Assembly (NCBI GenBank): GCA_051362555.1
Contig: CM120640.1
Location: 12,090,001-12,154,000, forward strand
Source: Lingula anatina
Lineage: Eukaryota > Animalia > Brachiopoda
Length of the DNA stretch: 64,000 nucleotides
Direction of reading: 5' to 3'
In this document: positions 1-64,000 of the stretch, in pieces
Layout: the number at the start of each line of letters is the position of its first letter
How positions within the stretch are numbered: the first letter of the stretch is position 1
The notes under the pieces: generated by a model
Databases searched by the model: none
The model's input: the letters and a program-made list of their open reading frames with translations, nothing else
What the model was told of the DNA's origin: nothing
Made by a program: the position numbers and the translations under genes

Positions 1-1248
1 CTCAAAAGTGCAACTATGCTATTGGATAGAAATTGAAGGTTTTAATTTTATATATTACCAGTATATGTATCTTAGATGAAGTCTTAAAATGTCTTCAATT
101 GATTTACCTTTATTTGAAAGAAATTGCTTTTGATTTTGATTAGTTGTATGAATGTTTCTATTTTTCTACAGGTCAGACAGATGTCATTCCTGAGTAATAG
201 ATTTTCCTTAGACTCTCTTGGGAATCAAACTCACCACATTTACAATTTTTTGCAAATTTGACATTCCACTGCATATTTGCATAATGTAATGTACATGTAT
301 ATCAAATTAGAGCTCATCATTAAAGCAACATCAGGAACTAAAGCAGGACATCTGAGTAAATGAAAGGCAATTGTTGACTATTACCCTGTTTCATAACAGT
401 TCTATGATTTTTTTTTTTTTTTTTGGTTGGCACATGTAATACAGTTGATACAGGGATTTTCTTAGAAATGCCTGTAGTTATTTAGGTAATGGCTAGACCT
501 TTGCCACGCACATGTAAGTCTGCTCAAATCATTGCACCAACAAATAATTATCCATCCAAGTGGATGTCTTTATAATTTGACATAGTACCTTAATTATTGT
601 ATGCCCTCTAATAACCCAAGTATCCAATATATGAACCTATTTACTCGGCAAAATGGCACTATTCAAAAGCAATTCTAAGTGATGCTGCATAGAAGAACTT
701 CAAAATGTCTGTTGCCAAAATCAAATAGAAAAACAAAAAATAAAATGTTGAAAGGACAATTGATAAGTCCAGTGAATAAATTCAGATGGTAGCTTCAGTG
801 TTCCACTTGCTTCGAATTCAAAACTCAAAGGTACCTAGCTGAGAACATATTTAAAAACAATTTGGTCAAATTAAGTGATCACTTGCATGCATTTCTTGCA
901 TTTTACCTTTGCATAAAAATTTAGAGCAGGGTTAACTTTGTATCAGTTTTCTTGTTTAAAAAGATGTAAGTTGTCTTTTAAATACAATTTCTTATTTAAA
1001 CAGATGTAAACTGTCTTTAAAATATAACACAGGCTATATGAAAATGAAAAGGGCAGTACGTTTTACATTCCCATATGAAATCAAAGGAAAATGTGCAGAT
1101 TTCATAAGAATGCACAATGCATGCTAAGAAGGTATTATAGTCAGATGGAGGAGCTGCATCAAGACACAAGTCAGTGACAAGAAGACCAAGGTACATCTTG
1201 AACAATACTAAAATGTTTAACTGAATGATAGGAAAATTTTATTTTCAG

Positions 1249-1673
1249 ATGAAACAGCCACCCCAGCATTATTTAAAGCCTTAGCCTTGCGATTTGAAAA
1301 GTATTATAACTTTGGAGTTATGAAGAATCCAGAAGCAGAGGATTTGAAGGCTCTGGGAGTAAGCGACTATTTCTTAGACACACCCTGTCTGTTGGTGCTT
1401 GTTGCTGATGCACAGAATCATGGGAAGCAGTTGAATGAATATGAGAACTTACAGTTTAGTGGAGTTCCTTACAATAAAGATACTATGGGAGAATTTAATT
1501 TCCCCAATTTGATGAAATTTCTGTTTGCAATTAACTATCAGTTTCGACATGCTTTACCTGGAGACAACCATAGTGACAATAAGATAGTGGCAGAAATGCT
1601 GGATATAATTGAAATTGAAAAGAAAAGATTTGAAATTATGGATGATCAGGTGCTAAGTAGAGAAGAATTGTAG
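1249..1673 (+). CDS. Terminal coding exon of an ER-luminal protein, probably thioredoxin-fold/PDI-like (upstream exons not resolved)
   Basis: Acceptor ttttattttcAG ends at 1248. Open frame ETATPALFKALALRFEKYYNFGVMKNP...DDQVLSREEL-stop. C-terminal REEL is a KDEL-type ER retrieval signal. An AT-rich UTR follows, with AATAAA near 3753/3785/3852. The family assignment is an inference from resemblance to PDI b-type domains. Confidence 0.6.
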
Positions 1674-3960
1674 TGATACTTGGAACCCAGCCATGTACAT
1701 GTCTTCCATATAAATTAATATCACGAATGTTTTTCATATATGTGGATGGTATGTTTTATAATAATATTTTCAGTCTTGCCATCAGAATTTGGTCCCGATC
1801 TCACTGAAATATAAAAGCTGAGCTGTCAAATTTAAGGGGAGCTTTTTGCCATAGAAAAAAATTAATGGTTTTTATGAACTGAGGAAAAAATTTGCCAAGG
1901 AAAAATAATTTGTATTTTGTTAGGTTTTAACATAAACACTGGGAGTTTTAGCAAATCAGGGATTTTACCAAGTGTGTGGCTTTGTAGTATTCACTGCTGG
2001 TATAATCATCTCTCAGACTTATATTTGTAGGTATGTTAATTATACATCTCAGATGCGCTTTATATTGGTAATACCAATCCCCAAATGTGTAATTTATATG
2101 AAATTGTACTTAATTGGCAACTTTGACTAAAATGATGGTGTCATGTTTACCTATAGGTTAAACGAGATTGGTTTAGTCATTTTATGTTCCAGTTAAAAAA
2201 AGTTGCATTTACCCAATTTGTGCTATGTGGCATGTGCTGTATTTTTTGTCAAGTTTTTAGTTTTGTTATATAACTAGCTGTGATGTGCTGGCAAACTGCC
2301 ATCAACCCTTTTCAGTTTTGACCTTTCAGAAATATGGTCCTTTGGGATATCAAGACTGTCACTTTGTATGTGAAAATTATTAATAATCAAGTCAAGTGAT
2401 TAAATCACAGCAATCAAAGAAACTATTCTCATTTGATTAATCCATATGTAATAATTTTTTTTCATTATTTATTATATTTAGAGTAGATTTCTAAAAAATT
2501 AGAACAGTCTGTTATAAAGTTCTTGCAGTCCGTCCACATAAATGTGCATTTTGTATGTAAACAACATTTGCTTTATGCTATTTTCTAATGAGCTGTATTT
2601 TCAAAATATTTTTCATGTTTTTATAAATATTTTATTTATAATGTTCGTGGTTAATTGCAAATCTGTGTTACAGAAGCTATCAGATAGCCTTTAAGAAACA
2701 ATTGTCAGCTGTATATAGCTTATACATATTTGCTTATTTTTGTAATCTCTTTACATCAAGATTGTTGTTTGTTAATTAAATTGTTTTTGTAGTGCATTAA
2801 AGAAGACATAAGATTTAAGTCTCTTTTTTAATTTGAACATTGCTGAAATACATTACTGTGGTTCTAATACCCTACTGATAACTCACAGGAATCAAAGAAG
2901 AAAAAAGCAAAGCAAGTTATAAATGAATCTGGAGTAAATAATTGAAATATGATACCCCTCATCATGATGAAACCATATGGTGAAGGTTTCATTAATGGCA
3001 CAGCCAGATGGTTAAGTTAAGAGTAGATCTACTGTACTGCAATATGGTCAGTGATTAAAAAAATCGTCTGACTCACTGACATGAAAATCTGATCCCTGGG
3101 GCAATCATAAAAAATGAACATTTGACCTTACCAATGTTCTTGTTATACTAAAGATAACAGTTTTGTTGAGGATTTTTGGTGACACTTTGTGGAAAATCAC
3201 AATTTGACTCTTACACAATACTGAAGTTTTAAGTCATGAAATTGACAAATGCATTTTAACACACAGTAGTTCTTAAAACAATGTGCAATATAAGATTTTT
3301 TTTAATACACATTCTATATATATTTCGACTTTTAACTTATGCCATCCTCCATAAATAGATGTCAAAATAGATGTTTTTGTCCAACTCAGAACTGAGCACA
3401 TCCTTGGCAAATGATATTTCAATGTGTCAGTTTGGCCATGAGCAGTTGCTCCCTTCCACTGCGTTAGTTGAGAATGTTAGTGTAACAATATGCAGATGCT
3501 TCTCTCGAAGTATATTTGAAAGCATTTGAGATGAAAAATAATATAATATTTTATAAACTAGCTGATACCTTTCATGTCAATCATTAAACCATGATAAGAG
3601 ATTAGTATACATGATTTATATAATATCTTTATGTACTATATCATGTCTAAAAGCCTGATTGTCACACTTGCCCGGAGACTTGTGTCTTTAACAAAAATGT
3701 TCTGGTACGACTGGGCTCTAGAGAAAATATTTATTTTAAAGTATTGAACATCAATAAAAACAGTTAACAGTATTTGGTGTAATTAATAAAAGATGCTTAA
3801 TATTTTATTTGTTTTGTGACATGCTTTTTCAACCGAAATCTGGTAAAAAGCAATAAAAATAACCAACCCCCCCTACTCTGCCTTCAGGTGCAAAAAGAAT
3901 TATCAGCAATCATTTTATATTAATATATATTTATAATAATAATAATTAAGAATTAAATAA

Positions 3961-4720
3961 AACTAGACAGCAAAGCTGACAAATGTTCAGACATTACTCA
4001 GAAAAGAGAGCACCAAATAATACTCTGGCCAATTTGCTTTAAAACAGCATAATCCCTCTTACCCTCCTACATTATGTACTACAGATAACATGGACACTGA
4101 AAAATTAGCAAGTGATTCAGTTTCATGGGACATAAAAGCCACTGAAAATGCTGATGTGTGAAAATTTAGTTATATAAACAAACTAAAAAAAAAAAAGAGT
4201 ACTTAACATAAATGTAAAGTTATCGTGCCGATTTTACACAGCAACCTGCCTCTTTACCAAATAAAGCCACTCAGTAAATTAAATGTAAAACTAAAATATA
4301 GTTTGGCAGTTATGGGGCAAATGTCGCCACAATTGTGCAAAAAAAAAAAAAACAATAATTACCGTAAATATAAACCGATTGTGTCAAATTTCAAATGCAT
4401 CTGGCTTCTTTGCCAAACAAAGCCATCCAGTAAATCTTAAGTAAAACAAAAATACGTTTTGGAAGCTATGGGGAGAACATCGCCAATTTTGAGCAAAAAA
4501 AAACAAACAATAATTACTGTAAGTGTAAACCAATCATTCTGATTTTAGATAGCAACCTGTTTCTTAACCAGACAAAGTCACTCAGTAATTTAAAGTACAA
4601 CTAAAATATAGTTTGGCAGTTATGGGGCTAACATCATGTGTCAGACAGCCACAGCAATGTCGACGACATGGACAGACCAATCAGAATGTATACAGACACT
4701 AACAGTGTCTGCATATAAAA
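3961..4720 (-). mobile_element. Non-autonomous Helentron/HINE-like element with internal ~155-bp tandem repeats
   Basis: 5' hairpin atacagacac-taaca-gtgtctgcatat at ~4689-4716 next to an A run. The 3' end aactagacagcaaagctgacaaatgttcagaca at 3961 is the reverse complement of the end of the 38.1-40.3 kb element. Three ~155-bp units (gtttggcagttatgggg at 4301, ~4456, 4611). Confidence 0.7.
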
Positions 4721-4723
4721 ATT

Positions 4724-4781
4724 GGGACTGAGTGGGAATCGAACTCACTCTGCCGTGTAAGGACATTACAACTGGGCCAGC
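4724..4781 (-). mobile_element. Degenerate tRNA-derived SINE head
   Basis: Minus strand reads gctggcccagttgtaatg...gagttcgattcccactcagtccc, with an A-box-like TGGCCCAGTTG and B-box GTTCGATTCC. No intact cloverleaf. Confidence 0.45.
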
Positions 4782-6824
4782 AAATCCTGCTATCTGATGT
4801 AGTGTTATTGACAATATAATATGTGATACCTATCGCACATGCCGAGGCTTTAATGAAATTTGCCAAAGGCTAGAAATTGGATTCAAAATATACTTTTAAC
4901 AGTTGTAATCATATTCAAACATATCTTCCCACTGCCCTAAGGTATTGCTAACCGTATCAGTTGTCAACAGAACGTTGTATTTTGGGCGAAAAACATGCAA
5001 AGGAGACTTTGGCTGTCTGCTGTTATTATATAGATATGCGTGACTTGCATCTGTTTATAAGCAAGAAACAAAATTCATTAAATCCAAGTACTTTGTTTTC
5101 ATTTGGCTGTAATACAAATAAGTGGTCTTGTCAATCTCAAGATTTTCCTGTAGAAATATCATACAGATATAATGTACACATTTATGTACTAAAAACAAAT
5201 CTTCAGCCTGTTGTGCATTTAGCTAGGGAAAGTTTGAAAAATTTTACCTTTGAGAATATGAATAGTATAATCAGGGCACCAGTATAAGTAAAAATGCTAA
5301 TTTCAATCACCAACAATTATAGTTGTTGCAGCAGCAAAAAAAAGGTTGTTTTTTTTCCATTATGTCATACACCACCATCAGACTATTTATAGCAAACATT
5401 ACACTAAAAGAAAATTGGATAGTATAATGGAAGAATTCCCCACTGTTGTTTCCTATCATTATTTGACCTGGGTCCAAATTAAACTTCTGGGGTCATTATT
5501 ACAAAACAATGCCTTGTCTTCAGCTATTTTTTTCTTTCCTGTGGAAGTGCCTGGAACATAGACTGGGTCTGGGTGTAAATAGCAATTGGTTAAGGGAATA
5601 ACTCTGTAACCGCTGCAGATGAAATCACCAATTTGAAACTTATGCAGTTGTCAAAAAAAAACCAAGAACAGTCAAGTGTGACAGATTTATGACCTTTGTT
5701 CTTTTAAACCAATGTAAAGCAGTCTTGTTTACAAACGTCCTGTGAAAATTAGTATGATTTAACATCATTAGTGATAAAATTTGATTAAAAGCCCCTATTT
5801 GTCAAGTAGTACACAAAATCATGAAATCGAAAATAACACTTTTACTTCCAAATCACTGATATGTCATCAGCAAAATATATATAAATTATAATTTATCTAC
5901 AGACAAATAAAATCCTTGGACATTTTGTGATAATATTATAACAATCAGTATTATTTATTTTTTAGCCCGAATTGGTTAATGGGGTATATGTCCCAAGTGT
6001 TGCAATATTTCTCCTTCATAAGTTATACAGGTGATATAATGCTTCAGGGGACTGTCTGTAATAAAAATGGAAGAATGGGTTACTGAAGAAAGTACTGTTT
6101 ATTAACCTACGGAATAATTTACTACCTACCGAAATACCTTGTGAAACATGAAGTCAAAAAAGACCACAGACAACCTGCTGTTAAAAATTGTGGATGCCTT
6201 TTGTGGCTTATGCTCCTACTGCTATGCAAATACGGCAAATTGCTATCAAGTCACTGAATAAGTTCTTTGCCTGCTTACTACTGAGCCACTGGAAATCAAA
6301 GACATTCCAGTTCAACAAACTGTATTGGATAAAAATAGAACCAACTAGTGATCACAATTCAAAGCAATATAATTAGAGAATTAGCATCTGATCATTTTGA
6401 AAACCACCCCTTTAAAACTGTCAAGTTTCACATTTGGCTTTATTTTACACAGGAAATATTGAATTGCAAAGCAAATATTGAAAGTGTTTCACCACATACT
6501 ATTTACATTATAACATTTTTCAATTTGACCAACACGTGCTTTGAAAATTAGCACAGCATCACAGCAAAGTATAACAATCATGTAACTTGTACATAAAGCT
6601 GACACATTTTACAATCACCCTAAAAACTATCAATTTCCAATTATGTTTTTTGCTTACAATTTGTCCTGTTTAAGGTCCTTATTTTTATATTGTCATTCTG
6701 AAACAGTCCACGCTCCACCACTTTACTTATAATATTTATGAGAAAATTCTGTTTAGTATTTTGAGGTACCATTCAACATGCCATTCATATAACAGCTGTT
6801 CAACTGTCCAAGACAAAATATTGT

Positions 6825-8922
6825 TCATGATGCTTCACTACTGCTTGAGTTAGCTCTACTACTATTGTCACCACTAATGCCTTGGTCAGTGGTGCTTGAG
6901 TCAACCACATTTGTCTTGTTTCTCCTTCTTCCAAATATGGATGGCATTGAGTACCAGCTTCTCAAAACTGTGGCTTTGGCAATATCATACACAGCTGAGA
7001 CAGAGTCAGGTGCTGGGCGCACATCCAAAGTGGTAAACTGATAAGTGACTGGATCTACTTCATGTCCTTCATCATAATAGTCTATGATGTACCTCACCTC
7101 CTTGCCACAGCGGTCTACAATCCAGTCATGGCGGTCAAAAGGAAGGTCATATCTGAAAACAACATATACAAATCTGTCACTGCAATAATTTGTAACTATA
7201 CTCAAAATTACTTTGGTCAAACTTTGGTCTCACGTTATCTTAATTATTGAAGGTGGTATTGTTCTTTGAGTAGCAGTTAGTGCACTGGATACTGAACACT
7301 TCTCGAAACATGAAGAAGTGAAATCATTTCTCTTACTGAACATCCAGTTCTTAGTTGTCTCCTTCCTGCTCTTTCCAAAAACCTACCAAACTTGTGCTGT
7401 CCACTGTCCAAATGATATAACTTTCCACATTTGCATCAATACCCAATTTTCAGGTGAAAAATCATTAATTTGGCTTCATATAAAAAGGAAGAGTAAACTC
7501 ATTAAAGAAATTTACTATATAGTTACCCTCTCCAATGCCTTATCTTTGCTCTCCAAGAAAAGTCCTTGGCTTTACCTCCAAAGCTTTTCAATTTTGGGTC
7601 ACAGCATTCCCTGAAAAGTTTCATTTACAATTTTTACTAAAATTTCAATCAATATGCAGCATTATGATCACTTCATCTCTTTCATAATATCAACATAAAA
7701 TAAACCCCATTCTGTTTTCATAATCCTTGATAGATCATTCCCAAAAATAATAGATCTAGTCTTTTCAGTCAACCTACTTTGCATGCCAGGCCTCCCATTT
7801 CAGGACCTCCAACCAGGCTTGCTCATTGTTGGCATTGTGAATTCTAATTATACCATTCATGTCTTCCTCACTGATATCATCTTTTTTCCATCTCCACCCT
7901 AAATATATCGGGAAATTGAACAGATTTATTTGCATTTATTTTGTTGAAGCTTCAGAGTGTTTACTTTATATCTATGAATAAAACCAATGGAATGCAATCA
8001 TGAAAACTTTACAAGCCACATTATCAGTAAAAGTGCAGTTGAAAGATCTACAAATCTCATATCTATTATACTCAAGACTATCCTCTATCAGTTGTGATAT
8101 TTTACTAGTTTTCATACATTTCCCTTTGTCTTTAACACTGCTTTTCTTACCTTTTCTTAGCATAGCATTCCAGAACATCTGAGGAGATGGATAAACCCAG
8201 TATTCATTTTCTGTTCCACCCTTTGGTATGGAAGACACTACTCTGTCAGTGCTTAGCGGAAAAGGTTGGTCTGGAGACGGCCTTTGGTTCGGAGGAGGCA
8301 TCTAGAAAGCATTATTTTTGTTTATTATACCAAACTGGAATAAAATCTGAGCAGTTATTATGCCACCTATTAATGTGGATTGAAAATTAAAACAATGTAT
8401 GACAGAACCGACATTCAAACATGCTTCAAATAGTGAATCCCTACAAGATTATCTTTTATTCAGTTGTACTTTTTTGCAAGTAACCATCCTGAAACTGGCA
8501 AGAGTATTCAAATCCATACATGATTTAGGAGACTACCATTATAATTACAATCTTTTGGCCTTTACTTAAGTTCAAAATCATCCAATACCTACCATGTTTG
8601 TGGGGTCAATATCACCCATGCCTGATGGCAATGGGCCTTCGTTTTCCCTGTTCATTGGGCACTCGCTGGGGTAATACACTGGCTCTGCACTTCTCTGTCC
8701 ATGCTGTACTGGACACTCACTGGAACTGGACATTGGTGGGTGACCAGGTGGTGGTAGCATGGCACTGTTGTTATTGTTATTTGTGTTGACTTTGTTATGC
8801 ATTGGGCATCCCTCTGGTGGTCTCTGGACAGAGGGCTGGCTAGCTGGCACAGCTGGAGACTTTTTGCCTGTTAACTGGTCAGTGACAGCAGAACTTGCTT
8901 CAGTTGATGTAGCTGCTCCCAT
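6825..8922 (-). CDS. HCCS: Holocytochrome c-type synthase (cytochrome c heme lyase), 5 coding exons, 337 aa
   Basis: Exons 8922-8593, 8301-8151, 7898-7778, 7610-7527, 7152-6825, all GT-AG and in phase. Motifs: N-terminal MGAATS, three CP motifs (CPMH, CPVQH, CPMN), [61 protein letters not shown] non-coding first exon probably ends at 10203 (minus-strand GTAAGT donor). Confidence 0.96.
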
Positions 8923-9739
8923 TTTTCTATGCAGTGGTGAACACTATAGAGGGCAATCTAAATTAGACAATATCAGTGTTAAAAGCTTACACAGGTATCA
9001 GTCTATTCTCAGTTTTGGAATACTATAAAATGTATCATTGTAGTATATCCAAAAAGAGGAATTATTATATAATAGTTAGGGTTCTCAATACCTCGTCCAG
9101 ATAAGTTCATAAAACAGTTTTAAATACATAAATAGCATATATAAATAACACCGTATCTCAGTTTGCTGTAAGCTTCTGATTTTAAATACAAAGCACATGC
9201 TAAGCATTTAAAGGATATAACCTGCATAAAAAGTTCAATATTGATGTGGGTATCTAAAACCAATTTTCCTCCATATGGCACATTTGTGTTCTACATTATT
9301 TCGTTTAATTTTTTTTTTCTCACAAATGGCACAAAATTATTTCAAGATTCAAGGCCATAGCAAGCCACTGAAGATGGCACATATTTGGAAAACAAGGAAA
9401 CAGGTTATGACTAGATAGGGCCAACGGTAAAAAAGTGAAAATAAATTCTCAAGTAATATAGCAATTCTCACCTCAAAAACAGTTTGTAATATGACTTGTC
9501 AAAATAAAGGGGAAGTAAATGTATTTCACTATTCACAATCTCTCCTTAGTTATCATCATTACACATCAACACACATTCCCGTGTTAACATACCTTCCATA
9601 TTTCAAAGTTATCATCTGAATAATAGAGTTCATATACTAGTATTAATATTATATAACACTGGCAATGTGCGTGAATCTAAAGTAAAATAAATATGGTTTG
9701 TTAAGGTGAACAACAGATGTGTCAGATGTCTAACAGAAA

Positions 9740-9805
9740 CCAAGATGACATGACAGACACAGTGATCAGAATATATGCAGACACATGCACTGTCTGTATA
9801 TAAAA
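9740..9805 (-). mobile_element. 5' end fragment of the same HINE-like family
   Basis: Hairpin atatatgcagacac-atgca-ctgtctgtatataaaa, preceded by tcagaat as in the copy at ~4680-4720. Confidence 0.5.
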
Positions 9806-10017
9806 TTAGTTACAAATAGGAGACTATACCCCCCCCCCTCCCGATCCACTTAAAAAAATGGGGGAATAGTTCTTTCAAAAAAACTAACATGTTGACACGA
9901 TGTTAGGAAACTACATGTTAGAACTTGACACGATGTTAGGAATTCTACACTTTTCAAATACCTAACTCATACTACTTCTAGTTATTCCACCTCACTGAAA
10001 CACAGACGAGTTGTGTT

Positions 10018-10118
<101 letters not shown>

Positions 10119-10202
10119 TACAACTTCTTGCAGAGTGAGAGAGAGTTAACGCTATTGATAACACCAAAATTCTTTTACTTATAACAATGTCAAATAACTT
10201 AC

Positions 10203-10393
10203 CACTTTCGTTCTAAATATCTAAAAACATATCATTTTATGTAAGACTGGTTACATCAGCGGCATGAACGCGTGAGTCCAATGTGGTTCGTCTTGTCTAA
10301 GTTCCTTCCGATCGCGTGTTACTTTGCGAGATCAAAGATTAAGCTTTTTCATTGGACGAATGAGCAGTAGTCTCGAGGAATAGGGCGCTAAAA
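10203..10393. promoter_or_regulatory. Candidate bidirectional promoter HCCS(-)/SKP2(+)
   Basis: Under 200 bp between the HCCS 5'UTR donor (10203) and the SKP2 ATG (10394). Locally CpG-rich. CCAAT at 10278, ATTGG at 10351, E2F-like GGGCGCTAAAA at 10383. Confidence 0.65.
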
Positions 10394-13300
10394 ATGAAGC
10401 AAAAGAACAAGAAGGAAAATACTTTTTCTGGAACTGATGAAAGCCATAACTCAAGAAATGCAACAAAGAGGTAGTATTTTATATACATAATATGAGCTAT
10501 TAATTTTAACAAATTGAAATGCCAAGGATCTATGCCTGGTAAAATTTGAGACCAATTTTTGAAAAGTCTTTCCCGGCAATTTTTATGTTCGTTGAAATTT
10601 AATGTGAATTATTATTATTTCATTTTATCTATTCAGGATATAATTAATAATTATGTGCCTTACATTTGCTTATTTTGTTATTTTCTTCATATTTTGTTTT
10701 ATCCCTAAGCGTGATTATTTAAAACAGAAACAAAAATTGGACCATATTTACATTTGTTGGTAAAATGTAGATTTGTTGTGTAGACTACACTAGCAGTTTT
10801 GAGTAGGTAAACGTAATTAATATTATGAAACGATCTTGATATGATCTTGAGAAGATTTCAAAGGTGCAGGCCTCCACCAAAGAAAGAAAGCGAAAAATTT
10901 ATTTTAGGGGGAAACATTACCCCTTTCATTGGCAGAGATAATTCTGAAAGCATATTTTTACTTAAAATTTATTAATAACTTTTAATGTATTTCATTTGCA
11001 GAAAAAGAAAATCATTAAGCGAACTGGACTCTAGCCTCCAGAATACAAAGCTAACATGGGACATGGATCCCAAGAGGAAGAGCCAAATCTATGAAGATTG
11101 TGGTATAAATGAGTTAGAGGAAGACAGCAGGGATGCCTTCCCAGAGCCCACTCCTAAGATTCTCATGGCAATATCTTCAAACCCACCTGGGGTAAGAATA
11201 CTTGGCTGTAATCCTATATTTATAAATATATATATTATGGCGCTTAACCTGGTATTGCCAGCCCATCAAAACAACCCAAAGGGTGATTGATCCGATTATC
11301 CAGTGCATGCAGAAACAACTTTTAACACCTCCATTGGCCATTATATAATAACCATCCCAGTTCTGTGATATCATTTGCCAATGAGTGTCAGAAGTAAGAT
11401 CTTCCTAGCAACTTGTTAACTGTCGATCTAAAGAAATATGGTCCTCTGGGCTAGTGAACCTGTTGACTATTGGTAAACATGCAGTTTTTCAGCAATGTTT
11501 TCTCAGCAAAATCAAGTGCTCAGTGGATCAAACCCTGTAAATAAGTGTCTTAATTTTCCATAGGCAAAAATATACTCATATGAGCTTTAATACGGAATAA
11601 ATATTAGACTTTAAACAATGAAATAAATAGCAAATCTTGTATCACTGTGCAAGTAAGGTAAATGCTGACATGGAACTGATGTTTGATTATGTAGGCTCCA
11701 AAGGCAACAGCCAGATACACAGAATCAGATGATAGTAATGAAGCCCCACATCTTCACCCTTGGATTAAGAACCCAACCCCACACAGGCCGCTAAATGAGG
11801 AGAATGAAAATCCTCTGAAGAAAAGAAGAAAGGTTTGCGAAGACAGAGGCAGAAATGGTAAGACATTTCTTAGCTGTGTCTGAATCTTAAAAAGTATCTG
11901 CACCATATTATAAAAAGAAATCTGAACAACTTTTGATTAAGATTATAAAAACTATTATTGATTTTCTTTTTGAATGTACTGAATGTAAAAGATACAAAAT
12001 GTCAGTTTTACCTACCTACTAAACATACTCCTTACATTCTCATACAACAGCTGTGAAGTGCACCCCCTTGGTGCAAGTATTCTGTTAAATTTTTATGGTA
12101 TTCTGTTTTATTCTAGAGATTAATGGTTTATATACTCTTTCAGAATTATTTGTCAAGCTCTCAGATGAAATCATACTAAACATCTTCACATGGCTGCCCA
12201 AGTGTATTCTGGTTAAGTGTGCCAGAGTTTGCAGAAGATGGAAAGGCTTGTGGTAAGAAGATAAACTGGATCTTGGATTTTTGGATCTAAGTTTTGCTTG
12301 ATTTTTTTTCTTTCCTTCTTTCAAAGTCATAGACTGATAGGAATAAACTTGCTGTTAAATGGTTCTGATATTTACATTTCAGTTTTGATGAGTCATTATG
12401 GAAAAGGCTGGATATGGCCAGTAAAGTTTTGAAACCTGGTGTGCTGGGCAGAATACTGAACAGAGGTGTGCGGGTGCTAAGGCTTGCAAAGGCAGAGGTA
12501 AGGAGTTTTGGGTTACTAAAACATTGTCACTATAATTCAGTGTGCCAATATGTGGTACTGTGAATAAAGTTAGCTTTTGATTGGGTTAAATAAATCGGGG
12601 ATATTATTACAGTCTTTGGTAGCCTAACACAATTGTGAACATTTTGATGGAAATTCATCCGTGTAGTCTTTTGATTATGTTATACGCATAAACTTCTTTT
12701 TCTTCACTTACTTGAGCTGTACCTAAACAAAGCTTAGTAGCATAGGAACACACTGAGGTAGTGATCGAAAGCTTTGTTTAAGAACAGCTCAAGTAAGTGT
12801 AGAAATTAAAAAGTTTAAGCATGTAGCATAATCTGTTAACAAACTTACATTCATAAGCCATAGTGACTCGACATTAAAAATATGATTCCAATCAGTTTCG
12901 TGTAATCCCATGTGCTGCAGAGCTCCTAACAGGTACTGTTTTGTTTTAGGTCAATTCACCACTGTTTATTAACAAGCCAGTTGATTTTCCTGATTTGGGG
13001 TAAATATTAAGGGATACTTATTTCGTGCACTTCTGTATAGAGGTGAAAACATCTGTTGTGTCATTAAAACATTCACTTTTGTGTTCAACCTATCACATGA
13101 TTTTCCATATTTCATTCTTTCAGATTGTAATTTATTACAAAATGATAAATGCTTTAAAAATGTTTTCACATTACACTTGTACTGATCTTACATACTTAAT
13201 ATCTTGGCATTTTATCTCCAGGCTAACAAAAGTGCAATATTTAGATCTGTCTATGACTGTAGTTAGTGAAGCAGGTCTGGAGGAACTGTTGGGAAGATGC

Positions 13301-14955
13301 AAGTCACTGCGAAAACTTAGTCTAGAACACTGTGCCTTGAATGACAAAATATGTGGGTAAGGAGTTAAATTAGCTCAACTTGGCCTTAATATTTAAAAGA
13401 TTATGCCATGAACATATGTCATGCTATTTCCCATTCAACTATTCTTACATATTCTTGTTATATTTTAACTCTACCTCAACATAAAGGACATTGAATGGAT
13501 TATAATTTTTGCACATTTTATAAGAATATAGAGCAAACTGATGACAATTTTTGATAAGCTGCATTCTAAAGCAGACAATAAAAAACTCATTTAATGTTTC
13601 TTCTTCACATTGCAGATACATCAGTGAAAACAAGTTGCTTGAAGTTCTTAACCTCAGTATGTGCCAAGGAATTACAAAGGATGGGTTAAAAGCAATAGGA
13701 AGACAATGTCAAAGGTAAGAAAATAAAATGTGTAGAACTCTTCTTTGTGGTGGTGCTAATCAATAATGAACAAAGCAATCCAATGCCAACATATTTGCTG
13801 TAGCACATTTTACGAGAACTTTTCAAAAAAAAAAAAAAACATTTTTAACTTAGAGTCAATATTAATTGTATTTTTACTCTCCACAGGTTGGAAGCATTAA
13901 ACATAGCCTGGATACAGCCTTCCAAGGAAGTAGTGGACACAGTGGTCACTTCACTGACCAGAGGTCTACTTAAGCTCAATTTCAGTGGATGCAGGGAGCT
14001 TTTATCAGATGAAAGTATGTTCCACTTTTGTTTTGCAGTAAAGGCACTGCGAAGCCAGTGCATCAGTTAGCAACAATCAGTTTTTAAAGAATATTCTTAA
14101 GTTTTGTACAAAACCAAGCCAGTGCATACTGTAAAGCAAGGGTGTTGTATATATATTATTTCGTTTTCAAGTATTATTCACAAGCAATTAATTCAGTATT
14201 TCTCCAATTCTGTTGCAGATGTTCTTCAGCTTGTGACAACCTGTCCACACTTGAGGGAGCTGGATCTCAGTGACAGCACCTTTCTGTCCCCAGCAGCAGT
14301 AGAGTGTGTGGCTGACAACCTGCGTGGCTTGGAATATGTGGCTTTCAGCCGCTGCTACCAGATACCACCCAACACATTTGTGTAAGTAGATTATGTAATA
14401 CTGACATTAATTTGAACTTTAACTATATGTGTTAATATCAACTGTAAGTTGCATGTTCACAACTTGAAGCTTATTTTATAAAATATCTTTAACCAGTGGT
14501 ATTGTGTATCAGTTGTATGAGCTTTTTTCTGTGTAATCATCTCTGAGATTTTTAATTTAATTCTGTTAAAACCTCTGGACCAGTCGGTTTATTGTTTTGC
14601 TCCCATGATAAATGCTTGGCGATTTTTTAAAAACCATGCTCATGTGTGAAATATGTTTGATTAAACAAATAATGTCATCTTCAGGTAAAATTTGCCTGAC
14701 ATTTAATACTAGGATTTCAAAAATTCATTTTTCACCTAATAATTAATACATTACAGTTGTTTAAACCACCTTGTGACCCTGCTGGCATTAGATGTATTTG
14801 GAATGATGAAAGAATCTTCTTTGGAAAATCTGAGAGAAAGTATGTCACAGATTGAAATCAACAAGTATCACTTTTCAAGCATAGCAAGACCTACCACAGG
14901 AATAAGGAGGACAAGTGTTTGGGGTCTCAGAGTTAGAGATCAGGTGGTGGCATGA
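10394..14955 (+). CDS. SKP2: S-phase kinase-associated protein 2 (F-box/LRR), 11 coding exons, ~484 aa
   Basis: Exons 10394-10470, 11002-11191, 11695-11857, 12117-12252, 12383-12497, 12950-12999, 13222-13356, 13616-13714, 13887-14014, 14219-14381, 14757-14955, all in phase. F-box LSDEIILNIFTWLPKCILVKCARVCRRWK-DESLW. LRRs (VQYLDLS, LRKLSLE, LKLNFSGC, LRELDLSDS). SKP2-type tail FSSIARPTTGIRRTSVWG. AATAAA at 15701. Confidence 0.93.
12673..12833. mobile_element. Short foldback/MITE-like palindrome in an SKP2 intron
   Basis: Imperfect ~60-bp inverted arms (cacttacttgagctgtacctaaacaaagctt / aagctttgtttaagaacagctcaagtaagtg) around a ~33-nt loop. Confidence 0.7.
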
Positions 14956-16051
14956 TCTATATTAAAATTCAAAGATTCTATAAATGTATATGCAAACATC
15001 TGTACATGTATACAACATAACTCATACAGCAACAAAGGTCTTGCTTAGTTTGTTGTTTATGAAATTGTGATCTGTAAGTGCTTTGCACTTTCTTAATATG
15101 TTACTGGATGTTATATAATTTTGTACATGATAATTTCTTTTAAGCATGTGAAATTTCTAGTATTCAGTTTTCATCAAAGCTATAAAATCTTTTTGTAATC
15201 TAATTTTTAAATTAATAGGTATTCCAAATGTTAATTTAATTTTAAAAGCTAAAGATTTATTATTTTATCACAACTGGTCTTTGCTTTATATATAACTTAA
15301 CTGCTTTGATTTTAAGTTTTCCGAAATGTGCACATTTTTGAGTTATTGTGTAATGCATATATTTTAAAGAAAAAACAAGCGAATTCACAGAACATTACAC
15401 CTGTTTACCATTGGATTGGCCTTTATCTGAAATAAGGGGGACAAAGCTGAGCCTCAAGGATAAGTCTTGCTGAACATGTCAGTTGCTTGCAGAGCCATGT
15501 CAAAAGTCGTGTTTATCTTAATAAGTTTATTTACATGAAATCTTAACATGAATTTTAAAATCATTGGATATATATATTTGAGGTTTTACTGCAACTCGTA
15601 AAGTGTTACTTTATGTTCTAATTTGAAGAAATGGTTATAGAAGTCATTTAGACGGGGAATAAGCTTTTACTAACTTGTGAAGGTTATCCTTGTCAGTGAC
15701 AATAAACTTTTCTTCTAATAACATTGTTCTTTTTACTCTTTGTTCAATCTTTCTTCAGAAAGTAAGGTTTCAGATCAAATATACATCTCTCTCTAATGAG
15801 AGCCTTAAGACAAGACAATATTTCATAATTTTATTTCTAATGTGTACAAACCACAATTGAAATAGTGAAATTAATTTACAATCAAGTTCTGGCATGGTCG
15901 TTAAGTAGTTACATCCAAGCAGGGCTGTAAGTCATGAAATTAAGGTATCCTGCATGTATTTAATACTGCCCCAGTCATTTTTATCCTGCAGAGTTCATCT
16001 TTCCTAATTCAGACTTAAACAATAAAATGCTCAAAAAGTTAATCTGAAGTA

Positions 16052-16601
16052 CGAGGGCGAGTCAATAAATAACCAGCCTAACCTATTTCGGGTTGAGATC
16101 TACTTCTTTTTCAATATGATTTCCCTCCAGGGCAATGCACTTGGACCAACAGGGTTCAAGTGCAATCAGCCCAGAAGTGAAGAAGTCGGGGTCCTTTCCA
16201 TTGAACCACTCCTCAACTGCGGCCACGACTTGGCTGACAAGACCTGGCTTCATCTTCTAAAGATGTTCTACCGCGTTTAAACTCCCCAACCCAGAATTTT
16301 ACTTGCGCATAAGATGGTGCAGAAGACCCATACACATCAACTAACTCGGCATGTATGTCCTTACCAGTTTTACCTTTTAAATGCAAGTACCGAATTCCAG
16401 CACGGTACTCCATTTTTGATGAAAAGCTTGCTTTTACATCACTAGCCATGTTTGACATTCAATATCTGACAAACAAATGACCATATTCATATGTAGTTTT
16501 GTACCCAGGTACAATACATGTATTGAAACAATGCGTGAAAATCGTGGATGTCTCGGTTGATTGGAGATGTGTTAGGCTGGTTATATATTGGCTCACCCTC
16601 T
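16052..16601 (-). mobile_element. Internally deleted mariner (Tc1/mariner) transposon, 550 bp
   Basis: ~31-bp TIRs (cgagggcgagtcaataaataaccagcctaac / gttaggctggttatatattggctcaccctct) flanked by TA at 16050 and 16602. Encodes the transposase N-terminal HTH (EYRAGIRYLHLKGK...VKFWVGEFKRGRTSLEDEARS) joined out of frame to the C-terminus (VVAAVEEWFNGKDPDFFTSGLIALEPCWSKCIALEGNHIEK). The catalytic DDD core is absent. Confidence 0.93.
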
Positions 16602-17072
16602 TATATTTTCCAAGTTTTAGTACCTTGCATGTACATAAGGCATCTCACAAACCAAGGTCAATGTCTATCACAGGTTCTATGAGGTATAGGTCTTTGGCAT
16701 GTCTAAACTAAGCCAAGTAAATCTTTCTACTCTGCTATATTTACTATTCGAATTATATTTTGCATAAAAAATACAATTAACGCTTCAATGTCCAAATCTG
16801 GTCAAGTTATCCCAATTCTGGGATTTAAATGTTTTCTCAATAATTAAATTTACCAGACAAAGTTAACTCAAAAAGACACTTGTGTATCTTTAATATAAGG
16901 CCAGCACCACCCAAGAGTATATTTTTGAATGCGACAAAATTTACTTTAAAATTCTCTATCCTTGTTTCTTGGAAAGGTAAATGAAGTCCTTATTTTCTCT
17001 TGTCATTTACTTATCCATCTTTCGTAAAGATGCTCATTTGGGCTCCATCACAGATCATGTTTTTCTGGCATA

Positions 17073-20000
17073 TTATTTCTCAAAGTAAGTCATAACTTGA
17101 GTATGCAGCCCAAACTGAAACAAAGACATCACAGGTAAGTAGATAGCATCTTTTGACACTTAAACTACAAGTACTTGTTTAGTACAAATTTCTACACATT
17201 TTCATAAAATTCCCAATTATGAACAGAGTATTTAAATCCGGTTACAAGGAATGTCATGTAACTGAATGGTAAGAGAAAATGCTTACTATTTTGTCATTAA
17301 ATTTAAAGAGAGATAAATACAACCTCGGTGTTTTATCTGGGGATGTGGTCACTTCAGACTTACAAATGTACCACAAACGGTGTGATATCAATACAGCTTT
17401 CATTCATTTCTTTTCCTCAATATATGAAAATGTACAGACCCAACACCATTAATGCAGTTTTACCTTCTAAAAGCCTAACCCCTTCTTCCAAGAATGCTTT
17501 TGGCTCATCCACATTAATTTTAGCACTTTATTCTAATGTAATCATACCTTGAATACCACTGCAAGTAACACTCCCAAAATAAGAAATGGAATGAAAGGAG
17601 GACCACTTGATTTCTTCCCTTTACCACCAATAACCCAATTGATAAAATTCTTTTTTCTCTCAGTGTAGGGAGGATATCGCAGCCTGTAAGCAAAGCATGT
17701 TATGTTAAATGTAAAGGGGGTAAGTTGTCAACATGTGTTCAGCAGCACACAAATGTTTGTTCCAAGTTCGATCTAACGTGTCATCCTATAGGTATTTCGG
17801 ATTATGAAATTCTTTGTACAAAGACAATTGTAAATGAAATTTCAAATTTCATGTACAACCCTGTGATAACTAGTACCTGAAGTGACCACCATGGGAAAGA
17901 GGAAATGGGCAAGTAAAAAACAATGAATTGGGAAAACTCATCATATTTAACCTGATGGCATGTGTTAGTATTACAGGATATTTTTGTATATACCTTCAAA
18001 ACAAGGAATATGCCCAACTTGGACCTCTGTTCACTGCCCACTGGGCATATTTTAAGTGTCCTTCACGGTATGGTGGATACCTCAGACTAGTATGAAGGGG
18101 AGAAAAGAGTTCGGTATTTCAAACTATTTCTAAAATAGTGACCCTTGAACATAACTGCTTTTAATATCAATTGATGGATATAAGAAGATATCAAACTTTA
18201 GTGTATCAAAGACAATTTTATTAGAGGAAATGTCTATGATAACATCTTAAAATCCACTGAACAAAATGACTATTCTATACATATATAATTCCTGTTCTAT
18301 TCAAAGATGACAAGTAAAATTCACATTCCTTAAATATTTTCCCATTGTTTAAGTATTATGAGCCATATAACCCTTACAAGGAACGCTTACCACTTATACA
18401 TTTCTTACTACTTACCCATTTACAGATTCCATATTCAGCGCCTTCATGAGGCATGAGCGTCTGTGAGAGAAGGTCTCAAATGAATGTTTTCCATGGTAAC
18501 CACCCATACCACTGTGACCAACACCACCAAATGGCAGAGTATTTAGTCCAAATTGAACCATGACATCATTGATACAGGCACTGCCACTGCTTGTGCAATC
18601 CAGGATTCGTTTGGCAAGTTTCTTATCATGAGAGAAGACATACAGCGCAAGGGGCTTTTCCCTGAAAGATAAGTAAAAAGTTGAAGATCATACAATAGTT
18701 AAATGTATTGTCGCAGTAAGAAAAAATATGGTCCAGTCATTTTTACAAAAATAATCTTGATTTCTGTCAAAAGCATTTGGGTCAAAACATAAAACAGTTA
18801 GGCAAATTTAGTATTCTAATTGCAAAAAAATCATAACTTTCTTTAGGAAACCTCTTTTACCTGAAACAGGTTACTATTTAAGGTGAAAATATTTGAAAAA
18901 ATATTCTTAATTATCCTTACCCCTCATTAATCATTTCCAAAGCCTCCTCAACACCATTAACTGTTATAATAGGTAGGATTGGACCAAATATCTAGAAAGT
19001 TTTAGTAAACTATTTACTTTCTACATCTTTATGTCAAGCAAAACTGAAACAGTGCTTGGAAATCAGAAGAGGAATCCCACATAAGCATTCCATTTAGCAA
19101 CCTCAACACTAAAAATACTTTTTCCTAGTTATATTCTTTGAGTATCACCACTGTCTGAGTGTAATACAGGATACTTCTAAAGCTTTATCTGTTATTCATC
19201 AAAATATTTCATCAAACATAATGATTATATCTTTAATAAAAAAATAGCCATCAAGGTCTTATTGAAGACCACTATATTTTAGACAACTATATTTTATGCT
19301 ACTATAGCTCACCTCCTCCTGCATGACAGCATCACCAGGTTTTACATCTACAAGTACCGTAGGTTCAATGAACAAATCCTGTTCATCAGTGGCTCCACCT
19401 AATGCAATTTGAGCCCCATTCAACATCTTCTTCAGGCGACTTTCAAAAGGGGGAAAAACAAAATTTTCAATTGAAATGCAGTTTCCTCTGGTCATCACCC
19501 ATTTTTCAAGAAGGCAAACATTCATTCATGCATTTGAGTTCTAATAAATGATATATGGTAGTTTATGGGCCAGTATTGCTCGTGCATTAAAAATTACTCA
19601 TTGATAAAGGTCTAAGACACAAATAGGCAAGCATCCCCTTCCCAGTTCATTTGTATACATACATTAGCTTCTATTATTATCTGAACCTAACCACTGTCAA
19701 AAATGTAACATTTCACAAATTTAAAGTATGAAAAAATTATCTTACTGAAAATGTCTGATATTCACAATCCTACAATAGTAGTCAGACTGCTTTGGGTTCT
19801 TTTCTTCAAAAAACTGCTGAATTGCTCTCTTCATGCTGTCAAGAAAGCGTGCCTAAAATATGATCATAAAAAAATCAATCAGAACATTTGCAGATCATGT
19901 TCTCATGATTTATGAAAAATGCACATCCAGTTCACACTGCGTAAAAAAGTTATTTCAAGAGAAATAGATGCACAGCTATCAATGAAATGATGCAAAACTA

Positions 20001-23000
20001 TTCCCAGTTGATAACACATTTTTAAGTACAGAATTCTAAAATGTGAAATACTTGCATACAGAATCACCCCATTTCATTCTCACAAAACAAAAGGGTACAA
20101 AGGTGCATCTTGAGTTAACACAGTGTAAAAATAATCATGTAAAATTTTAGCAAAAATTTGGATCATTACATTGTATGTAATTCAATTTCTTAGGTTTATT
20201 TTTAAATAGTCCAGTACGTATACTACAATCAATAAATCAAGACAAACCTGAACCTCCTCCGTACAAAGAATGTAGTCTGGGGCAATACATGATTGCCCTG
20301 CATTGACAAACTTCCCCCAGAGAATTCTCTTTGCTGCTACATCAAAATCACAGTTGCTGTCAATATACACAGGACTGAAAATTGAACAAAAGAAAAGTTG
20401 ACTGCACTATCAAATGTAGCACATGGATGGTATTACGTTTTCAAGAGTTCAACTACTAAATGACTGATCTCTATATTTATTTCTCAGGCGGAGAGACCTA
20501 GAGTTTCCTAAGACAGCATGGACAATCCACATATTGGTGCGACTGACCTAACTTTATCTGATGACAATACAAACTGTTCTCTATATAAAATATACATGAG
20601 ATTAAGTGCAATTTAAGAGTGATTCTTATAGAAAGAGATACTGAAGCCAATTTAACTCAATCTTAAAAGACAATTATTAGAAGCTTTGAACGCAATTAAA
20701 TTGAGACTGATTTTAACTTTAACTAGGGGATGAAGCCACAAATGAAATTACAACTGAAAACATCCTTTAAAACTTCATTACAGGTTTTTCTAATGAAAAA
20801 AATACATTAATTTACAGATTTAGGCAATATTGTTACAGCTGATTCATCTAACCAATATTTACCAAATGGTGACATAATATGATTTAAAATATAAAGTTTC
20901 TAAAATGTAATGTGGCCATGAAATAAACACTATGACATCACTCTGGTGTGGACACCCAATGCACGAGGAAAAACGGAAAAAAGGGCATATGGACCTGAAG
21001 TGCTTCCAAGACAATAAATTTCCCTTTCATAAATACTTTGACCAGAACCACAGGAAAAAAGAGGATCAGAGAGCCAGGGGCTGCCTCATTAGAGTACACC
21101 AGCTGAGAGCAGTTGATTAAAAGAGGGTGAATACTGCACCAAGGATTTTTAGCTGTAAAATTAGTTGTATTAAAAGAAAATGCCCAGAAAAATTAATATA
21201 TTTAAACATAAAGAATGAATAGCTGTCTTGCTTACATTTGTATGAAAATGCTCATACCAACCCTTAAAAGTAATGCAGTTCAGTAAGGTGCAGAAAAAAA
21301 TCATTTTGTCCTCATGAAGTTGGAGAAAGAACAGCATCCTTAATCAATGCCAAGAGAATAGTGTAGAGCAAAAACTATGAATAACTCTGAAACTGGAACT
21401 TACGTTAGCAACTGACCAACGTAGCAGTCTCAATCTGAAACCTTTCACTAGGTAATGGCATGGATGGACTAGTGAAAGGTCTTGTGCTGGATAACTGGAT
21501 GACTAAAAACATTCACTTGTTATAGTTTTGAATGTTTAAGACCTCTGCTGCAATGCGCTTGCACTGGCTAGGTTAGTACTTATTTCATCTTGATCAGGTG
21601 AACTCAAAATGAGACTGACCATAATAAATAATTACATGCAGCATTGGTAGTAAAAAGTAGTGGTTACTTCATAATTCCCAACTTGACCTTGAGATATATG
21701 ATATACCTTTTCCCTCCAAGTTCTAGTGTAACTGGTGTAAGGTTTTCTGCTGCAGCTTTCATCATGATCTTGCCAACCATTGTGTTCCCAGTGTAAAAGA
21801 TGTAGTCAAACCTCTCCTTCAAAAGTGAAGTTATCTCTGGTACTCCCCCTGTCACTACTTTTATGCAGTCCTGAACAAAGAAATAGATTTATAATATATA
21901 ATTGCCATTTCATGAAAAATAACAATATAAGTTAATTTTAAATAAATCTAAATATATTCTAAATTTTATGACATATAAACATAGAGATGAAAGTTTAGAA
22001 TATCAACACTCCTATACTCATATGTATTAGGGCTTTTGTATTTCAAAACTATGTGATGTAAGCTTGCCTAATTTAAGCAATATTATATAGCATTCAAATA
22101 CAGATAAGTACATCTTGAAAATGTTGCCACTGTTGTATATTTATTTTAAAAAACAATATCTGTATTCAAACATTGGAAAAACAAATGCAACTTTCTTCAA
22201 ATATATTAGTTGGACTACATACCGCCTACAACTTATTTTACTCAAGGTTTTTAATATTTTAAAATATTATTATTAGTTTGATTCATAATACATTTATGAT
22301 AAAACATAGGTTCTGAACTTTATTGTGCTATATCTAAGGCAACAGCAAAATAATCATATTTTATTGTTTTAATTTCTAAATCAAAATGGAATAATGTAGC
22401 TTACGAATCTCTGTCGCTGAAATTCTCATTTCGTGTATTTTTATGTTGTCATTCTAGCTATTATAACTGCAGGTACAAGCTCCTCATTTGCCCAATTATA
22501 CAATCCACGTATTGTTGGGAAGTGATCCAACAAGGCATTACTCAGGCGTAGTTAAGAAGGTCATGTTTTATCTTAGTGCAAAGGGCCTAAACAGAGAGAG
22601 TAAACCTGGCAAACAGGTGCCAGGCATTGCAGTTTAAAACAGTTGTAGCAGAACAAATTTAAGTCCTGTTGGTGCAACGGGGTGCTGGTGCCCACCACAC
22701 TTGCTTTGATCTTCATAAATGGCAACAGAAAATTAGCACATTACGTACCTGATCTAAATATTGTGGGATGGTTCTTTCTAGAAATTCTGCTGTGGCTTCA
22801 GTCATTTCAGAAGGCTTGATAATAACACAGTTACCTGAAAAGGAAAATGTCTAGGCAAAAGTCTGAGTAAAAAATGTGCTGCCGCCTTGGTGTTACCCCT
22901 AATGTGTGCTTGTATGTAATAATTATAAATAATTTATATCAAGCAAATACATAACTTGCTGCCATATCTTGTAGTACTTTTTCCTTAACACGAACTGCTT

Positions 23001-26000
23001 TTTAGTAAGTCATTTATAATTTTTTCTTTCTAATAATCCTTGTATCAATTGTGTTAGATGCGGCAACCACATGGAGTTCAATGTGTTTTTGTTACCTGCA
23101 GCCAGAGCTCCAATGAGGGGTGCCAATGCAAGCTGCACAGGATAGTTCCATGGGCTGACAATAAGTACCACACCATATGGTTCCCTCTTGATAAAACAAT
23201 CATTTGACATGTTCAATAAATCCTTCTTCACCTAAATAAAGAATAGAGAACAAGTGTGAATTCACAAATGCCCTTGCTGGAGGAGATTCACCCAAAACCT
23301 AATATGTGTGAAAACTTTGAAAGACTGTAACATCTTCACTTCAAAATGTCTTGTTCTGCCAGTACATCACTTACCTTCTCTGGTTTTACCCAGCTGTCTA
23401 GGTTATTCAGTGCATAGTATCCCTCATTCTTTGTCAGGGTAACTTCATTCAGAATTGCTTCAAATTCAGACTGAAACGAAGAGAAAATAATAATTACATT
23501 GCCTTTTAAAGTAATAGTTATGTGTACATTTTCAAGCTAAATTTCAACATCATCATTAAAGTTATCACTGTTATTCTAGATTTTTTTTAGGCTATAATCC
23601 TTGAACAGCATATTGTAAGACAACATTGTATCACATAAATAAAAAAATACAAATCAAGAGAAATCCAGAAAATTTTTTAAACTGATATTACTCTATGAAT
23701 GTTTAAGTAATAACTAATTCACTTACCTTGCGCATATCTTTTTTGACAACCTGACAAATTTCATCTTTCTTATCTTCAATGAGTTGAATTACATTTTGTA
23801 TCTGTTTCCGTCGCCATTCAACAGATTTTGTTTTTCCGGAATTAAATGTTTTTCTCACACTTGCAACAAGCTGTAAATGAATAACTGAATGACATAAGTT
23901 TTATCTCACTAAAAAACAATGCAACTACTAGTGCAGTCAAAAGCTTTCCTAGCTATGAACAAACTAGCAAAATATGAAAAGACACTAAGTTATAACAGTT
24001 TATATGCAAGCAATGAGCCTGTAAAACAGAGATTTCATACATGTAACAGGCTCAGCAAATTACCAATCAATATCAATTACGGCATTGTCGATGTCTTCCT
24101 ACTGATACTACAGCTTACTTCTGTAAGCTAAAATTATAAAGATATTCACAGTTAAAGATATATATGAAGTAAGTACAGATTCCCTATAAGACACATAAAC
24201 CACTACTATCAGTATCTTACACAACTCAAATTAAGTCCACGTGCCAAAAAAATAAATCAAATTAATCTTTCAATCAATAAAATTAAAAAAATTAATACTG
24301 CACCCTCCTCAAATTTCTGGTTGTAAAGGGATAACAACTCTTCATTTTGGAGGGAAAGAGCCATAAAATGAATATTCCTGGAAGAAAAGCCCATCTTCCC
24401 ATATTTTCCAAAGGCTGTGGAATCCAACATTCAAAGTTCAAAGTTATTTGCTTTTTTTTTTTTGTATTTTTTTGTAATAATCTCTTAAGATTTCAGGATA
24501 AGTGCTATGACCGCCGCTTTATTGGTGAAATGGATTTTTTCACATTTCTGTGTATTGTTTACAATGTATTTATTGTAGAATTTTGAATCTAATATGAAGA
24601 GTTGTCTGCCAATGACAATGTATGGCATATTACTTCTGTGTACACAATAGCATAATTATTCAAATGAGAGTTGGTGAAATGACCAAGGATAATATATGGC
24701 ACAAAAAGATAGCAGAAAATATGTTCAAATATCACTATGAGAAATATAAAATGATACCCTTGATATTTCTTTAAGTTATACTTTTTTAAACTATATGGTG
24801 GCATTTGGATGCATTTTTAGTGACAAAGACGTGTCAACTCAGTTCAAATGCATCTTTATATTATCAAGCTAAATAATATGAATACATGGAATATCAATGA
24901 TCTTCACAACATTAGTACACGTGACATGGATAATGTCCTAGTTTTTGACCTCAAATTCAATAAATGTAAACAAACTAAATAATGGACTCAGCTTTCAATT
25001 TGCAGTCACTCTTAGCTGCATCTGCCTCAGCAGTCTACCTGTATGCTGTCTATCACAGTAAATGCTCAAATTAACAAAGGCATACATTGATATGACACAA
25101 CAATTATGCAGTTCACCAAAGCATTTAAATCGAACAACAGTGTTATCTTTATAATAACAAGCTAAATGATATGAATAAATTTATCTATGACCTGTTGAGC
25201 CTTAGCATGCATGACAATATACTAAACATTACCTGCTGATATGATATATGGAAGACATCGTAGTTTTTTTACCTCAAATTCAATAATTCTAAACTGAGGA
25301 AATAATTGCTTTAGTTTTATATTCTCAGGCACTCTTAGCAAAGTCTGCCTCAGCAGTCTACTCAAGAGTGACATCTTTGTAATAAAAAGCTTAAGTCCTA
25401 GTTTTTGACCTCAAATTCAATAAATGTTAACAAAGTAAATATTTGCATCAGTTTTGGGTCTAACATGCAAGGTTCTTACCAGAGGTAGAGCCTCTTCTAT
25501 ACAATGGGGTAACTACCGTTTCGATCCTAGTTAGCACTTTGAAAAATAATTAAGTAATTGTATTGGTACACAAACCAATTTGACAACATTTAACTCTATT
25601 TATTACAGCTATGCAGTAGTTTTAGCACTTACGCATGTCACTTGAAAGTGATGCCACATACAGGCAAAACAATTTCTAACAAAGAGTGCTATGAGGCCTT
25701 ACCTTAGCATATGAAAGGCAGATAACTGAGGCAAAATAAATAAGAGATCATATTAACAAAAGCTTGTAACTTATATGCTTAATTGCCTAAAGAATAAGTT
25801 TAAAATTGTTCTATTTGACAAGATTTTATATCTGAACTCACTGACATATTAATATAAAACTGTCATTCTATTCTTCAACTTTCTGGTCAGTTTACTGTAA
25901 ACTGTGGACTTTCGACCCTGTCCCTCTAGCTGAGACTGCCTGCGCGGTCTACCGGTATGCTGTCTGGCACAGCAAATGCTCAAATTAACAAAGACATGTA

Positions 26001-26089
26001 CTGATATGACACAACAGTTTATGCAGTTCACCAAAAACATTAGAATCAAAAAACAGTGTCATTACCGTCGAGTAAGCAGGAGTTGCCAT
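17073..26089 (-). CDS. ALDH3A2: Aldehyde dehydrogenase family 3 (fatty aldehyde dehydrogenase, ALDH3A2-like); membrane-anchored isoform 501 aa
   Basis: Exons 26089-26066, 23870-23727, 23470-23375, 23231-23096, 22834-22749, 21870-21707, 20374-20248, 19852-19746, 19439-19313, 18991-18921, 18661-18416, 17683-17548, 17114-17073 (1506 nt, in frame). Motifs [31 protein letters not shown], catalytic [41 protein letters not shown], hydrophobic tail [16 protein letters not shown]. The symbol reflects family and architecture; one-to-one orthology is not shown. Confidence 0.92.
17996..18086 (-). CDS. Alternative duplicated C-terminal exon of ALDH3 (anchor-less isoform, 472 aa)
   Basis: Strong acceptor cttttctccccttcatactAG (18088-18087), same phase as exon 17683-17548. 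Encodes [29 protein letters not shown]-stop. Donor AG|GTATAT lies 2 nt after the stop. Confidence 0.8.
24328..24610. mobile_element. MITE, copy 1 (ALDH3 intron 1)
   Basis: Inverted ends acaactcttcat / atgaagagttgt. Internal sequence (caatgtatttatt...ttttgaatct.atatgaagagttgtc) is shared with 44041-44294. Confidence 0.6.
24935..26060. repeat. Degenerate local duplications in ALDH3 intron 1
   Basis: tagtttttgacctcaaattcaataa occurs three times (~24940, ~25260, ~25400). A ~110-bp block aaatgctcaaattaacaaag...atgcagttcaccaaa occurs at ~25040-25145 and ~25955-26060. Confidence 0.7.
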
Positions 26090-26793
26090 CACTCACGCTC
26101 CTAGCGGTCCTTGTTTGTTGTTCACTTTGACCTCTTTTATCAAGGTCAAGGTCAGTTAACCATAAAGAAAAGAAGGTGTATTTATAAACTTTTGTTGTTT
26201 ATGCAGATAGTGAAGATATGGTTTTTTAAACTTTGATTGATAATCATAATTCATAGTTTGTATTTTTAAAATATTGCTTGTTAATGCTAAAAGAATCGCA
26301 ACCAGTTCTCCAATCTTTGTTGTGGGTTACGGGCACCTGTTTTAACAGAAACCCGTAAGGATAATAATCTTAAGAAATATATTTAAAAAATCAGTAGAAT
26401 GCAAGTTCTAAACTAGTAAGGTGCGCATAAAATATATGGATGTACATAACAAACTCTACCATTCTAAAAAAACGTATGGTTCTCACATTTTGTACATTTT
26501 ATTTCCAACCCCCACTCCATGCTACTTTCGAGCCCCCTGCCGTCTGATACAGAGCAAGTCGTGTTATGGGCGTCAATTGCAATCACGTTTCATTTAAAGG
26601 ATAAAGTTTAGTTGCAGCGGCTAAAATACACTATTATTGAGCTAACCCGGATGCCTTCATCCTGTACTCAGGCTGGGCAAGGTGGATCACTCGATGATAG
26701 AAGTTTGGAAGTTGAATTTTATAACTGGACGATTCGATATCTCTTAAAATTTGTGACTGTCGCCTAAAATAAAATCACTCTCATTCAAACACC
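26090..26793. promoter_or_regulatory. Divergent promoter region ALDH3(-)/Ras(+)
   Basis: 704 bp between the two ATGs. Contains TGACCT (26128) and TCAAGGTCAAGGTCA (26140-26154) just upstream of the ALDH ATG. Confidence 0.6.
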
Positions 26794-45900
<19,107 letters not shown>

Positions 45901-48900
45901 CAACTTCAGGACTTAATAAGTGACATTTCTAGATAGAAAACATTTGAACATTCAACTACTGAAGGACTTCGATTCCATATTTACATACAAATAAGAAAAG
46001 GCTTATGTATTCTAGAAGCAGGACACAGAGCAATGGAATTCCTTCCGAAAGATTTGCATGTTTGACATGAGTGCCCTGTCTGTGCAGATGAAGTAATGAA
46101 TTGCTGCTTGTGATAAAGAACATTTCACAGGATGTTTTGTAAAAAGTGATATTTCTTACTAAAGTATAGAATTGCTCTTGAGAGCAGCCATGAACCCGCC
46201 CCTAAGTAGTACTTTTCGCATTCTGCATAGCTGAAGTAAAATGAGATTGTGTAGGTGGATAGCTTGGGATTAGACCCACAGTTGCTCAAAAACTGACACA
46301 GTAGCAATGACATTTCACTAAAACAGCACATCGACAAACATGTCTCCCTTCTGGCAAATGAGAACCCTTTGGCTACACTGCATGATAATGTTTAATTTTT
46401 GTTAAGTTTCTTTTAGTAAGGAACAAGAAAACACCATCTTTCCAATTCATGCATCAGATACAACCACATTTTGTCAAAAAAAAAATATATATATATATAT
46501 ATAAAAAGTGGCCAATGAAAACCCTTGGTCAAATCTGCACCTTCAAATTATGACAGGTGCTATGTCTTGGTTAAGTTTTTGTTTTACTCATGCCTACATT
46601 TTAAATGTCAGTTATGCAACATAAGTGGTTCTATCATTATTTAAACATATGGCAACTGGATACAACCTGGAATAAAAGGCAACTTTTTGATGAAATACAA
46701 ACTTACCATGCAATCATAAACTTATCATACTTTGTGTCTAAATACATCATAAATCAGATATACAAAGGAAAAAATTTGACATGGGTTTTTCATTTGTTCA
46801 TATCATGACCTATCACCTTGCACCACTTTCATGATCTGCAGTTTTGTCATGTATGATATACATCAAACTGGTAACAGATAAGCCTTCACAGTTAATGCAT
46901 ACAATTCCAAACAGGTTTTGTGCAAAATATGTCAAGATTTGTTGTCAGTTGTTTGATGCAACAGATTGTCGAGCTTGAATAGTTGCTGCATCTAATGCAC
47001 TTCACAGTTTGCTTGATAAGGATGTGTCGTCTTTGCTTGTCCTGTCTCACCTTCACAACTAACACACTTTTTACTTTAAGTTCTGGGCTATAGACTGCTC
47101 TGCTTGTTAAAGAGTTTGTATTTGAGGGAATGAAATTATTCGAGGTTAAAAATCAAACAAGACTTGTATATCAAGATAAAATATGCTGTGCACAATGCCC
47201 TTCAATTCTAAAATGTATTTTTTTGCTGGCATCTTTCATTCCCGTTTCACTCTAGTAATTATAGTTGCATTTTAAAATATATCAGTTTGTTATGTCATAT
47301 GTATATATGAGAAAAAGTGCAAATTTTTTGTACATCTTGTAGGTGTTATTCAGTTCTAATTGTTTATAGATATTAGCAGCACTAATCGTGCTTTGCATCT
47401 TACACGTCTTTCAATTTTTTCGGAAATATTATATTCAGAAGAGCACATTAAGGTAAAGGTTAGGCATTTATAGACAAACACAGTATGATTTACTATGTAC
47501 ATTTAGGTCCAACAACAAGTACGTTTTATAATATTGCAATCAACATTGTAATAATAACCAATATGGTTAATTCATTTCAATTACAGTCATAACTAAATGA
47601 ATTAGTATAAACTTTTTCAAACGGTTTTTCAGTACTAATATAAATTAAGAAGTTGAAGCTATCTCATATTAACAACTTTTAACTGGGATATAATACCAGT
47701 GTTCTCTTTTACCAGGCACATAGCGTGTTGGTGTTTTGTTGTGATCATGAAAAATGCAAAATGCAGCTTTTCCCTCTTTTCTCATATTGCTTTTCTGTAG
47801 TATTGGTTTTTGATTTGTTGCTCCTTATTTTATAAATGAAAAACAATGTCTTGTACACTTTTTAAGAAATAGTCAGATCAAACACAATAGTTTTTTAGAT
47901 GCTTGACTACTAGATGGACAGTGACATTGGTAAAAATTTTTGTTTGAAGCGGCATTTAAGGTTTCACATCCAAGATAATTTAGTATGTCTTTACAAAAGG
48001 CACTTTCAATATTGTTGTAATTGGTTATCTTTAAATTTAAAGTGCGGTGTTGAAATATATACATTGACTTTTGTTGAAAAAATTTCATGTAAATATTTTG
48101 AAATATTTCAAAAATACTTTTTTTTAAATTTATTTATTTATTTATTATTATTATTTTTTTTTTTTTTTAAATGGGGGTTATACAGTAAACTATTAATTTA
48201 TACTATTTTGTCATATGAAAATAACTTATGGGCAATTAATATTTAACATGAGGTCATTTTAAATCAGCAATTTTTTAAATTGTATATTTTGTAGCGCCAT
48301 CTATATTTGGATTTGGAACCATAGACCGAAAATACAAGGCTTTAGTACCAGTAGTACACTGCATTCTGTCGGAGCTTTCATTATATTGGACGTAAGAGGT
48401 TAAAGGATTATTGAGTACCGTTTTTCACTTAACAAGAATTTCAAATGATTATCATGTGAGTTAAATGGTGTCTGAAACAATATGAACGTCATATAATAGT
48501 AGTCAGTAATGCCAGTCTTTGTGTGCTGCCCAAGGAAAGCTGGCCAGGAAGCATACTTCTTATGCAATTTCAATAAACTATGAAAATATTGATATTTAAC
48601 GAGTTATTATTATTGCATTCCTTACAGCAGAATTTTGGTTCTATTATAGGCAGGGTATCTGTTGTATGTTCGTCTCACGCTGTATAGATTTTCTAGTAAT
48701 ATGGGCTCAGTTCATTCCAGGATCCATCAAGCAATGGGTTGTTTTACTGGGTCTTGCGTTCGTTGCATCCAAGAGTAACTGGCAGTAGGCTAAGATCCCC
48801 CCGCCCCGCCCCCCCCCCCCCCCTCCCCGAATGCTGGCAAGGAATGTCATTCTGTTCATGACATCGTCACAAAAGTTTATATACTCCACAACTACTGTAG

Positions 48901-48917
48901 AGTAGGCATGCAATTAA

Positions 48918-49172
48918 AGGTAAAGTCTTCGACTTACTGGCGCGAGATCTCCATTTAAAATCTTTGATCTCGTTCTCTTTACTTTGGATCGGAAACTAGC
49001 TGTCATTAATACAAAACGCTATCCACTCTTTTTTATGTCCAAATGACTTATTTTAGACCATTTTTTTTAACAGAAAAAGTCCAAACGTATTTTCGTTTAG
49101 ATATAGTATATTCAAGTCATTGTGCTATCAACCAGTCATACAGCTCGCTCCATTGTAGGCAAAAGATTGCCT
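48918..49172. mobile_element. Possible Kolobok-type non-autonomous DNA transposon
   Basis: TTAA|AGGtaaagtcttcgacttac ... gtaggcaaaagattgCCT|TTAA; TIRs are short and degenerate. Confidence 0.4.
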
Positions 49173-50149
49173 TTAATTCCTTAAAAAATGTTATCTCAAG
49201 CTGTTGATCAATATACAATATAGCCGTTTTAGCTTTGTTAGGACGATTTGAAATTAGATCTCGTAAGCCATTCTAAAAGATGAAATGCAAACTATGCCAG
49301 CATAATCCCATCAGTGTTAGATTTTTTAGACTCAATGGATAATGTGACATTTAAAATGTAATGATAACTTCTAAAACACAATAATATTTGTTGCTCTATG
49401 CTCTTTATTGCTCGCTTTATGTAGTGTAGCTTTCCTCAGGTTACCCTTGGCATATTGGCGTTGGCGTTTTAATGTAGAGAGTGTGGAAAGCTTGTCCAGT
49501 GAAAGTGAGAGACATCGGATAGGCTTTGTTCTTGCCGCTTATGAAGTTCAACTTTTCAGTCCATTTTAAGAGCCCTACACACACAATTCGATTCCGTCAC
49601 AATGGATATGCTGCACTCATCTCACATTGTTCATGTTCTTGGCCCTATTGTCCTAGAGACAAGCCCTTTTGGTGTTTCTTGGGAGCCGCCGGCGAGGTTC
49701 CTAGTCCCTCTGTCACCTGGTACCGCCAGCTAATCTATTGGATGAGCAAACAGCACAATAAGCATTAAGAGTTGAACTACAAACACTGCGCGATGGATGA
49801 CGGCTACAGCACACAGGACACGCAAAAGCCACTTAACCACAGAGTACTTGCACAACAACTAGACTTGCGATATTTTCAATATTGATATTTGTATTAAAAT
49901 GCTGATGAATATGTCCTCAGTCAAAATGCCGGCACCTTACCTTGGATGGCTTAATTTGTTCAATTCTTTTATGTACAATATCAATTTTTTGCTTTTAAAT
50001 AAACCAACAATTATCGTAGCGGTATAAACTTACATATTTAGCTCGGTTTTCAATATTTTACTTTTGTATACAAACGATCTGTTATCCGCGAAAAATTTAA
50101 CAAAATAAGACCTTTTTAATGCAAAAAAAGTCTGCATATGTAAAAATTT

Positions 50150-50589
50150 TTGGCTAATGACACAGTGGTGAACGTTTCTAATCAGACGTCAGTGTATCCT
50201 ACGTGTATAGTTTTTCTCGACTGGAACCCAATCAGCACCTGAATCAGTAAAGTTTCCTGCTGCAATTAAGTCTATGAACCAATAATTGGGTAAACTTCAC
50301 ACGTTCGGCGAAACAAATGGAATACGCAACGAAATTTAAGAATGGCCGATAACGCTCTTCGCCATGAGATTGGCTGTTAGAGATTAGTGGGCGGGATCTA
50401 AGGTTAATCAATATTTGTCTCAAGTGTTTACACTAAATGCTCACACGATTTCTGTCCCGATCCCTAAGAATTTACGCACATCTCGCCTACGAAACAATGG
50501 CTGTAGTCAAATGTACAGTCCTGGCTGTAAAACTATGATTTTAACTCTTGGATATACTTACTAGGCGTTGTTGTCTTATCTGCAGCACT
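50150..50589 (+). promoter_or_regulatory. Candidate RFX promoter/5'UTR
   Basis: CpG-enriched. CCAAT/ATTGG boxes (~50229, ~50239, ~50285, ~50369), GC box GGGCGGG (~50389), forkhead-type TGTTTAC (~50425), upstream of ATG 50590. Confidence 0.5.
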
Positions 50590-53500
50590 ATGGAACACAT
50601 AGGAGTGATGCAGCCGGTGACGGGGTTCGGGAACGTGTATCAGCAGACGACAGTCGCGAGTGGAAACAACACTGGGTTCTCAACCACCCTCACTCCCTGG
50701 CATCAACCTGATGCCAACTACACCTCCCTAGAGACCATCTCTGAGGAACAGACTCCTGGGAAAAAACCAAGAACCAGTGATTTGACGGAGACAGTGTCGA
50801 ACTCCGAGGATGGATGGGGCGACATGAAAGGTAACGTCACGTGGTCAAATGATTATATCAACGCAAGAAGTGCATGACTTTGTCTTTATATTTTAATATT
50901 TTTCACCAGTTTTCTCCCCTGGTGTTGCAATATTTGAAAGTATTTTTTTTTATTGTGAAAAGTATGTATGGAAGGTATGTGGAGTTGGAAAAATTAATGT
51001 ACTTAGGTACATTTCAAAAGCATTTATAATTATTTTTTTGAATTTGCAAAGATGATGAATTTTAGTAATAGGCCTACCCCCTTTCTTAATTTTTATCATT
51101 TGGAGTGAAGTTACAGGGGCCTTTAAATAATCCTTTCAGGTTAAAGCTGCAAATACAGGTATTTTCAGGATTTGTGAATTTACAAAAATTTACTTTTTAG
51201 TTTTCTTAAGTTCTTTATACTATGATTTTTATTTTTCTGCAATTGGTATTATTAAATACGCGATGAAAACGTTTTATGTGGTCCCTGTTTCATAGCGATA
51301 AAGATATGAGTGTTAACTTTTTGTTTCCTTTTGCAAACTTTGAAAGAGATCGCATTTTAACGATAGTCGGCCCGTTGAAGCTATTTGATAATTTTCTATA
51401 ATTCTGTCTGGTAAATGCTTCAAAACAATTTCTTTTTATTATTTATCTTTTCAACAAAATAGTTATTCACGCGTCATTCCTGTCGCCACAATTTCTATGT
51501 CTGAAGTAAATGCGCCACAGACGGAGAAGTGTTTGACTTTTTGACGTGCTTGAGTGGCATTCTGGTGTACAATTCAAAATACGATTTGAACAAATAATAT
51601 TAATATTTGAACTTTTACAAGTACAAACAGCACTGTAATACTTCTTTCGTCTTGCATATATGTGTTAGAAGACAACATGGCAAAAATTAACGTATATAAC
51701 GGAAGTAATTATTTTCAGTTGCAATAATATCAATAATATCAATAATAATCAAAACCAAAAAAAGGGTGTGACAGTAGTTTCTTCTCGGTGTTTTCTATCA
51801 GTTTGCTTTTTTTCTTTCTTTCTTTCTTTTTTCAAAAATCATGTCTTGTTTTAAGATAATTGTATGTCACCCCGTTTGCTTAATAAAGGCTAATTATTTA
51901 CGATTGTCGGAACATATGAAAGCATCTGTTCTTTTTGCTATTATATATAACTTCATATTTTTGCATTCGTCTGAGACATAGTATCGTCCCTGCATTCATA
52001 TTCGTGTCACAGACCTATATATATCACATATTTCTGAAGGATTTTATCTCAGATGAACAAAGCTTGCTCCTACAAAACATGCTACTTGACATTTTTTCTA
52101 AATGCCCATTGTCTAATACATCAGTTTTATTCTTATCTTAACGCACTGTCCTTACAGAACATCCCCCAGTAACATCTATCTGACGTCGTGCTATCACACA
52201 ATACGATATAGTTTCAGAACCAGTAGATAGTTCCATAATAAGCGATTGCCAAAATAAACATGAAATGAGAGTGCGATAGTGTTTTGTGGTATGAAATGAT
52301 AAACTCTTACCGAAATCAAAACTTCAAAGTCTTATGAGACACAAGTTCACCCCTTCACGGCATGAAATTTCATGGCAATGCATACGACCACTGCTTGTCA
52401 ACATCATTTAACTCATTAAAGATAACATACATATGTATTATTTATTCTTCTCCTACATTTTTTACTTTATTTGTATTTTATCACCAGAGAGGCGGGGCAT
52501 GTTTTGGAAGGACCTGAGAACGCTATCCCACTCCATACTCTGAGAGCCATTACTACCAATTTTAAATAAGAATATACTCGGCAATCGTCAATTGAAAGCC
52601 CAATATTGTGAGATAAACGTGTTCAAATGATTGGAATATTGCTAATCGCAGTGAATATACAAATAATAACTTAACTCTAAGACACTGTGACTCAATCGCT
52701 ATGTGAAACAGTGTCTATTTAACTCCTACTGCATTGTTACTTCCTAACAATTCATTGTTAGACATCATTTTATGTCATTATCATTTTCATGTTGAGATAT
52801 ATCTAAAATCCTTGTATTTATTCTAAGAGATGTGTCGAAAACCCTTGCATTATTTCTCAGATTTCCTGATGTCTTACAAAATCCGTTTCGTTTTATTCTG
52901 TCCAAGTTAATAATGTCCTGTCTGGTCAACGAAACTATCTCCCAACGATGCCATCAGTTTCTCATCAAGATCGGGGCGTATCAGAACACGTGTAGGGCGC
53001 GTCTAGGGGAACGCAAAGAGGGTCCTCTTCACAGGATGTTTGTGCCAGGAGACACCGTTGTCAATATTCAGTAATTAATTCATATCCCTGGCACACGTAT
53101 AATGAATTTCGGCCACATTATGGATAAGATAAGCGGAATATTGCAAGATGTAATGAACTTACTGTGTACAGATCCATCTCATTAAATCTACAGAAGATTA
53201 GAAATTGACTTAGGTGGGTAGGTCAATTTTATCATCTCTGGAACGCTTGAATCATGACTGTTTGTCAAATGTAAGGTTAATCCTTAAATTTGTACTTTAT
53301 TTGCATTCCCGTTCGCATCATTTTTTCGATTACAAGACTAAAGGCATTGGCATTTTGCGATGAGCTCAAACAAATGTTGGCCACAACACGATAAGTCCTT
53401 TCCCAACAGTTTTTTTCTCTGTCGGGGTCTTGTTGAACCCAACCACGGAGGCTTAGCGGATGATCAGGTCTCAAGTCGGATTGCTTTAGTTATCTGTTTG

Positions 53501-56500
53501 TCAACAAAGGAGGTAATAAACAGACGATGGTTATTCTTGCAATTAAGACCAGTTACGCTTGGTAGCGGGGTAACGTGACGTGAGAGAGACATGCACACCC
53601 AAACCCAATATAGAGGTGCAAACGATGTCACAGGCATGTTCCTAAAAATATGTAGTGCACAGATTACAAACTATGTTTGATTATTTTAGGGTCCCATATA
53701 AAGAAGTTTGTATTAGAGTTTCACTTTCCTGGAACCACGAATAATAAAAAATAATTCATCATCTAACCCCAAAAAGGAACATACGTTACTGTCACAAATG
53801 CATAACGTCTAGCTGTGGAAACGTTTTAATCACTTTGAAAATTCAATCATCACGGGTTTTGTTCTTTAATTTATCTCCTACAAGTATAACGTTGTAAAAA
53901 ATTACGTAAAACTTTTGTATAGAGCAGTTAATTGTTTTTTTAGCGACTTAAGTTTGCCTGTCACTGAATATTAAAAAAACGGGGAAAATACACCCTACCG
54001 ACAGTAAAATAAGCATTTAATAAATTATTTTTCCCCTCGTGCTCCAAATATTATATCTGAAATGTCAAACTATCATGGAATCACTATATATTTTTCTGTC
54101 AGCAAAAGAAAACATTGTTTTCTCTTGCACCAAGTACTTGTACAAAATGAAACATTTTGTCAATTTTCCCAAGGAACATACGTTACCTAGTATTAGCTAT
54201 GACGCAGGCCCCATTAGTTACGGTTTAAATGTTTATAAAAAACGTCCTTACGTCATATTTAATTTAACATGGTCGAAACACTTTAAAATATATAAGAACA
54301 CGTTATGAAAATAAAAATTAGGTGGCCTGGAACATACGTTACCGGAACATACGTTACCAGTGAAAATCTACTTGTGCCCGAAACTGGCTCCGAAAGAAAA
54401 ATTAGCTTCTGTTTGAGATGTCAGGTGGTTCTTTCTGACGTCTGCTCGAGCTAAAGATTAGATGAGGTTAGTTACAAGTGTAAATAAATCCATAAAATCC
54501 TCAGTAACGATGTAAGCGAAGTGAATGATTTTGTCGTAATAAAAAATTTAATTCAGATACAGAAATGAATGTCAAAGACGGAAATAAATGTCAAACAAGA
54601 CTATGGAAGGAAAAAATAATCGCCAACGAGCGCAGTGAGCGCAGTGCCAAATATATTGATACCGAACGGAACATCATTATTTCAGAAAAATGCGAAAACA
54701 AGGGCTGAGATTTAAAAAAATATATAGATCTCGTAAAAAAATGAGGGTGACACTTGGAAGCGAAAGAAAACGGGTTCAGAATACTATGTAGGCCTACCTT
54801 CCGCCTCCTTATAAATGTCGTGAAAGACAAAAGAGGCATGCGAAGACTAAATCGCGAAAACGTAGACTTCACCAAAGGAAAGAGGAGCTCCTAGCTGCTA
54901 TAGAAGTTGCCGAGGCAAGTCCACAGCAATCACCACCTGAGAGACTTGTTGTGTGTGCGAGGTGGCCACAACGTGGAAACGATTGAGAAGAAACTGAAGG
55001 CAGTCACAATGAACAATTAAAAAACTACAATCACAGGTTAATTCCATAAGAAAGAGAGAGAATGCTATCCGGCAACGATTTAGCCATTGTAGAAGACGAC
55101 ATACGGAACCACCTGAATTTCCCACATGCCCCAAAATTAAGACAGAACGCATCATACAGCAGGCTATAGACCCAAACTAACACTGTGCAGAAGCAATTTC
55201 TTTTATGTCTCCTCCATCCTAGTGTACCATAAATTTTCATAGTCTTATTTATAACAAAAAGAAGGCAACAAAGAATATCGATTTGGTCAAACAAGGCCAA
55301 TTTTATCTTATAACCCCACTACCCTAATTACTTTAGCAATAATAACAATGTAGCAAATTGTTGCCTTTATCCTTGGATAAAAATAATATTATATATACAT
55401 ATGATATTCAATAAGACTCATCATCCTAAAAATATGATGACTTATAGAAAATGTTTTTTTAGCTACAGTTTAACGAGTTACACCAAGAAGTAAGATGAAC
55501 ATTTTGCATAATATAGTGGCTGAGAAGATTGCGAAGACGTACCGTTGTCTCAGATTTCTTTCCGCTGCTACTGGCATTTGCCGGAATCGTTGGTCGAGAA
55601 CTCGCGAAAAGGGGATGAACTAATCGAAAAGTCGACGGATGGGAGTTAAAAAAAAAGGCAAGCTGTATACATTTTTTTGAACGAGACGACTATAGTAGAG
55701 CCCAAGAGCGCCAGTAACCAAAAAAAAAAAAAAAAAAAAAAAAAATCATCCATCACGTTGGCACAGTAAAAACACTGTATGAACATCTAAGAAATCTCAA
55801 GGAAACTTTTACAAGAAATCATGCAGCCTACAATTTGTCTTAAATAGCGACTGATGAGGACCGTAGAGACCCTAGAACTCTAAAGTGATACCTGTTTCTT
55901 ATACTCACTCAATGGAAAGACTTAAAAACGTAATTTTGTGAGCCACTTACTTTTTATAGATGGAACAAACATTATATATATACATATTTTTTTAATTCCC
56001 AAAAGTGCCGAAATCCGCAAGACAATTTAGACCTTTCAGAGAGGATAGTAAAGCTCATTTTGAACGAATTCTCTGATGTATTTGAAAACCTATAGGTGTG
56101 TTGAAGAAGGCTTCCTTTAAAGAGGTGGTACATGTAGGTTAGATGTTTCTGGGATCTGTATTTCTTTACATGCAAATGATTAAGACGTTTGATACGCGGA
56201 TCGTGTTTGTGTAATAGGTTATCACTTTTGATGTCTGAGTTACTTTTAAACACCTCAATAAATTCTACGAAAAAAAAGCGAAAAATATCTTATCAATATT
56301 TATTAAACTCGTGTCCCGAATCTTTTCTATGGCTGTGGAACATACGTTACATTACGGTATGCGTAGGATGCGAGGCGTAGTTGGTATTGTAACTAATACA
56401 CCCAAAATTTGAAACTGTCAATGAGTTTTAAATTCACGACGAATATGACCAGTGGTAGATAACTTTTAGGTAACAAAGTTTTCAGTTCTCTATACAATTG

Positions 56501-59500
56501 ACAATTACTGCTATTGAAAGAGTCATCAACGTCGACATTGTAAAGAAAAATGATCTTTAGTTTGAAAGTAATTTTCCTAGATCTGGTCAATTTAAATGTA
56601 TTTTCCTATCACTTTTCCATTATTAATGACTCATAGAGTTCTGATAGTGTTTAGCTTGCACAAATTTCCACAGCGCTCAACTAATGATCGTGTTTGTATA
56701 TCAGGCGATTCAGTGGTAACGTATGTTCTTTCTTACGCTTTTTTCACTTCAAACGGCTATCAATTTATTTGCTTACAAAACAGAAACGCGTGGGCGTAAA
56801 ATTGGGACATTTGTGGATTTTTGTTCTATACACATGTAAGTTTTAAAAAATTGGATAATACATCGAATTCATTCAATTTCATATTTTGAGACTTGAACTT
56901 GTGAAATGCACCTCTATATTGGGTTTGGGTGTGCAGCGTTATTGGGCCAGTCTCCTGGGTAGCATTGCGTAGTGCAGCACCCAAATCCCTATGTCGTCTG
57001 GTTACCGACCTGTCCCCGCGGTTGTTCTAGTCCAATTGTTATTGATCGATGGGCACAGGGTTGACAAATAACGGCCAAAAGTAGTCATCTACACAGGGAA
57101 ATGCAATTAATATACTCTAATGGTGACTTTCAGAACTTTGGGTTGTACATGTAGTTTTTTTTTATAAGATCACTGCCTATTCTTAAATATATGAAAGAGG
57201 AAAAGACAAAATTGCTTTTTTTTGGGGGGGGGGGGGATGTCAACGTGCAAATCGCAGACGGACACTTTCATCTTATTGCTCAACGCTTAATGAACATAAT
57301 TTGTGCAGTAATGCTTTTAGACTAAAATGTTTCAGCTCGTTGTGATGACAAGTAAATCGTATAGATTTTGAAGACTTACGTCGTCGCATGGATAAAACAG
57401 GAATGATTTAATAGAATTGCATCAGTGTAACTTTGAAGATTCGCCTTTTTTTTATTGCATGAACAACAGAGCATTCACGTGGATTAATCAAGATGAAAAT
57501 AAGTTCAAGTCTGTTTGAACTGTCATTTTACTGAAATTATTTTGCGCTTAACTACAACTTGGCTTTACAATTAGAACACTGAAAATGTTACAGTAGGTAG
57601 TTATGTGGTCTTTCGCCCCAATGTTTGCTTAAACAAAAAAAAATTTTTTAAATTTATAATTGAAAATAGAACGGAATTAGTCATTATCTACAATGTCCGA
57701 AGAATAATTGTGTCTGTATGTGAAGCCTGCAATGTCATTGGCTTTTACAAGAGATATATTCCAGATAATCTACCATGCGCGGTGATTCCAAAAGTGATTT
57801 AAGTATACATAATGGCAACTCTGGCCTCTTTATTGCGCATCGCTGGAGACTTTTGGCAAGTTCTTGAATGTGCGGAATCAGTTTCACATTTTTACAGATC
57901 TGGACCTATCATGTTTTGCTTTACGCCAGGCTCGGTAAGCTTGGAAGTTTCAGAATCAGTATTACATCAAATCTAACCTGGGTTCGTGAGCTAGGTTTGC
58001 TGCAGACTCTTTGCACGCTAAGGAGATGCAAACTCAGCATTACATCTAAGGAAATCTAGGTTCTGTCATCCAGTTTTGCTGTGCAGCAGACTTAAGTCAG
58101 GCTAAGAAGATGCGGAATCGTGTCGCCCTATCTTATCAGGTGACAGCACTCAAAGTGTGCTATCGCGGTAGGTGGCAAGTGTCACGCAGACATCAACAGC
58201 TGTCAACGTGTTTGTTCGTTCATATGTCTTCAACTTAGCTCTCTGATTTAGCTTCACGAAGAAGTTTCATGGATGGAGAATGACAAAAAAAGAAAAACGA
58301 GAAGTAGGGAGAGAAAATATGATACCATTTATTAGATAATTTGGTTTTTTAAATTTTACAGCTGTCATACTATCTATTTGTTCATTCATTTCAGGACTGA
58401 GATATTTAAAAATTTTTTAAAAATGATTCATTTGGGGGGTTCTTTTGAAACAACATTTTATTGAACTTGTTAAAAATAAAATTAATGAAAATAAAACGAG
58501 AGATACGCAAGTAGCACATTGCATCGCACATTTTGAAATTCGAGGAAAAGGTCCGAATTTTTTTCCGGGGATTCATTGGTCTGCTATTTAATAGTACTTG
58601 CCATCAGACAAAAGGGATGGTGGTTAAAATGGTTGCTAGGAAAAAAGTTTTTCGTTTTTATCTTATTTTATTTTATTTTATTTTATTTTATTTTATTTTA
58701 TTTATTTTTTATTATAATATTTTTTTACAAACAGCTTATCCTAAAAGTAAAAACTAATATATTTTAATATTATTAAAATAATTTAAATGGCGATCCGGAC
58801 CACTTGAAAAGTACATATTGAACAATTTCTCATAATTAAACATATTTCCTTTTTTGATTATTTTTTATAATATTATTTTTTCTATAAATGTTGAAACATC
58901 TCTTGGTAATGAAAAAGATATTTATCTGTTCGTCTAGCCGCTGCTGTAAATGGAGCTGATGGTGATGCCGTGGCCGACGATGAGGAAGAAGAAGACGAAG
59001 AAGACGCCGATGATCAGAAACATAAAGAACTTAGTAGACAAGATCAACATCAACAAAAGCAGTCTCAGCTTGCTACGACGCTTAAGTGGTAAGTTAAATA
59101 GTGCAATTTGCACCTACTACCGTGACTTGACATTAATTCCTAATGATATTGTGATAGATATGATGAATTAGATGACATGATTGTATCAAATTAGATTATT
59201 GCTACATATGAGTCTTGTGATGGGAGTAGTATAAATAAATTATCGATTCATTTCTTGCATAACAAAATGCACTGTGTTTGAATGGAAATGAAAATCCGCC
59301 CACGGAGTTTAATTTTTGATTTTCTCATTTTAATCTCTGCAACTCATTAGGTAAAACACATGTGAATTAATATTTTCCGTAAAAACAAATTTAAATTCAA
59401 ATTCAAATTTCAAGTTAATTGTGTGTTATCAATTCATAATCCTTTGTAATGCAACTACACATTTAAAAATAATTTGAAGATCAATTTGTCCAGGAAACTC

Positions 59501-62500
59501 AACAGCATTTGCTGATTTGATGTCAGTAACGTTTGCCTGTTCTGATTTCACAGGTTAACTGAGAATTATGAGCGAGCAGACGGGGTCTGCCTGCCACGAT
59601 GTGTGCTCTACACTCACTATTTAGACTTCTGTAAAAAACAGGAATTCACGCCTGCTGGGGCAGCAACATTCGGAAAAGTGAGTTACGTTTGGTTTTAAAC
59701 CTTGCTTTAGATATATTTGATTCATTGAAAAAGAGCATCATGTTGGCTGATTGTCCAGGTTTATTAAAAAAAAGAGACAGCTTATTAAAAAAGATCAGAG
59801 TATATTATTATTATCATTATTATTATTATTATTATTATTGTTGTTATTGTAAAATTCACTCATTCATTTATCTTTATGTGTTGTATTCTAATTTATTTAA
59901 CCGTTTTTTTTTTTTTTTTTTTTTGTCACTTATGTGATCAATAACCTTTTTAAAAATAAGAAAATTTATTCTGATATTGATTTATATCATATAATGAATG
60001 GGGCATGACATATAAAAATACACCTGATCTAAAATAGTTAAAAATTTATATATCGATAACTGCAGCAGTTAAAGAAGACTCTTTTTCTGGAAAGAATGGG
60101 GATTTTCATCTCTCCCCACCGCCATCGTCCTGATCTTCTTATCTTTATTCTCAGGTAATCCGCCAGAAGTTCCCCAAGTTGACTACCAGACGTCTGGGAA
60201 CACGAGGGCAATCAAAGTAAGTGTTTGTATTGATTTATCTAGCATGAATAATAGACATCGACTCAGTTCCACAAATTAACACTATTTTAAGAATTTACGA
60301 AGTAGATTTGATCGATTATCACTGATCAAACATTACGTCACGTCATTTCTTTCAAAATTCGAATCGGTGCCCGATATTTAAAAAAATCATTCCTTTTTTG
60401 TAAAAAAAAAATACATGTGTTATGGTGGCAAGAACAGAATTCAATTTGAAGTAATTAACTTTTAAATTGTAGGAACGCTGACAGATAATTTTTTTAATCA
60501 TTTTTTTCTATCGCCTACGTTAGTGCAAGTCGATGAGCCACCTGCACAAAAAGTAAAAGTCAACTAAAATGTCTATAAGTAGGCCTCCTATCTTTAAAGC
60601 AAGCTTGTTTGAAAAAGAAGTAACAGCATTTGTCTTGTACATGAATTTGTCTCGAGTTTGCTGCCCGGAGAAACAACATCTATCAAGTTTAAACAACACG
60701 ATCAAACACCGTTACCCTGACAAAGCACTTCAGATTTAATGGTATTTCTCTCGAACAATTGCCTAGTATTGAGCTTGATGACTTAATGCGTTTGTTACTT
60801 CAGATATGATATGTCACAATTTGTCGCTTCCATTTTGCATCTAGGTACCATTACTATGGGATTGGTATCAAGGAAACATCTGTCTACTACCACTCCGTGT
60901 ACGCTGGCAAGGGACTTACTAGGTATGTTTACTGAAATGTAGCCAATCATTAACTTCGGTCAAGTTGTTTTACTTGCGTTTATAATTATACACAGATCTT
61001 TAGAAATTTAGCTACAAACAATCCCAGGCGGCCATGTTAGCACTAATTTTATATATTTAGAAATGCTGGTGGCAGATCCCGACCCATTACAGGTTTATTT
61101 GCTGTGTGAACCAGCAGTTAGATGTATAAACTTCTTAATCTCTTGCGGGTTTTATCCTCCCATCTGTGTCATCAGAATTAACTTCCGCTGGAGCCTCCTA
61201 TGCAGAATGAAATGTCAAAGTTGCGAAATAAGAAATAAAACTGCCAGGAATCTTATTAAACTTATATTTTATCACGCCTGGAATACAATATACAAAAATG
61301 CACTTTTAATGTACGAATTGACTTCCTACGTGTACAAAACGTTTTCAAAATTAAATTTTTTTTATAGGCATGTTCATATTTTGGCGATGTGATCACTCAA
61401 ACATTATCTCAAAACAGTGTCAGTTCCACCGTTTTTATTTTACAAAATACTGACGTCAACTTGTAATGATATTATACGTTCTTTTTAAATCAGTCATAAT
61501 GGACTGAAATATATTACCAGTGTATCACAAACAAATCTAAGATAAACTGACATAGGGGTGTTTAAAAACCTTCCTTATTTACCTATAATATGACCGCCGT
61601 GCCCCTGTGAATGAGGTTCTGGGGGAAACGTGGCATTATCAGTTCTGGTGTTTAACTAAGATACCTTCCCCGCCACTTCTACACGAACCACCCTGGTATT
61701 GACACTACGTGATTTAACAACAACTGTGCGATCAATCATCATCACGCCTAGACCAACAAATAACGACAATGACAGAATGTTTAATTTCTGTCCAACGAGT
61801 TGGCCTAGTGCAAGTCTCATAAACGCTAATTGCCGTTTGTGATCTCCAGCCGCAGGTTCGTGATCTCGTGATCGAGAGCGCAGAACTTACAGCTCGGTGC
61901 TCGCGGAAAGCATTTTTACGTTCGTGCCAAGACATGGCAGTTTTAGTCCTTAATTCTGCGCCCACATTCACAAACCAAAGACTCGAGATCACATCAGCAA
62001 TTTCGTTTATAAGGCCTGTAGACAGTGTCATAGGAATTACGGACGTTGCAAAGAATTTCAGTAGTATGTCGAATTTGATGGTAGAACAATGTCCATATAT
62101 TTCCCCGTGCACTCTTTATTCCAATAGGAGAAAAAGTATAGACTTTCCAACCCCAAGCCGGACATTTTCATTGGGGGATGTTATAGTGAAATATCATGTC
62201 TTTCTGCAATGCCAAGAGAAAACTTCTGTCATTTACTTCGACTGCTAGTGACAGACATATGTTACTGTACCATCAATGCCCATTCAATATCAAAATATGA
62301 TGACCAGAAATAGATGTATTGTTTAAAGCTAATATAAAATTTTCTACATTTTTTTAGATTTTCTGGCATCAAAATCAAGACAGAGGTAAGCGAAACAGCA
62401 CAACATATACACATGGGATTATTTTCTTTTTCTTTTCATAAGATCTTGTAACAATTCTCAGCTTTTAAGCATGCAAGGTTGTCTGGTCAATATAAAGATG

Positions 62501-64000
62501 TCTATATAATTTTTTAAAAAAATTACTAGCGGTTGGATGCTATTAATTTCACTTATCTACCTGATAGGACGTGTGCTGAACACGATGTTAAGACCCCTAG
62601 AGGTAAACGCTAATCCTTATCTGTGGTAAAGTATGTTAACTTGATGTCCGTGGGTCACCTCTTGACATCGCTTGTCATCCTGATCACACTTAATCACTCC
62701 ACATAACCGAGATACCAGTCCTTATATCAAGTATGACACCTACTGATATATTTTGGTCAACAGAAGGCAGTTAGGCCCTTAACTGTCTTTATATTTCTTT
62801 CTTTTTTTTTTCAAAAAATAAGTTAAGAATACAGATAAAAAACTCCATTTATTCTTTTTAATCTAAAAAAAAACTGATGTCGATTTCTCTACTCACAAAT
62901 GGAATCATGTATTTAGACCTGCAAAGAATGCAATGCCGACATGAAATCCATAACAGATGAGACAAGCACTGGGCTAGAAAATTTCACACGCGCATATCAT
63001 TCTTACACTGCTGCCAAGATTCCATTCTCATTCTTACCAAACATTATATACATATATGTCGTTATACATCATATAGGCCTAAATCAACCCTTCATGAGAT
63101 ATATTTTACCCCAGGGATCAAGTCGTAAGTACTCTTTGAGTTCCAAGACAGGGACTCTTCTCCCAGAATTCCCGGACCCCAGTAACCTGGTTCTGCCAGA
63201 GGGCGCCAGTGAGGAGAAGGTCCACACCTTTGTCATGATGTACAGGACGCACTGTCAGCGGATACTGGACACTGTCATATCTGCTAATTTTGACGAGGTT
63301 AGCTTTTTGTTTTGTCATGGTGAATCAAAAAGACATTGATGTCAGTTTAAAGCTTTTGTGCTGGTACATCAGCAAAATTTGAGAGAATTGAAATGAATAA
63401 ATTAAAAACATATATAAAATAGTTTTTAAAGGAAAAGTGCTTACTTTAGAACATTTTACGCTTTTAAAAGACAATGCCTTCTTGATTTGTTTCTTTTTCC
63501 CGATATTTTAAATGGCAATGAAATTTTTGACGCCTTACGGTTATATAACTCACAATAGTCACATTATCGTAGGTGCAAAACTTCCTGCTCCACTTCTGGC
63601 AGGGAATGCCAGACCACCTGCTGGAGGTGCTGGAGCTGGACGTGATCACAGATCTTGCAGGACTCTCAGACTCTATTTTATACAAGGTAAGGATTACATA
63701 TCTCTACAGAGATCCCCTATAACTATCGTACGCTGTTTTATACTAGTCAAGTTTTTTCTGCACTTAAGTAGATATATATACCTTCTTAATTTTTTTATAA
63801 GCAAATTGTTACTGTCTACTGATTTTTTTATTTTATTTTATTTTTTTTTTATTTCTCATTTTACAATTCGTTTGAAATTAAACGTCCGCATTCAAAGTGT
63901 TTTCTTTTTTTATTGAATTTAATAAATATTTTTTCTCTAAAAGCCGATAACCTTATCACCTTTTTCCTTACGTATCTACAGGTGCTGACGGACGTACTTA
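50590..64000 (+). CDS. RFX6: RFX winged-helix transcription factor, RFX6-like (RFX4/6 clade); 3' incomplete
   Basis: Exons 50590-50830 (less certain), 58938-59088, 59554-59677, 60155-60216, 60845-60922, 62358-62385, 63115-63297, 63573-63686, 63982->end, in phase. DNA-binding domain [30 protein letters not shown]...[38 protein letters not shown]6-type linker [16 protein letters not shown]...[16 protein letters not shown]. Also [13 protein letters not shown] and DSILYKVLTDVL. Confidence 0.9.
53596..56931 (+). mobile_element. Decayed 3.3-kb DNA transposon in RFX intron 1 (perfect 25-bp TIR, TSD TGCA, transposase pseudogene)
   Basis: TGCA|cacccaaacccaatatagaggtgca ... tgcacctctatattgggtttgggtg|TGCA. 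Repeated 14-mer GGAACATACGTTAC. Frameshifted coding relics at ~54810-55200 and ~55520-55870, including FERDDYSR and TVKTLYEHL. Confidence 0.85.
57868..58120. repeat. Degenerate ~80-bp tandem repeat, about 3 copies
   Basis: Recurring gctaagRagatgc / gaatcagt.ttacatc / tttgct modules at ~57876, 57953, 58031, 58115. Confidence 0.45.
58663..58705. repeat. (TTTTA)n simple repeat
   Basis: Direct reading. Confidence 0.85.
59802..59850. repeat. (TAT)n simple repeat
   Basis: Direct reading. Confidence 0.85.

What the first reader, a model, noticed from the sequence alone, without database searches (positions are those of the whole stretch)
17073..18416. ALDH3 has tandem-duplicated, apparently mutually exclusive C-terminal exons: soluble versus membrane-anchored enzyme from one gene
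Seen: after the exon ending ...MESVNG (18416) there are two phase-2 exons that both start LRYPPY. Exon A (18086-17994) gives [33 protein letters not shown] with no hydrophobic helix. Exon B (17683-17548) gives [45 protein letters not shown] and splices in frame to a last exon [17 protein letters not shown] (17114-17073). Both exons end in homologous AAG|GTAT donors. A's stop lies 2 nt before its donor, so A joined to the last exon should escape NMD. Known: vertebrates split these forms between paralogs (cytosolic ALDH3A1, tail-anchored ALDH3A2). Inference: here exon choice sets subcellular location. The ORF track misses this entirely.
Basis: partly seen in the sequence, partly recalled or inferred. 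Interest (0 to 1): 0.85.

Follow-up and report, generated by a model that had tools for sequence, protein, structure and literature searches.

The report
Duplicated exon swaps enzyme's membrane anchor
In the brachiopod Lingula, one aldehyde-detoxifying enzyme gene carries two copies of its tail exon, and RNA reads show the extra, stop-carrying copy spliced in ahead of the other in sample-dependent amounts, which likely yields an enzyme without its membrane anchor; bivalve and feather-star genes are annotated with similar swappable tails.

Summary
The exons are real and both are used. The window is the Lingula anatina ALDH3 gene; RefSeq already predicts both proteins (501 aa exon B, 472 aa exon A). 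Exon A is covered in 6 of 7 RNA runs laid, from none (X7) to about half or more of junction reads (X2, X5).

The exons are not strictly mutually exclusive. The only listed 3' partner of A is exon B (3 reads); A joined to the last exon was never listed.

A encodes a second gatekeeper helix without the transmembrane helix, so it resembles an unprenylated ALDH3B more than ALDH3A1. Source-annotated isoforms show anchored and unanchored tails from one gene in 14 bivalves and 2 crinoids; clams and crinoids have a CaaX tail. Location and protein are untested. No paper describing this was found in 10 searches, and the scan's earlier notes held nothing related.

The parts
26066..26089 (-). First coding exon (ATG at 26089, 8 codons)
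   Evidence: tblastn with the RefSeq protein, GT donor, open frame; not covered by the read lays
18921..23870 (-). Nine constitutive coding exons of the ALDH3 body: 23870-23727, 23470-23375, 23231-23096, 22834-22749, 21870-21707, 20374-20248, 19852-19746, 19439-19313, 18991-18921
   Evidence: joint 18920/18660 and the loose end into the 19313 exon seen in reads
18416..18661 (-). Last constitutive body exon, phase-2 donor at 18416 that joins either A or B
   Evidence: joints; 100% match to RefSeq XP_013406965.1
17994..18086 (-). Exon A: 93-nt cassette exon, duplicate of exon B; encodes residues 444-472 (RYPP linker, predicted gatekeeper helix 451-461, short aromatic end) and the stop TGA at 17998-17996
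   Evidence: upstream->A joint in X1 1, X2 8, X3 2, X5 4, X9 3 reads, X4 0, X7 0; A->B in 3 reads of X9; helix
17548..17683 (-). Exon B: 136 nt; RYPP linker, gatekeeper segment, basic linker and transmembrane helix; predicted to be 3' UTR when A is included
   Evidence: upstream->B joint X1 10, X4 11, X5 0, X7 9; B->last X1 6, X4 7, X5 4, X7 19; hydropathy
16300..17114 (-). Last exon: 13 codons after the TM helix plus stop (17114-17073), then a 3' UTR that runs at least to 16300 (end not mapped)
   Evidence: read depth down to 16300 in all four runs

Best explanation
Exon A is a tandem duplicate of the gatekeeper-plus-anchor exon B that is spliced in as a stop-carrying cassette ahead of B, and its inclusion likely switches this ALDH3 from a tail-anchored enzyme to one with a different gatekeeper helix and no transmembrane helix. 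Skipping A gives the 501-aa form, predicted to be a tail-anchored FALDH-like enzyme. Including A ends translation at residue 472 and turns B and the last exon into 3' UTR. The 472-aa form is predicted to be cytosolic or only loosely bound to membranes through its gatekeeper helix and aromatic end, and may differ in aldehyde preference. Shown: both exons, their homology, the joints upstream->A, upstream->B, A->B and B->last, and unequal inclusion between samples. Inferred: that the A message escapes decay enough to be translated, where each protein sits, that inclusion is regulated rather than genotype-dependent, and any substrate difference.
For: Use: exon A is covered in 6 of 7 runs and its acceptor joint is read in 5 of 7. 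Order: X9 has 3 reads whose loose end at 17993 is the first 30 nt of exon B, agreement 1. In X1 and X3 the letters in bin 17970-17996 fit two reads each running one base past the donor, as a G-starting exon (B) would and the T-starting last exon would not (my arithmetic). In X5, upstream->A is 4 and upstream->B is 0, yet B is covered 5-10 deep and B->last is 4. Sample dependence: X5 4:0 against X4 0:11 (Fisher p 0.0007 by reads, 0.003 by starts, 0.048 with counts halved for mates); X2 8 joints to A against 4 loose ends to B. Constraint: in the diverged lineage of study P3, exon A shows 1 listed difference in 93 nt, synonymous, while exon B shows 4 amino-acid changes among 5 listed differences. 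Structure: the AlphaFold2 model has a helix at 451-461 (pLDDT about 83) and aligns to human FALDH 4QGK over model 5-463 / chain 0-457 (Z 58.3, rmsd 1.2, 458 aligned), covering the gatekeeper helix of PMC4109017. Conservation: anchored and unanchored RYPP tails are annotated as isoforms of one gene in 10 of 20 groups and 5 of 10 (17 species).
Against: The stop is 138 nt above the last junction, so the 50-55 nt rule (recalled) predicts decay; no protein evidence was obtained. Direct A->B evidence is 3 reads in one run, of the diverged lineage; the A->B joint was not listed in any of the 4 runs. Counts are small (about 6-30% of each run read), mates overlap, tissues are unknown, and loose ends undercount B (X1: 10 joints, 4 loose ends). 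The low divergence of A is only suggestive (P about 0.06), and nucleotide conservation is also typical of poison exons (recalled). Relatives were seen only as automatic protein models, not as DNA. Only anchored tails were seen in abalone, whelk, chiton, nemertean, Owenia, brittle star and acorn worm. In C. elegans a cytosolic, anchor-less ALH-4 did not do the job in vivo (PMC8291716, passages). The model was folded with an alignment rich in B-like tails, which may favour the helix; residues 462-472 are unresolved.
Confidence: 0.7

Rival explanations
1. Exon A is a poison exon: its inclusion marks the message for nonsense-mediated decay and lowers the anchored enzyme, and little 472-aa protein is made.
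For: A->B->last puts the stop 138 nt above the last junction; inclusion varies between samples; A is very conserved at nucleotide level in the diverged lineage.
Against: A-containing message is about half or more of the junction reads in X2 and X5. A keeps RYPP, a predicted gatekeeper helix and an aromatic end of the same length and kind as the unanchored tails of 14 bivalve species; a poison exon would not need that.
Confidence: 0.16
2. One reading: A and B are mutually exclusive and A joins the last exon directly, which spares it from decay.
For: A and B are homologous tandem exons with the same entry phase. RefSeq has two transcripts for the 472-aa protein, one of which could be A->last. 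The 15 letters in X2's bin 17970-17996 can be read either way.
Against: The only listed continuation of A is B; A->last was listed in 0 of 7 runs (3-read threshold); X5 has B and B->last reads with no upstream->B joint.
Confidence: 0.07
3. Exon A is a decaying duplicate included through leaky splicing, with no function.
For: No coverage in X7 and low coverage in X1 and X4; the Lingula A tail sits on a long branch and does not group with bivalve short tails in the tail tree.
Against: Major form in two samples; no listed amino-acid change in the diverged lineage; identical protein in the window and in RefSeq, although they differ at 3 other residues; good acceptor (15 of 17 pyrimidines).
Confidence: 0.04
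4. The TGA at the end of A is read through; since A is 93 nt, A and B stay in frame and give a longer anchored protein with two gatekeeper segments.
For: A+B is in frame apart from the single TGA.
Against: The stop is followed by A, not the C-starting leaky context (recalled); bivalve short tails end at a similar place, which fits a true end; no read-through data.
Confidence: 0.03

Closest known systems
Human ALDH3A2 (FALDH) splice forms FALDH-N/ER and FALDH-V/PO (PMC3345252 and PMC5450235, passages; Ashibe 2007 itself not read)
   Same: Same family; C-terminal alternative splicing of one gene sets location.
   Different: Both vertebrate forms share the gatekeeper and transmembrane helices and differ only in the tail after them. 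Here a duplicated exon replaces the gatekeeper helix and removes the transmembrane helix.
C. elegans ALH-4 isoforms a, b, c (PMC8291716, passages)
   Same: Invertebrate ALDH3 with alternative 3' exons and organelle-specific targeting; gatekeeper and anchor both needed in vivo.
   Different: All three follow a common transmembrane helix; the anchor-less form there was engineered, not natural.
Vertebrate ALDH3B1/ALDH3B2 (PMC4109017 and PMC13314531, passages)
   Same: Gatekeeper-like helix without a transmembrane helix, about 470 aa, as in the exon A form; crinoid and clam isoforms end in CaaX.
   Different: Separate genes anchored by prenylation and palmitoylation. Lingula A has no cysteine at -4.
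Vertebrate ALDH3A1
   Same: No membrane anchor.
   Different: Lacks the gatekeeper helix altogether (PMC4109017) and arises inside the vertebrate ALDH3A2 clade; exon A keeps a predicted helix.
KRAS4A/4B (PMC9882654, abstract and passages)
   Same: Two homologous C-terminal exons in one gene that give different membrane-targeting ends.
   Different: Unrelated protein; that paper derives exon 4A from NRAS and calls the exons mutually exclusive. Here the duplicate is homologous to its neighbour and a further junction lies downstream of the stop.
RefSeq models XP_013406964.1 (X1) and XP_013406965.1 / XP_013406966.1 (X2), Lingula anatina
   Same: The same two proteins, already predicted automatically.
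   Different: Named only 'family 3 member B1 isoform X1/X2', with no reading of anchor, gatekeeper or splicing order; transcript structures could not be seen here.

Membership tests
ALDH3 (class 3 aldehyde dehydrogenase) | Aldedh domain with catalytic Cys, Glu and Asn motifs | tested here: met
   PF00171 E 5e-88; WNYP 116, ELGGK 212, GQSC 243, EEIFGP 336
ALDH3 (class 3 aldehyde dehydrogenase) | Class 3 fold and placement among ALDH3 proteins | tested here: met
   Top structural matches 1AD3, 4QGK, 4H80 at Z 58, rmsd 1.2; groups with lophotrochozoan ALDH3, support 81
ALDH3A2-like tail-anchored FALDH (exon B form) | Gatekeeper segment followed by one C-terminal transmembrane helix | tested here: met
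   Best 19-residue hydropathy 2.49; aligns with anchored relatives; B form not folded
ALDH3A2-like tail-anchored FALDH (exon B form) | ER or peroxisome location and long-chain aldehyde activity | not testable with these tools
   Needs tagging and enzyme assay
ALDH3A1-like soluble enzyme (exon A form) | No transmembrane helix | tested here: met
   Best 17-residue hydropathy -0.19
ALDH3A1-like soluble enzyme (exon A form) | No gatekeeper helix | tested here: not met
   Predicted helix 451-461 lies on the FALDH gatekeeper; ALDH3A1 chains align only to model residue 450-455
ALDH3B-like lipid-anchored enzyme (exon A form) | Gatekeeper-like helix without transmembrane helix | tested here: met
   feature from PMC4109017
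ALDH3B-like lipid-anchored enzyme (exon A form) | C-terminal CaaX | tested here: not met
   Ends YSLF, no cysteine
Mutually exclusive homologous exons | Two homologous tandem exons, each joined to the same upstream donor | tested here: met
Mutually exclusive homologous exons | Never present in the same message | tested here: not met
   A->B in 3 reads of X9; indirect support in X1, X3, X5
Mutually exclusive homologous exons | Each joins the common downstream exon | tested here: inconclusive
   B->last seen; A->last listed in 0 of 7 runs, but the threshold is 3 reads and coverage of A is 0-10 deep
Poison cassette exon (splicing coupled to NMD) | Stop more than 50-55 nt above the last junction (rule recalled) | tested here: met
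   138 nt
Poison cassette exon (splicing coupled to NMD) | Low steady-state level of the included form | tested here: inconclusive
   Low or absent in X1, X3, X4, X7, X9 but about half or more in X2 and X5, on small counts
Poison cassette exon (splicing coupled to NMD) | Stabilised when NMD is blocked | not testable with these tools
   Needs UPF1 knockdown or translation block

The most novel reading that the evidence does not exclude
The gatekeeper exon of animal ALDH3 is a swappable anchor module that has been duplicated within single invertebrate genes, more than once, to give up to three anchor types: transmembrane, CaaX, and an undescribed cysteine-free aromatic tail. One gene thereby covers what vertebrates split between ALDH3A2 and ALDH3B. 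The stop-carrying copies are spliced in ahead of the transmembrane exon and persist despite a downstream junction, which would mean junction-dependent NMD is weak or switched off for these messages in brachiopods and bivalves.
Probability: 0.35. Interest if true: 0.72.

Novelty: new variant of a known kind. Interest (0 to 1): 0.52.

Why it matters
Known ALDH3 splice switches change only the few residues after a shared membrane anchor. Here one exon choice changes the helix that caps the substrate funnel and removes the anchor. It offers natural, same-body pairs or trios of enzymes (anchored, prenylated, aromatic-tailed) to test how anchor and gatekeeper set location and aldehyde chain-length preference, the axis that matters in Sjogren-Larsson syndrome. 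It suggests how the vertebrate ALDH3A2/ALDH3B division could have come from splice forms. An abundant message with a stop 138 nt above the last junction is also a ready reporter for the NMD rule in lophotrochozoans, for which my one search found no study.

Tried and rejected
No whole genome is held for this window, and the genome tools cover prokaryotes, so orthologous DNA could not be read. The idea that the 3' end of A is a frame-shifted remnant of the TM-coding part of B was tested and not supported. The 'homologous donor' argument was rejected. A as a terminal exon running into the intron: no depth at 17881-17973; only 2 reads in X3 run on to about 17907, with no AATAAA or ATTAAA between A and B, read as unspliced RNA. 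PTS1 and CaaX at the end of A: absent. Tree of 54 tails (32 columns): 33 of 51 inner branches open; it neither shows nor excludes a single origin of the short tails, but it groups crinoid CaaX and TM copies together (100/98), so that duplication is lineage-specific or homogenised. Further duplicated exons in the Lingula gene: none found by tblastn. An A/B heterodimer prediction was not run, since it would likely pass by likeness to solved ALDH3 dimers. Ashibe 2007 is not held. Two Drosophila Aldh-III papers (PMC3098255, PMC4133159; passages) said nothing on tail isoforms in the passages shown. Earlier scan notes were all unrelated bacterial loci. No supplements were read.

Full report
Observation. 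The minus strand holds the exons exactly as described: an upstream exon 18661-18416 ending in phase 2, exon A 18086-17994 (93 nt, TGA 2 nt before its donor), exon B 17683-17548 (136 nt) and a last exon from 17114. With the ATG exon at 26089-26066 and nine further exons, the frames are open for 472 aa (A) and 501 aa (B). A and B are homologous (score 54.3 against 20.3 +/- 5.8; 0 of 1000 shuffles). The homology is in the 5' part. The 3' ends align no better than chance once the splice-consensus AAG is dropped, so the 'homologous donors' are not evidence.

Identity. The upstream exon matches a Lingula anatina protein at 100%. Its cluster holds XP_013406964.1 (501 aa, exon B tail) and XP_013406965.1 / XP_013406966.1 (472 aa, exon A tail). 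Both proteins are therefore already automatic RefSeq predictions. The window differs from them at 3 residues outside A and B. Pfam, catalytic motifs, fold and a tree of 37 bodies place the gene in ALDH3, with other lophotrochozoan genes (support 81); vertebrate ALDH3A1 and ALDH3A2 form their own clade (98) and the one ALDH3B1 included lies apart.

Use of the exons. Nine raw-read RNA runs were offered; seven were laid, about 6-30% of each. (16300-19060): upstream->B joints X1 10, X4 11, X5 0, X7 9; upstream->A X1 1, X4 0, X5 4, X7 0; B->last 6, 7, 4, 19. (17700-18500): upstream->A joints X1 1, X2 8, X3 2, X9 3; loose ends into B X1 4, X2 4, X3 10, X9 17. Loose ends undercount B (X1 gave 10 joints but 4 loose ends). 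Exon A has depth in 6 of 7 runs and none in X7. Inclusion differs between samples (X5 against X4: p 0.0007 by reads, 0.003 by starts, 0.048 with counts halved). Tissues are not known, so regulation and genotype cannot be told apart.

Splicing order. The key result is a loose end at 17993 in X9: 3 reads, agreement 1, whose 30 letters are the start of exon B. A therefore splices to B. Indirect signs agree. In X1 and X3 two reads each run one base past the A donor, which fits a next exon starting with G (B) and not T (last exon); this is my arithmetic on bin depths. In X5 every listed upstream joint goes to A, yet B and B->last are read. X2's bin is ambiguous. A->last was listed in 0 of 7 runs, and A->B was not listed in the 4 runs; both are subject to the 3-read threshold, so a minor A->last form is not excluded. 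In A+B+last the stop lies 2 nt above one junction and 138 nt above the last. Even so the A form is about half or more of the message in X2 and X5.

Constraint. Reads of study P3 are mostly 90-95% alike, a diverged lineage under the same species label. There exon A shows one listed difference (18068, synonymous; X9, about 7 reads). Neighbouring exons show 22 listed differences in 453 nt in X7 (21 further rows of that table were not shown), and exon B has 4 amino-acid changes among 5. The deficit in A is suggestive only (P about 0.06).

What the exons encode. In human FALDH, residues 445-460 after the RYPP linker form the gatekeeper helix, which caps the partner subunit's substrate funnel; its loss cut hexadecanal turnover tenfold; ALDH3A1 lacks it and ALDH3B1 has it with lipid anchors (PMC4109017, passages). 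An AlphaFold2 model of the A form (96-row alignment, mean pLDDT 92.9) has a helix at 451-461 and an unresolved end. It aligns to 4QGK over model 5-463 / chain 0-457 (Z 58.3, rmsd 1.2, 458 aligned). At that offset of 6, the Sjogren-Larsson residue K447 corresponds to Lys453 in B and His453 in A (my reading of the sequences). B continues through a basic linker into a transmembrane helix (hydropathy 2.58); A stops after a short aromatic end (-0.19), near the place where the proline before the TM helix lies in anchored forms. A has no CaaX or PTS1 and only +1 net charge after the helix, against +2 to +4 in bivalve short tails. It is predicted to be cytosolic or weakly peripheral.

Relatives. Proteins that the sources name as isoforms of one gene, diverging at or just after the same junction, show an anchored and an unanchored RYPP tail in 10 of 20 groups printed and 5 of 10. 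That is Lingula, 14 bivalves (2 scallops, 3 mussels, 6 oysters, 2 venerid clams, Dreissena) and 2 crinoids. Bivalve short tails end in aromatic clusters such as GFFSFLGF, like A. Crinoids pair TM with CaaX tails, and Mercenaria and Ruditapes have all three kinds. Only anchored tails were seen in Haliotis, Babylonia, Liolophura, Lineus, Owenia, Amphiura, Ptychodera and two Mytilus species; clusters are cut at 90% identity, so these blanks are weak. The short proteins are often encoded by 2-4 RefSeq transcripts, as expected if the stop exon is followed by variable downstream exons, but one anchored Dreissena form also has three. These are automatic models, two backed by Logan contig proteins whose tails I printed (P0217, P0367); no DNA of relatives was seen. 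The tail tree is mostly unresolved, except that crinoid CaaX and TM copies group together. One origin for brachiopod and bivalve short tails is neither shown nor excluded.

Mechanism. Skipping A gives the tail-anchored FALDH-like enzyme. Including A supplies another gatekeeper helix and a stop, leaving B as UTR, and likely gives an enzyme without an integral anchor (0.70). Rivals are a poison exon (0.16), strict mutual exclusion (0.07), a decaying duplicate (0.04) and read-through (0.03).

Known and new. C-terminal splicing that sets ALDH3 location is known for FALDH-N/V (PMC3345252, PMC5450235; passages) and C. elegans ALH-4 (PMC8291716; passages), but those forms share the TM helix. KRAS4A/4B is a parallel in another family (PMC9882654; abstract and passages). 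Ten literature searches (listings and abstract starts, with passages of the eight papers named in this report) found no description of duplicated gatekeeper exons in invertebrate ALDH3; the library omits most subscription journals and no supplements were read. Verdict: a real, used and probably functional feature; a new variant of a known kind; interest 0.52.

Noticed in passing
window 16243-16413 (-): A mariner (Mos1-type) transposase HTH_48 fragment (E 1.4e-10) lies in sense inside this gene's 3' UTR; reads of X1, X4 and X5 cover it down to 16300. X7 has 24 reads with unlike sequence before 16450, so the element may be absent in that lineage.
   Followed up: partly
window 17532 (-): AATAAA 16 nt into the intron after exon B, with an in-frame stop two codons past the donor: a possible intronic poly(A) form ending right after the TM helix. 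Not seen in reads.
   Followed up: no
proteins P0294/P0198, P0307/P0309, P0318/P0225, P0233/P0327, P0019/P0126: Relatives have equal-length isoforms that diverge internally (Mytilus at residue 91 or 122; clams, Lineus and Amphiura near 360; Owenia at 218), suggesting other duplicated alternative exons in ALDH3. None was found in the Lingula window.
   Followed up: partly
proteins P0312, P0335: Mercenaria and Dreissena have an isoform ending in SKL right after the TM helix, a PTS1-like end on a tail-anchored form.
   Followed up: no
proteins P0132, P0371, P0337, P0368: Octopus has TM-less (471 aa) and TM (520 aa) ALDH3 proteins with adjacent accession numbers but in different clusters: probably tandem genes doing what exon choice does in bivalves.
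   Followed up: no
window 17073-17114 and RefSeq X1: The window ends the B form with YFEK and RefSeq with CFEK: a Tyr/Cys difference at position -4, unlikely to be a working CaaX.
   Followed up: no
runs X7 and X9 (study P3): Reads under the same species label are mostly 90-95% alike to the window against 95-100% for studies P1 and P2, consistent with a distinct lineage.
   Followed up: partly

Follow-up and report, generated by a model that had tools for sequence, protein, structure and literature searches.

A candidate competing-structure splice switch at the duplicated alternative exons of a Lingula anatina ALDH3 gene

The window analyzed here, a 64,000-nucleotide stretch of the Lingula anatina genome, carries an ALDH3 gene on its minus strand. 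The assignment to class 3 aldehyde dehydrogenases follows from an Aldedh domain (PF00171, E 5e-88) and from top matches annotated as ALDH3; the exon located upstream of the two alternative exons described below is a 100% match to Lingula anatina ALDH3. Single-residue differences from the RefSeq proteins, Y/C in the last exon (17073-17114) and T/S in exon e5 (21707-21870), indicate that the window represents another haplotype or assembly. Neighboring genes encode cytochrome c heme lyase (6825-8943, minus strand), a Ras GTPase (45290-45574, plus strand), and an RFX factor (62917-63339, plus strand); exons at 13004-14955 (plus strand) resemble those of what we take to be an SKP2-type F-box/LRR gene.

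All 11 internal exons tested are flanked by AG/GT. Two of them, A and B, are homologous tandem exons that both start in phase 2 and both begin with LRYPPY; the score of their nucleotide alignment was matched by 18 of 1000 shuffles, and they form the only duplicated pair among these 11 exons. The RefSeq isoforms X1 (501 aa) and X2 (472 aa) split after ...MESVNG, with the tail of X1 encoded by exon B plus the last exon and that of X2 by exon A, the stop codon of which ends 2 nt before the A donor. A transmembrane segment is predicted in B (maximum KD19 2.49) and none in A (maximum KD19 -0.18). The initial annotation had taken B to be the membrane-anchor exon, and the gene model of duplicated exons A and B, with the anchor in B, is confirmed by both the RefSeq isoforms and the RNA-seq joints. 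In human FALDH, a gatekeeper helix follows the LRYPP motif and is in turn followed by the membrane anchor (PMC4109017). By analogy, the choice between A and B would alter both localization and substrate access.

Table 1. Exons, introns and putative pairing elements of the Lingula ALDH3 gene (positions in the window)
Feature	Position	Strand	Description
Upstream shared exon U	18416..18661	-	EKPLALY...MESVN; ends in phase 2; U-A and U-B joints
Exon A	17994..18086	-	93 nt; LRYPPY...AYSLF-stop; RefSeq isoform X2; U-A joints
Exon B	17548..17683	-	136 nt; LRYPPY...VVFK; RefSeq isoform X1; U-B and B-L joints
Last exon L and 3' UTR	16552..17114	-	FGLHTQ...FEK, with the B-frame stop at 17073; one 3' end maps to about 16552
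A-B intron	17993-17684	-	310 nt
B-L intron	17547-17115	-	433 nt
Y1	18070..18091	-	Acceptor of exon A: the final 5 nt of the intron, AG included, and the first 17 nt of the exon; predicted to pair with X over 6+7+7 bp
X	17869..17892	-	Central element in the A-B intron; includes the 13-mer at 17889-17877; Y1 and Y2 are its alternative predicted partners
Y2	17343..17359	-	Downstream 13-mer (17357-17345) with G-U extension; 190 nt past the B donor
Inner X:Y2 extension	17369..17375	-	Predicted to pair with 17868-17862 over 7 bp (probability 0.84 when the fold is constrained to X:Y2)
Z1	17903..17916	-	14 nt able to pair with the U donor (18421-18408); a secondary candidate with less support

The 3' UTR ends in a mariner-type remnant at 16050-16603, which has 40-nt inverted ends and a Mos1 HTH domain. 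Nine molecules of RNA run X12 begin at 16552, placing the likely ALDH3 3' end inside this remnant. Loose read ends at 16571-16604 in run X18 indicate that the structure of the remnant differs in the divergent lineage to which that run belongs (see below), and three X18 reads jump 252 nt of the 3' UTR (16805-17058) with ends that are non-canonical on the strand of the gene.

Exon use was assessed in six RNA runs from three studies (X12, X13, X14, X15, X16, and X18), with about 6-25 in 100 of each run sampled and a listing threshold of 3 reads for splice joints. Both A and B are used, each spliced to the same upstream exon U. The U-B joint was seen in five of the six runs (10, 11, and 9 reads in X12, X15, and X18; 2, 10, and 0 in X13, X14, and X16). 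The U-A joint was seen in all three runs of the latter set (8, 2, and 4 reads in X13, X14, and X16) and is not among the joints listed for X12, X15, and X18, where the depth over A is 1-3. The resulting ratios of U-A to U-B reads, 8/2 in X13, 2/10 in X14, and 4/0 in X16, differ between samples, with the comparison of X13 and X14 yielding a Fisher P of 0.008 on reads and 0.13 on distinct starts; these are low counts, and the two mates of a pair are not independent observations.

Joints between B and L were present in all six runs. No A-B or U-L joint was listed in the six runs at the 3-read threshold, at low depth and with NMD active. Steric exclusion is an unlikely cause of such exclusivity, given the length of the A-B intron. 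The initial annotation had envisaged that the A donor is brought toward the final acceptor. Depth in the bin holding the A donor amounts to 3.13, 1.99, 1.99, 4.99, and 1.01 times its exonic part in five runs, and these near-whole-number values indicate that in five of the six runs the reads leave the genome at the A donor; the A-L joint itself is not listed in any of the six runs at the 3-read threshold. Two reads of run X14 continue from A into the A-B intron to about 17907, and exon A may thus be partly retained or terminal.

The starting point for the structural analysis was an exact 13-bp complementarity that brackets exon B, reported in the initial annotation as about 54% GC, extendable by two G-U pairs, and free of repeat context. 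We verified the complementarity: plus-strand positions 17345-17357, in the B-L intron, and 17877-17889, in the A-B intron, are exact reverse complements located 519 nt apart with 54% GC, and the helix grows to 15 pairs when G-U is allowed. When both introns were shuffled, the observed Watson-Crick stacking energy (-26.1) was reached in 0 of 300 cases, or in 1 of 300 with G-U pairs allowed, and the 13-bp length in 3 of 300. The 13-mer by itself is not rare in the window, which contains 12 perfect inverted repeats of at least 13 bp with a partner within 1 kb, two of them with a GC content of at least 50%. Within the window, the 13-mer is not repetitive; with up to 2 mismatches allowed, the window contains 4 matches versus 0.96 expected (4 were reached in 2 of 100 shuffles), two of which are the arms themselves and one of which lies inside an ORF at 13849-14070. 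An Rfam search of 16000-19000 returned two matches, both far below the gathering score, and thus no known RNA family. Longer perfect inverted repeats elsewhere in the window, at 41722-42151 (30+22 bp), 28526-28738 (26 bp), and 12705-12799 (16 bp), are likely small mobile elements.

A scan of 16500-20400 with X, the A-B intron element that contains the 13-mer, and its flanks identified two best partners of nearly the same predicted strength: Y2, the downstream arm (-27.6 kcal/mol), and Y1, at the acceptor of exon A (-27.3 kcal/mol). Since positions 17889-17877 are used in both predicted helices, Y1:X and X:Y2 are mutually exclusive; as placed by the predictions, Y1:X covers the AG of A, and X:Y2 encloses B. 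Y1 was first met by inspection and then retested under fixed rules, with X defined as the 13-mer plus 10 nt on each side. Under these rules, the A acceptor reached -27.3, compared with -9.0 to -15.0 for six other splice sites, and the Y1:X energy was reached by 1 of 3000 shuffles of the target and 0 of 3000 shuffles of X. When X was not chosen beforehand, the best partner of the A acceptor across the whole A-B intron was again X (2 of 400 shuffles). Among 3440 YAG-centered sites of the window, 7 form duplexes with X as strong as Y1:X, X itself and Y1 included, and the paralogous B acceptor reaches only -10.6.

The same two helices stand out when all 11 exons are compared. No exon has an acceptor-masking helix as strong as that of A (-30.5, the others ranging from -11.8 to -22.0), none has an exon-bracketing helix as strong as that of B (-26.1, the others from -11.9 to -18.6), and the best mask of A and the best bracket of B both use X. 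The original proposal that pairing loops out exon B as a splice switch thus gains from the rank of its bracket, whereas its form, a single helix with no competitor named, is replaced here by two predicted helices competing for one arm.

Other pairings were less compelling. The U donor can form a 14-bp helix with Z1 (-18.2 kcal/mol, 0 of 400 shuffles) that would mask this donor; in a comparison of 11 donors, however, the U donor is not the best, the exon e3 donor finding -19.6 in a wider search. A pairing of the U donor with 17142-17131 was dropped as a functional candidate, as it presumably reflects the usual complementarity between donor and branch point. Y1 and Y2 look alike by eye; the idea that Y2 is the relic of a third exon copy found no support, the alignment of exon A with the B-L intron being equalled or beaten in 819 of 1000 shuffles.

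Across all 18 unconstrained folds, X is held by one or the other of the two states at a combined probability of 0.99-1.0 (0.97 in one fold). Their ratio swings with the ends of the folded segment and with temperature, the share of X:Y2 ranging from 0.00 to 0.98; the two states are near-equal in predicted energy, and their ratio is not predictable from the folds. An apparent agreement between a predicted 90:10 ratio of states and the read ratios was discarded for this lack of robustness across folds. At 37 C, Y1:X makes up 0.72-0.99 of the ensemble in all six unconstrained folds, and X:Y2 is therefore likely the minority, A-promoting state. The 13-bp pairing of the initial annotation thus does appear on folding, as one of two states, and is dominated by Y1:X at 37 C. 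The A acceptor is unpaired with a probability of 0.01 in the Y1:X state and 0.73 in the X:Y2 state, and in transcripts ending before Y2, Y1:X is predicted at a probability near 1. The Y1-X domain (241 nt) has a z of -3.27 and the X-Y2 domain (566 nt) of only -1.58. Two further pairings are predicted in both states: a hairpin of 11+5 bp inside the coding sequence of exon A (18051-18007, minus strand), which would shorten the Y1:X loop, and a 9-bp pairing of the B acceptor tract with the donor of B itself (17699-17543, minus strand).

We propose that X is the common arm of a competing-structure splice switch, pairing with Y1 or with Y2 and so choosing A or B, and that this switch is probably functional; we put the probability of this model-based reading at roughly 60%. 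We infer a scheme that extends from the helices in vivo and their effect on splicing to the A-L joint, NMD, and the localization of the proteins. In state 1, the local Y1:X hairpin would form first during transcription and bury the AG and first codons of A, so that U would be spliced to B to give an anchored, FALDH-like enzyme. In state 2, X:Y2 would take X from Y1, freeing the A acceptor and placing B in the 519-nt loop; the path from the A donor to the L acceptor, otherwise 879 nt, would be reduced to about 334 nt and the helix, and the resulting U-A-L message would encode an enzyme with no anchor and another 'gatekeeper' segment. With so little predicted energy between the two states, the A/B ratio would be set by transcription speed or RNA-binding proteins. 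NMD would clear messages containing both exons, in which 138 nt separate the stop of A from the last junction, and would spare A-L messages, in which this distance is 2 nt. In a fuller version, to which we give slightly less than an even chance, the 24-nt X element would act as a two-state toggle of hybrid design that either clamps the acceptor and first codons of A or loops out B, perhaps with the neighboring Z1 also acting on the U donor, and would switch this one gene, sample by sample, between a membrane FALDH-like and a soluble ALDH3A1-like enzyme.

Comparison of orthologous introns, the evolutionary check suggested by the initial annotation, was possible with a second lineage. Two data sets under the same species label, contigs of X10 and reads of X18, are mostly less than 95% alike to the window and have differences in common, pointing to a divergent lineage. 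Across the 433-nt B-L intron, the X10 contig has 34 substitutions and 4 indels, none of them in Y2. The change nearest to Y2, at 17359, would, given an unaltered X at that point, convert a U-G pair into U-A, and the inner 7-bp extension of X:Y2 is untouched on the Y2 side. Every 61-nt window of this intron that carries no more than one change includes Y2. The P value for its conservation depends on the span considered, being 0.32 for the 13-mer, 0.02 for a centered window of 61 nt, 0.16 when the span is 81 nt, and 0.40 once scanning is taken into account. Among the differences listed, those nearest to X and Y1 fall just outside these elements, at 17892-17895 (where a run of G is longer by one) and at 18068, and no two-sided compensatory change was seen among the listed differences of this one divergent lineage. 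The comparison thus finds Y2 intact and no compensatory pair, and the conservation of Y2 is suggestive but weak.

A metagenome scan for an LRYPPY acceptor found five animal-like loci, all with an anchor-type exon only and none providing orthologous introns; two of the five include the upstream exon and lack an A-like exon in between, the other three contigs being too short to show this. Only anchor-type tails were found, among the entries seen, in Owenia, Liolophura, Gigantopelta, Aplysia, and Ptychodera. The scallops Mizuhopecten and Ylistrum each have one long and one short isoform that diverge, at the protein level, at the same junction as in Lingula. Over 22 residues, each scallop short tail agrees somewhat better with the long tail of the same species (9 and 6 matching residues) than with Lingula A (5 and 4), and the sequences thus lean weakly toward separate exon duplications in Lingula and scallops. 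With their matching pair of long and short isoforms, scallops may have evolved a switch of this kind independently. Further exons of the family also have the look of duplicates: in Owenia, the isoforms (P0019/P0122) differ in the segment with the catalytic cysteine, and two insect ALDH3 entries (P0002, P0108) contain an E(K/H/S)PL...IND segment twice. Judged from such sequences, ALDH3 genes may duplicate exons repeatedly. The isoform differences in Liolophura (P0044, P0123-P0125) and Ptychodera (P0104, P0127) lie only past the anchor exon and recall the FALDH tail variants.

Both helices might be chance pairings, with splice-site strength and proteins choosing the exon and NMD removing double-exon messages, so that exclusivity would be only apparent. 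The 12 inverted repeats of comparable length in the window and the loss of significance of Y2 conservation after scan correction are in line with such an origin, and with an A-B intron of 310 nt and an early stop in A+B messages, NMD would be enough in principle. We nevertheless consider it unlikely, since the two helices were tested separately, have an arm in common, each rank as the best of 11 exons, and both fall on the sole duplicated pair, whereas the paralogous B acceptor, at -10.6, has no corresponding pairing with X.

A narrower mechanism in which only the Y1:X hairpin works, silencing A, with the 13-bp pair incidental or minor, would account for the near-complete formation of this hairpin in transcripts cut before Y2 and its dominance in all six full folds at 37 C. 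A messages might then end in the A-B intron, or a protein might open the hairpin; the lack of a listed A-L joint, the two X14 reads that enter the A-B intron, and the existence of two RefSeq transcripts for the A protein agree with this. Reads nevertheless stop at the A donor in five of the six runs, none of the 11 exons has a better bracket than X:Y2, and Y2 lies in the least-changed part of its intron, making this mechanism quite unlikely in our view. X also ends a stretch with a branch-point-like sequence, a pyrimidine tract, and CAG, followed by GT (17877/17876), that resembles an unused acceptor. That X is a cryptic or recursive acceptor hidden by the helices is highly improbable: the pyrimidine content before the CAG (0.73) falls within the range of 12 real acceptors (0.42-0.77) and both helices cover its AG, but in the six RNA runs 17876 is not joined to any exon and 17716-17862 has zero depth, and such a role leaves unexplained why the partners of X are the A acceptor and a site beyond B.

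A switch in which X competes for Y1 and Y2, if true, would extend competing-structure splice control to a brachiopod; the known proven cases come from insects and mammals (examples in PMC10790352). It would do so with a compact, one-arm hybrid layout that occupies 1.4 kb in all, would link a clear protein outcome to RNA folding, and would let one gene fill roles that in vertebrates are split between ALDH3A1 and ALDH3A2. With the two scallop species, which have the same kind of isoform pair, one can ask whether such structures arise again and again when exons duplicate. A literature search that covered few subscription journals found no paper on the splicing or RNA structure of Lingula ALDH3; MXE catalogues or the MetazExp database might list the A/B event. 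The hybrid layout, in which one arm either masks an acceptor or loops out an exon, has no counterpart in the literature examined.

The closest parallel is human ATE1, where exons 7a and 7b are governed by an R1-R3-R4 module and their ratio follows the energy difference (PMC7797038). As in ATE1, the Lingula exons are duplicated, one element between them has two competing partners, predicted ones in Lingula, and the upstream partner lies on the 3' splice site of the first exon (PMC7797038). Both partners in ATE1 are look-alikes located just upstream of each exon and mask the 3' splice sites, whereas Lingula Y2 lies downstream of B and would loop it out (PMC7797038); moreover, Lingula X does not pair with the B acceptor, and Y1 is mostly coding sequence. 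The ATE1 mechanism was established by mutagenesis and vertebrate-wide conservation, whereas the Lingula switch is known from predicted pairing (PMC7797038).

In its second state, the Lingula element resembles Drosophila srp exon 4, with its Us-Dd stem, and 14-3-3zeta: there, as predicted for X:Y2, an element past the first alternative exon pairs with one past the last alternative exon and draws the first exon nearer to the downstream acceptor (PMC4691838). In srp, two separate intronic pairs act bidirectionally, whereas in Lingula a single arm would toggle between loop-out and acceptor masking (PMC4691838). The pairing of the U donor with Z1 could serve as an srp-like second, upstream pair, a role that is weakly supported. 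With respect to origin, a duplication model proposes that tandem exon duplication yields competing helices, as would be the case in Lingula (PMC6071210); that model copies one arm of an intronic stem, whereas a relic origin of Lingula Y2 finds no support in the alignment (PMC6071210). At the protein level, the B product would resemble vertebrate FALDH (ALDH3A2), in which a C-terminal gatekeeper helix and anchor make a membrane enzyme for long-chain aldehydes, and the FALDH tail is itself alternatively spliced (PMC4109017). In vertebrates, the soluble ALDH3A1 and the anchored ALDH3A2 are separate genes and FALDH splicing directs the enzyme to the ER or the peroxisome, whereas in Lingula one gene uses duplicated exons to swap the entire segment that follows LRYPP (PMC4109017).
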